Source: Acholeplasmataceae bacterium
GTDB lineage: Bacteria > Bacillota_I > Bacilli_A > Acholeplasmatales > Acholeplasmataceae
Reading direction: 5' to 3'
DNA: 64,000 bases
Assembly: GCA_963675245.1 (NCBI GenBank)
Contig: OY775910.1
Location: 544,001 to 608,000 of the forward strand
Below are positions 1 through 64,000 of the stretch, one piece after another (within the stretch, counting starts at the first letter, position 1; the number at the start of each line of letters is the position of its first letter). The notes under the pieces were generated by a model, which did not search any database, was not told the origin of the DNA, and saw only the letters and a list, made by a program, of their open reading frames with translations. Made by a program: the position numbers and the translations under genes.

Positions 1-549
1 CAGTTCTTCTTGTAGCATTAAAATACCTTCAGGACTATACCCAAAGATGCATACTTTATTCCCCTCATCATCTTTAAACATCATATCTAAGAATTTTCTT
101 GATGTCGTCGCTTTGGTTTCAAAGACACGAATGGTATCGTCATCTTCCAAATACCCATCAAGGAAACAATAAAATCTAAAGCCATCACGTTCAAATTCAA
201 AACGTTTTTGTTTGTATGTATTTAAAGAATAAATCGCATGACCATGAAAGCGACGGTCGGTCGCTTTACCGGTAATGATTTCTATTTGATTGTAATAGGG
301 TAACATGACATCCATTTGTGGATCATCGTGTTCAAGTAAATCAATATCTTCGTCGTCTTCGCCCTTTTCGACCATTAAATCCAAGAGATCTTTTGTCTTC
401 TCTTGATTTTCCAAAGACATAATCGCTTCTAAATCATCATCTTCAGAAAAAGAAACGACGGCTTTGTTTTTTTCACGTCTGATTTCATCAAGTGCGCTAA
501 ATCTATTACAACGTATATAGTTAATAAATCTTGTCTTAGAAATATGCAT
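1..549 (-). CDS. 5' part of a DUF2779-like protein with a PD-(D/E)xK-like N-terminal region (runs off window edge)
   Basis: Manual translation from ATG at 549 (G-rich RBS upstream): MHISKTRFINYIRCNRF...FYCFLDGYLEDDDTIRVFETKATTS; the D...ExK pattern resembles mollicute DUF2779 proteins. Not in ORF track. Confidence 0.55.
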   Translation of the reverse strand, partial: MHISKTRFINYIRCNRFSALDEIRREKNKAVVSFSEDDDLEAIMSLENQEKTKDLLDLMVEKGEDDEDIDLLEHDDPQMDVMLPYYNQIEIITGKATDRRFHGHAIYSLNTYKQKRFEFERDGFRFYCFLDGYLEDDDTIRVFETKATTSRKFLDMMFKDDEGNKVCIFGYSPEGILMLQEEL

Positions 550-584
550 TTAAAAGCCCCCTTTGGTTATCTAAATTATAACAC

Positions 585-611
585 AAAAAAAGCGGCATTA
601 TCTGCCGCTTT
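585..611 (-). terminator. Intrinsic terminator (copy inside the repeat)
   Basis: aaagcggca-ttatc-tgccgcttt hairpin with an A-run on + (U-tail on -). Confidence 0.8.
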
Positions 612-690
612 GCGTTTAATTTGCAATAAAGTCTGAATACGCATCGTTTGCGAATTCACTTAAAAAATAATCTGTTATATCATTGATAAC
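585..690. repeat. Direct repeat copy 1: duplicated 3' end and terminator of the lipoprotein gene 6189-7805
   Basis: 98/106 nt identical to 6158-6263 by manual alignment; encodes ...VINDITDYFLSEFANDAYSDFIAN* versus ...VIADMTDYFSSEFANDAYSDLIAN*. Confidence 0.95.
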
Positions 691-723
691 GGTTAAATTT
701 AGAGGTTTCCTAATAGCAACCTT

Positions 724-745
724 ATATATTACTGGAGTCATGTAC
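724..745. repeat. Palindromic cassette-boundary site, copy A (empty, not followed by a toxin)
   Basis: atatattactggagtcatgtac; 728-758 is 27/31 identical to 4555-4585. Confidence 0.8.
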
Positions 746-855
746 CTAAGTAGCGCCACAATTTAAAATTCCTATTAATTTATATCATTCTAGCAACTAT
801 GTATCCGTTTGTCGCATTAATCAAACAATCAAAATCCTAATTTAAATTATACAAA

Positions 856-1143
856 CTAATTGTCAATTTGTTTGTATAATATCAACAGGCATGTTTTCAT
901 AAGATTATAAAAAATCAAATTTTCTATATCTTTAGAAACAAATTCTCCAATTCTTTTTTTGTTTTGGGCATCAATATTATAGTTGTCTAATTCTTGTCTG
1001 CTGATATTTTCTCCTGAGTATGCCCTACTAATAAGACCATAAATCGAATCTACCATTGTAATGTTTTTAACATTATCATAAAAATCATTCGGAGTATTCC
1101 AATTAAGGAATACTCTAAGTATTTGTTTTTCATTTTTATTCAT
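856..1143 (-). CDS. Putative immunity protein for toxin 1150-1785
   Basis: 95-aa ORF starting 6 nt after the toxin stop; position-based call. Confidence 0.6.
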   Translation of the reverse strand: MNKNEKQILRVFLNWNTPNDFYDNVKNITMVDSIYGLISRAYSGENISRQELDNYNIDAQNKKRIGEFVSKDIENLIFYNLMKTCLLILYKQIDN

Positions 1144-1149
1144 ATTTTA

Positions 1150-1785
1150 TCACCATATTCCAAATGTAATAACTTTTCCTGCGGATGTAAATAATCCATT
1201 TAAACCATACCCAAAAAATTTAGTGTTTAATGTCCAAGAATGTTGTAATCCCTTATAACTAGATATTAATGAAAGTGCATTAGCATTTTGATTTGCAAAT
1301 CCTACCGCTTTATCTTTATAGCTAATGATATTACCAAAGCCTTTACCATATTTACCATAATGATGTTTCATGGATTGAAAACCTGATTTAAAAGTTCCCT
1401 TATCCCACATGCTGGCAGCTTTGGCTACTTTGAAAGCATTTGATGCAGCCCCAGTAACCCCTCCAATGAATGCTCCTGTCATAAAGCCATCAGCAAAACC
1501 GCTATAGAAACCTTCCCAACTGCCAGAACTTATACCACCAATGGTTCCTGATATTAATCCACCAGATATTGCACCAATTGCAGCACCTTTTAATGCACCA
1601 GATAGTATAAAGCCTGCAACTCCCCCAGCAGCTCCACCCGTTGCTACGGTAGCTATTGCAAGTGCAACAATAATCACTACACCAGCTACTATCTTTGCTT
1701 CATTACTCCAACTAAATGGATTCCACCACGCTTGTCCGGTGCTATCTATGTACATCACTGGAGTAATGTAGTCAGACATAACCAC
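1150..1785 (-). CDS. Orphan Rhs C-terminal toxin cassette (Gly/Ala-rich hydrophobic region plus probable RNase-type tip)
   Basis: Starts YITPVMYIDSTG (Rhs PxxxxDPxG junction), then a Gly-rich helical region and a basic tip WDKGTFKSGFQSMKHHYGKYG...GKVITFG. Confidence 0.8.
   Translation of the reverse strand: MVMSDYITPVMYIDSTGQAWWNPFSWSNEAKIVAGVVIIVALAIATVATGGAAGGVAGFILSGALKGAAIGAISGGLISGTIGGISSGSWEGFYSGFADGFMTGAFIGGVTGAASNAFKVAKAASMWDKGTFKSGFQSMKHHYGKYGKGFGNIISYKDKAVGFANQNANALSLISSYKGLQHSWTLNTKFFGYGLNGLFTSAGKVITFGIW
1750..1771. repeat. Palindromic cassette-boundary site, copy B
   Basis: gtacatcactggagtaatgtag; overlaps codons Y-I-T-P-V-M-Y of the toxin ORF. Confidence 0.85.
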
Positions 1786-1814
1786 TGTAATAGATGGACG
1801 TGATTAGCAAATAT

Positions 1815-2240
1815 TTATGAAATTTTCTTATTTATTTCGTAATCCATGAATTTGTTTAAAGCTATTTTGGGTTCTTCTATTAACTCTAAGAAGAATCTTT
1901 TATCTTCAATCATCCATTAAGGCGCATATACATTCTTATATTTGATTGGTTGAAAATAACATACTCCACCACCACAAATTTGATAACCACCTTTGTATTT
2001 CTTTTCAAATACCCAATTCTCGTCAATTTCATCATCAATAATATTGAATTCATCACCTAATTGATAAAAACCTAATGTTGTTATTTGTTTTAAATAAATA
2101 AGTATGTATTTTTTTCGATGTGATTGCATAATTGCATAAACGTTAAATTCTTGAGAATAATTAAAATCAAGTCCAAAATAAATTGCATTATTCTCTTGAA
2201 ATTTATACATATCAACGATTCTTACTTTCATACGTTTCAT
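1815..2240 (-). pseudogene. Putative immunity protein, probably interrupted by a premature TAA at 1917-1919
   Basis: Starts 3 nt after the 2244-2738 stop; the frame stays open past the stop as WMIEDKRFFLELIEEPKIALNKFMDYEINKKIS* to 1815. Confidence 0.5.
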
Positions 2241-2243
2241 CTC

Positions 2244-2738
2244 CTATTTAAGTTTAAAATCATACCACATTTGAAACGGATACCATTTAGGAAAATATCT
2301 ATTACCTACATAATGAACGGTATTACCATCAAAACTCATTTGATATTTTGTCCATCCTAACCATCCTGGCATTTTTGGATTTCTCATTGGAACTTTACCA
2401 TATAAGCTTGTTCCTGAATTTGGATATTTTTTTGCAGCATTCATAGTTATGCTTGATTTTAAATTATTAGGTTGTGTATTATCTGTCTTTCCATTACCCC
2501 ATATCACAAGATATTTGATATTTGGTAAGTCTTTAATGAAATCAAATGAATCAATTTCACCCGACCATTGATCAATAATCACTTTATCAATGCCTTTTTG
2601 TTTAATATAGTCAATTTGTCTGTCGTTATCTTTGGTGTCAATAATGATAGCTTCTTTGATGAGCGCTCCACCTTGATATTGAAAAATCGAGTAAAACCAA
2701 TAACCATCTCTCTTTTCGCATACTAATTCTTTATTCAT
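2244..2738 (-). CDS. Chimeric ORF: N-terminus of an LRR-like immunity protein fused to a toxin C-terminal tip
   Basis: Acidic N-half with LRR-like FDFIKDLPNIKYLVIWGN; basic C-half PNNLK..MNAAKKYP..PMRNPKMPGWLGWTKYQ..VHYVGN..DFKLK resembling a common polymorphic-toxin tip. Confidence 0.55.
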   Translation of the reverse strand: MNKELVCEKRDGYWFYSIFQYQGGALIKEAIIIDTKDNDRQIDYIKQKGIDKVIIDQWSGEIDSFDFIKDLPNIKYLVIWGNGKTDNTQPNNLKSSITMNAAKKYPNSGTSLYGKVPMRNPKMPGWLGWTKYQMSFDGNTVHYVGNRYFPKWYPFQMWYDFKLK

Positions 2739-2748
2739 AACCAGCTCC

Positions 2749-2976
2749 TATCTGCCCCAGTAATCATCTAAATATAACGTGAATTGATTATTTTGCCAAT
2801 AATATCGTCTGCCTAGTGACCATATTTTGTCATAGAACTCTCTGTTTCAACTTTTATATCCATATTCAACCATCCACATTAATAAATCTTCTCTCTTCAG
2901 GATTGTAATATCTGCTATTTAAGTAATATAACCCTACTTCTTCATCATATTGATATCCCCTATATCATTATGGATT
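2749..2976 (-). pseudogene. Rhs repeat-associated core remnant followed by a toxin-tail fragment
   Basis: 2976-2866 reads NP**YRGYQYDEEVGLYYLNSRYYNPEERRFINVDG*, the canonical Rhs core signature with stops. Another frame then gives ...NREFYDKIWSLGRRYYWQNNQFTLYLDDYWGR* just ahead of the next gene. Confidence 0.85.
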
Positions 2977-3067
2977 TCTATTACCACAATCAGATATGAT
3001 ATAACCTGTAGTTTTCTAAATATTTATAATCTTTTTAAATTTAAAGCCTTTTTTTATGAAACTATTA

Positions 3068-4048
3068 TCATAGCTTAACTAAATCATAGTCCGAAAGGTC
3101 TATATTCACTACTAAACTATTATCTCTACATAACGTATATTTACTGTCTGCAGTTTTTAACAAACTTTTAATTAGTTCTCCAAAATTTTCAAACTCAATT
3201 AATGCTATCATATGTCTTTCATTTAATTCTCTAATTTCAATCTCTCCTTTTGTCAAATAGATTTCATCTAATTTTCCAAGAAAACTAATTTTTTTATATC
3301 CAAGACTCGGGTTACGTGAATACATAAATCTAAGATTATATTTATTCTCTGATGTCCAATGAAGTGCTGGAAAGTTAGTTCTACGTTTTGAATGATAACC
3401 TTCTTCAAGAGCAGGAATATCTTTCATAAATTCCAATGTCTGTATGTCATCCACACTATAGTAATTGTATAAATAAACTGGGACTTCATTAGAAACGGCT
3501 ATACAACCTTCTCTTTGGCTCAAATCAACAATAAAATACCCGTAGCAAGCTTTTCCTTCTTGATGAATGATATCACATTCAATTCTGTACGCATAGACAC
3601 CATGATTCACTAATTTTTTTATGTTTTTGAAAAAGGAATCCGATCTAAGTTTCTTTTCAGCTACCATTTCTTTATCTAATGCTAAAAACATTTTTTTTGC
3701 TTGATTTAGCATTTGCTCATGTGTTGTTTTAGGAGCATAGTTAAGATCTAAATAGTTCTCATAAGGATCAAATAGCATAAACTCATCTTGTCTATTTACT
3801 AAATCAATATATGCTTGTTTAGCTTTCTCTTTGACTTCTGGAATAAGTCTACCAAGTTCCCACTGATAATATCCTAGTGATAACCATACCATTATTGGTA
3901 TGAATGATTTATCCATCAATATATTTTCATAGTCTTCGATGGTTAGTTTTGTTGCCTTTTCACTAGTTTCCCCGCTTTTTAAATAATCAAAATATGCTAA
4001 ACATATTTCTTCTACCATTAAATTTTCAAAATAGTATTTTACCCGCAT
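3068..4048 (-). CDS. Putative immunity protein for the GIY-YIG toxin
   Basis: Starts 4 nt after the toxin stop; WLSLGYYQWELGRLIPEVKEKA resembles motifs in toxin-adjacent immunity-like proteins. Confidence 0.6.
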   Translation of the reverse strand: MRVKYYFENLMVEEICLAYFDYLKSGETSEKATKLTIEDYENILMDKSFIPIMVWLSLGYYQWELGRLIPEVKEKAKQAYIDLVNRQDEFMLFDPYENYLDLNYAPKTTHEQMLNQAKKMFLALDKEMVAEKKLRSDSFFKNIKKLVNHGVYAYRIECDIIHQEGKACYGYFIVDLSQREGCIAVSNEVPVYLYNYYSVDDIQTLEFMKDIPALEEGYHSKRRTNFPALHWTSENKYNLRFMYSRNPSLGYKKISFLGKLDEIYLTKGEIEIRELNERHMIALIEFENFGELIKSLLKTADSKYTLCRDNSLVVNIDLSDYDLVKL

Positions 4049-4052
4049 ATAA

Positions 4053-4586
4053 TTATCTTCCTCCTAATTTTTCCCATAATAACCTTAATTCACTATCTAT
4101 TTTGTTAAGAATTAAAGATCCAGGATATCGTCTGTTTGATACACTTTTCCTTAAATTATATGGTAACATTTTGTCTGAGAATGGACTCACATCTATAATA
4201 TTATCCAAACCATGTGATAATATTAATCCCGTTTCCAATACACGTGCCTGTGATTCACTCATAGCACTTGAATAATTCATCTTTATAAATTGTCCAAACC
4301 TATTTTTATGGTCACGTAATCTTGTCTTTGGATTTTTTGTAATACCAACATAAAACACATTATTGTGTTCATCAAGTAGCGTATAGACATAATAATTGTC
4401 TTTGTTCCTTGCTGAATGTGCCGTCTCAATCGCCTCAGCGATTTCGACAACTGCAGGTTTAATTGCTACTGATGCTATAATTGCGATTATAAAGATTATT
4501 CCCCAAACGACTAAATCATCTGCAATTGCTATATTTCCTGTTGGATCTGTGAACATTACTGGATTAATGTACATATGTAGCGCCAT
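4053..4586 (-). CDS. Orphan Rhs C-terminal toxin cassette with GIY-YIG nuclease tip
   Basis: Starts YINPVMFTDPTG, then a hydrophobic helix, then YYVYTL..VFYVGITKNPKTRLRDH..ARVLETGLI..YN (GIY-YIG Y/Y-G/R/H/E/N pattern). Confidence 0.85.
   Translation of the reverse strand: MALHMYINPVMFTDPTGNIAIADDLVVWGIIFIIAIIASVAIKPAVVEIAEAIETAHSARNKDNYYVYTLLDEHNNVFYVGITKNPKTRLRDHKNRFGQFIKMNYSSAMSESQARVLETGLILSHGLDNIIDVSPFSDKMLPYNLRKSVSNRRYPGSLILNKIDSELRLLWEKLGGR
4551..4572. repeat. Palindromic cassette-boundary site, copy C
   Basis: gaacattactggattaatgtac; overlaps codons Y-I-N-P-V-M-F. Confidence 0.85.
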
Positions 4587-4705
4587 GGGATTATATTTTG
4601 GTTTTAATTGACTTTATTATATTATTCGAACACTTATAATCAATATCATTCTTTGTTATTTCTAAAGTAACTTTTTATATCATGCTTTTTTTAGTGGTGC
4701 ACTTG

Positions 4706-5134
4706 TCAATCACTCTTAACCTTGATACCGTAAAATTGTCCTGTCTTGACAATTTGTACCTCAATGACTTCTGCTAACGCTCTAAATATTCTGTTCTTGT
4801 TCCACCAAAAAAATGGATTTTTGAAGAAGAAGATTTTCTCGTGCTGTTCCCAGATACCTTTTTCTGTTTCAAATACATTAATTTTGTATTTGTGACGACC
4901 CATAAATTCCGGTTCTACATACATTTTCAAAAAATCAATACTATTGAAGTACGCAAAGTTTAAATCCCCTCTTGCTTCAATGCTTAAAACAGAGAAACAA
5001 CCATTTTCGTTATAATAACTATACGTATCTAAAGATGCGTTTTTACCCAAATAGTTTTCAAATATATGACTTGAATATTTCATGCCGTATTTAACACACA
5101 AAAAATCTAAATTTTTTTTAATTATTTCTTCCAT
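4706..5134 (-). CDS. Putative immunity protein for the toxin tip of 5145-6035
   Basis: AGGAG RBS overlapping the upstream stop; small ORF directly after the toxin tip. Confidence 0.6.
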   Translation of the reverse strand: MEEIIKKNLDFLCVKYGMKYSSHIFENYLGKNASLDTYSYYNENGCFSVLSIEARGDLNFAYFNSIDFLKMYVEPEFMGRHKYKINVFETEKGIWEQHEKIFFFKNPFFWWNKNRIFRALAEVIEVQIVKTGQFYGIKVKSD

Positions 5135-5144
5135 AAACAACTCC

Positions 5145-6035
5145 TTATAGATAATAATTTAGTGGCATTTTCCAAATATGCCTAGTTCTCCATATACCCA
5201 CAATCAGTTTTTCGGTACCATAATACAGTCCTCTTCCTCTATGTAAAGTAGTCATACCGATATCAATGACAGTATAACCTTTTCTGAGAGTATTGAGCAT
5301 CCAATTGCCATTATGTATAACTGACCTTGTGGTATTATATAACTGTCCTAAACCTTTTGCTCCTGATTTATAACCTTTCCATGCATCATAAATATTATCG
5401 GATATCCCCATTAGACGGGCAACGTCAGTGACTCTATCTACATCTCTACCGATCATGGTAACTCTGCCAAAATCACTTATATCATCTGATTTGATATTAT
5501 CTTTTGTTGAAACACTTGCATTTGATGATTGACTACCAACAAGTAGCCAATTAACCTCATAATCTGACATTTTAAGTTTGATATTTTGACTTGTGATGTC
5601 TTTGGGAAATTTGATATCGAATTTATTATCTTTATTTTTATATGTATTTGTACTTCCATCAAAATCTAGTGAGTTATCAATGTCAAACCATTCATCGCCA
5701 ACTTGATAACGAACTGCACCATCATATAAGACAACCTCATAACTGCCATCCTGCTTTCTGAAATGTTTTTCACTTTCTGTTCTTCTCGACGTGTCTTCAG
5801 CGACAATTGGAATGTCCTTTTTATCTATATCAACATTCTTAATCTTTTCTGTTTCCACATTTTCAACAATGTCATCAACAACAGGTTCATCTTGATTCGC
5901 AAACACTTGAAGTGGAATCAAATTAAAAAGCATCGCGATTAACACAATGGTTGCGATAGCTCTTTGCATACTTTAAATTCTTCTTGTTCTCACAATAATT
6001 TCATGTGAATCAAGACCACTAAACATTCTTTTCAT
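5145..6035 (-). pseudogene. Internally deleted secreted Rhs/WapA-like toxin gene (N-terminus fused directly to a toxin tip)
   Basis: GGGGG RBS and ATG at 6035, in-frame TAA at codon 21, signal peptide, WapA-like EDTSRRTESEKHFRKQDGSY..WFDIDNSL, then an abrupt switch to a basic tip with W..LRKGYTVIDIG..YYGTE. No YD repeats or core. Confidence 0.75.
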
Positions 6036-6157
6036 TTATTTAGCCCCCTATAAAACGATTGATTTTAGTTGTACATCGTTGTTGTTATTTCTTATATCAT
6101 ATCACTATAAAAATGCTTTGTAAACGACAAATATGTCATAGTCGTGATTAATTTATA

Positions 6158-6263
6158 AAAAAAAGCGGCATTATCTGCCGCTTTGCGTTTAATTTGCGAT
6201 TAAGTCTGAATACGCATCGTTTGCGAATTCACTTGAGAAATAATCTGTCATATCAGCAATAAC
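6158..6263. repeat. Direct repeat copy 2 (current 3' end and terminator of the lipoprotein gene)
   Basis: 98/106 nt identical to 585-690. Confidence 0.95.
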
Positions 6264-7805
6264 TGGTGCAGTTAAATCTTGTGCAACATCATTGATCACG
6301 ACACTCTCAACGCCAACAACACCATAAACATGTGCTAATTCGCGAGATGCTTTTCCGATAAGGCTACCTACATTGAGAACAACATCAGCAGCTGCAGATA
6401 CCGTAATACCTGTATCACCTGGAACCCATACAACAGCGTTTAGTGCATATGGTGGTTGATAATTCCCAACTAAACCACCAACGAAGAATCTCTTGTAAAC
6501 GCCTGTGTCAGCATCAGCAGATACATGTTCAACGTTAATATTACCAGCAAAGAAACCATCTTTAACTTTTAATGAACTGTTACCGATTAAACCACCAACA
6601 TATAATGTATAGGTACCAGTTGTGAATGTTTCTGCTAGCTGTATATCAACATAGACATCAATATTACCAGTCACAACAACATCACTAACATTACTTGAAT
6701 TTTCTGAAGCTAATTTATCACCAATTGCCCCACCGATAGCTACTTTGACTTGATCTTCATCATCAAATGCATCAATATAGGTTTGATAGGATAAATCAAT
6801 ATCAGCGTTCACTTCATGAATTTCTGAATCGACTTCTGAAAAACCGACGACTCCACCCATTTTAACAAGATAACCCTCATTATTATCGATTGAAGTTGTT
6901 TCAAGTGAGATGGAAGAGTTTGAAATGGTTGCCCCATTAAGTGTTCCTTTTAATTCACCAGCAATCCCACCAATATATACAAAATCATCTGATGATGATG
7001 TGATGTAATAATGACTGTTTGTGACATGAACATTCTCAATGGAGACATTGCTTGATGCCACATATCCAAATAAGAATCCGATGCGAGCGAGATTACTAAT
7101 CGCTTGTGGTGCTTCCAGCGTACCAATCGTTACATGATCAACTGTAAGATTAGACACATTAGCTGCAGAACTCACGTAACCAAAGACACCAATATAATAA
7201 TAATTACTATCAGGGTTTGTCGTTGAATTTGATGTTGTAATATTAATGTTACTTAATGTGTGGTTTTGGCCATCAAATGTGCCAGAAAAATATGTTGTAT
7301 CAAATGGTGAAATATAATCGATTCCTTCAAAGTCAAGATCGTTATCTAGCACGTAATCCGCACCACGATATGCGTCCATTGCTAGAAATTCTTCAACTGT
7401 TGAAATGTGAATTGTACCGATTGTTTGGAATGTAAATCGTTCAACAGCAATTACATCTCGATCTACAGTGGCTTCTACAATAATATAATAAGATTGTTCT
7501 AAGCCTAATCCTGCAAATGTAATGGTTGCCCCATCAATTGCATAATCTCCAGTAGTGCTCTTGCTAAAACTTCTTGAAGATATCGCTTCATCGTCAGCAT
7601 TATATAAGCGCGCATAAATTGTGCCTGTGATTTCATCTTCAGGATCATCAACAGTCAGTTTGACTGTAATGCTATTTTGATTAATTGATTCATCCGTAAA
7701 TGATGCTGTAATGGCAGTTTCATCATCAATCACAGTACCTTCTTTACATGCAACTAATGCAAATAAACTTACAATGGTTAATAAAATCAATACAAATTTC
7801 TTCAT
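6189..7805 (-). CDS. Surface lipoprotein with GLUG-like/beta-helix repeats
   Basis: Lipobox LVAC; FSGTFDGQNHTLSNI and repeated IGGIAG/VGGLIG/VGGLVG motifs; start overlaps the gltX stop. Confidence 0.75.
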   Translation of the reverse strand: MKKFVLILLTIVSLFALVACKEGTVIDDETAITASFTDESINQNSITVKLTVDDPEDEITGTIYARLYNADDEAISSRSFSKSTTGDYAIDGATITFAGLGLEQSYYIIVEATVDRDVIAVERFTFQTIGTIHISTVEEFLAMDAYRGADYVLDNDLDFEGIDYISPFDTTYFSGTFDGQNHTLSNINITTSNSTTNPDSNYYYIGVFGYVSSAANVSNLTVDHVTIGTLEAPQAISNLARIGFLFGYVASSNVSIENVHVTNSHYYITSSSDDFVYIGGIAGELKGTLNGATISNSSISLETTSIDNNEGYLVKMGGVVGFSEVDSEIHEVNADIDLSYQTYIDAFDDEDQVKVAIGGAIGDKLASENSSNVSDVVVTGNIDVYVDIQLAETFTTGTYTLYVGGLIGNSSLKVKDGFFAGNINVEHVSADADTGVYKRFFVGGLVGNYQPPYALNAVVWVPGDTGITVSAAADVVLNVGSLIGKASRELAHVYGVVGVESVVINDVAQDLTAPVIADMTDYFSSEFANDAYSDLIAN

Positions 7806-9145
7806 GCTATACCTCTCATTTTGTTAATGACGTAATTTAATCTATTTAACACACGATCTTTTTCTAAAAGACAGAGTGCAACAGGAAGACTTGGACCATG
7901 CATATCGCCTGTGGATGCGATTCTTAATCCCATCCATAACGCTTTACCCTTAGTTTCGGTATCTTTTCCTGCTTGTTTAATGGCTTCTTCAATTGATACA
8001 ACAGACATATCAGATTGTTCAAGCAATACTTTAAATGATTCAATAAGATTTAAACTGTTTTGTTCATTAAGAAAATCATATGCTTCTTGATTTAATTCAA
8101 ATGCATCATGGAAAAACGCATGATAGAGTTCCACGATTTGTCCAATATGTGTCATACGATCTTGGAATAATTCTGCTAATAATTTCAACCAATCTTCTGA
8201 TGGAATGTCAATGGCTGCTTTTTCCAAATATGGACGCATCAAATCCGCTAGCGTATCAACATCAAGCGCTTTGATATACTTACTGTTAACAAACGCTAGT
8301 TTTTCTTTATCAAACATTGATGGTGCCTTTGTTAATCTATTTGGATCAAATAATTCAATAATTTCATCATGTGTGAGTATTTCTTTATTGGTTGGTGGTG
8401 ACCAACCCAATAAAGCAATAAAGTTATACATCGCTTCTGGCAAATAGCCCATGTTGGCATATTCAGAAATGAATTGAACAACATCTTTATCACGTTTTGA
8501 TAATTTCTTTTTTTGTTCATTCACGATGATGGTCATATGACCAAACGTTGGTGGTTCCCAACCAAACGCTTTATAAACCATGATTTGTTTTGGTGTGTTT
8601 GTAATATGTTCTTCACCACGTAAGACGTGAGTGATTGCCATTAGATGATCATCAATAACAACCGCGAAATTATACGTTGGAATACCATTATCTTTCATGA
8701 TAATCCAATCTTCAACTTCTTTTGATTCAAACGATAAGTTTCCGCGAACAATATCCTTAAAAGAATAGGTTTGGTCGTTAGGCACTTTAATGCGAATCGC
8801 GAATAGATCGCTACCTTCTCTAAACTCTTTATAAGCGAGACCGCGTTCCAACAACTCATTCGCATATGCTTGATACATGTCTAGTCGTTCAAGTTGACGG
8901 TATGGACCATATTCTCCAGGATTATTTGGTGATTCATCCCAGTCAATACCTAACCATTTCAAATAATTAAATTGTGACTCTTCTCCGCCTTTGACGTTTC
9001 TAGCGACATCCGTATCTTCAATACGAATGATAAAATCTCCACCAAAGTGACGGGCAAAGAGATAATTAAATAACGCTGACCTTGCGTTTCCAATGTGTAA
9101 TAATCCAGTTGGACTCGGTGCGTAACGCACGCGAACTTTTTGCAT
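7802..9145 (-). CDS. gltX: Glutamate--tRNA ligase
   Basis: RYAPSPTGLLHIGN (HIGH) and KKLSKR (KMSKS) motifs; start moved to the ATG after an AGGAGG RBS. Confidence 0.98.
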   Translation of the reverse strand: MQKVRVRYAPSPTGLLHIGNARSALFNYLFARHFGGDFIIRIEDTDVARNVKGGEESQFNYLKWLGIDWDESPNNPGEYGPYRQLERLDMYQAYANELLERGLAYKEFREGSDLFAIRIKVPNDQTYSFKDIVRGNLSFESKEVEDWIIMKDNGIPTYNFAVVIDDHLMAITHVLRGEEHITNTPKQIMVYKAFGWEPPTFGHMTIIVNEQKKKLSKRDKDVVQFISEYANMGYLPEAMYNFIALLGWSPPTNKEILTHDEIIELFDPNRLTKAPSMFDKEKLAFVNSKYIKALDVDTLADLMRPYLEKAAIDIPSEDWLKLLAELFQDRMTHIGQIVELYHAFFHDAFELNQEAYDFLNEQNSLNLIESFKVLLEQSDMSVVSIEEAIKQAGKDTETKGKALWMGLRIASTGDMHGPSLPVALCLLEKDRVLNRLNYVINKMRGIA

Positions 9146-9213
9146 AAGATGCCTCCTTACATGCAATTAATATTATACGGTAATTATTATTATTTCACAA
9201 TAATAATATGATA

Positions 9214-9741
9214 TTATTCATATTTCAAAGGACCTTTATAGCCAATTGATTTTAAATAGGTGTTTACTTGTCTGCGATTTTTAAATACGGTCACTTTATC
9301 TTTATATGTTTTTTCATACATTTTAAACGTTTTTCTTCTCGCTTTTTTACGACCATCATAAAGGATCCACCAGATGAAACTCCAGTTTAAATTTTCTGTG
9401 CAATCCTCACAAACAGAATCTCTTGTTTGATTGCGATATTTAAACCATCTATGAAAAGATCCCCATAGACATTTAAAACGATTAAAATTAAAAATAAAAA
9501 TATGATCTGCTTGTTCAAAACGTTCGGGTGCTAACTTGGTGTACGACCCATCAATTGCCCATGAGTCTTGTGTCATAAATGCTCGCATATCAACTTCAAC
9601 ATCTTTTCTGTCTCGCTCTACCCAATGTGCTTCAAATGATATACTGTCAATATGAAGAACAGGAATATTGTAAGTCTCACCGATACGCTTTGTAAATGTA
9701 GATTTCCCGGCACTTGCGTAACCAACAACTGCAATCTTCAT
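9214..9741 (-). CDS. FlaR-like/adenylate kinase family P-loop protein
   Basis: GYASAGKST Walker A, WAIDGSY. Confidence 0.8.
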   Translation of the reverse strand: MKIAVVGYASAGKSTFTKRIGETYNIPVLHIDSISFEAHWVERDRKDVEVDMRAFMTQDSWAIDGSYTKLAPERFEQADHIFIFNFNRFKCLWGSFHRWFKYRNQTRDSVCEDCTENLNWSFIWWILYDGRKKARRKTFKMYEKTYKDKVTVFKNRRQVNTYLKSIGYKGPLKYE

Positions 9742-9787
9742 GGCATACCTTCTTTATATTATTTTCAACACCCATATTATAACATAC

Positions 9788-9814
9788 AAAAAAGAAAGGG
9801 ACCCATAGGGTCCC
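9788..9814 (-). terminator. Intrinsic terminator after rpsI
   Basis: gggaccc-ata-gggtccc hairpin with a U-rich tail on -. Confidence 0.8.
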
Positions 9815-9820
9815 AAACGA

Positions 9821-10219
9821 TTAACGTTTTGAGAATTGTGAAGCTTTTCTTGCTTTCTTCAAACCAGGTTTCTTTCTTTCTTTCGCACGTGGATCACGTG
9901 TGATTAAGCCTGCTGGTTTTAATGTTGCACGAAGCTCAGGATTCATTTCAAGCAATGCTCTTGTAATACCATGACGGATTGCGCCAGCTTGCCCTGTTAA
10001 TCCACCACCATTAACATTAACTTGAATATCATATTTGCCTTCTGATTCAGTTAGTGCAAGTGGTTGTAATACGTCTAAACGTGTAGCCGGAGATGGAATA
10101 TATTCTTCGAAAGGACGACCGTTGATTAAGAATTCACCTTTACCTGGTGTTAAAATAACACGAGCAACCGAACTCTTTCTACGACCTGTTCCAAAAAATT
10201 GTGCTTTATCTGTAGCCAT
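9821..10219 (-). CDS. rpsI: 30S ribosomal protein S9
   Basis: [12 protein letters not shown]...[19 protein letters not shown]. Confidence 0.99.
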
Positions 10220-10222
10220 TGA

Positions 10223-10651
10223 TTAAACCTCCAAACTTTCTGGTTGTTGAGCACTATGTTTGTGCTCTGGTCCAGCATAGACGAATAATTTTCTCGCCAT
10301 TTGCGCGCCAAGTTTTGTATGAGGCAACATACCCTTGACAGCTTTCTCAACCATTCTTGTAGGAAATTTTTTCATTACGTCTTTAGCTGCCGTACTTGAG
10401 AGACCACCATTATAACCTGAGTGGCTATAATAAAGTTTTTGATCCCATTTTCTACCTGTTAAATTAATTTTTTCTGCATTAATGATAACAACATAGTCAC
10501 CACTATCTACATGAGGAGTGTAGGTTGGTTTATGTTTACCTTTTAAGACAGATGCAACCGCTGTTGCGAGACGACCTAACGTCTTGTTTTCTGCATCGAC
10601 GACATACCATTTTCTTTCAATCGTCTGTGCGTTAGCCATGAATGTTTTCAT
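10223..10651 (-). CDS. rplM: 50S ribosomal protein L13
   Basis: [30 protein letters not shown]. Confidence 0.99.
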
Positions 10652-10719
10652 TACATTTCTCCTTATTATTTATGAAATAAGGGCTAAGTGGAATAACTTT
10701 TTAAATATGTACCTCTGTC

Positions 10720-10748
10720 ATAATACTATAAATAGTATTGATTGTCAA
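10720..10748 (-). promoter_or_regulatory. SigA promoter of rplM-rpsI
   Basis: TTGACA-17 nt-TATTAT on the - strand. Confidence 0.75.
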
Positions 10749-10762
10749 TGATTATATGCTAT

Positions 10763-11260
10763 TTAAGATACAATTTTAACGCTGGTTAAATCTGGTTCAA
10801 CAACTACTTTTTCATCTTTAGAAGTTGGAATATTTTTACCGATGTAATCAGCTCTAATTGGAAGCTCTCTATGACCTCTATCAATGAGAATTGCTAGCCT
10901 TATTTGACTAGGTCTACCGTAATCATTAATCGCGTCCATTGCTGCCCTTACGGACCGCCCAGTAAAGAGCACATCATCAATTAGAATCACATGCTTATCA
11001 TACGCGTTAAAATTTAATTTTTTAGGAATATTCATCCCCTTAACATCATCTCGGTAAGGTGTGATATCTAAACCAAAAAGTGGTACATCAACATCCGCGA
11101 ACCTTTTCAGATTTTTTTGGATAGCTAAAGCGATCGGATATCCCTTTTTTTGAATGCCAATTAACACGATTTCTGATAAGTCTGCATGGTGTTCTATGAT
11201 TTCATGTGTCATTCGTTTTAGCGTTCTTGATATTTGTTCTTCATTCATTATTTCTTTCAT
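10763..11260 (-). CDS. pyrR: Pyrimidine attenuation regulator / UPRTase
   Basis: LIDDVLFTGRSVRAAMDA, DRGHRELPIRADYIGKN; start shortened to MKEIM. Confidence 0.95.
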   Translation of the reverse strand: MKEIMNEEQISRTLKRMTHEIIEHHADLSEIVLIGIQKKGYPIALAIQKNLKRFADVDVPLFGLDITPYRDDVKGMNIPKKLNFNAYDKHVILIDDVLFTGRSVRAAMDAINDYGRPSQIRLAILIDRGHRELPIRADYIGKNIPTSKDEKVVVEPDLTSVKIVS

Positions 11261-11348
11261 ATTTATCACCATATCTATTCTATCATTATTTTTTACAATT
11301 TTCCTCTTGTAATTCTTCAAATTCATGTTATACTTGTAAACAGTAAAG

Positions 11349-11432
11349 GTCCTTTAAGACTTGCCCGTGAGCATGTTAAGGTACTATTCATCCATACCTA
11401 CACTTAAAGGACACCTACAGGTGTCTTTTTTT
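11349..11432 (+). promoter_or_regulatory. PyrR-binding attenuator leader
   Basis: CCTTTAA..CCCGTGAG..AAGG stem-loop (11351-11381); gtcctttaag (11349-58) pairs perfectly with cttaaaggac (11403-12), which overlaps the terminator ggacacc..ggtgtcttttttt. Confidence 0.85.
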
Positions 11433-11471
11433 GTAGAAGGCCTTTAAAAACTAAATAGAGGAGTGTTTAAC

Positions 11472-12878
11472 ATGAATGAACAAAAGCTTTTGATTGACAT
11501 CCAGGAAAAGCCAGAACATGTTGGTAAATGGATTTTACTTTCCTTTCAACATGTATTCGCAATGTTTGGTGCAACCGTACTTGTACCATTACTAACTGGA
11601 CTTAATGTGGGGGTTGCGTTACTCGCGAGTGGTATTGGTACATTGATTTATATCGTATGTACAAAAGGTAAGGTACCAGTTTACTTAGGATCGAGCTTCG
11701 CCTATATTGGTGCTATTCTCATTGCAGCATTATCAAATGCACGTGAATTAGGTGTCATTGGTGCAGAAGATGGATTAGAACAGTTAAGTGCTGCTATATC
11801 AAATGGTTCAATTAGTTTTGTTGAAGCATATGGTTCAGCTTTCTTAGGGTTAATGGCTGTCGGTTTAACATATATCATTGTGTCAGTCATCATCAGATTT
11901 ACAGGTAGTGGTTGGCTTAAAAAACTACTTCCATCCATCGTTGTTGGACCCATGATTATTATTATTGGTTTATCATTAGCAGGTGTTGCTGTTGGTAACA
12001 TTGGCTTAGGTGCTGGTGGTGGTTCATGGCAAACAATCGTTGTTGCTGCAATCACATTCTTAGCTGCGGGTGTTATTTCTATTAAAGCGAAAGGCTTTTT
12101 AAAGATTGTACCTTTCTTAGTTGCGATTTTAGTTGGATATGCCTTCGCGATGATTTTCCAGCAGGTTGATTATAATATCTATACAAGTTCAACATTCTTA
12201 CAATTGCCTAGCGTAACGTTTGTTGGTACATACGGTTTTGATGTCAATTGGTTACAAGTACTTGCATTCGTACCACTTGCATTCGTTACAATGGCAGAAC
12301 ATATCGGAGATCATACAGTATTAGGAGAAATTACAGGTCGTGATTTCATCACAGATCCAGGTTTACAAAATACGTTATTAGGAGATGGTATCGCAACCCT
12401 TGTTGCTGGTGCTATTGGGGGTCCTGCTAATACGACATATGGTGAAAACACTGGTGTGGTTGCTGTCACAAAAGTTGGTTCTGTATGGGTGACTGGATTA
12501 GCTGCAGTCATCGCAATCCTCTTAGCATTCTTCGGTTATATTCAAGCATTTATTCAAAGTATTCCTTGGTCAGTTATCGGTGGTATCACATTGATCTTAT
12601 ACGGATTGATTGCTGCTAACGGTGTAAAAGTCTTAATTAAAGATCGTACTGATTTAGGTAACATGAGAAACTTAATTGTTGTTTCAACAATGTTAGTTAT
12701 TGGTTTAGGTGGCGCGGTTATTCCGTTAAACGCATTCGCATCACTTACGGGTATGAGCTTAGCTGTTCTCGTGGGTATCGTATTAAACCAATTATTAATC
12801 GGTTTAGAAAAATTCACATGGGTTGGATTCTGGAATGGTACTAAAAACGTATTTAGAAAAGTCTTTAAAAGAGCATAA
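11472..12878 (+). CDS. uraA: Uracil permease (NCS2/NAT family)
   Basis: QHVFAMFGATVLVP, YLGSSFA, EHIGD, PANTTYGEN motifs; lies behind a PyrR attenuator. Confidence 0.93.
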   Translation: MNEQKLLIDIQEKPEHVGKWILLSFQHVFAMFGATVLVPLLTGLNVGVALLASGIGTLIYIVCTKGKVPVYLGSSFAYIGAILIAALSNARELGVIGAEDGLEQLSAAISNGSISFVEAYGSAFLGLMAVGLTYIIVSVIIRFTGSGWLKKLLPSIVVGPMIIIIGLSLAGVAVGNIGLGAGGGSWQTIVVAAITFLAAGVISIKAKGFLKIVPFLVAILVGYAFAMIFQQVDYNIYTSSTFLQLPSVTFVGTYGFDVNWLQVLAFVPLAFVTMAEHIGDHTVLGEITGRDFITDPGLQNTLLGDGIATLVAGAIGGPANTTYGENTGVVAVTKVGSVWVTGLAAVIAILLAFFGYIQAFIQSIPWSVIGGITLILYGLIAANGVKVLIKDRTDLGNMRNLIVVSTMLVIGLGGAVIPLNAFASLTGMSLAVLVGIVLNQLLIGLEKFTWVGFWNGTKNVFRKVFKRA

Positions 12879-12909
12879 TTAATCATTTAAAACAAAAAGG
12901 TCGTATGAA

Positions 12910-13119
12910 TTACGGCCTTTTATTTTTTTCATTGAATAGGTATTCAATCGTTAGGTGTGGAAACAACTCAGAAATATAACTGACTTCATGTTCTAAAAAT
13001 GCTTCTCTCCCATAAAGTTTATGATGCAATGATTTTTCTGAGATACCTAATGCTTTAGAAACTGCAGCTTGAGATATGCCTTTTGCATACATCTCAATAA
13101 TAAGATTGTAGTAAACCAT
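12910..13119 (-). CDS. Small Cro-like XRE HTH protein
   Basis: 69 aa, ISQAAVSKALGISEKSLHHKLYG..F...TIEYLF. Confidence 0.8.
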   Translation of the reverse strand: MVYYNLIIEMYAKGISQAAVSKALGISEKSLHHKLYGREAFLEHEVSYISELFPHLTIEYLFNEKNKRP

Positions 13120-13157
13120 ATTTCCCCCTATATGTGCGTTTGCATGTATTTTATACT

Positions 13158-13186
13158 ATTGTATATGCATATGAATATATTGTCAA
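13158..13186 (-). promoter_or_regulatory. Promoter of the cro-like gene with a palindrome in its spacer
   Basis: TTGACA-17 nt-TACAAT on -; ATATGCATAT palindrome at 13163-13172. Confidence 0.65.
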
Positions 13187-13255
13187 CAAAAGGCATTAAT
13201 GCACTCATGCTTAAGCCGTAATCAATGATATGATGATTATGAAATGAGGGACAAT

Positions 13256-13621
13256 ATGGATATTTATGATCGCATTGCATTTCAATTAAAATCACAACGA
13301 CTAACCAGAAAATCATTATGTAATGAAACAGGTATTCCTTACGCGACACTATCTAGTTTATTTCAACGTCGTTCTGAAAATATCAACATGTCTACCATCA
13401 TTAAAGTTGCAGATTTCTTAGGTGTAACAACGGATTACTTAATCATTGGTGATCGCCTGAAAGCAGGATACTCTTTATCAGAAGATCCTGATCACACCTA
13501 TCAAAACGGTGATACTATCACGAGAGAACTATTAAGAATTATAAATAAACTTACCGTAAAAGGTAAAAACGCATTATTGTCTAGAGCATACGAATTAGAA
13601 GAAACAGACAGTAAAGAATAA
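13256..13621 (+). CDS. CI-like XRE HTH transcriptional regulator
   Basis: LTRKSLCNETGIPYATLSS..IIKVADFLGVTTDYLI; divergent from the cro-like gene. Confidence 0.85.
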   Translation: MDIYDRIAFQLKSQRLTRKSLCNETGIPYATLSSLFQRRSENINMSTIIKVADFLGVTTDYLIIGDRLKAGYSLSEDPDHTYQNGDTITRELLRIINKLTVKGKNALLSRAYELEETDSKE

Positions 13622-13648
13622 AGCACCTTCGAAAAGGTGCTTTTATTT
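13621..13648. terminator. Bidirectional terminator
   Basis: aagcacctt-cgaa-aaggtgctt between convergent genes. Confidence 0.8.
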
Positions 13649-14730
13649 TAGAATTTATCAAATAAGATATTCTCGTCTTTCATCTCATGTTTTGATAGCA
13701 CGCGAATACACGCATCAATCATCCCAGGAGATCCACAGAGATACGCTTCTGATTCAGTTAAATCTTTGGTGTGCCTGTCAACGACATCTGTGATTAACCC
13801 AGTTTCGCCTGTCCAGTGATCTTCTTCTTTTGGTTCAGATAACGCTGGAATGTATTCGAAATTAGGATATTCCTTAGCAAGTGCTTCAAATTCCTCTGTG
13901 TAGTAAAGATCTCTTTTTGATCTTGCACCAAAGAAATATTTCACTTTTCTTGGCATACCTTGATCTTTCAAAAAAGCAAGAATTGATCTGATTGGTGCCT
14001 TACCAGAACCACCGGCGATACAGATCATATCGCGCTTAGAATCTTCTCTTAAGAAGAAATCACCATAAGGACCTGTAATCACCATTTTATCGCCTTCTTG
14101 AAGCGCTTTATGAACGAACGTTGTCGCTTGTCCTTTAGGTACATAGCGAATGACAAGTTCAATGTCGCTCTTGTTTTTGGGATCACTCGCAATTGAATAG
14201 GCGCGAATAATTTCAATACCAGGTACTTTAATTTGAACATATTGTCCTGGTTTGAAATCAATCGTTTCAGGATCTATTAAATGGAATCTAACAAGTTTAA
14301 TATCATACGTTAAATCTTCAACGTGGGTAATCACCGTTCTATATTCTTTCGCTGAAAGTAATCCTTTAGGTAAAACGATTTTCATGTTGTCATATGTTTT
14401 AATTTGACACGATAAGTGTACACCTTCTTTAGCTTCTTCTGGAGAAACAAATGCTTCTTCGGTTGGTCTTAGTGGTGAGTCATCATCTAATAATCTTATT
14501 TTACAAAATCCACAAGTGGCTTTCCCGCCACACGCAGATGGCACGAAAATCTTTTCGTGTGCTAACGCGTTTAATACCGTATCATCACCACGCACAGGAA
14601 TGGTTGTGTCATCATTAATGTGAATGGTTTTTTCTTTGTCGCCGCCCATCAATTTTTCAATCACGATTAACAGTGCTGAAATGATGAGCATCAGTCCCAC
14701 GAGTATACTGGGTAATATGATCCAATCCAT
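13648..14730 (-). CDS. nqrF: NqrF-like 2Fe-2S/FAD/NAD oxidoreductase subunit
   Basis: N-terminal TM helix, SACGGKATCGFC..CQ, RAYSIAS, GGSGKAP, YLCGSPGM. Confidence 0.8.
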   Translation of the reverse strand: MDWIILPSILVGLMLIISALLIVIEKLMGGDKEKTIHINDDTTIPVRGDDTVLNALAHEKIFVPSACGGKATCGFCKIRLLDDDSPLRPTEEAFVSPEEAKEGVHLSCQIKTYDNMKIVLPKGLLSAKEYRTVITHVEDLTYDIKLVRFHLIDPETIDFKPGQYVQIKVPGIEIIRAYSIASDPKNKSDIELVIRYVPKGQATTFVHKALQEGDKMVITGPYGDFFLREDSKRDMICIAGGSGKAPIRSILAFLKDQGMPRKVKYFFGARSKRDLYYTEEFEALAKEYPNFEYIPALSEPKEEDHWTGETGLITDVVDRHTKDLTESEAYLCGSPGMIDACIRVLSKHEMKDENILFDKF

Positions 14731-14741
14731 AAATATCCCCC

Positions 14742-15314
14742 TTATACCAATCCGGTAAAGCCCATAAATGCAAGAGCTAAAATACCTAACATAAAGAAGA
14801 CAATGGCTTTACCACGTAATCCACGCGGTGGATTAGCTACTTTATGCATCTTTTCACGTAAACCGGCTACTAAAACAATAGCAAGTAACCAACCAACAGA
14901 TGAACCGAAAGCAAACGTCGTTGTTTGTACAAAGTTATAATCTCTATTCACAAAGAATAGTGATACTGCTAAGACGACACAGTTAACAGTAATTAGTGGT
15001 AAGAATATGCCAAATGCATTATACAGTTTAGGAATAAATCTTTCTAAGAAAATTTCTAAGAATTGAACGGTTGCAGCAATCGTAATAATGAATACGATAT
15101 AACTAACATATGTCGTATTCGTCGCAACTAATAACTGATAAATTGGCCAGTTGATCATCGCCGTAAGTGTCACAACGAATATAACAGCAATCCCCATACC
15201 TCTAGCATTCTTAACATTCGTTGATATCGCAATTAAAGGGCACATACCAAGAATGAAGACTAACGCGATATTATTATTTAATATCGATGAAATAAAGAGT
15301 TCAAATGCGTTCAT
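14742..15314 (-). CDS. nqrE: NqrE/RnfA family membrane subunit
   Basis: LGMCP, GIFLPLITVNC. Confidence 0.8.
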   Translation of the reverse strand: MNAFELFISSILNNNIALVFILGMCPLIAISTNVKNARGMGIAVIFVVTLTAMINWPIYQLLVATNTTYVSYIVFIITIAATVQFLEIFLERFIPKLYNAFGIFLPLITVNCVVLAVSLFFVNRDYNFVQTTTFAFGSSVGWLLAIVLVAGLREKMHKVANPPRGLRGKAIVFFMLGILALAFMGFTGLV

Positions 15315-15328
15315 ATATCATATCCTCC

Positions 15329-15955
15329 TTATATCGTTTCTTCAAAATTCCTGGTCCATTGACGAATACCCCAAATGAACATACCAAGAATAAAGAAACC
15401 ACCTGGTGCCATAGCCATGACAACCCAATTAACCCATGTTGAAGGCATCACTTGCATATTTAAGAATGTACCAAACGCAAGTATTTCACGAATGGACGCT
15501 GTTAATACAAGGACAAATGCGTAACCCATACCTGAAGCAAATCCATCAACAATGGAATACTTCACTGGATTTTTAACAGCAAATGCTTCTGCTCTACCCA
15601 TAACAATACAGTTTGTAATAATCAATCCAACATATGCACCAAGTGAATCAGCGATCGTTGGGAAATAAGCTTGTAAGAAAAATTGAACAACGATAACAAA
15701 TGATGAGATAACGACCATATAAGTAATCATTCTTACTTTTGACGGAATAAAGTTACGTAAGAGTGAAATAACTAATGAGGATGCCATCACAACAAACGTT
15801 ACACCTAACCCCATAGCGATCGCGTTTTCAACTTTATTTGTTACTGCTAATGCAGAACATATTCCTAAGACAGCAATCGCGATTGGATTGTTTATAGACA
15901 TACCATCTCTTAAAATGTTATACGTCTTCGTATACTTCAAGCGAATCCATTTCAT
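15329..15955 (-). CDS. nqrD: NqrD/RnfE family membrane subunit
   Basis: NNPIAIAVLGICSALAVT, VGLIITNCIVMGRAEAFA. Confidence 0.85.
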   Translation of the reverse strand: MKWIRLKYTKTYNILRDGMSINNPIAIAVLGICSALAVTNKVENAIAMGLGVTFVVMASSLVISLLRNFIPSKVRMITYMVVISSFVIVVQFFLQAYFPTIADSLGAYVGLIITNCIVMGRAEAFAVKNPVKYSIVDGFASGMGYAFVLVLTASIREILAFGTFLNMQVMPSTWVNWVVMAMAPGGFFILGMFIWGIRQWTRNFEETI

Positions 15956-16566
15956 GAGACATTACCTCCATATCCTTCTGATTCCCATACTTGCATCGCG
16001 TAAGTATAGGCTAAATTGAGCATTGCTTCAAATGCTTTTGATGTTCTTGTAGCACCTGTAATCGTATCTACTTCGTTGTCTGCATTTGCTGCACTGTCTT
16101 TATTGATTTCTAATTGTGGTGTCATTTTAATACCCACGAATGTATCTAAATATTGAGCCGTCGCGACAACCCCACCTAAACCAGGTGTTTCGGCTTGTGA
16201 TAATACCGCTACTTTTTGAATAGTCACTAAATCAGATTCTAATGTTAAGACACCAGAAATCGTATCCCATACACCACCACCCGAATAAGCAAAACTCAAC
16301 GCACCTGTGCTTTCTTGATAATAAAAAGTAATATCGCCATTAACACTATCTGTGTACTCATATACGACCACTTCAGCGTCAAATACATCATGAATATTCG
16401 CTGTGTTATATTCAATATCAAAGCCAGTTAATACTGCTGATTTTAACTTCACATCTGCGTTTAATGCGATACGATCCTCAGTTAATGCCTTCGCACCCAA
16501 TAAGAGTGCTGAAGTAATCACACCAAGTATTAAGACGAATAGGATGACTTTAAGATTTCTGTTCAT
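15952..16566 (-). CDS. nqrC: NqrC/RnfG family FMN-binding subunit
   Basis: ETPGLGG and the flavinylation motif VDTITGATRTS. Confidence 0.8.
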   Translation of the reverse strand: MNRNLKVILFVLILGVITSALLLGAKALTEDRIALNADVKLKSAVLTGFDIEYNTANIHDVFDAEVVVYEYTDSVNGDITFYYQESTGALSFAYSGGGVWDTISGVLTLESDLVTIQKVAVLSQAETPGLGGVVATAQYLDTFVGIKMTPQLEINKDSAANADNEVDTITGATRTSKAFEAMLNLAYTYAMQVWESEGYGGNVS

Positions 16567-17503
16567 TGAGTTCACCCACCTCTTCTTTTTTCTTACCTGA
16601 ATCAAATAATGCACCAACTGCGTTCATTAAGATGATGGCGAATACAGTTCCTTCTGGGAATGTACCAAAATTTCTAATAAGGACAATCAATAAGCCTATA
16701 CCAATACCATAATATAATTTACCCCATGGTTTAATTGGTGCAGAGACAGGTTCTGTCGCTACAAAAAATGCGGCAAACAGTACCGATCCTACAAATAAGG
16801 AATAATAAGGATTAGCAAAGTTGTCTGGGAATATGTAGTACCCAGCTAAAGTCACTATAAACACAGTCCCTAACACACCTAGTGGTATCCGCCAATCGAT
16901 TACTTTAAGTGCGGCTAATAATAAACCTAACACTAAAATCCCAATTCTGAATGTTTCCCCAATAGAGCCTGGTGTGTATCCAAATAATAAATCAGACATC
17001 GTATAGGTAAATGCATTACCACTATTTAATAATGATAAAGGTGTTTGTGTCCCAATCACCCCTGTCACAGGATCTAACCACGCTGTAGAAATGAATTGTG
17101 GAAATGATATCGTTACAAACAAAATCCCTACTAAAGCAGGATTAAATATTGTTTTCCCTCTTCCTCCAAAAATACTCTTACCAAAGAAGTATCCGAAGAA
17201 AGATCCTACACCTGCAATCCATACTGGTACAGATGGTGGTAACAGTAATGTAAAAATAAGTGGCGTAATAAACCAAAAATAGTCAAAAGGTAATTTTCTA
17301 ACGCTTGAAAATAATAGTTCTACGAGTGCCGCAACTATAACTGCAACCACAGCTACTAAAAGCACATAGAAACTAAAAATAATCGCTGAGGCAAGTAATA
17401 GTATGCCTAAAGCGACTCCAAGAATCGATAAATTTCTCGACGTCAATGTGGTATTATACGCGTTCGTTTTATCTTCTGTCATGTATTTCACCGTATCTTT
17501 CAT
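16550..17503 (-). CDS. NqrB/RnfD family membrane subunit
   Basis: FGGRGKTIFNPALVG, TQTPL, PGSIGET, FFVATEPVSAP, PEGTVFAIILMN. Confidence 0.85.
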   Translation of the reverse strand: MKDTVKYMTEDKTNAYNTTLTSRNLSILGVALGILLLASAIIFSFYVLLVAVVAVIVAALVELLFSSVRKLPFDYFWFITPLIFTLLLPPSVPVWIAGVGSFFGYFFGKSIFGGRGKTIFNPALVGILFVTISFPQFISTAWLDPVTGVIGTQTPLSLLNSGNAFTYTMSDLLFGYTPGSIGETFRIGILVLGLLLAALKVIDWRIPLGVLGTVFIVTLAGYYIFPDNFANPYYSLFVGSVLFAAFFVATEPVSAPIKPWGKLYYGIGIGLLIVLIRNFGTFPEGTVFAIILMNAVGALFDSGKKKEEVGELNEQKS

Positions 17504-17644
17504 ATTGATATGACGTATAGTACGTTGTATGTTTATTCTATCATATGGATAATTATAATAAGTATTGATATGTTTTACTTATTAAAAAATAAGAAATTCT
17601 AAAGAATTTCATTAAAAAAGCACAAGAAATACTGTGCTTTTAAA

Positions 17645-18991
17645 TTATTTCAAGAATTTCTTGACGGTTTTCAATTTCTTATCAGATGCTGGTGGATAAG
17701 TGAATGGTAAATCTAATTTAAATCCCTTTTTCGTGTAACCTTTCATATGTGAAAATGTTTTAAATGATTGATACCCATGATACGTACCAATCCCACTTTG
17801 ACCAACACCACCAAATGGTAAATTGGGGTTTGCGATATGCATAATCGTATCATTGATCGCGCCACCGCCAAAACTGATTGATGAGAAAATGAGTGATTGT
17901 TCTTTTTTATCATCTGAAAACAAATAGAGTGCTAAAGGTTTTTCTTTTTGTTTTAAAACATCTATCATTTCCGATATATTCTTAAATGTTAAAACGGGAA
18001 GAATTGGACCGAATATTTCAGCTTGCATCGCTTCATCTTCCCAAGATGATTCCTGTAAAATAACTGGTGAAATAATGCGTTTTTCATGGTTTTTATGACT
18101 GTCTTTACCACTCGGATGAGTAGCCATGAGGTTGACTAATCTTTGAAAGTGTTTATCTGTAATCATAGAACCGTGATTACCATCAGGATCTGAGAATTTA
18201 TTCATGGCTTTATGAAGTTCATGCATGAATTCTTTTTCAATTGCTTCTTCGACATACACATAATCAGGTGCGATACAAGATTGTCCAGCGTTAATCAGTT
18301 TCCCGAAAGCGATTCTTTTAGCACTATGTTTTAAATGAGCGTGTTTTGTGACAATTGCGGGACTTTTCCCTCCAAGTTCTAATGTGACCGGGATGAGTTG
18401 CTTTGCCGCCTTTTCATAAACGATTTGACCCACTCTTGAACTTCCCGTAAAAAAGATATGATCAAATTTTAGATCTAAAAGTTCGGACGTGATTTTCGCA
18501 TCACCGGTAACAATCTTGACATAGTCTTCATCAAAAGATGATTGAATCATATCAACCAGTGCTTGTTCGGTATGAACAGCTTGTTCACTTGGTTTTAAGA
18601 TTGCTGTATTCCCAGCAGCTATTGCACCAATGAGGGGTTCAATTAGTAATTGAACCGGATAATTATAAGCACCAATAATAAGAACTGTTCCTAAAGGTTC
18701 AGGTTGAATAAAAGACGTTGTGAATAATTGATAATAAGGGGTTTTTACGCGTCTGGTTTTCATCCATTTTTTTAACTGTTTTAACGTATATGAAATAGAC
18801 TTTTTAACAAAACCAATTTCTGTCATGTATGCTTCATAAGCTGATTTGTTTAAATCTTTTTCTAAAGCGAGCAGTAACGTCTCTTCATGTGTCTCAATCG
18901 CTTGATAGAGAACTTTTAATTGTTCTTTTCTAAATAAATAATCTCTTGTTTTTCCTGAATTAAAAAATGCTTTTTGTCGTTCTAGATTCAT
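17645..18991 (-). CDS. Aldehyde dehydrogenase (ALDH3-like)
   Basis: FFTGS, LELGGKSP, NAGQSCIAPDY, EIFGPILP. Confidence 0.95.
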   Translation of the reverse strand: MNLERQKAFFNSGKTRDYLFRKEQLKVLYQAIETHEETLLLALEKDLNKSAYEAYMTEIGFVKKSISYTLKQLKKWMKTRRVKTPYYQLFTTSFIQPEPLGTVLIIGAYNYPVQLLIEPLIGAIAAGNTAILKPSEQAVHTEQALVDMIQSSFDEDYVKIVTGDAKITSELLDLKFDHIFFTGSSRVGQIVYEKAAKQLIPVTLELGGKSPAIVTKHAHLKHSAKRIAFGKLINAGQSCIAPDYVYVEEAIEKEFMHELHKAMNKFSDPDGNHGSMITDKHFQRLVNLMATHPSGKDSHKNHEKRIISPVILQESSWEDEAMQAEIFGPILPVLTFKNISEMIDVLKQKEKPLALYLFSDDKKEQSLIFSSISFGGGAINDTIMHIANPNLPFGGVGQSGIGTYHGYQSFKTFSHMKGYTKKGFKLDLPFTYPPASDKKLKTVKKFLK

Positions 18992-19066
18992 GCTATCGTC
19001 TCCTTATAATCAATCACATTATAGCATACAAAAAAGGTGAGTTACTAAAACTCACCTTTCTTCATG

Positions 19067-19651
19067 TTACGCGTTTAATACGATAACCGAGTATTTATAT
19101 ATATAATCAAGGGCGTCTTGTTCAGATAAATCAATTTTACGGTTAACGCGTTGCATGATTAAACCCACAGTTAATGCTCGAATAATGTGTCCTTTTTCTT
19201 TTCTATCTTGAGGTTTTGGATGAATAACATTCTCTTTAACACCCATCGTTAGAATGTCCATTAAAACGGATTGAACATCTTGTTGTATATCTTCCATAAT
19301 TTCTTCTACATCATGTTTAGGCATCACTTTTATACCTTGGCCTTCACTCATGATACTCATCATAAGTTCATTCGCTTCTTGAGCACTCTTCATCATTCTC
19401 AAAAAGAGTTCTTTGAATGCTGTCTCGAATGTCTGTCCATTGAGTGGTGCTAGTATTCGTTTTCTATAATAATCTGCTAGGTAACAATATGTTTCTTTCA
19501 CTAATTCTTCTTTGCTGTTAAAGTGTTCATAAACCGTACTTTTAGCGATATCTGCTAATTCAGCGATTTTAGCGACTGATATATCACTGATGTTTTCATC
19601 ATGTTTAATTAAGTCAGCTAATACATCAATGATTTTATCCTTGGTTGACAT
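19067..19651 (-). CDS. TetR/AcrR family regulator
   Basis: ISVAKIAELADIAKSTVYEHFNSKEEL. Confidence 0.92.
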   Translation of the reverse strand: MSTKDKIIDVLADLIKHDENISDISVAKIAELADIAKSTVYEHFNSKEELVKETYCYLADYYRKRILAPLNGQTFETAFKELFLRMMKSAQEANELMMSIMSEGQGIKVMPKHDVEEIMEDIQQDVQSVLMDILTMGVKENVIHPKPQDRKEKGHIIRALTVGLIMQRVNRKIDLSEQDALDYIYKYSVIVLNA

Positions 19652-22600
19652 GTGCTTCAACCTCTTTCTTTGCTTCTGCTTCTTCTAACTTAATTTTCTT
19701 CCGATTAACAAGTGCGTAAATAGCTGGTACGACCAATAATGTTAGTACAGTTGCATAAATCAAACCACCGATTGCTGTGACAGCCATTGGTTGTAATAAC
19801 TCAGATCCTTGTCCAATACCTAAAGCCATTATAAAGAGTGCAAGAATCGTTGTAAGTGCTGTCATGAAGATTGGTCTAATACGTGTTTTACCTGCTTCAA
19901 TAATCGCTTCTTTAACGCCTTTACCTTCTTCTCTTAACTTATTAATATAATCAATTAAGACAATACCGTTATTCACGACAATACCGACTAATACGATGAG
20001 ACCCATAATTGAAACCATTGAGAGATTCATATTAGTTACAAGCAAGGCTAACATGCCACCAGTGAAGGCGAGCGGAACAGTACCCAATATAATTAACGGA
20101 TATAAAAGCGATTGGAACTGAATGGCCATAACCATGTAAACTAAAGCGATTGCGATAAGTCCTGCAATAACTAAATCATTGACAGCTGCTAAAATATCCT
20201 CATTTTCACCCTGGAATTCAACATGATAACCATTACCATATGATGCGAAATCATCACTATCTAAATAAACATTGACTGCATCAACAGCATCACCTGAAAC
20301 GATGGTGACATTATAACCATCTTCTATTTGTGCTGTGACATTCAAATAACGATTTGAACCATCAGTATAAATGGTTGCGAAACCTGTAACACGTTCAACA
20401 GTTGTGACACTAGTTGCTGTATCATCGTATAAATTTGCTACTGCTAAAGATGTTAATGTAGGTGAATTAACAGGGTCAGTTGGCATCATCGTAATCTCAC
20501 CATTTTCAACATACAAAAACGGATTAACAATAAACATAATTGGATCTCCTGGTGTATATGTAGGAAGTGATACATTTGGTACATATACTAACCCACCGTT
20601 TTCAACGTAGTTTTCAATGAGTAATCGTGTATCATCATTAAAGAGTAATATGCGACTCAAGAATTGTTCATAATCACCAAAGACATCAAATGTAATACCA
20701 CCAGCAACAGTTGTTTGTGGTACTTCAATATCATAATCAACACCTTCAATTTGTAGAGTAACTGTATCTGTAATACTCATTAATCCTTCAAGTGTTGTGA
20801 AAAATAAACTCATATTTTCATTCACATCATTAGCCGTTAATCCCACTAACATCGCGTGATCAACATCCACTGTGATCTTGACATTATCCGCACCCATGTC
20901 AACACCGTTATCAATATCTTCGACATGTTCAACATCGGCGAGTACAGCGGTAATATCATTCGCGATTGCTTCTAACGTTAATAAATCATAGCCTGATACT
21001 TTAATGTTAATGCCAGATGCTCCTGAAATGGAAGCCGTTGTATCTTGAGATGAAATGTCAACTTCCAAGATATTTGACGATGTCATATCATCGATGTTAT
21101 TAAAGTCAACATCATTGAAAATGTCAATGATAAGTGCACGATAATAGTCTGTGTCATGTGCGCGATCATCTGTTAAGCTGACTGTGATGCTAATACCACC
21201 ACTACTGCCCATCATACTTCTCATTGCAGTAAGTCCACTACCACCACTTGAACCAATGGTTGCAGATACGGTTTCAATGTCATCAAGTAACATAATTTTG
21301 TTTGTGACATAATCCGTGTAATCCGCTTGAGCAGCAAATGTCGTTGTACTATCTGTCGATACGGTAATATCAATATATCCCTCATCTGATGTAGGTAACA
21401 TGATAAATCCTTTTGCATAGACCAAGAAGAAACTACCGACTAATAAGCCTAATACAACAATATATGTGAGCGCTTGATGATGAATCGTAAAGTTCACTGA
21501 TTTTTCATAAGCTTTCTTAATCCAATGTAAGAATTTTCCTTCTTTCATTGGTTTTTTATCATCTAACATTCTAGAAGATAGCATAGGTACCATTGTTAAA
21601 CCGATAATTAATGAGGCACCTAATGAATAAGCAATTGTTAACATCATATTGATAAATATTTCGTTAATGATACCTTCTAAGAATAGAATTGGTAAGAACA
21701 CAGCGACGGTGGTTAATGTGGATGCTGTAATCGCGCCCGCAACTTGCTTCGCACCAAATATCGCTGCATCATGTTTAGATTTTCCTTCACTGATCATTCG
21801 GTAAATGTTCTCGATAACAACGATCGCGTTATCTACTAACATCCCAATGCCTAAGGCAAGTCCTCCCATTGAGACCATATTTAACGACACACCTGTAAAG
21901 TACATTAGCATAAATGCTGCGACAACAGAAATAGGAATGGCAAGACCAACGATAAGTGTTGGTTTAACATCTCTTAAGAATAAAAATAAAACGAGAATTG
22001 CTAATATCCCACCATAAATAAGATTTTGTAAAACAGAGTTTATAGACAATCTGATATATTCGCCTTGATTTAACAATATATCATAACTAGCATTAGGATA
22101 TTGATCGACAATATCATCTAATCTTGCCATAATGTTATCTGTTACTTCAGTGATGCTGTAATCTGATTGTGCTTGAAATGAAATATTAATCCCCTGTTTG
22201 CCATTTATTTTTGAATATGTGTTTGTATTCGCATTAATATAACTAATACCTTCTTCATTCACTAGATCGCTCAAGCGAACAATCTCACCAGCATCTTCTA
22301 AAATAGGTAGATTTTCAACTTCTGTAATTGATGATGGACTATCACCTAGATAAAGCATTCTGATTTCGCCTTCATCTAATGCAACACCAACTAAACCAGC
22401 AACATTTTGATCTTCGATGGTTGCTAGCACATCATCGATTGATAAACCATATGAAGCAAGTATTGTTTCATCTAAATTAATTTGTAGAATTGTATCTGAT
22501 GCACCACTAATTGAGACGTCAGCCACGCCACTAATAGAGGTTAATTCAGTGATAATATCTTCATTAATCCAGGCTGTATTTAAGATTAATGCTTCTTCGT

Positions 22601-23045
22601 CTGATACACTTTCATCATATGATTGATAAAGTGAGATTTGCATGACTGGAAGCATATCAGGACTAATCCTTAAAATACGAGTATTTCCCACACCATCAGG
22701 AAATGAGATATTGTTTAGTGATTCTCTTAATTCAATAAATGCGGAATCCATATTCGCGCCATCTTGGAATGTAATCATAGATACTGCAAAATGTTCATAG
22801 CTCATTGATGAAATTTCAGAATAGCTATTGACCGTAGCTGCAGCTGCTTCAATAGGTGCAGATACGTCTGCTTCTAAAGTTTCCGGATTTTCACCTTCAT
22901 AGGTTGTAATAGTCACTAAGTAAGGTAAATTAATATCTGGGAACAGATTTAATGGTAATCTTGTAACTGCAAATATACCTAATGTAATCACGATTAGGAT
23001 ACCCATTAAAACTGTAATCGGTTTTCTAACACTATATTTACTCAT
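19635..23045 (-). CDS. RND efflux permease (AcrB/SwrC-like)
   Basis: GMLVDNAIVVIENI, GIVVNNGIVLID, RIRPIFMTALTT. Confidence 0.95.
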   Translation of the reverse strand: MSKYSVRKPITVLMGILIVITLGIFAVTRLPLNLFPDINLPYLVTITTYEGENPETLEADVSAPIEAAAATVNSYSEISSMSYEHFAVSMITFQDGANMDSAFIELRESLNNISFPDGVGNTRILRISPDMLPVMQISLYQSYDESVSDEEALILNTAWINEDIITELTSISGVADVSISGASDTILQINLDETILASYGLSIDDVLATIEDQNVAGLVGVALDEGEIRMLYLGDSPSSITEVENLPILEDAGEIVRLSDLVNEEGISYINANTNTYSKINGKQGINISFQAQSDYSITEVTDNIMARLDDIVDQYPNASYDILLNQGEYIRLSINSVLQNLIYGGILAILVLFLFLRDVKPTLIVGLAIPISVVAAFMLMYFTGVSLNMVSMGGLALGIGMLVDNAIVVIENIYRMISEGKSKHDAAIFGAKQVAGAITASTLTTVAVFLPILFLEGIINEIFINMMLTIAYSLGASLIIGLTMVPMLSSRMLDDKKPMKEGKFLHWIKKAYEKSVNFTIHHQALTYIVVLGLLVGSFFLVYAKGFIMLPTSDEGYIDITVSTDSTTTFAAQADYTDYVTNKIMLLDDIETVSATIGSSGGSGLTAMRSMMGSSGGISITVSLTDDRAHDTDYYRALIIDIFNDVDFNNIDDMTSSNILEVDISSQDTTASISGASGINIKVSGYDLLTLEAIANDITAVLADVEHVEDIDNGVDMGADNVKITVDVDHAMLVGLTANDVNENMSLFFTTLEGLMSITDTVTLQIEGVDYDIEVPQTTVAGGITFDVFGDYEQFLSRILLFNDDTRLLIENYVENGGLVYVPNVSLPTYTPGDPIMFIVNPFLYVENGEITMMPTDPVNSPTLTSLAVANLYDDTATSVTTVERVTGFATIYTDGSNRYLNVTAQIEDGYNVTIVSGDAVDAVNVYLDSDDFASYGNGYHVEFQGENEDILAAVNDLVIAGLIAIALVYMVMAIQFQSLLYPLIILGTVPLAFTGGMLALLVTNMNLSMVSIMGLIVLVGIVVNNGIVLIDYINKLREEGKGVKEAIIEAGKTRIRPIFMTALTTILALFIMALGIGQGSELLQPMAVTAIGGLIYATVLTLLVVPAIYALVNRKKIKLEEAEAKKEVEAHVNQG

Positions 23046-23068
23046 GTTTTACTCCTTTGTTGTCAATC

Positions 23069-23086
23069 CGACCGACCGGTCGGTCG
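23069..23086. promoter_or_regulatory. Probable TetR operator of the RND-tetR operon
   Basis: Perfect 18-bp GC-rich palindrome CGACCGACCGGTCGGTCG just upstream of the RND RBS. Confidence 0.8.
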
Positions 23087-23219
23087 TTTTATTCAATTCT
23101 AACAAAATTAAAATCTATAGTCAATCAATATAGTCCAATTTTAGTATTTTTTTCATAATCTACTTATTACTTGGTATTTCGTCTTTTCTCGTGTAAACTA
23201 AATGTCGAGAGGTTTTAAC

Positions 23220-23969
23220 ATGCAAACTATAACATTTAAAGATATATTTCTAAGATTCATAAAGAAGTATCCGGTGACATTCACCTTATTGGCTGCTAAT
23301 TTATTTATGTTTATATTCGTTTTATTTAATGGTGGTTATCCATCTAATCCAGTTGAATTAGCAACCGTGTTACGAAACAATGGTGGCTTGTCTCCTAATT
23401 TAGTAAGTCAAGGTGAATATTGGCGTATATTGACAGCTATGTTTTTACATGCTGGTTTTCTTCATTTTTTTCTAAACAGTTTCTTCCTTTATTACATAGG
23501 TAGCTTTGTTGAACGTATGCTTGGTAGTTTGAAATATGGTATTCTTTATTTCATTAGTGGCATTGGTTCTGGTATTTTTGTTTGGTTATTAAGCAACCCT
23601 TTAACCATTACAGTTGGTGCAAGCGGCGCGTTATATGGTGTCATGGCTGGATTGTTCTTAATGACATTCATTAAATCCTCGTGGTTCCATCCAAGAAGTA
23701 TTCGCTCTATCAGAATGATGGTCGCGATTAATATTTTCTTTACCTTCGCATCCATGATTGGTGATGGTTCAATTTCAGTTTGGGGTCATTTAGGAGGATT
23801 CGTTGTTGGATTAATTGTTATTTATGTCATCATGCCTAAAGAACCCTATAACATTAATCGTATCTATCGTCCTAGACCGCCGCGTGAAACAAGTCATCAT
23901 GGACGTACCGTGATTGATGCTGATAGTGTCACAGATGATGATATTTACGATACACATTATACAAATTAA
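23220..23969 (+). CDS. Rhomboid intramembrane serine protease
   Basis: WRILTAMFLHAGFLHFFLN, GASG, GHLGGF. Confidence 0.95.
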   Translation: MQTITFKDIFLRFIKKYPVTFTLLAANLFMFIFVLFNGGYPSNPVELATVLRNNGGLSPNLVSQGEYWRILTAMFLHAGFLHFFLNSFFLYYIGSFVERMLGSLKYGILYFISGIGSGIFVWLLSNPLTITVGASGALYGVMAGLFLMTFIKSSWFHPRSIRSIRMMVAINIFFTFASMIGDGSISVWGHLGGFVVGLIVIYVIMPKEPYNINRIYRPRPPRETSHHGRTVIDADSVTDDDIYDTHYTN

Positions 23970-24004
23970 AAAAAGCCTTGTTGGAAATCCCAATAAGGCT
24001 TTTT
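23968..24004. terminator. Bidirectional terminator
   Basis: aaaaagccttgttgg..ccaataaggcttttt between convergent genes. Confidence 0.8.
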
Positions 24005-26372
24005 ATTTAATATCAATTTCTACATTTTTCGTCTCAAAATCGCTTATTACACGTATCTTTAATTTCCCCTTATTTTGAGGTTTTACAATGGCCATTGCTT
24101 CTCCAAAATAGGTTGTATTCGTATACCCAGAATATCCATCTTTATTATATGGACATGCATTGCCAAAACCAATTAATTCTCCTTGATCCACTTGAATATT
24201 TATATTAGTTTGTTCAAGTGGTTTTACGATGCCATTTTTATCCGTTATTTTGAAATGAACAAATACTAAATCTTCAATCGATAACTCATTTTCATTTTCT
24301 ATATAAACATTTAACCTATTATCATCGCCTGCTGAAGTTAGTGACGTGCGACCTATTTCGACGTTATTTTGATCATATCCGATTGCGGTCAAAGTGCCTG
24401 GATAATATGTTGTCTTTATATAAAATACAGCACCATGTTTTCGTTTCTTCGATTCAGCAATCTTTTTATCATTCAGCAATAAAACAACTTTATCTGCTTT
24501 AGCATACACTTCTATTTTTGCAGGTTTACCTTCCAATCCGTTGAAACTCCAAGAGGAAATCGCGTTACTCATCTTCCATGCAGAAGGCGAATGTTTTCTC
24601 TTTTTTTCTTGTACTGGCACAACGGCCATCCCAATCGGATCGAGATTATACGCGACTCTTGTGAATGCAGTTTCTCCACCAGTGTTTCCAAGTATATCAA
24701 TTCTGCCAGATCCTGCAGTCATCCACCCTGGACCATGTGAGAAATCAGGTACTTGATGTTCATACACCCAAGCGCCAATACCTACTTCTCCTAAATAATC
24801 CATACCTGACCAAACAAAATCACCAATTATAGCTGGATTGGTTTGAGCTAAATCATAAAATTGACATGCATCTTTACAAAATGTTTCTGTTCCTAAAATG
24901 ACACGATGAGGATATTTTTTAACATCTTTTTTATATCGATCAATCCCATAATTATATCCAGCAACATCCATATTAGCAAATGCTTTTTTAGTGTTTCGAT
25001 CACTACCTTTTAAAGTAGCACCCCACTTCATGAATTTATCACCCAGTAAGCCTGCTAAATTATTGAAGAACTCGCTTCCTACCGCTTTCTTTTTATTCTT
25101 TAATGATGCTTCTTTTTCGGCTTTATCATCTGTGTAAACACCAAAACCTAATTGACTTAAATAGTTAAAAAATATGTTAACCCCACATGTCACAGGACGG
25201 TCATCTAATGTGTGAAGATATTTTGTCATTTCTTCAGTAAACTGAATACCCCTTTCCTGAGCTGTTTCTGACACTTCATTACCTGTAGAATACATGATGA
25301 CAGATGGATGGTTGAAATCTTTATCCACTAAATCTTTTAAATCTTCTTTCCACCAATCACTAACAAAATTAGCATAGTCATACTTTGTTTTATGAATATA
25401 CCACATGTCGACATATTCATCTAAAACAAGCATCCCTAGTTCATCACACGCATTTAACAATGCTTTTGAACATGGATTATGTGCAGAACGAATTGCGTTA
25501 TACCCTGCAGCTTTTAATCGTTGTACTTTACGATACGCCGCGGTGGGATGTTCAACTGCACCAAGCAATCCATTATCATGATGAATACAAGCCCCATATA
25601 AAATGGTTCTCTTATCATTTATAAGTAAACCTGTTTCACTGCTTACAGAAACAGTTCTTATACCAAAAGTTGTTTCTTGAATATCGTCTTCAAAGATTGC
25701 ACGGCACGTATATAACTTAGGGTTTTCAACTTGCCATAATTTAGCATTTGGTAAAATCAAACGAACAGATGAGTTTTTATTTGTATCTATTTTTTCTTCT
25801 TTAATGATGTTTGTGTCATCAAGAATTTGGATATTTACGATGCCAGATATATTTGTTTCAAGACTTATTTCAATCTCGGGATGATGATTAATGGTTTTTA
25901 TTTTCAGACTGTTTAACGAAATATGATGTTTGGGTAATACATACATATGCACTGGTCTATAAATGCCTGTTCCGGTATACCATCTACTATTGGGTTGATC
26001 ACTATTATAAGCAATGACCTCTATTTTATTATCTTCACCAAATATCAAAAATTCATTTGCGTAAACATAAAAATTCGTATACCCATATGGTCGATCATAT
26101 GCTTTTTTACCATTGATATATACTTCAGCATTATGATAAACCCCTTCAAACTCAAAAACAATCACTTTATCGTAATCGTCTATAGGTATATGAAATGTTT
26201 TAACATACACATAATCATGACCTTCAAACCAACCAATATTCTTACCACCTTGACTATTATCTGTTCTCTTTTCATGAATCATCGCATCATGTGGTATTGT
26301 AATGTCTTTGATGGTGGTTATATCATCTTTTTGATAAATATGCCAATGATTATTAAAATTAATTTTCTGCAT
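24003..26372 (-). CDS. Glycoside hydrolase family 2 (beta-galactosidase-like)
   Basis: FEGVY, SRWYTGTGIYRPV, GACIHHDNG, NAIRSAHNP, NHPSVIMYSTGNE, GTET. Confidence 0.93.
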   Translation of the reverse strand: MQKINFNNHWHIYQKDDITTIKDITIPHDAMIHEKRTDNSQGGKNIGWFEGHDYVYVKTFHIPIDDYDKVIVFEFEGVYHNAEVYINGKKAYDRPYGYTNFYVYANEFLIFGEDNKIEVIAYNSDQPNSRWYTGTGIYRPVHMYVLPKHHISLNSLKIKTINHHPEIEISLETNISGIVNIQILDDTNIIKEEKIDTNKNSSVRLILPNAKLWQVENPKLYTCRAIFEDDIQETTFGIRTVSVSSETGLLINDKRTILYGACIHHDNGLLGAVEHPTAAYRKVQRLKAAGYNAIRSAHNPCSKALLNACDELGMLVLDEYVDMWYIHKTKYDYANFVSDWWKEDLKDLVDKDFNHPSVIMYSTGNEVSETAQERGIQFTEEMTKYLHTLDDRPVTCGVNIFFNYLSQLGFGVYTDDKAEKEASLKNKKKAVGSEFFNNLAGLLGDKFMKWGATLKGSDRNTKKAFANMDVAGYNYGIDRYKKDVKKYPHRVILGTETFCKDACQFYDLAQTNPAIIGDFVWSGMDYLGEVGIGAWVYEHQVPDFSHGPGWMTAGSGRIDILGNTGGETAFTRVAYNLDPIGMAVVPVQEKKRKHSPSAWKMSNAISSWSFNGLEGKPAKIEVYAKADKVVLLLNDKKIAESKKRKHGAVFYIKTTYYPGTLTAIGYDQNNVEIGRTSLTSAGDDNRLNVYIENENELSIEDLVFVHFKITDKNGIVKPLEQTNINIQVDQGELIGFGNACPYNKDGYSGYTNTTYFGEAMAIVKPQNKGKLKIRVISDFETKNVEIDIK

Positions 26373-26494
26373 GATAATCTCCTATACACTCATTATGTCG
26401 TTCTAAAGGTCATAAGTCAAGATGACCTTCGTGTGTTGTATATAAATATGCGTATACTGTAAAAAAATACTACCGCCAATGACGGTAGTCGTTT

Positions 26495-28366
26495 TTATTT
26501 GTTGGAGTCAACCATTAATTCAATTAAATATTTTGAGAATTCAGTAGCATCTTCTATCGGTAACCCCTCTGCAAGTAAAGCTTGGTGATAAAGAATGGAT
26601 GCGTAACGATCAATCGTCGCACCATCCTTTTCAAATTGTGCGCTAATCGCTTTAAAAAGTGGATGGTTAGGGTTAACTTCTAAAATGCGTTCCGCCTTAA
26701 CGTCTTGACCGTTTGGCATTTGTTTTAACACTTTTTCCATTTCAAGTGATAATCCTTCTCCAGAAACCAAGCAGACTGGAGAGTCAGAAAGTCTAGCAGA
26801 TAACTTCACATCTTTAACTTTATCCTTAAGGGCTTTCTTCATCGCTTTTAAGATATCTTTATTTTCTTTTTCTTGAGCTTTTAAATCTTTCTTCTGATCT
26901 TCATCAATAAAATCTGCTTCACCTTGTTGTACTGATTTAAATGGTACATCTTGATATGATCCCAAGATTTGAATCATGAATTCATCAATGTCATCTATTA
27001 AGAATAAGACCTCATACCCTTTTTCTTTAACCTTATCCATTTGTGGTAAGTTCATTATGGATGCTTTATTTTTACCCGTAGCATAATAAATCGCTTTTTG
27101 AGCTTCAGGTTTTCTTTCAATGTATTCTTTAAACGTTATATACTCATCAGATGCACTCGTCTTAAACATAATAAGATCTTGTAGTTTTTCTTTATTCATG
27201 CCATACATATCATAAACACCATATTTAAGGGTTAATCTGTAGGCATCATAAAATTGAACATACTTTTCTCGATCGTTAGCAAGTAGTTTTTCTAATTCGC
27301 TTTTTATTTTCTTTTCAATGTTTGACGCGATGCGTTTGACTTGTTGGTTTTGTTGTAGCATTTCACGAGAAATGTTTAAACTAATATCTGCGGAATCAAC
27401 CAACCCTTTAACAAACTTGAAATAATCTGGTAATAAATCTTTGTTGCGATCTTGGATAAAGACACTCTTTGAATAAAGTTGCAATCCTTTTTCATATTTT
27501 TCGCTATAGAAATCATATGGTACTTTTTTAGGAATAAAGAGTAATGCAGTATAGGTTAATAACCCTTCTACAGATGTATGAATGGTGAGTAGTGGATCTT
27601 CATAATCAGAAAATTGTCTCTTATAAAATTCATTCAATTCTTCATCTTTAAGATCCGATTTTGATTTCTTCCAGATAGGTGTCATTTGATTCAATGTTTG
27701 AATCTCTTCTTTTTCCTTTTTATCATCTTTGACAACCGATGTCATCTTAATAGGATAACGCACATAATCACTATATTTTTTAACAAGACTCTTTATGGTG
27801 TATTCACTCAAAAATGTTGAATAATCTTCTTCGTTTTCCTCATTATCCTCATTTAAATATAGTGTAATAGTCGTCCCAATATCTTCTTTTTCAATCTCAT
27901 CAATACTGTAAGATGATTCACCATTCGATGACCACAAATACCCTGTATCCGCATAAGGTGATCTTGTTCTTACTTCAACTTTATGAGCAACCATAAAGGA
28001 TGAATAAAAACCGACACCAAATTGACCAATGATATTGATATCTTCTTTTTCTAATTTTTCTTGGAAAGCTTTAGAACCACTTTGTGCGATTGTTCCTAAG
28101 TTTTCAACGAGTTCTTCCTCTGTAAACCCAATACCATTATCTTTAATGGTTAACGTTCTTTCTTCTTTATTAGGTTCAATCCAGATGTCATAATCAGTTG
28201 CAGGAATTGATGTATCTGTAAGCGACAAAAAATGACGCTTATCGATAGCATCAGACGCATTCGAGATTAATTCTCTTAAAAAAATTTCCTTTTGCGTGTA
28301 GATGGAATGCGTCATTAAATGTAATAGTTTTTGTGATTGTGTTTTAAATTTTTTAGTTTTTGACAT
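26495..28366 (-). CDS. htpG: Hsp90 chaperone
   Basis: EIFLRELISNASDA, DNGIG, IGQFGVGFYS, LNISREMLQ. Confidence 0.98.
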   Translation of the reverse strand: MSKTKKFKTQSQKLLHLMTHSIYTQKEIFLRELISNASDAIDKRHFLSLTDTSIPATDYDIWIEPNKEERTLTIKDNGIGFTEEELVENLGTIAQSGSKAFQEKLEKEDINIIGQFGVGFYSSFMVAHKVEVRTRSPYADTGYLWSSNGESSYSIDEIEKEDIGTTITLYLNEDNEENEEDYSTFLSEYTIKSLVKKYSDYVRYPIKMTSVVKDDKKEKEEIQTLNQMTPIWKKSKSDLKDEELNEFYKRQFSDYEDPLLTIHTSVEGLLTYTALLFIPKKVPYDFYSEKYEKGLQLYSKSVFIQDRNKDLLPDYFKFVKGLVDSADISLNISREMLQQNQQVKRIASNIEKKIKSELEKLLANDREKYVQFYDAYRLTLKYGVYDMYGMNKEKLQDLIMFKTSASDEYITFKEYIERKPEAQKAIYYATGKNKASIMNLPQMDKVKEKGYEVLFLIDDIDEFMIQILGSYQDVPFKSVQQGEADFIDEDQKKDLKAQEKENKDILKAMKKALKDKVKDVKLSARLSDSPVCLVSGEGLSLEMEKVLKQMPNGQDVKAERILEVNPNHPLFKAISAQFEKDGATIDRYASILYHQALLAEGLPIEDATEFSKYLIELMVDSNK

Positions 28367-28391
28367 GTTATCGCCTCCACATGATATTTTA

Positions 28392-28838
28392 TTAATCTAA
28401 GGCTTCCATGTCAAGTGTCTCATCTTTCTTCATCGCTGTATTAATTTGATTGTGGTAAACGACATAGCGTGTGAACAAAAATTCTGTCACGAAATTAATA
28501 ATCATTGTCCCCACCAAAACGAGATATCCATTCCAACCAATCCCTTCCAAGGCGTCTCCCCACCACGTTGATAATGGTGTAAATACAGCATAATATCCTG
28601 CGACCTTCATCATGGCTATTGGAACATTAGCAGCTGATTTAAACGTGAACTTACGATTGAGTGTGAAATTCCATAAAACAGATAATATGAGTGCTGTTAA
28701 GTAGGATGGCCAGTAGTCTATTTTACCCCATTCATACATGATGGTAAATGTTAAGACTTGAATGACACCAGCGGAAATTGAAAATAGTGTGAATTTTATC
28801 ATTTGCAGAAGTGTTTCATTTTTCTTGTTGTCTTTCAT
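28392..28838 (-). CDS. GtrA family membrane protein
   Basis: Four TM segments, IKFTLFS, WNFTLNRKFTFKS. Confidence 0.85.
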   Translation of the reverse strand: MKDNKKNETLLQMIKFTLFSISAGVIQVLTFTIMYEWGKIDYWPSYLTALILSVLWNFTLNRKFTFKSAANVPIAMMKVAGYYAVFTPLSTWWGDALEGIGWNGYLVLVGTMIINFVTEFLFTRYVVYHNQINTAMKKDETLDMEALD

Positions 28839-28907
28839 ATCTAAGCTCCTATATTATGTGTGAATTGTGGGAAAGTATTACGCATTTTCACATTTTTGAC
28901 TTTCTAT

Positions 28908-28935
28908 TTGACATTTAAAGTTAAAAACATATAAT
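28908..28935 (+). promoter_or_regulatory. Consensus SigA promoter with no downstream ORF
   Basis: TTGACA-16 nt-TATAAT. Confidence 0.7.
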
Positions 28936-28941
28936 TGTTAT

Positions 28942-29014
28942 GGATACACCCGAGAGGGTATACAAATTTTTTTCTCTCCTATTAAAAAAGCACTAAGCAG
29001 CAAGTGCTTTTTTT
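28942..29014 (+). ncRNA. Candidate ~70-nt small RNA
   Basis: Follows the consensus promoter; ACCC-GAGA-GGGT hairpin, single-stranded UUUCUCUCCU, ends at the aagcact..agtgctt-T-run terminator. Confidence 0.45.
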
Positions 29015-29417
29015 ATTTATCTTTGAACAATCTCGCGGGGTTTGTAATCGGTAAAATGTAGGGTGGTACATTCGCGTTTGCTGTAAGTGTTGTCACTAAA
29101 GATCTTAAATATGGGAAGAGAATTGCAGTTCCATTAATTTTTGATAAAGAAAGCGCGGGTTCTTGTTCCCACTTCTCTACATTGAAAATACCAGATATTT
29201 GTATATCTAGATAAAAGGGTATATCTTCATTGTAGTCATCGAGAGATATTGCTAATGATAATATGAAACTATCATTGTTTCGTTTTGTGATTTCACGATT
29301 GAAATTTGGTTTGACTTGTACTTTATGATTCGGTTCAATTTTGAATGACTTATTTAAAATAAACGACATCTTATCAACTGTATATCCAACAAGTTTAATT
29401 TGAATTTGTTCAGCCAT
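29013..29417 (-). CDS. SecB-like chaperone
   Basis: PFYLDIQISGIF..NGTAILFPYLRSLVTTLTANANVPPYILP. Confidence 0.85.
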   Translation of the reverse strand: MAEQIQIKLVGYTVDKMSFILNKSFKIEPNHKVQVKPNFNREITKRNNDSFILSLAISLDDYNEDIPFYLDIQISGIFNVEKWEQEPALSLSKINGTAILFPYLRSLVTTLTANANVPPYILPITNPARLFKDK

Positions 29418-29431
29418 ACGTTTCAACTCCC

Positions 29432-31078
29432 CTAAGCATTTTTATGCTTATTTTTATTTTGATACATATCTTTATCTGCTCTAACGATCATGTCATTAAT
29501 GTTTTCATCATCTTCACTATAAATTGATGTTCCCAAAGAAATCCTTAAATCAAATTTGTGATATGAACTTATAGATTTAACATCACTTATTAAACGTTGA
29601 CGGCAACTCAAATATAAATCGTCATCAAGTGACTGAATGATACATGCGAATTCATCACCACCAATGCGGTAGCATTCTCCATATCTTCCAAACGCATCTA
29701 AGATTCTTGAGAACCCTTCTTTTAATGCGAAGTCCCCTTCGACATGTCCATATTGATCATTGATTTGTTTTAAACCATCAAAGTCAAAGAATACCAACCT
29801 TAAATTTTTCTTAGCAAGTTCATTTGAAAAGAAACGCTCAAAGTCTTCTTCATATGCATGTCTATTCTTAGATCCGGTCAATCGATCCATATAGGCAAGT
29901 TTCGCGTAATCTTCAGAAAGATAACTTAATTTTAATCTCGTTTCGATAAATAAAATATAGTCGATAAAAACAACAATCGCTAATAACGCCAAAACCGCTA
30001 AACTATAAATTGCTAAATCATCGTGACTAAATGTTTGTTCATTAATAAATGTGATAAAACCATATAAGAATAAGATACCATAATAACGACTAAATTTTTT
30101 AGCGAGCTCATTATGATTTAATACATCAATGACGATAAATACCAAAATATTAGCCATACCCAACAACTCCATGACAGACACGAATAAAGTAGGTCTCATA
30201 AAATCAATGACACCAAATAACTGCAGGGTTGTTATGACGATAGCTTGGAAACCAAAATACGCGACCAAAGCTAAAGATTCTTTCTCGAATCGTTTTGTAA
30301 TGTTTGATTTATAATACATAATGATTGGAATTGGTATAAGCAAAAATAATGTAAACTGTAACCCACCTAATATATAGGCATTGCTTGTGATGAATTGTAA
30401 AAGTGTTGATCTCGCAATTACCCATAATCCAAAAATAATCGCGAAATACGCTAAATAAAATCTGCCACGTTTACGTTGTTGATCAACAACTTGACTAATC
30501 GCTAAAACAACAATCCCCATAACAATGAATAACATACCAAAACCAAATGATAAGATATGTTGAAAAACAATGTGAAGATAAAGCGAACCAGTTGAGTCTG
30601 ATGATTCATAAATTGGCGAGATTAATCCTGATGATTTTTGATATGGTGAATGAAACGTAATTGACAAGATTTGATCACTATTTATATCATGATCAACAGA
30701 AATGACATGATGAAGATTTGCATAAAACGAATAACTAAAAGGTTGCTGAGTAGCACTATAGATAATGTCAGCATCTAATCGGACAACGATATCTTGATGA
30801 TCTGTAAAAACTAGTAGTGCTTTGATGTCATCAGATGCATCTATCGTTTTGTAAATGGTGAATTCTTGATAAGGTTCAGCAGAAATTCTTGTCGGATATT
30901 CTAATAGTTCAACTTCACTTCCAGAAACTTCCGTCATCCAACCTTCGCTTAATATCACTGAAGGAATATTGAGTTTCGCATCTAACATCGTTCTAAAAAC
31001 AGTCGTTAATAAAACCATGATCATAACGACTGCAGTAGCAACCATATAAGATTTTTTTAGTGCCGAATTTTTAAACAT
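29432..31078 (-). CDS. Membrane-bound GGDEF diguanylate cyclase (extracellular domain plus multi-TM)
   Basis: DRLTGSKNR, DFDGLKQINDQYGHVEGD, RIGGDEF, RADKDMY. Confidence 0.93.
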   Translation of the reverse strand: MFKNSALKKSYMVATAVVMIMVLLTTVFRTMLDAKLNIPSVILSEGWMTEVSGSEVELLEYPTRISAEPYQEFTIYKTIDASDDIKALLVFTDHQDIVVRLDADIIYSATQQPFSYSFYANLHHVISVDHDINSDQILSITFHSPYQKSSGLISPIYESSDSTGSLYLHIVFQHILSFGFGMLFIVMGIVVLAISQVVDQQRKRGRFYLAYFAIIFGLWVIARSTLLQFITSNAYILGGLQFTLFLLIPIPIIMYYKSNITKRFEKESLALVAYFGFQAIVITTLQLFGVIDFMRPTLFVSVMELLGMANILVFIVIDVLNHNELAKKFSRYYGILFLYGFITFINEQTFSHDDLAIYSLAVLALLAIVVFIDYILFIETRLKLSYLSEDYAKLAYMDRLTGSKNRHAYEEDFERFFSNELAKKNLRLVFFDFDGLKQINDQYGHVEGDFALKEGFSRILDAFGRYGECYRIGGDEFACIIQSLDDDLYLSCRQRLISDVKSISSYHKFDLRISLGTSIYSEDDENINDMIVRADKDMYQNKNKHKNA

Positions 31079-31229
31079 ATTTTGTTTCACCAAGTTTGTG
31101 GTAAAAAATCTTATACCCATTATACAATAATTATATTGTGATGCCAATCTTAAAAAGATTAAAAGTCTTGTTTACATTTTGCTTGATTTCTTGTAAAATA
31201 GAGTTAATAATGTGACGGAGGAACTCTAT

Positions 31230-31400
31230 ATGCCAAGAAGAATTACAGATATTTGTATTGCAGATGGCGCTTGTGTACCAGAATGTCCGGTAGACTGCAT
31301 CTCTGAAGGCGAACCAATCTTTGTTATTGATGAAGACATTTGCATTGACTGCGGAGCATGCCAGGATGTTTGTCCGGTAGACGCTATCATTGAAGTATAA
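31230..31400 (+). CDS. Dicluster ferredoxin
   Basis: CIADGACVPECP and CIDCGACQDVCP; GGAGG RBS. Confidence 0.93.
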   Translation: MPRRITDICIADGACVPECPVDCISEGEPIFVIDEDICIDCGACQDVCPVDAIIEV

Positions 31401-31466
31401 GGATTAGAAAAGGATGAAAATCCTTTTCTTTTTATAAAAAATGTCTATCGCACGATAGACTTTTTT

Positions 31467-32276
31467 TTATTGTTTTTTTATGAACTTGATTGCTTCTTCT
31501 GGTAATTTAAAATCCAATATATCTAAATTTTGAGCTTGATGCTTTTTATCATAAGACATCGGAATCACTTGACAACCATTATCTAAGTGATACCTCAGTA
31601 AAACTTGAGCCCAGCTTTTATTAAACGGTTTACCTATGTCGGTAAGCTTCTGTCTAAACATATCATCCACACTTCGTAGTGGACTATATATTTGTGGTAA
31701 TATATCATTTTGTTTACAAAATTCAATTATCTCTTTATTCCAATTTGATGGGTTTGATTTAACTTGATTGACGACAGGTTTAACTTTGGCATTCGCCAAT
31801 AAATAAGTGAGTTCTAGTATCATAAAATTGGATACTCCAATTGACTTTAATTGACCTTTTTGGTGATATTCTTCCATAACACGCCACACACGCAAATTAT
31901 CCTCGTTGGTTTCAAATGGACGATGTATTAAATATAGATCAATGTAATCAGTATTCAAATTTTTAAAACTACTCTCAATACTTTCTCTGATTAAATCTTC
32001 AGTTTTAACGACATTCTCATCCCAGTCAATCTTTGATTCAATATACATATCTTCTCTTTTGATACATTGATTTTTAATCGCTTGTGCGACTAAATATTCA
32101 TTACGGTAAATAATCGCTGTATCAAACATGCGATATCCAACTTCAATTGCCCATTCCATTTCTTTTGAATCGTCAGTTAGTGCCGCATAAAAATCCGCAT
32201 TTAATTTTCCATAACGACTTGTACCACACCCTATTTTAGGTATGACATAATTATTATTTAATTTGAAGTGTTCCAT
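31467..32276 (-). CDS. Aldo/keto reductase
   Basis: GYRMFDTAIIYRNE, DYIDLYLIH, SIGVSNF. Confidence 0.93.
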   Translation of the reverse strand: MEHFKLNNNYVIPKIGCGTSRYGKLNADFYAALTDDSKEMEWAIEVGYRMFDTAIIYRNEYLVAQAIKNQCIKREDMYIESKIDWDENVVKTEDLIRESIESSFKNLNTDYIDLYLIHRPFETNEDNLRVWRVMEEYHQKGQLKSIGVSNFMILELTYLLANAKVKPVVNQVKSNPSNWNKEIIEFCKQNDILPQIYSPLRSVDDMFRQKLTDIGKPFNKSWAQVLLRYHLDNGCQVIPMSYDKKHQAQNLDILDFKLPEEAIKFIKKQ

Positions 32277-32364
32277 AAAATCTCCTCTCCTTTATATCTT
32301 ATATCAAAAAGAGCCTATGCTAAATACATAAGCTCTTTTTATCATTATTTTTACTGTTCAATGA

Positions 32365-33324
32365 TTATCTTTCTTTTATATCGGTTGCTGATTGATGAAT
32401 GACTAATTGTGGGAAAGGAATATTAATGCCGTGTTTATCAAATAAGATTTTCAGTTCTCTATTCATCGCACGACGTACTTCAGGTCTGTGCTTTTCTTGA
32501 ACATATGCTGCGACTCTGACAACAACAGCTGAATCAGCAAGTTCTTCAACACCTTGATATACTGGTCCATCTACAATATTAGGAATAGCTTCTTTGATTT
32601 TCGATAAATTTTCTTTAATAATGCGTTCAACGAATTCAACATCAGCACTATACTCAAAAGAAATATTGGATATAGCGATTGATAACTCATGTGATAGATT
32701 GACGATTTCTCTAATATCTGAATTCGCAATAATCAATACGTTTCCGTTGATGTCTTTTATTCTAGTGTTTTTAGTCCCTATTTCCAAAACGGTTCCTCTA
32801 AAATCATTGACCTCAACAATATCGCCAACAACGAATTGTTTCTGGAAGATAATCGCTAATCCAGCAAACACATCTTCTAATATACCTTGTGCACCAAATG
32901 AAACAGCTAAACCAGCAATACCAGCACCAGCTAATAATGTTGGTGTTTGTACACCCCAAGCAGCTAGAATCAAGAATGCAGCAATCAATATAGTGATGTA
33001 CTTAACAATGTTGGCGAATAACACACCTAGTGTTTCACCACGTCTTCCTTTTCTTGTTAATAATTTCACAAGTAACATGAGCACATAATTTAAAACAAAT
33101 ACAAATAATAAAATTGCTAAACTTTCTAATAAAACGACGTAATTATTTTGAAAGAATCCAATGAGATCAAAGAACTTACCAATGGAATTATCTATGATAC
33201 TTTCAAATTGTGTTCCCTGAAATAATATACTTGCAAAACTTCCCATGAATACAAATGCAGCAATAATAATTAATACAATAATTAATTGAATACTGACTCT
33301 TCTCTTTTCTTTTTGTTCTTCCAT
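32365..33324 (-). CDS. MscS mechanosensitive channel
   Basis: AGAGIAGLAVSFGAQ, FVVGDIV, GINIPFPQ. Confidence 0.93.
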   Translation of the reverse strand: MEEQKEKRRVSIQLIIVLIIIAAFVFMGSFASILFQGTQFESIIDNSIGKFFDLIGFFQNNYVVLLESLAILLFVFVLNYVLMLLVKLLTRKGRRGETLGVLFANIVKYITILIAAFLILAAWGVQTPTLLAGAGIAGLAVSFGAQGILEDVFAGLAIIFQKQFVVGDIVEVNDFRGTVLEIGTKNTRIKDINGNVLIIANSDIREIVNLSHELSIAISNISFEYSADVEFVERIIKENLSKIKEAIPNIVDGPVYQGVEELADSAVVVRVAAYVQEKHRPEVRRAMNRELKILFDKHGINIPFPQLVIHQSATDIKER

Positions 33325-33335
33325 TTTCTCTCTCC

Positions 33336-34643
33336 TTATTCGATAATCTCATCATATATGACATGACGGATTGTAAAGTCTGTTTGATTTTGAACTTCAA
33401 TACTTAATCTATAACTTGTATCAACTGGTATATATACATTAAAGGTTACCGTCTTCTCATCACCATTTAATATGAAATCAGATGATTCACTATTCAACCA
33501 CATTTCTTGACCATCAATGATTTCATATATCTCATAAGATGGTACTTGGAAATAGTGGTTAGGATCTCTAAGTGTGATTGTTATTTCTAAGTAATCATCA
33601 TATGGTGTCACAGAATATGAGATGTTGTAATCTTCAAGTGTTGTTATTTCTTCTTCATAAATCACAGAGCTTTCACGTCTTAATGTAATAGGATTCTTAT
33701 ATGTCGCAATCCCCTCAATACGGTAAGTTTTACCCGAAGACAATCCTGTGATACCAGTAACAATATCATGATAATCATTTTCGCCTATATCGACATCAAC
33801 ACTCTTAATTAATATATTACCTATATACGCATTAAGTTGATAGGCAATTTCTAACTCAGGTTGCATATCCCCATATATTGAGAAATATACAGCATCATCA
33901 TTCATGCGTTCTACATACATCGAACTGTATAACTCGAATGGTGGTGTAACCCAAATGTCATCTAGTAATTCAGCACCATCTGCTGTCATACCTTCTAGAT
34001 AAATATGGAAAGGTTCAGTCGTATAAATATCAAACAATTCAATTTCCTCACGATTAGATGACACACTGACCGCACTATATTGAATCGGTAAATCAGGTTC
34101 CCACTCTACAGCGTAACCATAATATAACGTGACTGATTGATAAATTTGATCTGGGTCGTTAATGCTGACATCAACGACATAAGATGTTTCAAAATCGAGT
34201 TGAACCTTATCAACATTTAGAATCATGCCACCGACTGACGCTCTTGTTCGAACCATCCTACTATCAAGTCGTTCTTGCCCAAAACCTTTACTACCATATA
34301 TGTTTAACCAGTATTCTGTATTCGCTTCTAATTGTTCGAAGTATCCTGAATTTTCACCTAAACTAATTGGAGTTTCATAATATTCAAATTGATTTTCTAG
34401 TGTCACAACAAGTGTCGATAGATCAAGTGCATTATCTTCATCAGTAACTGTGACTTGATACGCTACAAGATCAATTGTAGATTCTATTTTAATAATCTCT
34501 GCTTTAGGTGATGCAGGTATAAAAACAACCGCTGCTACAATAGCGGCGGTTCCTACAACAAAAGAAGACATCAAATTTTTGATGATCTCAAAACGACGAT
34601 TGATTTCTTCTCCCTTTTCTTTTCGTGTACGCTTCTGTGCCAT
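33336..34643 (-). CDS. Membrane-anchored acidic extracellular protein with FN3-like beta domains
   Basis: One N-terminal TM; LEANTEY and ITGLSSGKTY FN3-like motifs. Confidence 0.55.
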   Translation of the reverse strand: MAQKRTRKEKGEEINRRFEIIKNLMSSFVVGTAAIVAAVVFIPASPKAEIIKIESTIDLVAYQVTVTDEDNALDLSTLVVTLENQFEYYETPISLGENSGYFEQLEANTEYWLNIYGSKGFGQERLDSRMVRTRASVGGMILNVDKVQLDFETSYVVDVSINDPDQIYQSVTLYYGYAVEWEPDLPIQYSAVSVSSNREEIELFDIYTTEPFHIYLEGMTADGAELLDDIWVTPPFELYSSMYVERMNDDAVYFSIYGDMQPELEIAYQLNAYIGNILIKSVDVDIGENDYHDIVTGITGLSSGKTYRIEGIATYKNPITLRRESSVIYEEEITTLEDYNISYSVTPYDDYLEITITLRDPNHYFQVPSYEIYEIIDGQEMWLNSESSDFILNGDEKTVTFNVYIPVDTSYRLSIEVQNQTDFTIRHVIYDEIIE

Positions 34644-35503
34644 GACTTGTCCTTATCCCTTAACATCATCATGCCGTATCGTGTTGTTTTTATATTTATT
34701 TCTATTATACGATATGAATGTTATTCTGTCATGTGTTTTTTATAATTATTATCATAAAGAAGAAAATCTTAAAATTATATGCAACATGAATCATAAGAAC
34801 TCACCTGTATTTTAATGAATTACATCTTTAAATTTTCAGGTGATAATGAAAACAGTATTTTATTTTTAAAGTAATCTCATTCTCCAACTATCCTTCAAAA
34901 TATGCAAACAAATCTTAAAATCAGATGCATTGAAGGAATTTGCATAAAAAAAGTTCATGGTATTGAACCACAAACATTTATGATCAAATAATAACCGTTA
35001 ATGGCTTGATAAGAACATTTAACATTATTTAATCTTAAAATCATACTGAATTCATCACTTTTTAAGTTTTTAAGTAGATTTTTTTTCAGATAATACCAAT
35101 TAGCCTTTCAAACTTTCTTTGACGTATATATCAAGTGTTTTGTTTTTAATGGTGAATGACTATGAACGTTTGAAGAGAAATCACACCTCTTGTAAGTGGC
35201 TTTATAGAGAGATTATACAGTATTTATAACGATTGTACTTATATTAACCATGAAATACCTTTATACGAACATGAGAAATCAATTTCAAAAAAATGTACTT
35301 TCATTTTTGCTCATTAAAAAGTGTGAATCAAACATTTTTAAAACATGTAAAAATCACTAAAAAATATTGAAACTCTCGGGTTGACTTATATGTAAAACGA
35401 TATCTAATCAAATCTTGATGCACTAAATATTTTATGGTCAAAAATCAGACTGTGACCAGTCAAATTCATATCTATAAAATTTGAAAGACTTTCTGTAACA
35501 TTT

Positions 35504-36724
35504 TTACAATGTGAGATGATCTGTTTCGACATCCTTAATTTTAGCGATACCCATTAAACTTAAAAATGGAACAACTAATAGTAACGCAGTTACCAAATAC
35601 ATCGATTGAATGTTAGTCAAATAAACTAATGTAACCATTAATGCACCCGAGATTAATTGACCAATTGAATCTAACTGTCCAAACCCACTAAGCACGGTTG
35701 CTTTAATTTTTGATGGTGTATTGATAATAAGAATGGCATTCAAAAGTGGTTCTGCCCCTTCTTTCACAATTGTGAAAAATACGAATCCAAATAACGCGAC
35801 ATACATGAATGGTAAATATGCAAACATTAAAATGCCAATTATCATCATAAACAAAAGATAAGCACTCCAGATTGCTAGATGGTTTTGTTTTTTAACAAAT
35901 TTCTTAATGAATTGTAAAAATATAAAACCTACAATGGCGATAACGCCATTAACGCTCGCTATCATCCAAATCGGTTCCCATCCATTCAATCCTCTAAATC
36001 CGAGATCGTCTAATATGAAAAGTTCATATGTGCGATCGATACCTTCGCTAAATAGTCCAATAAATAACATGACTATAAACATAAGTCTTAATACGTTATG
36101 TTTTTTAACATGTTTGAATCCGTGCGCTAATTGATTAAAGTACTCTTTATAAAATGGTATGTCGTGTGGTTCTTTATGAAAGTGTTCTTCTTTCATTGAT
36201 AACAAACTAAATAGACCTAAAAAGATGAAAATACCACCGGCAACATAAATACCTAACCTAATAGAAAACGTACCAATGAGACCAGCTAACAAAATACCCA
36301 CAAAGGAAAATAACTTATTCATTTGCTGGCCAGTAATCAACGTTTTTTGAACATTAATATTCATTGTTTCATCACTTACCCATGAATCTAATGCACCACT
36401 AATAAATGTATATCCAAAACCCCAAACGATCTGGGCGATAAAAATTATCGCGAAATATGTCGTTAACGCTTCTAAAGCAAACCCTATACCAATAATAAAT
36501 AATCCGATGATCACACTTAATCTTCTACTCTTTAAATCAGCAATAATACCTGTGGGTACTTCAAAAAGTAGAACAGCAATCTCCAAAGCGGTCCCTAACA
36601 AGATCAGTTGATATGCTTCAAGATTTGCGATATCGATGCGATAAAGAACAGATATCGTAAACATCATATGAAACGATAATCCCATAACACTTCTTAAGAT
36701 GTAGTATACTTTTTTAGCATTCAT
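35504..36724 (-). CDS. MFS transporter (TetA(P)-like subfamily)
   Basis: LEIAVLLFEVPTGIIADLKSRRLS, GFGYTFISGALDSW; about 12 TM. Confidence 0.88.
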   Translation of the reverse strand: MNAKKVYYILRSVMGLSFHMMFTISVLYRIDIANLEAYQLILLGTALEIAVLLFEVPTGIIADLKSRRLSVIIGLFIIGIGFALEALTTYFAIIFIAQIVWGFGYTFISGALDSWVSDETMNINVQKTLITGQQMNKLFSFVGILLAGLIGTFSIRLGIYVAGGIFIFLGLFSLLSMKEEHFHKEPHDIPFYKEYFNQLAHGFKHVKKHNVLRLMFIVMLFIGLFSEGIDRTYELFILDDLGFRGLNGWEPIWMIASVNGVIAIVGFIFLQFIKKFVKKQNHLAIWSAYLLFMMIIGILMFAYLPFMYVALFGFVFFTIVKEGAEPLLNAILIINTPSKIKATVLSGFGQLDSIGQLISGALMVTLVYLTNIQSMYLVTALLLVVPFLSLMGIAKIKDVETDHLTL

Positions 36725-36796
36725 TAATCGACCTACTTATATGATATGAATATAGTATATCTTATAACCACATAAAAAAGAAAACGCCAGTTGAAA

Positions 36797-37462
36797 TTAT
36801 CCAACGAGCGCTTTTTTATTTAATTTGCTTGTTCTTGTTCCATCTAACATTTTAATTGTAAATGATTTAGACATGTTTAATAATAAGGTGAAGACAATCA
36901 TCGCGACAATCGTTCCTTCTCTAATGAAATACGCTTCATTAAAAATGAATGACAAGGCGATGGATGATGCGAATAGAATCACATCTAAACCATATCTTGC
37001 TTTTACAAACGATATTGTTTTGTTCTTCTCAAGTTGGTAACATGACGCTTCTACTGGGAAAGTGATGACTTGAAGTACAGTGATGATGCCAATTGATACT
37101 GCTGATATCGAAATGCCTAAGATTAAGAAAACAAATCTTGTCACATAATTCGATACTTCAAATAAACTGAATACATTATAAACCAATAAATTTACGATTA
37201 AACCAAAGATAATAATTGAGATGATTTGAATGATGTATGTATATATATATTTACCTTTAGATAAAAACATAAAGATAAAAACAAATAGGATATTAGTTAT
37301 TGATACGATGGTTCCTACTCTGATGGATGTCACAACAGACACTGAATTTGTAAAAGCGTAGAAAGCATCCATACCTATATTTGCTTTTACGACGAAACTC
37401 GCACCTACTGCAACCATTAAATAAAATAGACTTGATACAATAATTTTGGTTCTTAATTTCAT
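36797..37462 (-). CDS. YczE/YitT-like membrane protein
   Basis: KANIGMDAF, RVGT, IREGTIV. Confidence 0.75.
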   Translation of the reverse strand: MKLRTKIIVSSLFYLMVAVGASFVVKANIGMDAFYAFTNSVSVVTSIRVGTIVSITNILFVFIFMFLSKGKYIYTYIIQIISIIIFGLIVNLLVYNVFSLFEVSNYVTRFVFLILGISISAVSIGIITVLQVITFPVEASCYQLEKNKTISFVKARYGLDVILFASSIALSFIFNEAYFIREGTIVAMIVFTLLLNMSKSFTIKMLDGTRTSKLNKKALVG

Positions 37463-37623
37463 GTGTTATTAATCCTTTATTGTGCCATTGCACAAGCATC
37501 ATTATACACCAATTAAATTCAAGAAATGAATGACTTTGATTATAAATTGATGTGATAATGTTTTCATTTTGAAAAAGAAAGAATCTATACCTCTAAAATG
37601 TGTATAGATTCTATATTATTACA

Positions 37624-38679
37624 TTATTTGTTGTGTTGATTTCTTTCTGTCAATCCTTTTTCAACTAGCGGTTTGACTTGTGAGCCAAACAACTCTATTG
37701 ATTTCATCACGAGTGTATGATCAAGTGGACCCACTGGTGTGTGTATAGCAAATCTATCGACATCTAATATATCAATGAGATTGAGTATTTTGTTTGCGAC
37801 ATATTCAGGATCACCAACATATAGTGCGCCTTCTCTGCTATTGGCACTTTCATAGCTTGATCTTGTATATGCACCCCATCCACGTTCTTTACCAATCATA
37901 TTCATCGCTTTTGCCATGGATGGATAATACTCATCCATTGCCAGTTCATACGTATCAGATACATAACCATGAGAATGAACCGATATGAACATCTTACGTT
38001 CATCATGACCATATTCTCTGTATGTTTTTTTATAAAGATCAACTAAACCTTTAAACATTCTAGGGCTGCCCCCAATAATGGCTAAGAAGAGTGGTAAACC
38101 ATATCGTCCGGCACGTATAACAGATTCAGGTGTCCCTCCAACCGCGACACTAATCGCTAAGTTGTTTGTTCTAGGATATACCCCTAAATGATTGATTGAA
38201 GCTCTATGTTTGCCTGTGAATTCAACGAATTCGTTATCTCTAATCTTAACGAGCAAATCTAATTTTTCATTAAATAGTTCATTATAATCGTGAAGACTAT
38301 ATCCAAACAATGGAAACGATTCAATGAATGATCCTCTACCCACCATGATCTCTGCTCTTCCGTTTGATAGTGCATTAAGGGTTGCGAAGTTTTGATAAAC
38401 TCTCACTGGATCTTCACTCGATAATACTGTGACGGCACTACCAAGTTTGATGTGCTTCGTCATTGGTGCAGCTGCAGCCAATATCATATGTGGTGCTGAA
38501 GCGGCATATTCAACTCTGTGGTGTTCACCAACACCAAAATAATCTAAACCTAAATCATCGGCTAATTTAATTTCATCAACGACTTGTCTTATACGTTCAT
38601 CATAAGCGACTGTTTGATGTGTTTCTGGGTTCTCCATCACTTCTGCAAATGTTGTGATACCCAATTCTATTTTTCTCAT
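37624..38679 (-). CDS. LLM class flavin-dependent oxidoreductase
   Basis: GVGEHHR, SAVTVLSSEDPVRV, GRGSFIESFPLFG. Confidence 0.93.
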   Translation of the reverse strand: MRKIELGITTFAEVMENPETHQTVAYDERIRQVVDEIKLADDLGLDYFGVGEHHRVEYAASAPHMILAAAAPMTKHIKLGSAVTVLSSEDPVRVYQNFATLNALSNGRAEIMVGRGSFIESFPLFGYSLHDYNELFNEKLDLLVKIRDNEFVEFTGKHRASINHLGVYPRTNNLAISVAVGGTPESVIRAGRYGLPLFLAIIGGSPRMFKGLVDLYKKTYREYGHDERKMFISVHSHGYVSDTYELAMDEYYPSMAKAMNMIGKERGWGAYTRSSYESANSREGALYVGDPEYVANKILNLIDILDVDRFAIHTPVGPLDHTLVMKSIELFGSQVKPLVEKGLTERNQHNK

Positions 38680-38766
38680 TTATACCACCTGATTTTCTCT
38701 TGATTGCTTTAATCGCGTATATTCTATATCAGTGTGATACTTTAATCAAATGAAGCGCTTGGTAGT

Positions 38767-40086
38767 TTATTGTATGTCACTTAAAAATCGTTTAAACTTA
38801 TTCTTCTCTTTAGGAAGATCAATCTTTGATACACTTATGTGAATACTCGGTTCAGATATATCGTATTGTGCGAGTTCCTGTATAAGCTTATCGCGAAGTA
38901 CTGTTATGACACTTTGATCTTTTTTTAATAAATCTATTGTAATATCAAGTTTGTTTATCTCATGTTGGACGACTTGAAATTCTCTAATGAGATCACTTGA
39001 TACAATGATCCATCTCACAAATAAATCAGGATAAATGATTTTTTTGTTGAGCTCTTTATCATAGAAATAAAGTAAGTCATCATGTCTTCCTAATACCTTT
39101 TTAATTCTTCTAAAATGTGAGCCACACGAACACGTTGTATCAAGAACAATCATATCGTTCATTTCATAACGTATGAGTGGCTGCGCTTGATTGATTAAAT
39201 TAGTGATAATCATTTTATGACCAACAACATTATCTTCAGTGATTAAATGATCATCTTCATCATATAATTCAACATACACCAAATCTTCATTGATATGTAA
39301 ATGACCCTCTTTACAAGCACTTGCCATTTGGCCTTCACTTGCTTGATATATCTCTATTACAGATGTTTTAAATGCGTTCTTAAACCTTGACTTGTCTTCT
39401 TCATTTAAAACTTCTGCATATGTAACAATCTGTTTCAAAGGTACCTGAATTTGATTAGCTAATGGTAATAGTTGTCTTAAAAGACTAGGCGGTGCCATGA
39501 TGATATTCATCTTATGTGTATTAATCGTATGTATGATGTCATGAACATCCGTCATGGTGGATAAATATTTAAGTGAAACAACGTTGGAATTAATATCCTC
39601 AAAGCCTTGAGAAAACACTCTTAATAGGAATAAAATTCTAAATGGCAATTGTCGTAATTTTAAACCACTTCTTGCTAAAAAAACGAATGGTAATCTTCTC
39701 GTAAGTTCCTTAGGTGTTAAATAGATACCTTTATTACCACTGGTGCCACTTGATAGACCAACAACAAATTCATCTTTATAATAGCCATAATAGTCTTTAT
39801 TCACTTCTTTTTCGACAGCATATGCCAATACATCATCTTTATTAATACCTACCGTATTTAAATCAGAGAAGTTATCCATCATGATTTGTTTATTAATCGT
39901 TGGTAAATGATAAAAGTCTTCAAAACTATGAACATCATATCCCTCATATAGACGTGCATAAAAGGGGCTATTCGCCTTTGCATATGATATGATTTTTTTA
40001 ATTTCTTTCAATTGATACTGCTTAATACGTTTCGTGGAATAGTGTGATCTGTGATGTACCAGTCGAAAATAATCAAGTATCCCCAT
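38767..40086 (-). CDS. Phenylacetate-CoA ligase / F390 synthetase-like adenylate-forming enzyme
   Basis: LSSGTSGNKG, YQASEG, QPLIRYEMND, GRHDD. Confidence 0.88.
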   Translation of the reverse strand: MGILDYFRLVHHRSHYSTKRIKQYQLKEIKKIISYAKANSPFYARLYEGYDVHSFEDFYHLPTINKQIMMDNFSDLNTVGINKDDVLAYAVEKEVNKDYYGYYKDEFVVGLSSGTSGNKGIYLTPKELTRRLPFVFLARSGLKLRQLPFRILFLLRVFSQGFEDINSNVVSLKYLSTMTDVHDIIHTINTHKMNIIMAPPSLLRQLLPLANQIQVPLKQIVTYAEVLNEEDKSRFKNAFKTSVIEIYQASEGQMASACKEGHLHINEDLVYVELYDEDDHLITEDNVVGHKMIITNLINQAQPLIRYEMNDMIVLDTTCSCGSHFRRIKKVLGRHDDLLYFYDKELNKKIIYPDLFVRWIIVSSDLIREFQVVQHEINKLDITIDLLKKDQSVITVLRDKLIQELAQYDISEPSIHISVSKIDLPKEKNKFKRFLSDIQ

Positions 40087-40090
40087 TGAT

Positions 40091-41317
40091 TTACCCTTGA
40101 AGTTTTTCTTCTTTTTGTGAACCACCAAAGTGTTTCATAAACTTAACATATCCATATTCAATACCATATTTGTAATGTGCTTTTTGCCACAACATTAATA
40201 CGAATCCCCAGAATATAGCAATCACTACCCCGATAACAACCGATGTATACATACCAAGATATAAGTTGGCATCAATAAGTAACATGAATTGTTTCAATGC
40301 ACTTGAGAATAATTGTTCGACAAAGAAAACCGTCAACCCAGCTACACCAAAACGATATAGGAAATTAGAAACAACATTCAATTTAGATGACGCGCCATCT
40401 TTATCATAAATAGAGATGAATAAATAGATTAACAATTGGAATAAACCAATCTGGAAGACCATGATACCATACCATGTATAATCGATTAATCGATCTAACA
40501 TCGTTTCTTCCGCTGTTAAATAAATAACTAAACCGACAACAAAAAATAAAATACCACTGGTTAAGATCATTAATTTCGTTTTCTTCTTATTGTTTTCAAT
40601 TAACAATGTCGCAATCCATGAACCAAACAATCCGAATGATAAGAATGGTAAAATAGGATTATTTTTGTTGATGAAGAAGTTCATCACAAGTGCTAATCCA
40701 TATTGGTTATTATCTCTCACATCTAAATACGTTGTATATAAAGGAATTCTGACTGTACTTAAGATAAGAACAGCCACCGCTAATATAAGAAAATAATAAG
40801 AACGCTTCTTATCATCTTTAATCCATTTGAAGCCTAACGCTATAATTAGCCCCATTAAGATGATGTTAATTCCTATCATGACAAGTGAATCAACATATAA
40901 AATACGATCAATAGAAGGCCATATAAAGCGTCCACTTTTAATTAATTCAACCAGAATACTTTGGTCCATTGATCTCGTATCAAAATGAATAATACCTGGG
41001 CCAGTGAATAAAAAGTATATATAGGCAATTAATAAAACATATAACCCAGCAAAACATGCATATTTAATAAGTGATTTTAACGATTGTCCTTTTTCTTTAT
41101 GTTTTCTATAAAATTGTAGGGTATGAACAATACCACTGATCATCGCGAACAAACCAGCAAACATTAAGATAAACCCGATTAACGTAATGATGAGAGGTGG
41201 GCTATTTAGATCAAGATCATAAATGCCATCAAAATAGTAAAAAGCTGTATGTAACACCAACACACCAAAAATACCTAATCCTCTCAAAACATCTAAACCC
41301 ATGTAATGCTTTTTCAT
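40091..41317 (-). CDS. Multi-TM acyltransferase-like protein (DUF1624/OpgC/acyltransferase-3-like)
   Basis: N-terminal LDVLRGLGIFGVLVLH and about 10 TM segments. Confidence 0.65.
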   Translation of the reverse strand: MKKHYMGLDVLRGLGIFGVLVLHTAFYYFDGIYDLDLNSPPLIITLIGFILMFAGLFAMISGIVHTLQFYRKHKEKGQSLKSLIKYACFAGLYVLLIAYIYFLFTGPGIIHFDTRSMDQSILVELIKSGRFIWPSIDRILYVDSLVMIGINIILMGLIIALGFKWIKDDKKRSYYFLILAVAVLILSTVRIPLYTTYLDVRDNNQYGLALVMNFFINKNNPILPFLSFGLFGSWIATLLIENNKKKTKLMILTSGILFFVVGLVIYLTAEETMLDRLIDYTWYGIMVFQIGLFQLLIYLFISIYDKDGASSKLNVVSNFLYRFGVAGLTVFFVEQLFSSALKQFMLLIDANLYLGMYTSVVIGVVIAIFWGFVLMLWQKAHYKYGIEYGYVKFMKHFGGSQKEEKLQG

Positions 41318-41488
41318 ATGTGTCTCCTTCTTGATCAATCTTATATTACTGTTTACAAGTATATATGATGATGTCAAAATCGCATGGCTATACACATATC
41401 ATATATGAAACACATACAACTTACAACCTACAGAAATAAAAAAGGGACTCTATTGCTAGAGAACCCTTTTTATAGACTCATTTGTAAT

Positions 41489-41686
41489 TTATAGTTTTAC
41501 AACGTTTGCAGCTGTTTCGCCGCGATCGCTTGATTTAACTTCAAATTCTACTTTGTCGCCTTCGTCTAATGATTTGTAACCATCAGATTGAATTGCGCTG
41601 AAGTGTACAAATACATCTTTGCCTTCTTCTGTTGAGATAAATCCATATCCCTTGTCAGAATTGAACCATTTTACTGTTCCTGTCAT
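41489..41686 (-). CDS. Cold-shock protein
   Basis: [24 protein letters not shown]. Confidence 0.98.
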
Positions 41687-41835
41687 GTCGCTTACTCCTT
41701 TTACTTTTTATTTTGATAAACTGCCATATCATGTTGCACCTTTGTAAGTATACCGCATTTTTCGCCATTTGCAACATAATAATGCATTTATATCCAAAGA
41801 AAATTTTATTTTTAATCTAAAATGCTATAAATAGC

Positions 41836-43176
41836 CTATATTTGCTTTTTATTTCTTTCAATCATCGTGTATACGAAATAACCAATGATTAATACACCAA
41901 CACCGATAATCGATGGTAACCAACTCTCAACAAGTGTTGCGATGAGTAACATAACAAGACCAAATATCGCTAGTGCGGGTACATAAGGATATCCCCATAC
42001 TTGATATCTTGGGTATTGATCAACTGGATGAGTTTTTCTAAATCTGAATAATGATATAAAAATTAATGTGTTAAATATTAAGCCAGCAAACACAACAAAC
42101 GTCAATAACGATTCAACACTGATTGCAGTAAAAATAAATTCTAACCATACCAAAATACTCGCAAACAGTGCAGAAAGAATTAATGCTACAGCAGGTGTAT
42201 GATAAACCGGATGTTCCGTTTCAACTGCTTTAAAGAATAAACCATCTTGTGCCATTTTTTGATAGACTCTTGGAAAAACCAATATACTACCATTTAATGC
42301 ACCAAATACAGAAATTCCTACTGAGATCATAATGAGTAATTGACCGACATCACCGAATAGTGCATAAGCGGCATTAAATATAAACCAACCATTATATGCT
42401 GAAAGTAAATCTGCATAAGCAACCACCCGATATAACGATATGATAAACAATACATAAATAATCATGACGCCAATGGTTGCGATTGATAACGATTTAGGCA
42501 AATCGTTTTTAGCATCTTTCATATGTCCGGCTATCGCATTTAAGTTAGTCCATCCTTCATATGCCCATAACGTACCGACAACTGCAAACCCAAATCCAAC
42601 CAATATTTGGAAAAATGATTGTCCAGACATCACTGATGTCCAAACGATTTGTTGTCTACCTATGATTAATCCCATCACAATAATCATCGCGATTGGAATA
42701 AGCTTAGCAACAGTGAAAATCATTTGAATAATTGTACCAAATTTCAATCCGAAATAATTAATTGTTGTAAGCAGTGCAATCACTAACACAGCAATCAAAC
42801 TGATCCATGATGCTAAACCAGGAAATATATTAGACATCACCTGTCCAAACAGTATCGCTAGTAACGCAATACTTCCTGATGATGAAAGTATTAAATTCAT
42901 AAACCCTGATAAAAAAGCGACTTTATGCCCATAAGCTTTTTTAAGATAAAGATAGTATCCACCATTTTCTGGAAATAAAGTGCCAAGCTCTGCATAAGAT
43001 AATCCGGAAAATAATGTGATTAACCCACCAACAATCCACGCGAGTATTGATAAAGGTAATGATGCGAATGATCGATTAAGTATTTGGAATCCTAAAAAGA
43101 AAATACCCGAACCAATCATAATACCAGCTAAAATTGAAACACCACCCCATACACTAATGATCTTACGTTTTTCCAT
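41836..43176 (-). CDS. APC family amino acid permease
   Basis: GIMIGSGIF, YAELGT..PENGGYY, WAYEGW. Confidence 0.93.
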   Translation of the reverse strand: MEKRKIISVWGGVSILAGIMIGSGIFFLGFQILNRSFASLPLSILAWIVGGLITLFSGLSYAELGTLFPENGGYYLYLKKAYGHKVAFLSGFMNLILSSSGSIALLAILFGQVMSNIFPGLASWISLIAVLVIALLTTINYFGLKFGTIIQMIFTVAKLIPIAMIIVMGLIIGRQQIVWTSVMSGQSFFQILVGFGFAVVGTLWAYEGWTNLNAIAGHMKDAKNDLPKSLSIATIGVMIIYVLFIISLYRVVAYADLLSAYNGWFIFNAAYALFGDVGQLLIMISVGISVFGALNGSILVFPRVYQKMAQDGLFFKAVETEHPVYHTPAVALILSALFASILVWLEFIFTAISVESLLTFVVFAGLIFNTLIFISLFRFRKTHPVDQYPRYQVWGYPYVPALAIFGLVMLLIATLVESWLPSIIGVGVLIIGYFVYTMIERNKKQI

Positions 43177-43296
43177 ACGTTCCTCCTAATATCATTTGTC
43201 ATTGATGTCTCATTCATTATGTGACATGTAGATTTTACCATTTTAGCAATTTTATATATAGAGAAATACATGAATTTTTTACCACTTAATTAAATG

Positions 43297-44574
43297 TTAA
43301 TTAATCCCTTTAAGTGAATGTGTTTTTTGTTTTGCTCCTTTGCCAATATCTTTTCTATAAACTAAATGTTGGCAGTTGATTTTTGACACTTTGTCATATA
43401 CCATTTGTTTTACTTCTTCAAATGTTGTCGCTTCACCTTTCACAAACAACACACGACCCCCATGAGTCACGAATTGATCACCATCTTTTTTGATACCCAT
43501 ATGAAGATATGAATCATCTTTAAGATCATTATCTATGACATATCCTTTTTCATAGACACCAGGATAACCCTTGGATGCCATAACAACACCAAAGTGAATA
43601 AGATCATCAAACATTAATGGCTTGACATGTCCATTCACTAAATGAATCATTGTTTCTAAAAAATCAGATGTTACTTTTGCTAAAATAACTTCTGTTTCAG
43701 GATCTCCTAACCTTGCATTGAATTCAATTACTTTCGGTCCTTCATCAGTTAAGATTAACCCTGCATATAAAAAACCTTGATAAGTGATACCTTCTTGTTT
43801 TAATCCATCTAATGTCGGTTTTAATATAGACTCAATCACTTGTTTTTCGATTTCTTTTGTAACAAATTCAACAGGTGATATAGAACCCATTCCTCCTGTG
43901 TTTGGTCCTCGATCACCATCAAGTAAACGTTTATAGTCTTTAGACACGGGTAATGGAATGATGTCATTATGATGAATTAAAGAGATAAAGGAAAACTCTT
44001 CACCTTCCAAATAATCCTCAATAACAACTCTTGCATCACCAAACTTATGATCGTTTAACATATCATCAAGCGCATGAATAGCTTCCTCTTTTGTAAAGGC
44101 GACCACAACCCCTTTACCAGCAGCTAATCCATCATATTTAATAACAATCGGTACACCTCGTTTTAAAACATACGATTTAGCTTGTTCAAAATCAGTGAAT
44201 GATTTAAAGGAAGCTGTTGGAATTTGATACTTTTCCATTAACTCTTTAGCGAATGTTTTAGATGTTTCAATTTTCGCAGCTTCTTTTTTGGGACCAAATA
44301 CAATCACGTCCGTTTCTTCAAATAAATCTGCAACACCATTTTCTAAATATACTTCACTACCTGGAATAATCAAGTCTATAGCGTGCTCAAAAACAAACGT
44401 TTGAAGTGCCTTGTGATCAAGGGGGTCAAGATCAATTCCAATCGCTTCTTGCGCCAATATGGTGCATGTAGAGGTGATATATAGTTTGTTTAGCAGTTTT
44501 GATTTTTTTATTGTTTTTAATAAGGCGTGTTCTCTTCCACCACTGCCTAAAATTAATACATTATATGTTTTCAT
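43297..44574 (-). CDS. purD: Phosphoribosylamine--glycine ligase
   Basis: GSGGREHA, DGLAAGKGV, GPNTGGMG, EFNARLGDPE. Confidence 0.98.
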   Translation of the reverse strand: MKTYNVLILGSGGREHALLKTIKKSKLLNKLYITSTCTILAQEAIGIDLDPLDHKALQTFVFEHAIDLIIPGSEVYLENGVADLFEETDVIVFGPKKEAAKIETSKTFAKELMEKYQIPTASFKSFTDFEQAKSYVLKRGVPIVIKYDGLAAGKGVVVAFTKEEAIHALDDMLNDHKFGDARVVIEDYLEGEEFSFISLIHHNDIIPLPVSKDYKRLLDGDRGPNTGGMGSISPVEFVTKEIEKQVIESILKPTLDGLKQEGITYQGFLYAGLILTDEGPKVIEFNARLGDPETEVILAKVTSDFLETMIHLVNGHVKPLMFDDLIHFGVVMASKGYPGVYEKGYVIDNDLKDDSYLHMGIKKDGDQFVTHGGRVLFVKGEATTFEEVKQMVYDKVSKINCQHLVYRKDIGKGAKQKTHSLKGIN

Positions 44575-46109
44575 TAGTGCTTGAAATGCCTATTGTTTGT
44601 GAATACCATTTTTATCCCTAATAGATTACAAGCGTCAATTGAATCTTGATCGCGAATAGATCCACCTGGTTGAATGATTGTCTTCACACCATATTGACTT
44701 GCCATTTTCACAACATCGTCAAAAGGAAAAAATGCATCACTAGATAACGTCAGTTCTTTATGATAACCGTTCTCTTTTGCTTGTTCTAAGGCAATCTGTG
44801 CAGCACCTACTCGATTCATTTGACCGGCACCAACACCTACTGTTTGATTTTTATATGTGACGACGATTGCATTTGATTTAACATGTTTCACGACTTTCCA
44901 AGCAAACATTAAATGTTCAAACTCTTCCTTAGTTGGCACCTCTTTTGTAACAACCGTTAATTCATTTGGTTTTACCATGTACTGGTCTGACTGTTGTAAT
45001 AGTAATCCACCATTTACCTTAACGGTCATATATTCGGGTTTATTTGGTAGGTTTGTATCTAATTTTAGAATTCTTAAATTCTTCTTTTTAGATAACACTG
45101 CAAAAGCATCATCCGTATATGATGGTGCAATCACAATTTCTAAAAACAATTCATTTAGTTTTTCTGCGAGTGGTTTTGTTACTTCTCTATTTAAAGCGAC
45201 AATACCCCCAAATATTGAGACCTTATCACTTTCATATGCTTTTACATATGCCTCTAATAAATTATCTGCAGACCCAATACCACAAGGATTCATATGCTTT
45301 AATGCAACCGCTGTTGGTTCACTAAATTCTTTCAACATATTAATCGCTGCGTTAGCATCTTGAATATTATTATATGAAAGTGGTTTACCATTTAGCATGT
45401 CAGCGTTAAGTAGCGAATAAGGATTCTTTTGGTCTGCATATAATGCTGCATTCTGATGAGGGTTTTCACCATATCTTAACGGTTGCTGAAAATCATATGT
45501 GAGGGTTAAAGATTCTGGAAATTCAATGTCTAGTGACTTTGTTAAATAAGTTGCGATATGGGCATCATATTGCGCTGTCTTTCTAAACACCTTCGCACTT
45601 AATGCTTTTTTGGTTTCTGGCGTTGTATCGCCATATTCTTGAATTTCATGAATAACTTGATCATAATCATTGACATCCGTAACAACCGTAACAAATTTAT
45701 AATTCTTAGCCGCACTTCGAAGCATTGATGGTCCACCAATGTCAATTTGTTCGATGGCTTCATCAAAAGACGTGTCTTCCTTTTTAATGGTTTCTACAAA
45801 AGGATAAAGATTGACACAAACTAAATCAATATAATCAATGCCGTTTTCTTTTACTTCTTTTTGATGTGTTTCATTATCTCTTAACGATAATAGTCCACCA
45901 TGAATAAGCGGGTGTAGGGTTTTAACACGACCATTTAGTATTTCTGGGAATGCTGTAACTTTCGTGATAGACTCTGCTTTTACACCAGCATCTACTAGTG
46001 CTTTTAATGTCCCCCCGGTCGATATAATGTCATAGCCATTTGACACTAACGCTTGTGCAAATGAAACAATCCCTGTTTTGTCTGATACACTGATTAACGC
46101 TCTTTTCAT
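44574..46109 (-). CDS. purH: AICAR transformylase/IMP cyclohydrolase
   Basis: RALISVSDKTG, GRVKTLHP, LRYGENPHQ, IIQPGGS. Confidence 0.98.
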   Translation of the reverse strand: MKRALISVSDKTGIVSFAQALVSNGYDIISTGGTLKALVDAGVKAESITKVTAFPEILNGRVKTLHPLIHGGLLSLRDNETHQKEVKENGIDYIDLVCVNLYPFVETIKKEDTSFDEAIEQIDIGGPSMLRSAAKNYKFVTVVTDVNDYDQVIHEIQEYGDTTPETKKALSAKVFRKTAQYDAHIATYLTKSLDIEFPESLTLTYDFQQPLRYGENPHQNAALYADQKNPYSLLNADMLNGKPLSYNNIQDANAAINMLKEFSEPTAVALKHMNPCGIGSADNLLEAYVKAYESDKVSIFGGIVALNREVTKPLAEKLNELFLEIVIAPSYTDDAFAVLSKKKNLRILKLDTNLPNKPEYMTVKVNGGLLLQQSDQYMVKPNELTVVTKEVPTKEEFEHLMFAWKVVKHVKSNAIVVTYKNQTVGVGAGQMNRVGAAQIALEQAKENGYHKELTLSSDAFFPFDDVVKMASQYGVKTIIQPGGSIRDQDSIDACNLLGIKMVFTNNRHFKH

Positions 46110-46681
46110 GATGTCATCTCCTTTAAAATTTGATTGATAATAATTTTGTAATATTGATGTTCAATATGATGAATCGTTTCTTCAACATGCTCTAACGTGG
46201 TTGGATATGTGATAGGAATGGGATGTTGATAAATAATTTTACCAGTGTCAACACCACAATCTACATAATGAATACTAATACCTACTGGAGAAATGCGGTC
46301 TCTATGTTGTCTTATGATCGCATCTTTCCCACGGTATGCAGGTAATAGTGAAGGATGAATGTTGATGATTTTTCCTTCATACGCTTCTAATAAGGTAGGA
46401 CCAATAATTTTCATATATCCCGCTAAAACGATTAAATCAATGTGTGCTTCATTTAAATGTTTAATCACTTGTTTTTCAAAAGATGCTTTATCTGGAAACT
46501 CTTTTAATTCAAAACCGATCGCGTTTAACCCTAACATCTTCGCATGCTTCAATGCTTTAGACATTTTTTTATCTGAAAAGAATAATGCGAGATTCGCATT
46601 AAGTTCATGCTTCTTAATCGCGTGATATATAGCTACAAAATTTGTGCCAGTTCCAGATGCGAATACCGCAATGTTTTTCAT
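46106..46681 (-). CDS. purN: GAR formyltransferase
   Basis: FASGTGTN, LAGYM, INIHPSLLP. Confidence 0.97.
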   Translation of the reverse strand: MKNIAVFASGTGTNFVAIYHAIKKHELNANLALFFSDKKMSKALKHAKMLGLNAIGFELKEFPDKASFEKQVIKHLNEAHIDLIVLAGYMKIIGPTLLEAYEGKIINIHPSLLPAYRGKDAIIRQHRDRISPVGISIHYVDCGVDTGKIIYQHPIPITYPTTLEHVEETIHHIEHQYYKIIINQILKEMTS

Positions 46682-47706
46682 GAGATTAATTCCCACTGTT
46701 CTGAATGAATAACTTTCCCAATCACACACGGTTCATAATCATATTGATTCAATATTGATAGTGTTTCTGATACATCTTTTTCTTCAATCACAACAACCAT
46801 ACCAATACCCATATTAAAAATATTGTACATTTCATCTTCATCAATATTACCTAGGGATTGCATTAATTTAAATATGGGCTTAACGGGAACTGCCATTTTA
46901 TTGATTGAGAATGAATATCCCGTTTTAAATGCACGTGGTATATTTTCAATAAATCCACCACCAGTAATATGAGCAATACCATGTACTTTAACTTTTGAAA
47001 TTAATTCTAATACACCCTTAACATATATTTTTGTAGGCTTGAGTAGTTCATCTTGTAATGTCGATGATAATTCATCAATATAATCCCCTAATTGATAGTT
47101 GTGGTCTTTAAAGAATATTTTTCGAACGAGACTATATCCATTCGAATGAATACCGGAAGACGAAAGGCCAACAATGATTTGTCCTTCTTTCATGCCTTCA
47201 TTTGAAACCATGTCATCTTTATCAACAACACCGGTGACATATCCTGCTAGATCATAATGATCTTTTTGATACATATCGGGCATTTCAGCAGTTTCACCAC
47301 CAATCAGTGCAGCACCCGCCAAAACGCATCCTTGACTAATGCCCTTTACAATATCTTCCATTTTATTGGGATCGGTATAGCCTAAAGCGACATAATCTAA
47401 AAAGAAGAGTGGTCTCGCACCTGTGGTGATAATGTCATTAACACACATAGCGACTAAATCAATCCCCACGGTATCATGTTTGTTCGCTTCTTGTGCAATG
47501 AGTAATTTCGTACCAACACCATCAGTGCCTGAAACCAATATAGGATGTTTTAAGTGATACTTTCCTAAATCGAATAAACCACCAAAACTACCAATATCGC
47601 TCATGACACCAAGATTATGTGTGGACTTAATATGTTTTTTTATACGCTTTACGGTTTCGTATCCACGTTCAACACTTACACCTGATGCTTCATATTTTTT
47701 AGACAT
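46678..47706 (-). CDS. purM: AIR synthetase
   Basis: TDGVGTK, DLVAMCVND, GGETAEMP, HSNGYSL. Confidence 0.98.
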   Translation of the reverse strand: MSKKYEASGVSVERGYETVKRIKKHIKSTHNLGVMSDIGSFGGLFDLGKYHLKHPILVSGTDGVGTKLLIAQEANKHDTVGIDLVAMCVNDIITTGARPLFFLDYVALGYTDPNKMEDIVKGISQGCVLAGAALIGGETAEMPDMYQKDHYDLAGYVTGVVDKDDMVSNEGMKEGQIIVGLSSSGIHSNGYSLVRKIFFKDHNYQLGDYIDELSSTLQDELLKPTKIYVKGVLELISKVKVHGIAHITGGGFIENIPRAFKTGYSFSINKMAVPVKPIFKLMQSLGNIDEDEMYNIFNMGIGMVVVIEEKDVSETLSILNQYDYEPCVIGKVIHSEQWELIS

Positions 47707-47714
47707 ATATACTC

Positions 47715-49124
47715 CTAAAATTTTCCATCTTTATTTGCGTCTTTAATATTATCGTAAATATAAGTTGGATATTTACCTGTAAAACACGACGTGCACATTT
47801 TTTCTCTACCAATAGATTTTTTTAACCCTGCCATCGATAGATATTCTAATGAGTCCGCACCAATGATCTTTCTTACTTCTTCTTTATGATGATGCGCAGA
47901 GATGAGTTCATCATACGTTGAGATATCAACACCATAAAAACAAGGATGGCTGATTTCTGGTGCAGCTATTCTAAAGTGAACTTCCTTCGCACCAAATTCT
48001 CTTAACATTTCAACAATCTTTCTTGAGGTTGTACCACGTACGATTGAATCATCAACAACCACCACACGTTTTCCTTCAACAATGCCTCTAACTGGTGATA
48101 GCTTCATTTTGACGCCTTTATCTCTCATTGCTTGAGAAGGTTTAATAAACGTTCTACCTACATATTTATTTTTAATTAAACCCATTTCAGCTGGAATCTT
48201 CGCTTCTTCTGCATATCCTAATGCAGCTGATGTCGATGAATCTGGCACCCATACGACAACATCTGCATCCACGTAAGCTTCTCTTGCAAGTTGTCTTCCT
48301 GTTTCTTTTCTGGCTGTGTGCACATTGATACCATCAATATTTGAATCCGGTCTTGAAAAATAGATATATTCCATCGCACACATATTTTGATAAGATTTTT
48401 TAGCAAAAAAATCAGATATCATATGGTTATCTTTATCAATGATTAGAATTTCTCCTGGTTTAATATCTCTAATGAAAGTAGCTCCTATCGTATCAAACGC
48501 ACACGTTTCAGACGACACAACAAAACCACCATTGAGTTTAGCAAGTGATAAAGGTCTTAATGAATTTTTATCCCTCATAATAATAATTTGATCTTTTTCT
48601 ACAACTAAAAATGCAAACGCACCTTCCAATTGATTTAATGCATCTTTAATAGCTTTCATGCGATCTGGTTGCGTATCTCTTTTAATCAAATGTGCAAAGA
48701 TCTCGCTATCGCTTTTTGATTGTAAGATTGAACCGCTTCTTTCTAATCTGATTCTTAATTCTTTGTAATTAACGAGATTGCCGTTATGACATAACCCGAA
48801 GTCTCCTGTATTATGTTGAAACAAAAACGGTTGAACATTGACTAATCCACCCCCACCCGTTGTTGAATAGCGTACATGTCCAATACCTATATTTCCTTTA
48901 AGGTTTGTTAACGTATCGTTTTTAAAAACATCCGTTACCAACCCTTCACCTTTATGATATAAGAGTTCCTCACCATCGCTCACAATCATGCCAGCACCTT
49001 CTTGACCACGATGTTGTAATGCATGTAAGCCGTAATATATGACTTCACTCGCGTTTTCTACATTGATTACGCCAAAAACGCCACACTCTTCATGAAGTTC
49101 ATCATCCATCCAAACTTCTTTCAT
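47715..49124 (-). CDS. purF: Amidophosphoribosyltransferase
   Basis: Propeptide plus EECGVFG, LQHRGQE, VDDSIVRGTT. Confidence 0.98.
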   Translation of the reverse strand: MKEVWMDDELHEECGVFGVINVENASEVIYYGLHALQHRGQEGAGMIVSDGEELLYHKGEGLVTDVFKNDTLTNLKGNIGIGHVRYSTTGGGGLVNVQPFLFQHNTGDFGLCHNGNLVNYKELRIRLERSGSILQSKSDSEIFAHLIKRDTQPDRMKAIKDALNQLEGAFAFLVVEKDQIIIMRDKNSLRPLSLAKLNGGFVVSSETCAFDTIGATFIRDIKPGEILIIDKDNHMISDFFAKKSYQNMCAMEYIYFSRPDSNIDGINVHTARKETGRQLAREAYVDADVVVWVPDSSTSAALGYAEEAKIPAEMGLIKNKYVGRTFIKPSQAMRDKGVKMKLSPVRGIVEGKRVVVVDDSIVRGTTSRKIVEMLREFGAKEVHFRIAAPEISHPCFYGVDISTYDELISAHHHKEEVRKIIGADSLEYLSMAGLKKSIGREKMCTSCFTGKYPTYIYDNIKDANKDGKF

Positions 49125-49135
49125 ATAAGAACCTC

Positions 49136-49837
49136 CTATTTAATGCGATTTAAAATCTCAATGTATGCTTCTTCAATACTTCCTAAATCTCTTCTAAAAC
49201 GATCTTTGTCTAATTTTTCTAAAGTATTTTTATCCCATAAGCGACAAGTGTCTGGACTGATTTCATCTGCTAGCAAAATGTTACCTTCAGCATTTTTACC
49301 AAATTCAATCTTGAAATCAACCAATAAAATATCATGCTTAATAAATTCATTTAATAAAATATCGTTTATCTGTTTTGTGTATGCATAGATTTGCTGAAGT
49401 TCTTCATAAGTGCATATACCTAATGCGACAGCGTGATGATCATTAATTAATGGATCATTAAGTTCATCATTTTTATAGCAAATTTCTAATACTGGATATT
49501 GAAGTTTCGTACCTTCTTCGATTTGAAGTCTTTTAGCCATGGATCCTGCTACGACATTTCTAACAATAACTTCTAACGGAATGATATCAACTTTTTGACA
49601 CAATTGACTTCTCTCATCAAGCATTTTAATAAAGTGCGTAGGAATACCTTTCTCACTTAATTTTGAAAACAGTATGTCTGTGATTTTATTGTTCAAAATG
49701 CCTTTGTTTGTAATTCTAGCTTTTTTTACACCATTGAAAGCGGTCGCGTCATCCTTATAATAAATGATGACTTGATTTGGATCTTCAGCTTGATAAACAA
49801 TTTTAGCTTTACCTTCATAAATAAATTCTTTTTTCAT
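49136..49837 (-). CDS. purC: SAICAR synthetase
   Basis: [25 protein letters not shown]. Confidence 0.98.
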
Positions 49838-49838
49838 T

Positions 49839-52800
49839 TTATTTTTCCTCGTTTTTGAAATATGCTATCGCATTTCTAAATATTTCTTGTGTTGAAACAT
49901 TAGGTATATTTTGATAAAGGTTTTTGGCATAACGTTCGGAATGTCCCATCTTGCCTAAAATTAATCCATCTTCTGAAATGATACCTTCAATCGCGTAACT
50001 TGAACCATTTGGGTTATATATTGGATCATATGTTGGTTGATTCGATTGATCAACATATTGAAAAGCTATTTGATGTTTCTCTTTTAATGCTCGATACATC
50101 TTTTCATTGATCACGAACTGCCCTTCACCATGACTGACGGGTAATATGTGTGTTTGATTTAAATCAAATCCATTAAGCCAAGGTGATTTAATAGATGATA
50201 CTTTGGTTTTAACCAATTTGGATACATGTCTGTTAATCGTGTTTTTAAATAAAATAGGATCGTCTTCTTTAAGTGCTTTAATTCTGCCATAGGGTAGAAG
50301 TCCTGATTTAACGAGTGCTTGGAACCCATTACAAATACCAATGATTAACTTTTTGTCATCAAGAAATTGATGAATGGCATGTTTTACTTTGTCATTCCTT
50401 AAAATAGTCGCGATAAATTTCCCGCTTCCATCTGGTTCGTCTCCACTACTAAATCCGCCACTAAACATAATGATGTGTGATTCATGAATTAATTTCACTA
50501 GTTCATTCGTTGACGCAATAATATCTTGTTCGCTTTGATTGTTAAATACAAATGTGTGTGTTTTAGCACCTACACGTTCAAATGATGATGCACTATCATA
50601 TTCACAGTTTGTTCCCGGAAAAACAGGTAATAAAACTTTTACTTTTTCTACTGGTTTACCGTAATGATATACATCTTTATCCATTATTTTATCTTCATCA
50701 GTCAAATGACGTTCGTCATGATGTTGTATCGGATAAATTGTTTTAAATGTATGACGATTCCAATCTAGGGCTTGTTCAATAGCTATTTCTACATTATTTA
50801 TTTTAATGGTGTTATCGTTCGTTGTTTTCCCTAAATAATTCGCGTTCGGTAAATCCAATAATTCAGAAGATTCAACAACGATTGATCCATAACTGTAGGC
50901 AAATATATTTTCACTTGTTTGAATATCAATACCGATATGATTACCAAACGTTGACTTGATGAGTCCTTCACTTAAACCACCATATTCTAAAGCAATCGCG
51001 CTACGTATTTTGTGTGCACGATTTAATGAGATGATTGATTCAAAATTATTTTTAAGTTCATCAACATTAATTTCATATTCATTATTTAAGTGATGTTTAA
51101 ATAAATAGAGATAGCTATCTTTATCCTTAAACTCTGGTGAAATCACGTGACCGACATCCATCGTCGAAACAGCAAATGAAATCAAAGTCGGAGGTACATG
51201 TAAATTCTGATAACTCCCACTCATTGAATCTTTTCCACCGATGGCTGCGAGTCCAAATGCTTTCAATGTTTTATAGGCACCTAATAAACTCGCCATCGGT
51301 TTAGACCACTTTGTTTCATCGCTCATCTTTTCAAAATACTCTTGAAAAGAAAAACGAATGTTTTTATAATCACCACCGGTTGCAACAATTTTAGACATTG
51401 ATTCTACAATAGCTAACATAGATCCATGGTAAGGACTCCAGGATGATATATAGGGATTAAAACCATAAGCGAGTATGCTCGCGGTTGTCGTATCTTGGTC
51501 AAGTGTTGGAATTAAGTGAATACTTGATTGTGCCTTAGTTAACTGGTATTTCCCGCCATAAGGCGCTAAAACAGTAGTCTTACCAATCGTTGAATCAAAC
51601 ATTTCAACCAAACCTTGCATGTCAGATATATTCAAATCCTTCAAATGTTTTTCTATATCAATGATAGATTCTTGATAGGATTCATTCTTGTGAAATAGTT
51701 TCTTTGCAATTGGCTTAAAATGTACATTCGTTGTTTGTCTAACACCCGATGTATCAATAAATTCACGGTCAATATCACAAATAATTTTATCTTGCCAGAC
51801 CATTTTTAAACGCGCTTCTTTTGTAACTTTAGCAACAACGACTGCTTCAATATTTTCATCGTGACATAACTTAATAAATAATGCACTATCCTCGCAACTG
51901 ACAACAACTGCCATCCGCTCTTGACTTTCAGAAATAGCTAATTCTGTACCATTAATACCTTTATACTTAACAGGCACTTTATCCAAGTCAATGAGTAACC
52001 CTGGTGCCAATTCACCTATCGCGACACTAACACCACCCGCACCAAAGTCATTAGATTTTTTAATTAACTTAGTAACTTCAGGATTTCTAAACAAACGTTG
52101 AATTTTACGTTCTTCTGGTGCATTTCCTTTTTGAACCTCTGAGTAAGATGTTCTGAGTGATTCTTTGTTGTGAGACTTAGATGAACCCGTGGCACCACCA
52201 ATACCATCTCTTCCTGTTCTACCACCTAACAAAATGATTTCATCTCCAGGTAATGGTGATAATCTTTTTACATGACTTTCTTTAGCAGCTGCTACAACTA
52301 CCCCAACTTCCATGCGCTTTGCCATATAACCTTTATGAAATATTTCTTTGACATAACTTGTAGCTAAACCAATTTGATTACCATAAGATGAATAACCGTG
52401 TGCGGCTTTTTTAGAAATCGTTCTTTGTGGTAATTTATTAACCATTGTTTCTTGAATTGGTGTTGTAATATCTGCAGCACCTGTAATTCTCATAGCTTGA
52501 TAAACATAACTTCTACCACTAAGCGGATCTCTTATAGCGCCACCGATACACGTGGATGCGCCACCAAATGGCTCTATTTCAGTTGGATGATTATGTGTTT
52601 CGTTTTTAAACATCAACAACCATTTTTCAGTACCTTTTGGCGTTTTAACATCTATTCTAATACTTGAAGCATTGATCTCTTCAGATATTTCTAAATCATC
52701 TAAATGGTGATTCTTTAATTCATATTTTGCATTAATGGTTGCTAAATCCATGAGTGTTTGTGGTTTATTTTCTCTATGTAAATATCTTCTTGTCTCTACA

Positions 52801-53537
52801 TAATCTAGATAAGCATTTTTAATACCTTGTGATAATTGATCTTCTGAAAACACAATATTTTTTAAATGTGTTTCAAATGTTGTGTGACGACAATGATCAG
52901 ACCAATATGTGTCCAATACACGAATTTCAGTTTCATATGGGTTTCTTTTTTCTTGATGTTTAAAATAGTCTTGTACAAAATAAAAATCCTCAATATTCAT
53001 TGCTAAAGATAATGACTGATATAGTTCACTCAAATCTTCTCGTTCGATAAATCCATCCATGACCCCCGTCATTTCTTGGTAATCGACATGGTGCATCTCA
53101 AATATTGAAAGATCTTTTTCTCGCGCTTCTATACGGTTGATTAAATATGTCTTAATAGATTGTAATAAATTATCATCAATTTCTTGATTGAAACATAGCG
53201 TTTCAAAGCTATATATGAGTGGCTTTTCATTTGGATTAATAAGCTGAATACTCTGGATGGCAGAATCAGCGCGTTGATCAAATTGCCCAGGTAAGAATTC
53301 AATGGACAATGTATTTTCAAATGAATTTAATTCAACAAATTTATCTTTATTGGGTTCACTAAAAACTGTGTATAAGGATCTTTCTAAAGTTTCTTTGCTG
53401 ATGTCAAAACAATCATATCCAATCAAATACCTGAGGTCGGGTATTTGAATATGAAAGTTCTCTTCTAATTCACGAAGAAGTTCTAATCGCTCAATATCAA
53501 AATGTTCTCTTCTCTCGATAAACAGTCTCTTTTTCAA
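49839..53537 (-). CDS. purL: FGAM synthase, single-chain large form with fused glutaminase
   Basis: [43 protein letters not shown] start. Confidence 0.97.
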
Positions 53538-54589
53538 AGTTCTTCTCCAGTTATTTCCGCTAGTATTTTTTTGTAGTTCTTTCCTACAATGGTAAGATGT
53601 CCCATCTTACGATCAGGTCTTGGTTCACGTTTGTTATACATATGGATATAGATGTTTGGCACATCTTTATATTGTTCAATCAGATGAAGATTTTTTCCTA
53701 AAATATTGACCATTGCACAAGTCTCTTTTAATTTAGGTTCAATGACATGTTGATTTGTGATGGCTAAAATGTGGTTATCGAATTGACTGACTTGACAACC
53801 TTCAATACTATAATGACCGCTATTATGTGGTCTCGGGGCAAACTCATTAAATAACACTTGACTACCAACAATAAAAAATTCAACTGCCAATGTTCCTACA
53901 TAAGAGAGACTATTTACAATTCTTTTCGCATAATCTTTCGCTTGATTTTGAATCTCTTCAGGAATAAGATCATCGATGATGGAAACAAATAAAATACCAT
54001 TTTTGTGTATATTTCTTGGTACTGGAAAATAAGCAATATGACCAAACTGATCTCTCGTTAAAATAATAGATATTTCATAATCAAAATGAATCATTTCTTC
54101 TTTGATATATTCTTTTTGATTCAGATCTTTCACATGTAATAAATCCTCTTTTGCACGAATAACAAACTGGCCATGCCCATCGTAGCCAAGTGTTGTTGTT
54201 TTAAGAATAAACGGATATTGATAAACTTGATCATGTCTAAATATCTCATATGCTGGTGTAGGTATATTTAACTCGCTTGCGAATTCTTTTTCAGTATGAC
54301 GATGTCTAGATATTTCTAATGCTTTCGTCTTTTGGGGTATTTTATCCACATAAGCATGTACCCAATCAAGACTGACGTTTTCAAACTCATATGTGAGTAC
54401 ATCACATGATTCATAAAGTCTTTGATATCCCACTTGTTTAGAAAACCCATGATGAAATAGTTTTTCACAATAAGGTTTGATAGGTGCTTGATCAGTTGTG
54501 TCTAACGCGTATACGATATGATGTCTTTTTATGGCACTTTCTGCCATCATCATTCCTAGTTGTCCACCACCTAATATGCCAATCTTCAT
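53534..54589 (-). CDS. purK: N5-CAIR synthetase
   Basis: GILGGGQLG, GYDGHGQ, NEFAPRPHNSGH, RKMGH. Confidence 0.97.
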   Translation of the reverse strand: MKIGILGGGQLGMMMAESAIKRHHIVYALDTTDQAPIKPYCEKLFHHGFSKQVGYQRLYESCDVLTYEFENVSLDWVHAYVDKIPQKTKALEISRHRHTEKEFASELNIPTPAYEIFRHDQVYQYPFILKTTTLGYDGHGQFVIRAKEDLLHVKDLNQKEYIKEEMIHFDYEISIILTRDQFGHIAYFPVPRNIHKNGILFVSIIDDLIPEEIQNQAKDYAKRIVNSLSYVGTLAVEFFIVGSQVLFNEFAPRPHNSGHYSIEGCQVSQFDNHILAITNQHVIEPKLKETCAMVNILGKNLHLIEQYKDVPNIYIHMYNKREPRPDRKMGHLTIVGKNYKKILAEITGEEL

Positions 54590-54590
54590 A

Positions 54591-55064
54591 CTATTTCAAC
54601 TCACTGTTATGTAAGACGTTTTGGGTTTGATTCGCCATAAATTTATCTAGTTTTTCTGCAATGTCAATATCCTTTATAGCAAGTATACGAACAGCAAATA
54701 AAGCAGCATTTTTTGCGCCATTAATCGCCATTGAAGCTACCGGAATACCAGGAGGCATCTGAGCGATTGATAATAAAGAATCTATACCATCTAATGATTT
54801 TGTTTTAATCGGAACACCAATAACAGGTAACGATGTCATTGAAGCTACCATACCGGGAAGATGTGCAGCACCACCAGCACCAGCAATGATGACTTCTATT
54901 TGTCGTTGTTTCGCTTCTTCTGCGTAATCATACAGAAGTTTGGGTGTACGATGTGCACTCACAACTTTCTTTTCATATGCAATACCAAATTCATCTAACA
55001 TATCACAAGCAGCTTTCATAACATCCCAATCACTTGTTGATCCCATAATGACTCCAACGCGCAT
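54591..55064 (-). CDS. purE: N5-CAIR mutase
   Basis: [24 protein letters not shown]. Confidence 0.98.
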
Positions 55065-55095
55065 GATAATCTCCTTTTTTAACCCCTTTAAAAAT

Positions 55096-55136
55096 AAAAA
55101 AATGGGTTTCTTTGACGAACGCAAAGAAACCCATTT
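55096..55136 (-). terminator. Riboswitch expression-platform terminator
   Basis: aaatgggtttctttg..caaagaaacccattt with a U-run on -. Confidence 0.9.
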
Positions 55137-55151
55137 ATATGTGGGGTCTCT

Positions 55152-55220
55152 GAACGTAGTCCTAACATTTACGGTATTAGGGTAGAAACTTGCTCACCAT
55201 ATCAGAGCTATTATACGTCT
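55152..55220 (-). ncRNA. Purine (guanine-type) riboswitch aptamer
   Basis: - strand ACGUAUAA..GAUAUGG..GUUUCUACC..CCGUAAA..GACUACGU; C at the discriminator position; upstream of the pur operon. Confidence 0.93.
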
Positions 55221-55378
55221 ACGCATAAATCATAACATATAACATGTCATGTATCAATATGAAATCGTTATTACTGCTATATATTTTTTAATATATAGCG
55301 TTATATTTATGCTATGAATTTTTGTGATTAATTAACTTCTCGCTTTAATTTATTAACATTTAATCTCCGGATTTATTA

Positions 55379-55801
55379 CTAAGACTCACTTTCAATGATG
55401 TTTGATGAAAATGATAAAATATTTTCTATATCATTTTTATTGGGGTGTCTCATAAAAAGAAATAAAAATCCTCCTCGGCAGATAAATTCATCAATCACCT
55501 CTATGCCTTTGCTTGCTAATATGTGTCTAATCTCATCTTGTTTTTGTCGCTTTGATAGACAACTTGTTATAATCACAGCTTTCTTAATGCTATTTTGTTG
55601 AAGGTTCTTTACATAGGCTATGAGTTTAGGCGAACTTACACCACCATATATACCTCCAACAATAAAAAGTAGATCTACGTCCATGAGTTCTGGTTCATCA
55701 GCAATGTTATGAACCGGTATATTAAATTGCTGCCCTAATGCTTCAGCAATTTTTTTAGAGTGTTTTGTCACGGTTGCGTAAATGATTAATCTATTTTTCA
55801 T
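55379..55801 (-). CDS. Flavodoxin-like protein
   Basis: IIYATVTKHSKKIAEA, VGGIYGG, FICRG..RHPN. Confidence 0.8.
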   Translation of the reverse strand: MKNRLIIYATVTKHSKKIAEALGQQFNIPVHNIADEPELMDVDLLFIVGGIYGGVSSPKLIAYVKNLQQNSIKKAVIITSCLSKRQKQDEIRHILASKGIEVIDEFICRGGFLFLFMRHPNKNDIENILSFSSNIIESES

Positions 55802-55895
55802 TTTACCCTCCACCACTTATCGATACTTATCTTTGATTCTATTCTATCACTTCTACAAAATATAGTGTCCATCACTTTATGATAGACACTATATT

Positions 55896-56627
55896 TTATG
55901 TTTGATGAAATATGTTATCAGTACCCATAACAAACGCTTTTAATAAGAAATCATGATTCGGATCTTCGTTTTCTCTTAATCTGATAAATGCCATGACGGG
56001 AATCGCATCTACTATCTTTGACTTATCAAATCCTTTTTCAATCATCGTGTTCAAATATAGGTCTGCGTATGCTTCTGCAAATACTCTAAAAATAATATAT
56101 GTGCTAGCAATATCCATCACAGGATTACCTAATTTTGCATTTGTCCAATCAATAATGTATGGTTCATTATCGTGATACATAATGTTTTCCGGATGGTAAT
56201 CAAAATGGCATAGATGATATTTTTTTTCGATTTTATCAATTGACGCTAATGCCTTTTCTTTTAATGCATCATCTAGTTTTGTCTCTTTAATTTGAGTAAC
56301 AAACGTTTCAAATGCGTCAGCTAAATTTAGATCTTTATATTTAAATGTTTCTAGTTGTAAATCGATGAAATCTTGTAAACCCTGAATGTCGTTTTCTTTC
56401 ATGATTCTATCTGCTAAATTCAACCCCTCAAACAATGTCATACGAATCATGTCATCAATGATTTCATATTTAGCCACTCTTAAATCTGTATGTTCATAAA
56501 TTTCATTTTGGATATACACTTCAAATCTCATATTATCAACACTATAATTTGGACGATATTTTTTGTAAGCATATTTTCCATCTGAGTAAACGGTAGCTGA
56601 TATACCTTCTCCAATTTTAATCATCAT
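55896..56627 (-). CDS. APH/choline kinase family phosphotransferase
   Basis: IGEGISATVY, CHFDYHPENIM, IIDW. Confidence 0.88.
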   Translation of the reverse strand: MMIKIGEGISATVYSDGKYAYKKYRPNYSVDNMRFEVYIQNEIYEHTDLRVAKYEIIDDMIRMTLFEGLNLADRIMKENDIQGLQDFIDLQLETFKYKDLNLADAFETFVTQIKETKLDDALKEKALASIDKIEKKYHLCHFDYHPENIMYHDNEPYIIDWTNAKLGNPVMDIASTYIIFRVFAEAYADLYLNTMIEKGFDKSKIVDAIPVMAFIRLRENEDPNHDFLLKAFVMGTDNIFHQT

Positions 56628-56801
56628 CACACCTCGTTTCAAATCAAATTTATCATAGCACATTTCCATATATTAATGCCATGATATTGATATATGATTT
56701 AGCGTGTTTATCTCATGCTGACTCGTGATGAATAAAGCAATCATATGATATAATAAGACGAGTTATTTGATTATATATGTTTCATTGAAAGGAATTAATT
56801 T

Positions 56802-58031
56802 ATGATGTTTGAAGCCATTATAATTGGTGGTGGACCTGCAGGTTTGATGGCTGCTAATCAGTTTGAGTTATCACATGTTAATTATCTCTTATTAGAAAAA
56901 AACGAAAAATGTGGAAAAAAACTTCTTTTAACAGGTGGTAGACGTTGTAATGTCACAAATCGTCTATCAATTAAAGAATTTATTGACACTCTAACCTTTA
57001 AACATAAACGTTTCTTATATCCAGCATTACAGCGTTTTAGTGGTACCGATGTCCTTTCTTTTTTTAAAAACCATCATTTAGATTTTGTTTTAGAAAACAA
57101 CTTTAAATATTTCCCGAAAACTGAAAAAAGTTTAAGTGTTTTAGAAGCGTTAATGGCGGATATAGATGAGAAACATATTAGATACCAACAACACGTCAAA
57201 AACATATCTAAAGAGGAAAATGGCTATAAGATTGTTACTAAAGATCAAACGTATCTTGCCAAGCATGTGATCGTTGCTACAGGATCAAATAGTTTTCCAT
57301 CGACAGGTAGTAGTGGAGATGGCCTAGATTTTGCTAAACATCTAGGTATTCCTTATTCTGAATTTACACCAGCAGAAACACATATCTATTCAGATCAAAT
57401 AAAAAATGATTACCAAGAATTAAGAGGGATCTCTTTAAATCAAGTCATTGTTAAAATTAAAAACACAAACATATCATTTCAAGGCGATTTATTATTTACA
57501 CATTTTGGATTAAGTGGTCCTGTGATCATGCACCTATCGGAATTTATTGATCAAAATATTAGAGAACACGGTACATCCGTCATAGAATTCCCTTTAATCT
57601 CAATGTCTTATCAACAATTATATGATCAATTACAATCAGAAAATCATAGATTACTACATAAAGTATTGGAAACATATACAATAAAACGAATCGTTTCAGT
57701 GATATTAAAGACGCTCAATATCGCATCAAAAAAAATAGCAGAAATGAAAAAAAGCGATTTGATTAAAGTATGTGAAACATTCACTTCCTTTCACGTGCTT
57801 GTGAACAAAGTGGAGGACAAAGAAAAAGCTTATGTGAACAAAGGTGGTATCGACACAAAAGCTCTGGATCCTAAATCAATGGCATCAAAAACACATAAGG
57901 GTTTATACTTTATTGGTGAAGTAACAAATCTACATGGTCCCATTGGTGGGTATAATATCACGATAGCCTTATCAACTGGTTATTTAGCATCAAACCATAT
58001 TTTATCATTACTAAAGTATAACGACAATTAA
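56802..58031 (+). CDS. HI0933/BaiN family flavoprotein
   Basis: GGGPAGLMAA, GKKLLLTGGRRCNVTN, LLFTHFGLSGP, GGYNI. Confidence 0.93.
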   Translation: MMFEAIIIGGGPAGLMAANQFELSHVNYLLLEKNEKCGKKLLLTGGRRCNVTNRLSIKEFIDTLTFKHKRFLYPALQRFSGTDVLSFFKNHHLDFVLENNFKYFPKTEKSLSVLEALMADIDEKHIRYQQHVKNISKEENGYKIVTKDQTYLAKHVIVATGSNSFPSTGSSGDGLDFAKHLGIPYSEFTPAETHIYSDQIKNDYQELRGISLNQVIVKIKNTNISFQGDLLFTHFGLSGPVIMHLSEFIDQNIREHGTSVIEFPLISMSYQQLYDQLQSENHRLLHKVLETYTIKRIVSVILKTLNIASKKIAEMKKSDLIKVCETFTSFHVLVNKVEDKEKAYVNKGGIDTKALDPKSMASKTHKGLYFIGEVTNLHGPIGGYNITIALSTGYLASNHILSLLKYNDN

Positions 58032-58036
58032 CCCAT

Positions 58037-58069
58037 AAAAAAACCATCACTCATATGATGATGGTTTTT
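58037..58069. terminator. Bidirectional terminator
   Basis: aaaaaccatca..tgatggttttt between convergent genes. Confidence 0.8.
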
Positions 58070-58071
58070 AT

Positions 58072-59475
58072 TTATATATGGTGCCAGGCTTTCTCAAGTG
58101 CTTTTATGGATTGATTTATATCATCATTGTTGAGATGAGAATATCCCATTACCAACGTTTTATGTTTCATTTTTGTTTGTTTATTTAAGTAGTATTCGTT
58201 AATACCGTATAATTTAATACCTTCTATTTCAGCACTTTGAATTAACTGCTCAAGTGACATATCGGTATCGATATCCATTAAAAAATGTAACCCGCTATCT
58301 TTAGATTTAATAGTTAATTTTTCTGCGAAACTTGTTTTCATTAGGAGATCAATTAATTGATCTCTTTTAGTTTTGTAGATATTTTTCATTCTCGATAAAT
58401 GTTTTTCATATGATTTTTCTTTGATGAATCTTTCCAGAACCAACTGTGTCATCATTGGGACTGAACAATTAAGATAATAAAAATCTTTATTAAACCTATA
58501 CATTAAATGATCTGGTAAAACCATGAAACTTACACGCATTGAAGGAGCAATGCTTTTGGAGAATGAATTGAGATAAATGACTTTATCCTGATGATCCAGA
58601 CTTTTTAATGCGGGTATTGGTCTCCCTGAAAATCTAAATTCGCTGTCATAATCATCTTCGATAATGTATCTCTTGGAAGACTCATTTACCCAATTTAATA
58701 ATGACATTCTTCTAGATATAGGTGTAACAATACCGGAGGGAAACTGGTGGCTTGGCGTCACATGTACGATGTCAATATCGTGAATAGATGCGATATTGAT
58801 ACCCTTATCATCAATATGAAATGTTTTTGATATAGCACCATAATCTTTATATAAATGATAATTCTTCAAATATCCAGGTTCTTCTACACCATACACCTTC
58901 TCTCTACCAATCAATAACACTAATAAAGAAATTAAGTTTTCTGAACCTGATCCAATAACGATGGATTCTGGTTTCGCTACAATACCACGATAATCAAATA
59001 AGAGCTTAGCAATTTGCATACGCAATCCTTCATAACCTAAATGGGAGGTTTGATTCAATGTATTCTTGTAGTCATATTGCCAAATTTCTTTCTCAATTTT
59101 AGCTAGTTTATCATATGGAAAAGATACTTCATCAACAAGATTTGTTCGAAAATCGATGAGATGTTGTGTATGATGATTGCTTTTTTCAACCACAATCTGT
59201 TTTTGTGATACAACAGTTTGTGGTTTTAAAGATATATAAGGTAACACAAAATAACCAGATTTTATTTTTGATTTAATATACCCTTCAGCTATCAATTGAA
59301 GATACGCATTTTCAATTGTGATCACACTCACCTTTAAATGTTGTGCTAATTTTCTTTTTGAAGGTAGTTTTTCATCCGCTTTCAAATCACCTGAAACGAT
59401 GCTTTTCTTGATTTCAATGTATAACTGTTCATATAAAGGTGTATTTAAAGCTTTATCTAAAAAATAAGTTAACAT
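58072..59475 (-). CDS. pdxR: MocR/GabR family PLP-responsive regulator
   Basis: GntR wHTH (LPSKRKLA) plus AAT domain (TPSHQFPSG, EDDYDSEFR, SFSKS); divergent from pdxST. Confidence 0.88.
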   Translation of the reverse strand: MLTYFLDKALNTPLYEQLYIEIKKSIVSGDLKADEKLPSKRKLAQHLKVSVITIENAYLQLIAEGYIKSKIKSGYFVLPYISLKPQTVVSQKQIVVEKSNHHTQHLIDFRTNLVDEVSFPYDKLAKIEKEIWQYDYKNTLNQTSHLGYEGLRMQIAKLLFDYRGIVAKPESIVIGSGSENLISLLVLLIGREKVYGVEEPGYLKNYHLYKDYGAISKTFHIDDKGINIASIHDIDIVHVTPSHQFPSGIVTPISRRMSLLNWVNESSKRYIIEDDYDSEFRFSGRPIPALKSLDHQDKVIYLNSFSKSIAPSMRVSFMVLPDHLMYRFNKDFYYLNCSVPMMTQLVLERFIKEKSYEKHLSRMKNIYKTKRDQLIDLLMKTSFAEKLTIKSKDSGLHFLMDIDTDMSLEQLIQSAEIEGIKLYGINEYYLNKQTKMKHKTLVMGYSHLNNDDINQSIKALEKAWHHI

Positions 59476-59479
59476 GTTT

Positions 59480-59539
59480 CTGACCTTATCGTTTTCTTAA
59501 TTTCTGGTTATTTCAAACATACCAGTTCAACTGTATAAT
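59480..59539. promoter_or_regulatory. Probable PdxR operator and pdxST promoter
   Basis: CTGACC (59480), CTGGTT (59504), inverted TACCAG (59520), TATAAT (59534): the two-direct-plus-one-inverted layout known for MocR-family operators. Confidence 0.6.
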
Positions 59540-59583
59540 AAAGGATGAAATCAGTTTTGTCAACGATAAATTGGAGGTATATC

Positions 59584-60459
59584 ATGAAAACCGAACGTTA
59601 TGAGTTAAATAAGGCTTTAGCACAAATGCTAAAAGGTGGTGTCATTATGGATGTTACAACTGCCGAACAAGCGAAAATTGCTCAAGAAGCTGGTGCATGT
59701 GCTGTCATGGCTTTAGAAAGAATTCCTGCTGACATTAGAGCTGCAGGTGGTGTTTCAAGAATGAGCGACCCACGTCTGATTAAAGACATTCAAAAGGCAG
59801 TTACTATTCCTGTGATGGCGAAAGTTAGAATAGGTCATTTTGTTGAAGCACAAATTTTAGAAGCGCTTGAAATTGATTATATCGATGAATCGGAAGTATT
59901 ATCACCCGCAGATGATATTTTTCACATTAATAAACATGAATTTAAAGTACCCTTTGTATGTGGTGCGAAAAACTTAGGTGAAGCATTAAGACGTATCTCT
60001 GAAGGTGCTTCTATGATTAGAACAAAAGGCGAACCTGGTACGGGTGACGTCATTCAAGCGGTTAAGCATATACGTCTAATTCAATCAGAAATCAGACATG
60101 TTAAATCTTTGCGTGAAGACGAATTATTTAACCAAGCTAAAATATTAGAGGTACCTTATGACTTAATCAAATATGTTCATGAGCATGGTAAACTACCCGT
60201 TGTTAACTTCGCTGCAGGCGGCATAGCTACACCAGCGGATGCTGCACTGATGATGCAACTAGGTGCAGAGGGTGTATTTGTTGGCTCTGGTATTTTCAAA
60301 TCAGGGGACCCTGCTAAAAGAGCGGCCGCTATCGTTAAAGCTGTCACGAACTTTAAAGATCCTAAGGTGCTTGCTGAAGTGAGTGAAAATCTTGGTGAAG
60401 CGATGGTGGGTATTAATGAAGAAGAAATTGAACTATTAATGAGAGATCGTGGTATTTAA
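59584..60459 (+). CDS. pdxS: PLP synthase lyase subunit
   Basis: [38 protein letters not shown]. Confidence 0.98.
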
Positions 60460-61046
60460 TGATGAGAATCGGTGTCTTAGCATTACAAGGCGCATTCATA
60501 GAACATCAATCAATGCTAAGTGCTTTAGGTGTAGATGCTTTTGAAATCAGACAGAAAAAAGATTTAACAATAGAGATGGACGGGTTAATTCTACCTGGTG
60601 GAGAATCTACTGTGATGTATAAGTTATTAGTTGATCTTGATATGGTAGATGACATTAAGCATCTCATCGTTTCTGGACTACCTGTTTTTGGCACATGTGC
60701 TGGATTACTATTATTAGCGAATGTTGTACATAATTATAAATGCGCCTATATTCAAACCATGAATATCACTGCAATGAAAAATGGTTATGGTAGACAATTA
60801 GGCAGTTTTAGAGCGCGTGGTGTCTTCAATCATCAAAACGATGTTGAGTTCGTGTTTATAAGAGCACCTTATATTGAATCTGTTGGTGATAATGTTGAAG
60901 TACTTGCAGTTGTTGATGGAAAAATAGTTGCTGCTAGACAAAACAATCAATTGGTGACTGCTTTTCATCCTGAACTTACGAGCGATTTAACTATTCATAA
61001 ATATTTTATCAATATGTGCAAAGAAAAAAGCAACTCACTTTCATGA
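60459..61046 (+). CDS. pdxT: PLP synthase glutaminase subunit
   Basis: GVLALQGAFIEH, PGGEST, GTCAG, FHPEL. Confidence 0.98.
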   Translation: MMRIGVLALQGAFIEHQSMLSALGVDAFEIRQKKDLTIEMDGLILPGGESTVMYKLLVDLDMVDDIKHLIVSGLPVFGTCAGLLLLANVVHNYKCAYIQTMNITAMKNGYGRQLGSFRARGVFNHQNDVEFVFIRAPYIESVGDNVEVLAVVDGKIVAARQNNQLVTAFHPELTSDLTIHKYFINMCKEKSNSLS

Positions 61047-61154
61047 GTTGCTTTTTCTTTATTGTTCCTTCTTTTTAATCAATATATGTAGAATTTACTT
61101 TTAAGTTCAAACCATATGATATAATACGATTACAAAAGTAAAAGAGGGTATCCT

Positions 61155-62312
61155 ATGTTGAAAGACTTTAAGGAAAAATTTTCCGATGTATTTGTCAAAC
61201 TCGCTAGACCAATCATTTTCATGTTAATGAAAAGAGAAATTAGAGTAGAGGCCACCGGAATAAAAGTCACACCAAAACGGGATCCTTTTATTATGATCTC
61301 TAATCATTTCAATACATGGGATAGTTTTATCGTGATGAAAAACATCAATTATCCTATTCGATTCGTCGCTACAGAAATTGCTTTTTTAGACCCAGCTAAA
61401 AAATTTAGCATGGGTATTCTGGCCAGAGCGATTCCAAAGTGTGTGGGTAAACCTGATATCGTCGCAACCAGAAAGATTTTTAATTATTTAAAAAAAGGTT
61501 ACGCCATAGGTTTATTTCCAGAAGGTGATAACACCTTTTATGGTGAAACATTGGAAATTTTTGAAAACACAGGAAGATTACTAAAAAAAGCGAATGTTGA
61601 TATTATATTAGTTAAGCAACAAGGTGGTTATTTATCACAACCACGTTGGGCAGATTACTTTTCAAAAAAAGGGTTCACTAAAACAGAAACGACGTTATTA
61701 CTTACAAAAGAGAAACTCCAAACGTTAACTGTAGAACAAGTAACTGAAATTGTTAAAAAAGCGTTGTACAATAATGATTATGATTTCCAGAAACAAATGA
61801 TGATTCCTTACAAGAGAAAATCAAGAGCCGAGGGTATAGAACGATTGATTTATTATTGTAATAAGTGTGGAAGCATACTCACTGTACATGGTGAAGGCGA
61901 TGATATCGTTTGTGATAATTGTGGAACAATAGGTCACATTAATGCATATGAACTCATCGAAAATAACCCTTTTGACAACCTTGTTGATTACGCGAAGTTT
62001 CAATTTCAATATATGAATAAAATTGTAGAGTCTTCTTTCGATTTTGATGTTACATTCAACCGTGTTAATGTTAAGAAAAAGAAAAATATCAAATTAGGGA
62101 AATTCCGTTTGCATTACAAGAGTCAAACACTCACATTAAAAAACAATAGAGATACTTATGTGTTTGATATGAAAAAAATGACATCGCCAGTTAACACTAT
62201 GAGACATAGTTTCAGTTTTGATTACGAAGGTGAAACATATAATTTCACAGATATAAGACACCAATTCGTTTTATTTGAAATGTTGATGTATCTTAATGGT
62301 AATTATAAGTAA
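61155..62312 (+). CDS. Lysophospholipid acyltransferase (PlsC-like) with C-terminal Zn-ribbon region
   Basis: NHFNTWD (HX4D), FPEG, CNKC..CDNC. Confidence 0.85.
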   Translation: MLKDFKEKFSDVFVKLARPIIFMLMKREIRVEATGIKVTPKRDPFIMISNHFNTWDSFIVMKNINYPIRFVATEIAFLDPAKKFSMGILARAIPKCVGKPDIVATRKIFNYLKKGYAIGLFPEGDNTFYGETLEIFENTGRLLKKANVDIILVKQQGGYLSQPRWADYFSKKGFTKTETTLLLTKEKLQTLTVEQVTEIVKKALYNNDYDFQKQMMIPYKRKSRAEGIERLIYYCNKCGSILTVHGEGDDIVCDNCGTIGHINAYELIENNPFDNLVDYAKFQFQYMNKIVESSFDFDVTFNRVNVKKKKNIKLGKFRLHYKSQTLTLKNNRDTYVFDMKKMTSPVNTMRHSFSFDYEGETYNFTDIRHQFVLFEMLMYLNGNYK

Positions 62313-62389
62313 GCCTTAGAATGCATGATACTTTAGTTTTATATTTAAATTATATATAATATAAATACAAATAATCAGGAGGTTATTTT

Positions 62390-63184
62390 ATGGAAGAAAA
62401 ACTATTAAGTTTAAGAAAGTTTAATCGCAACATGGGTTTAGTTCACTTGGTACAAGCAATTATTATGCTGGTATTAGCGTTCACTGTAATTCAACAAATC
62501 AGTGAATTCACACCTACGATTACACAAAATTTCATTCAATATAACCCCACGACACAAGCTTTGGAAGTCGCAAGCAAGTCTTTATTTACATTACCGTTTG
62601 GTGTGTTGGTTGCTTCATTTTTATTCATTTCAGCACTCGCACACGCTTTAATTGCCCTACCTAAAGCAACCAATGATAAATACAATGCGGATTTGGCAAA
62701 AGGCATCAATCAGTTCAGATGGTATGAATATGCATTAAGTTCTTCTATCATGATCGTATTGATCGCAACTTTATTTGGTATTTATGATATTGCGTCACTA
62801 CTATTAATCTTTGTAGCGAATGCAACCATGAACCTCTTTGGTCTCTTTATGGAAAAATATAATGCGAATAGATCTGAAGGTGAAAAAGTACATTGGAGTC
62901 CATTTGTTTATGGTTCATTAATTGGTGCAGTGCCTTGGGCTGCTATCTTAATTTACATGTTTGGTACAGGTAATTATGCCGAAGTGCCTTGGTTTGTTTG
63001 GGCCATCTTAGGAAGTTATTTCGTAGCTTTCAATACGTTCCCAATCAATATGGTCTTACAATACAAAGGTGTTGGTAAATGGAAAGACTATCTTTATGGT
63101 GAACGTGTTTATATCACATTAAGTTTAGTAGCTAAAACCATTCTTGCGTGGCTCGTCTTCTTCGGAGCAATGCAACCCTCATAA
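62390..63184 (+). CDS. Heliorhodopsin
   Basis: LRKFN..HLVQA, SALAH, NQFRWYEYALSSSIM, YLYGERVYITLSLVAK (retinal-binding Lys); 7 TM. Confidence 0.96.
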   Translation: MEEKLLSLRKFNRNMGLVHLVQAIIMLVLAFTVIQQISEFTPTITQNFIQYNPTTQALEVASKSLFTLPFGVLVASFLFISALAHALIALPKATNDKYNADLAKGINQFRWYEYALSSSIMIVLIATLFGIYDIASLLLIFVANATMNLFGLFMEKYNANRSEGEKVHWSPFVYGSLIGAVPWAAILIYMFGTGNYAEVPWFVWAILGSYFVAFNTFPINMVLQYKGVGKWKDYLYGERVYITLSLVAKTILAWLVFFGAMQPS

Positions 63185-63201
63185 AAAACAAAATTAAAAT
63201 G

Positions 63202-63229
63202 ATTGCCGTTTAGTAACGGCAATTTTTTT
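63202..63229 (+). terminator. Intrinsic terminator after heliorhodopsin
   Basis: attgccgtt-tagt-aacggcaat plus T-run. Confidence 0.85.
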
Positions 63230-63306
63230 ATGCTTTTTATTGTTTTTAAATTTTGTTAAACAACAATGAAGATATTTGTTTTATAATATTTTTGGATGGT
63301 GAAATC

Positions 63307-64000
63307 ATGAAAAAAAATCCTATTACTTTAGAAACATATGTTGTCTTAATTTTGGTTCTACTTGTCTTTGTTTTATTTTCTATTGAGATGGGTGTTGCTT
63401 ATTTCATGAGCACGTTAATCAATACTGCTTTTTATCTATTAATCAATGTTGCTTTTTATATCATGGCTTTAGCCGTTCTTACTGGGGCAATCGCAGGTAT
63501 TTTTTCTGAATTTGGTGTATTATCACTGTTCAATATTATTTTATATCCTTTAGTACGCTTCATTTATAGATTACCTGGTGTTGCTGGTATCGGTGTATTA
63601 AGTGCTTATCTATCAGATAATCCTGCAATTATTAGTTTAATTCGCGAAAAAGAATTTAAAAAACGATTCAAAGATTATCAAATTCCGGTTTTAGTGAACT
63701 TGAGTACCAGCTTTGGTATGGGGTTGATTATAGCTGTTTTTTTCTTGACTTTACCTGCTAAATTAGGAAGTGAAGTCGATGGTTTTGGTAATTTCACAAC
63801 TGCCACTTTAATCGGTATTGTTGCTGCCGTCGTAGGTAGTATTGTATCCGTTGGGTTACTCACTTACTTCTCAAAAAAATATCATCATGTTCCTAAAAAG
63901 GATAAGCCGATTAAAACACTCGAGGGTGAAGAATATTATCGTGAAACCAGAAACGGATCTTTTGTTAATCGCTTTTTAGAAAGTGCACTTGATGGCGGAA
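63307..64000 (+). CDS. 5' part of a polytopic membrane protein (nucleoside-recognition Gate-like); runs off window edge
   Basis: Manual translation MKKNPITLETY..FSEFGV..YRLPGVAGIGVLSAYLSDNPAII..TSFGMG; not in ORF track. Confidence 0.7.
   Translation, partial: MKKNPITLETYVVLILVLLVFVLFSIEMGVAYFMSTLINTAFYLLINVAFYIMALAVLTGAIAGIFSEFGVLSLFNIILYPLVRFIYRLPGVAGIGVLSAYLSDNPAIISLIREKEFKKRFKDYQIPVLVNLSTSFGMGLIIAVFFLTLPAKLGSEVDGFGNFTTATLIGIVAAVVGSIVSVGLLTYFSKKYHHVPKKDKPIKTLEGEEYYRETRNGSFVNRFLESALDGG

Follow-up and report, generated by a model that had tools for sequence, protein, structure and literature searches.

The window, a stretch of 64,000 nucleotides from contig OY775910.1 of an Acholeplasmataceae bacterium, contains an Rhs island of 5.6 kb that is flanked by two direct repeats (copies A and B). 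Its features are:

585..690, no strand assigned, direct repeat copy B: lipoprotein gene 3' end plus terminator, 92.5% identical to copy A over 106 bp
710..759, minus strand, site 1, full unit; core 724-745, CC at 735-734
856..1143, minus strand, putative immunity gene of the site 2 cassette, assigned by position only
1150..1785, minus strand, orphan toxin ORF headed by site 2, with a Gly-rich membrane-like N-part and a toxin domain
1733..2490, minus strand, duplicated segment of 758 bp, 97.2% identical to its original at C1:945575-946332
1736..1785, minus strand, site 2, full unit; core 1750-1771
2872..2988, minus strand, broken Rhs-associated core fragment (TIGR03696, 39.4 bits) with two internal stops (one TGA, one TAA)
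3068..4048, minus strand, putative immunity gene of the GIY-YIG cassette, 326 aa without family match, assigned by position only
4053..4586, minus strand, orphan toxin ORF that opens with site 3 and encodes a GIY-YIG nuclease domain (PF01541, E 1.8e-08)
4537..4586, minus strand, site 3, full unit of ~50 bp; core 4551-4572, symmetry 7/8 and 11/16
4632..4661, minus strand, decayed 3'-terminal remnant of a large serine recombinase (LSR) gene, codons KQQRIDIYYKF of LSR subfamily 2
5145..5969, minus strand, island head gene: signal peptide, Rhs N-terminal region and, immediately after it, a toxin domain
6158-6263, direct repeat copy A

The head gene has neither repeat core nor junction. Its C-part shares 77% DNA identity with a toxin ORF in an orphan array of the congeneric genome G169, and its N-part is 80% identical to the orthologous island of G169, in which other cassettes stand between the same kinds of sites. 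Relatives of the toxin encoded at 1150..1785 are C-termini of full-length Rhs proteins, and the 5' part of this ORF shows 85% identity to a full-length Rhs tip and 90% to an orphan, both of G169. The same toxin occupies different positions in two species, occurring as a full-length Rhs core fusion in one and following a palindromic arm as an orphan in the other. The 758-bp copy starts ~80 codons before the end of a full-length Rhs toxin and continues through the immunity gene of this toxin and the left arm behind it; one end lies near site 2, where the homology stops 17 nt beyond the 22-mer and 26 nt beyond its CC, and the other lies inside the toxin gene.

A consensus scan of the window allowing up to 3 mismatches returned exactly three 22-mers, all on the plus strand, with 3 mismatches for 724-745 and 2 each for 1750-1771 and 4551-4572, and no match was obtained in 100 dinucleotide shuffles (chance expectation 0). 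The three same-orientation sites described by an earlier, sequence-only reading are in agreement with this result, as is its statement that two of them head toxin units and the third does not. The coding strand is the minus strand, on which the sites occupy the 5' edge of orphan Rhs toxin cassettes, and 7-8 of 10 arm positions are complementary in each copy. The actual unit is larger than 22 bp and consists, over ~50 bp, of a 24-nt left arm, the dinucleotide CC and a right arm formed by the Rhs core-end codons P-V-M-Y (conserved as P-V-M-Y-x-D-x-x-G), with CC belonging to the proline codon. In site 3, the left arm (4563-4586, ATG first) is followed by CC at 4562-4561 and by a right arm coding for P-V-M-F-T-D-P-T-G; the site translates as Y-I-N-P-V-M-F-TDPTG and opens ORF 4053-4586. 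Similarly, site 2 has its left arm at 1762-1785 (GTG first), CC at 1761-1760 and a right arm coding for P-V-M-Y-I-D-S-T-G, and translates as Y-I-T-P-V-M-Y at the opening of ORF 1150-1785. Both toxin ORFs of the window begin exactly at -24. In site 1, whose left arm belongs to the class of that in site 3, the right arm is reduced to ~10 nt (P-V-I-Y) and no toxin follows; the site translates as Y-M-T-P-V-I-Y, and 31 nt further on the copy of the lipoprotein gene 3' end begins. A relic like it also ends the array at a full-length Rhs locus (C1:947518-947557). The cassettes had been said to retain hardly any Rhs core, which is correct at the three sites, but a separate broken core fragment is present at 2872-2988.

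The full-length Rhs genes examined, here and in relatives, have [AV]-N-N before the proline, with junctions reading AYC[AF]NN-P-[VL]-M-Y in this genome (G000), twice in G169 and in G092, and AYVNNNPISY in G097; they do not encode the Y-I-[NT]-P-V-M-Y for which they were checked. Among 77 long homologues of the window toxin, 68 carry the canonical motif and none has Y-[IM]-[TN]-P. Also, none of 95 palindromic sites lies behind an open frame of more than 52 codons. Type-0 (AAYAAY) junctions attach to cores of up to 873 codons and type-0 orphans keep just ~19 nt of core; palindromic orphans have zero core upstream of the proline codon and a foreign 24-nt arm instead. Judged by these comparisons, the left arm of the sites is not Rhs core, and the description of the left half as something other than the usual Rhs sequence was accurate.

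On average, 6.45 of 8 and 10.3 of 16 positions were mirrored in palindromic sites (n = 31 sites), compared to 3.5 of 8 and 5.5 of 16 for type-0 junctions (n = 25 sites), and symmetry reached 18 of 24 positions in some sites. Sites are related by descent, so that counts across them are not independent. Codon -3 was NAC in 24 of 25 sites (TAC 17, CAC 4, AAC 3) and NAT in none, with a genome usage of 83% TAT, 77% CAT and 74% AAT, and codon -1 was ACT in 23 of 25 sites versus a genome share of 20%. For the tyrosine encoded in the right arm, TAC was found 10 times and TAT 8 times. This codon choice shows that the left arm is under constraint at the DNA level.

The breakpoint analysis drew on 70 sites and yielded 16 informative pairs, in all of which the homology breakpoint falls inside -8..+9, a resolution that does not pinpoint CC itself. 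In 9 pairs the upstream side is common and the downstream side is not, and 11-16 of 16 positions of the distal left arm are identical; in 7 pairs the downstream side is common and the upstream side is not, and just 3-11 of 16 are identical. Position +4 fails to track the downstream unit in some pairs. Upstream and downstream units have been re-assorted at these sites, and the three mirror-image sites are, as had been proposed, true cassette boundaries in a graveyard of bacterial toxin genes.

In relatives (Acholeplasma-like bacteria), the 24-nt left arm begins at the stop codon of a gene for a TnpX/TndX-type LSR with the domains Resolvase, Recombinase, Zn_ribbon_recom and DUF4368, the best solved relative of which is TnpX (E 2.4e-33). 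DUF4368 is described as a mark of the multi-targeting TndX-like clade (PMC10083194). The left arm of site 2 is identical in 24 of 24 positions to the arm behind the LSR stop codon in G076. Among the 12 best LSR loci in the family, 11 had the site behind the LSR 3' end, and a scan of all GTDB species gave the site at 7 loci from Acholeplasmataceae, Izemoplasmatales and Bacilli MAGs and at none of 68 other loci, mostly from Clostridia. Pooled genomes and metagenomes provided 83 sites, with the LSR present at 22, absent at 37 and neither call made at 24. The fixed spacing between LSR stop and CC at the 22 sites amounted to 23 nt in 11 cases, 117 nt in five, 26 nt in two and 17, 24, 110 or 154 nt in one each. 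The arm is conserved behind LSR genes of just 41-44% mutual identity. In ~30 of the 37 LSR-less sites, similarity to the nearest LSR-linked arm stops sharply at -24, and 7 of the 37 keep a decayed LSR tail. Of the sites with an LSR, 19 of 22 have an NTG start at -24, as have 23 of the 37 without, and the LSR stop can overlap with this start (TAATG/TAGTG), which provides a second plausible reason for the conservation of the left arm. The LSR gene of G169 is intact and encodes 525 aa. An LSR module that is 86% identical between G169 and L074 is preceded by unrelated immunity genes, and a simple toxin-immunity-LSR unit does not explain this arrangement.

In the genome studied here, neither a gene with a Resolvase domain (serine recombinase) nor an LSR pseudogene beyond 30 nt was found. 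The relic at 4632..4661, located 70-99 nt upstream of the CC of site 3, has a local score of 39 against LSR tails that was reached by none of 300 dinucleotide shuffles. As the LSR has been lost from this genome, its three sites are either fossils or could be acted on only by an enzyme entering from outside; we regard them as relics and claim no current activity. The dedicated recombinase that had been predicted exists as the linked LSR of relatives, but it is not encoded elsewhere in this genome.

These results are best explained, with a probability of about 0.6, by ~50-bp LSR sites with a crossover at CC that bound toxin-immunity cassettes; the 22-mers are probably the cores of these pseudo-palindromic recombination sites. 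A 2-bp core read by a serine recombinase, originally mentioned as an alternative geometry, is thus favoured by the LSR linkage in relatives. This linkage suggests a previously undescribed way to swap toxin tips, and our literature search found no published description of such LSR sites at Rhs junctions. We infer catalysis at CC, the formation of circles, the direction of the reaction and the start-codon role as follows. An LSR dimer would bind the two mirror-image arms and exchange strands at CC, and recombination between two sites of the same orientation would release the intervening cassettes as a circle. Neither a circle nor an empty site appeared in the assembled contigs. If a circle reacted with the ...AAT-CC-AGTGATGTA... 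junction in a full-length rhs gene, its toxin would become joined in frame to the Rhs shell, and the previous toxin would be displaced downstream. Insertion at the full-length junction would require an enzyme that tolerates a weak left half-site (mirror 3.5/8). To the displaced toxin the left arm would offer an NTG start that precedes the proline by 8 codons and often overlaps with the stop codon of the LSR; the toxin and immunity genes would in this way stay translated. Units with an LSR would be autonomous, and units ending in the 24-nt arm alone would need an LSR in trans. With its 18-40 bp, the conserved stretch could also be long enough for homologous recombination on rare occasions, and the ends of the 758-bp duplication, in a genome devoid of LSR, indicate that other processes also shape the arrays.

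Cassettes might instead be exchanged by short-homology recombination or gene conversion, with the LSR as a selfish transposon targeting the Rhs junction and the arm kept as start codon and for translational coupling. This explanation is less likely, although several observations speak for it: the NTG starts at -24, including those of both window toxin ORFs, and the stop-start overlaps are in line with it, and this genome has a 97.2% duplication ending near site 2 in spite of lacking a serine recombinase. Also, TndX-type enzymes are reported to target conserved coding DNA (PMC4430133), and the published model for Salmonella is main-orphan exchange by homologous recombination, derived from rearranged evolved lines (PMC3967940). 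However, the Salmonella genes share 522 bp at 95% identity (PMC3967940) and the sites studied here ~18-40 bp, yet 16 of 16 pairs break in -8..+9. A start-codon role explains neither the mirror symmetry of the arms nor the invariant rare C- or T-ending codons at -3 and -1, and precise loss of a transposon would take the arm too, instead of leaving a sharp 24-nt arm behind ~30 unrelated immunity genes.

That the palindrome is a functionless coding by-product, Y-I-T-P-V-M-Y being self-complementary by chance in DNA and the copies alike by descent, seems improbable. Given the peptide, codon positions 1 and 2 do fix 6 of 10 arm pairs, the right arm plainly is the conserved Rhs motif and single window copies reach just the 7-8 of 10 complementary positions given above; however, Y-I-T is not an Rhs motif and is absent from all full-length genes and the 77 long homologues, residue -3 varies (Y, H, N) while bases 2-3 stay AC, the opposite of coding constraint, and neither the persistence of the arm behind such divergent LSR genes nor the extended symmetry of some sites fits this explanation. 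A translation or stability signal in the form of an RNA hairpin with which the orphan toxin mRNA would begin is very improbable: site 2 folds at -14.7 kcal/mol (z -1.88; matched by 10 of 200 shuffles), but for sites 3 and 1 the folding is not better than that of shuffles (z +0.33 and +0.54; matched by 120 and 139 of 200), and the stem is limited to 7 bp because a 2-nt loop is impossible. Least credible is the main interpretation of the sequence-only reading, namely targets of a Xer/dif-like tyrosine recombinase, or integron attC-like sites, for which only the loose likeness of CATTA-N6-TAATG to the dif core speaks. The dif-like candidate of this genome, at C1:1494095, is 3 kb away from the best tyrosine recombinase match and close to where the cumulative GC skew peaks (1.48 Mb); it reads ...ATAA-TATATA-TTATG... 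and differs from the Rhs sites with their CTGGAG centre. None of the six tyrosine recombinases (at 128, 994, 1060, 1132, 1133 and 1490 kb) lies within 45 kb of either Rhs array (544-550 and 939-948 kb), and the enzyme linked in relatives is of the serine type; the Xer/dif interpretation was therefore rejected.

Among known systems, Tn4451 and Tn5397 (TnpX, TndX) employ the same enzyme type with Resolvase, Recombinase, zinc ribbon and DUF4368. A single enzyme suffices for integration and excision at a fixed central dinucleotide, TndX prefers a conserved coding sequence as target (PMC4430133), and the half-site that an LSR covers in a pseudo-palindromic attP measures 25 bp (PMC3783163). In contrast to those elements, which carry resistance or conjugation cargo, have a GA dinucleotide and do not use their target in frame, the cargo here is a toxin-immunity pair, the core is the CC of a proline codon and insertion would yield an in-frame fusion of this cargo with the Rhs shell. 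Moreover, the activity of the LSR clade found here is only predicted, and many units lack the enzyme and form arrays.

SCC and SCCmec units are inserted serially by CcrAB or CcrC LSRs at a single site, which lies in the 3' portion of a conserved gene, and are bounded by direct site copies, and recombinase-less units exist that would need an enzyme in trans. Serial LSR insertion would be shared with the Rhs arrays, as are direct-copy boundaries and recombinase-less units; the LSR clade and the target gene differ, and SCC insertion makes no new fusion protein, whereas here every insertion would change the C-terminal toxin of the target. In shufflons and invertible tail-fibre segments, too, a protein receives another C-terminal part in frame by site-specific recombination, but the segments form a fixed set and are inverted between sites of opposite orientation. 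In contrast, all sites here have one orientation, so that mobile cassettes would be expected to be excised and inserted.

Integrons and rAID-1 of Bacteroidales, the latter with a XerD-type recombinase and integron-like intergenic repeats (bioRxiv 10.1101/471110), resemble the Rhs arrays as cassette arrays of conflict genes with repeated junction sequences and a linked recombinase; that enzyme is a tyrosine recombinase at the array head, whereas here a serine recombinase lies inside the array, and their cassettes are promoterless whole genes (immunity genes in rAID-1) that are not joined in frame to a carrier protein. Salmonella also has orphan toxin-immunity pairs downstream of the main rhs gene, and an orphan tip can replace the main tip; the orphans keep 522 bp of 95% identical core (PMC3967940), compared to ~19 nt for the type-0 orphans and none upstream of the proline for the palindromic orphans described here.

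The three 22-bp dif-like palindromes were found where the sequence-only reading had placed them, at 724-745 (site 1), 1750-1771 (site 2) and 4551-4572 (site 3), and with up to 3 mismatches allowed the window contains no other match, while shuffles contain none. They lie in an Rhs island (about 690-6158) whose genes are all on the minus strand.

Features of the Rhs island and its flanks, in island order
585-690 and 6158-6263: direct repeat of 106 bp (92.5%), flanking the whole 5.6-kb Rhs island
5969-5145, minus strand: Rhs N-terminal region fused directly to a toxin domain, 274 aa; small ORF next
4586-4053, minus strand: site 3 leading into a GIY-YIG toxin ORF; 326-aa ORF next
2988-2872, minus strand: broken Rhs core fragment
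1733-2490 (equivalent to genome coordinates C1:946332-945575), minus strand: chimeric ORF and immunity gene, 97.2% copy of the end of the full-length Rhs locus
1785-1150, minus strand: site 2 leading into a 211-aa toxin ORF; small ORF next
Last in island order, minus strand: site 1, no toxin downstream, motif relic only

At sites 2 and 3, an Rhs core-end motif of the P-x-x-x-x-D-P-x-G type opens the toxin ORF, which is followed by a small putative immunity gene, and the relatives of the site 2 toxin are C-termini of RHS proteins. The full-length Rhs locus duplicated in the window is the only one of this genome. The flanking 106-bp repeat is the end of the upstream lipoprotein gene (6189-7805), comprising its last 24 codons, its stop codon and its terminator. 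Site 1 continues in frame into repeat copy B, and in the orthologous island of the congeneric genome G169 a flanking repeat of this type is absent. The lipoprotein gene was rejected as the original target of site 1, as its own A-P-V-I codons are out of register with the site. Gene 5145-5969 (minus strand) comprises a signal peptide, the Rhs N-terminal region and a toxin domain; with its repeat core and P-V-M-Y junction absent, it has the appearance of a full-length Rhs gene shortened by deletion. ORF 2244-2738 (minus strand) is chimeric, its first 85 or so residues being unrelated and its last 80 or so forming the C-terminus of the full-length Rhs toxin, with the homology breakpoint at 2490, inside the toxin domain.

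Each palindrome is the core of a unit of about 50 bp, made up of a 24-nt left arm, the CC of a proline codon and a right arm (negative positions count upstream of CC). The right arm consists of the conserved motif that ends the Rhs core; in the full-length Rhs gene of the same genome (C1:938811-945821; 2336 aa) this motif reads N-M-Y-A-Y-C-A-N-N-P-V-M-Y-L-D-I-S-G, with ...AAT-CC-AGTGATGTA... as the junction DNA of full-length rhs genes. The same kind of motif occurs in the full-length genes of G169 and of another relative, G092, and a variant, A-Y-V-N-N-N-P-I-S-Y, in G097. The left half had been described as different from the usual Rhs sequence, and this was borne out: Y-I-T before the proline is absent from the full-length genes examined and from all 77 long homologues of the window toxin (0/77), 68 of which bear the canonical motif, and among the pooled sites none of 95 palindromic ones lies downstream of an open frame of more than 52 codons. 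The possibility that full-length genes encode Y-I-[NT]-P-V-M-Y, which would make the palindrome a by-product of coding, was checked and does not refute the earlier claim. The symmetry is partly forced, since the peptide Y-I-T-P-V-M-Y fixes 6 of 10 arm pairs through first and second codon positions; the point needing explanation is why orphan toxin cassettes bear the foreign Y-I-T peptide and DNA at all.

Two kinds of junction exist: type 0 retains about 19 nt of Rhs core (GCATAYTGTGCAAACAAT) ahead of CC, and the palindromic kind bears a 24-nt foreign arm ending in ACATKACT. The window cassettes indeed lack the long retained Rhs core, with nothing left upstream of the proline codon, and their identity with the main-gene junction is limited to the short P-V-M-Y stretch. 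They thereby differ from the nearest known biology, the displacement of Rhs C-termini, which in Salmonella proceeds via the 522 bp of core homology present in the orphans (excerpted text of PMC3967940).

Mirror symmetry amounts to 6.45 of the 8 proximal positions and 10.3 of 16 positions at palindromic sites, some of which reach 18 of 24, and to 3.5 of 8 and 5.5 of 16 at type-0 junctions. Three codons ahead of the proline (codon -3), 24 of 25 sites have TAC, CAC or AAC and none has NAT; the window's genome prefers TAT (83%), CAT (77%) and AAT (74%). Directly before the proline, ACT is used in 23 of the 25 sites, compared to a genome share of 20%, and for Tyr in the coding right arm both codons are used (10 TAC, 8 TAT). 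That the amino acid at -3 varies while the second and third bases stay is the signature of a constraint on DNA, not on protein. The overall form, a left arm of 24 nt, sharply delimited on its outer side, next to a CC centre, matches that of the pseudo-palindromic sites of about 40-50 bp used by large serine recombinases (LSRs), whose central dinucleotide is non-palindromic and separates half-sites of about 20-25 bp, and the arm length agrees with the 25-bp half-site covered by an LSR according to an excerpt of PMC3783163. At about 30 of 37 sites without an LSR, likeness to the nearest LSR-linked arm ends sharply at -24, and 7 keep a decayed LSR tail; the arm is retained even behind LSR genes that share only 41-44% identity with one another. 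The motif TGCTTAT is located at -23..-17 in one class of palindromic arms versus -19..-13, 4 bp nearer the centre, in type-0 arms (for example, locus L064:14927 versus L151), and its mirror image occupies +17..+23 in right arms coding for D-I-S-G. This shift, which may be due to chance, recalls the attP/attB offset of the zinc-ribbon motif in serine integrases.

When related genomes were scanned for the junction with a degenerate pattern, 10 matches were obtained in 6 of 172 family genomes and 0 with the reversed control. All 10 are orphan junctions, and the record titles of matching contigs carry the names Acholeplasmataceae, Paracholeplasma and Izemoplasmatales. In the orphan array of G169, the stop codon of a 525-aa gene overlaps the first codon of a palindromic-type arm, and this gene encodes an LSR with Resolvase, Recombinase, zinc-ribbon and DUF4368 domains, whose closest solved relative is TnpX. 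A family search with this protein gave 25 genomes at E <= 1e-20, and in 11 of the 12 best family loci a site trails the 3' end of the LSR gene. In a scan of all GTDB species, 7 loci on the Acholeplasma/Izemoplasma side had the site and 68 other loci, mostly from Clostridia, were without it. A metagenome scan with a 19-letter core led to 111 stretches, and the 80 loci fetched from them contained 76 distinct sites, about 8 of which are chance matches. Among 83 pooled sites, an LSR is present at 22 and absent from 37 for which at least 1800 nt upstream were seen, the other 24 being scored neither way. The distance from LSR stop codon to CC is quantised, with 23 nt in 11 cases, 117 nt in five, 26 nt in two and single values of 17, 24, 110 and 154 nt. 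Where the sequence-only reading had supposed a recombinase encoded elsewhere, the relatives have a serine recombinase linked at fixed spacing to these 22 sites, and none is present in the window's genome. Five exact pattern matches in viral contigs were all followed by a stop codon, none being an Rhs junction, and gave no sign of phage carriage.

Exchange was studied by comparing breakpoints among 70 sites with enough flank, where 175 nt upstream and 200 nt downstream were counted as shared at >=80% identity and as unshared at <60%. In 9 pairs alike upstream and unlike downstream, the distal arm was identical at 11-16 of 16 positions, and in 7 pairs alike downstream and unlike upstream at just 3-11 of 16, indicating that the arm goes with the upstream unit and the toxin ORF with the downstream unit. 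In 16 of 16 informative pairs, identity switched on or off within -8..+9, an interval in which the invariant core blocks finer mapping to the central dinucleotide. One such pair involves window site 2, whose toxin shares 90% identity over its 5' part with a G169 orphan that follows another arm; the identity of this 5' part with the full-length Rhs tip of G169 is 85%, with homology beginning at -1. Also, the orthologous island of G169 has the same flanking genes and different cassettes. Only the first 110-120 codons (Gly-rich, membrane-like) of toxin 1150-1785 are common to the G169 toxins (85-90%), and the C-terminal toxin domain and the immunity gene of this cassette differ from the G169 relatives; such mosaic ORFs point to what may be a second level of module exchange within the cassette. 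A joint 758->1751 with 1206 letters between, detected in contigs of one study, was rejected as a deletion or circle because it equals the paralogous array at the full-length Rhs locus. Contigs of a fourth run span the island only as small low-depth pieces.

The boldest reading, to which we give somewhat less than an even chance (about 0.45), is that a TnpX-like LSR clade in Acholeplasma-like bacteria serves as a dedicated toxin-tip integrase for autonomous units (toxin-immunity-LSR) and non-autonomous ones (toxin-immunity-24-nt arm). An LSR dimer would bind both arms and exchange strands at CC, excision would yield site-to-site circles, and insertion at the P-V-M-Y proline codon of a full-length rhs gene would fuse the new toxin in frame and displace the old one. 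The arm would contribute a start codon, NTG at -24, by which the displaced toxin-immunity pair stays translated; such a codon is present at 19 of the 22 sites linked to an LSR and at 23 of the 37 lacking one, and frequently the stop codon of the LSR overlaps it. Such a mechanism is plausible because in the TnpX/TndX clade a single enzyme integrates and excises, the central dinucleotide is fixed and the preferred target is conserved coding sequence (excerpts of PMC4430133 and PMC10083194). Neither the poor symmetry of the main-gene junction nor the position of the LSR module behind unrelated immunity genes is accounted for by this mechanism, and recombination over short homology, with an LSR that is merely parasitic, is a serious rival.

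In the window's own genome, there were 0 matches for genes with a Resolvase domain, and when 11 LSR proteins were used in a genome-wide tblastn search for LSR pseudogenes, the best match had an E of 0.17 and lay away from the Rhs loci. What does remain is a 30-nt relic (4632-4661) that lies 70-99 nt ahead of the site 3 CC and corresponds to the final codons of LSR subfamily 2, with a score reached by 0 of 300 shuffles. The genome has five palindromic sites, and a significant relic precedes site 3 alone; at sites 1 and 2 and the two sites of the Rhs locus, the respective scores are reached by 291, 192, 84 and 32 of 300 shuffles. As no LSR gene or pseudogene exists beyond this relic, the three sites of the window are best read as fossils and not as a working system. 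A Xer/dif site, which the palindromes loosely resemble, is single, lies close to where replication ends and consists of a 6-bp centre between two 11-bp arms, on which XerC/D-type tyrosine recombinases act. The Xer/dif reading put forward earlier did not survive comparison with a dif-like candidate of the genome. This candidate occurs outside the window at C1:1494095 (minus strand), near the cumulative GC-skew maximum (1.48 Mb), and the tyrosine recombinase gene with the best score (C1:1490468-1490989) is about 3 kb away, whereas the window has three copies at 544-549 kb, far from that maximum, and all six tyrosine recombinases are far from the arrays. In integrons, an IntI-type tyrosine recombinase and attI adjoin the array. 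An attC array was rejected as well, as neither array has a tyrosine recombinase within 45 kb and, in relatives, the linked enzyme is of the serine type, and an RNA hairpin was discarded because folding is inconsistent across the three sites.

Acquisition and swapping of killing domains in polymorphic toxins such as Rhs are usually attributed to homologous recombination across retained core. A recombinase-driven, site-specific route would differ in mechanism and would account for orphan arrays with almost no core; if the toxin-tip integrase reading is true, it would be the serine-recombinase counterpart of an integron, with protein domains instead of genes as cassettes, and LSRs would gain a clade whose target in coding sequence is defined. 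For the window, the three odd palindromes would be explained as fossils in a genome that lost the enzyme. The hypothesis can be tested directly, since it specifies one enzyme, a site of 50 bp and a crossover of 2 bp. The nearest enzymes to the LSR of the relatives are TnpX and TndX, and the nearest architectures are SCC composite islands, integrons and, from an excerpt of 10.1101/471110, rAID-1 arrays. In the full texts searched, we found no paper tying a serine recombinase to Rhs or polymorphic-toxin cassettes.

A second site was sought at the left end of the LSR module, and the start of neither subfamily resembles a junction; the upstream boundary of a core fragment in G084, another relative, gave no information. 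In G169 and at locus L074 the module stands downstream of unrelated immunity genes. The subfamily-1 module begins at a conserved pair of 11-bp inverted repeats, CAAACAGACTC ... GAGTCTGTTTG, located upstream of the LSR genes of four loci (L029 = G169:C1:1384460-1384600; L034, L035, L036) and enclosing about 130 nt with a promoter-like box, TGTATAAT. The subfamily-2 module (L063, L064, L065) starts about 360 nt upstream of the LSR gene with a perfect hairpin, AACGTGGCTAT-ACTA-ATAGCCACGTT, nested within GTTTAGT/ACTAAAC repeats, and a small conserved ORF of about 45 codons is found ahead of the LSR. The inverted-repeat segment of subfamily 1 may control the recombinase, either as an RNA structure or as a promoter that can be inverted.
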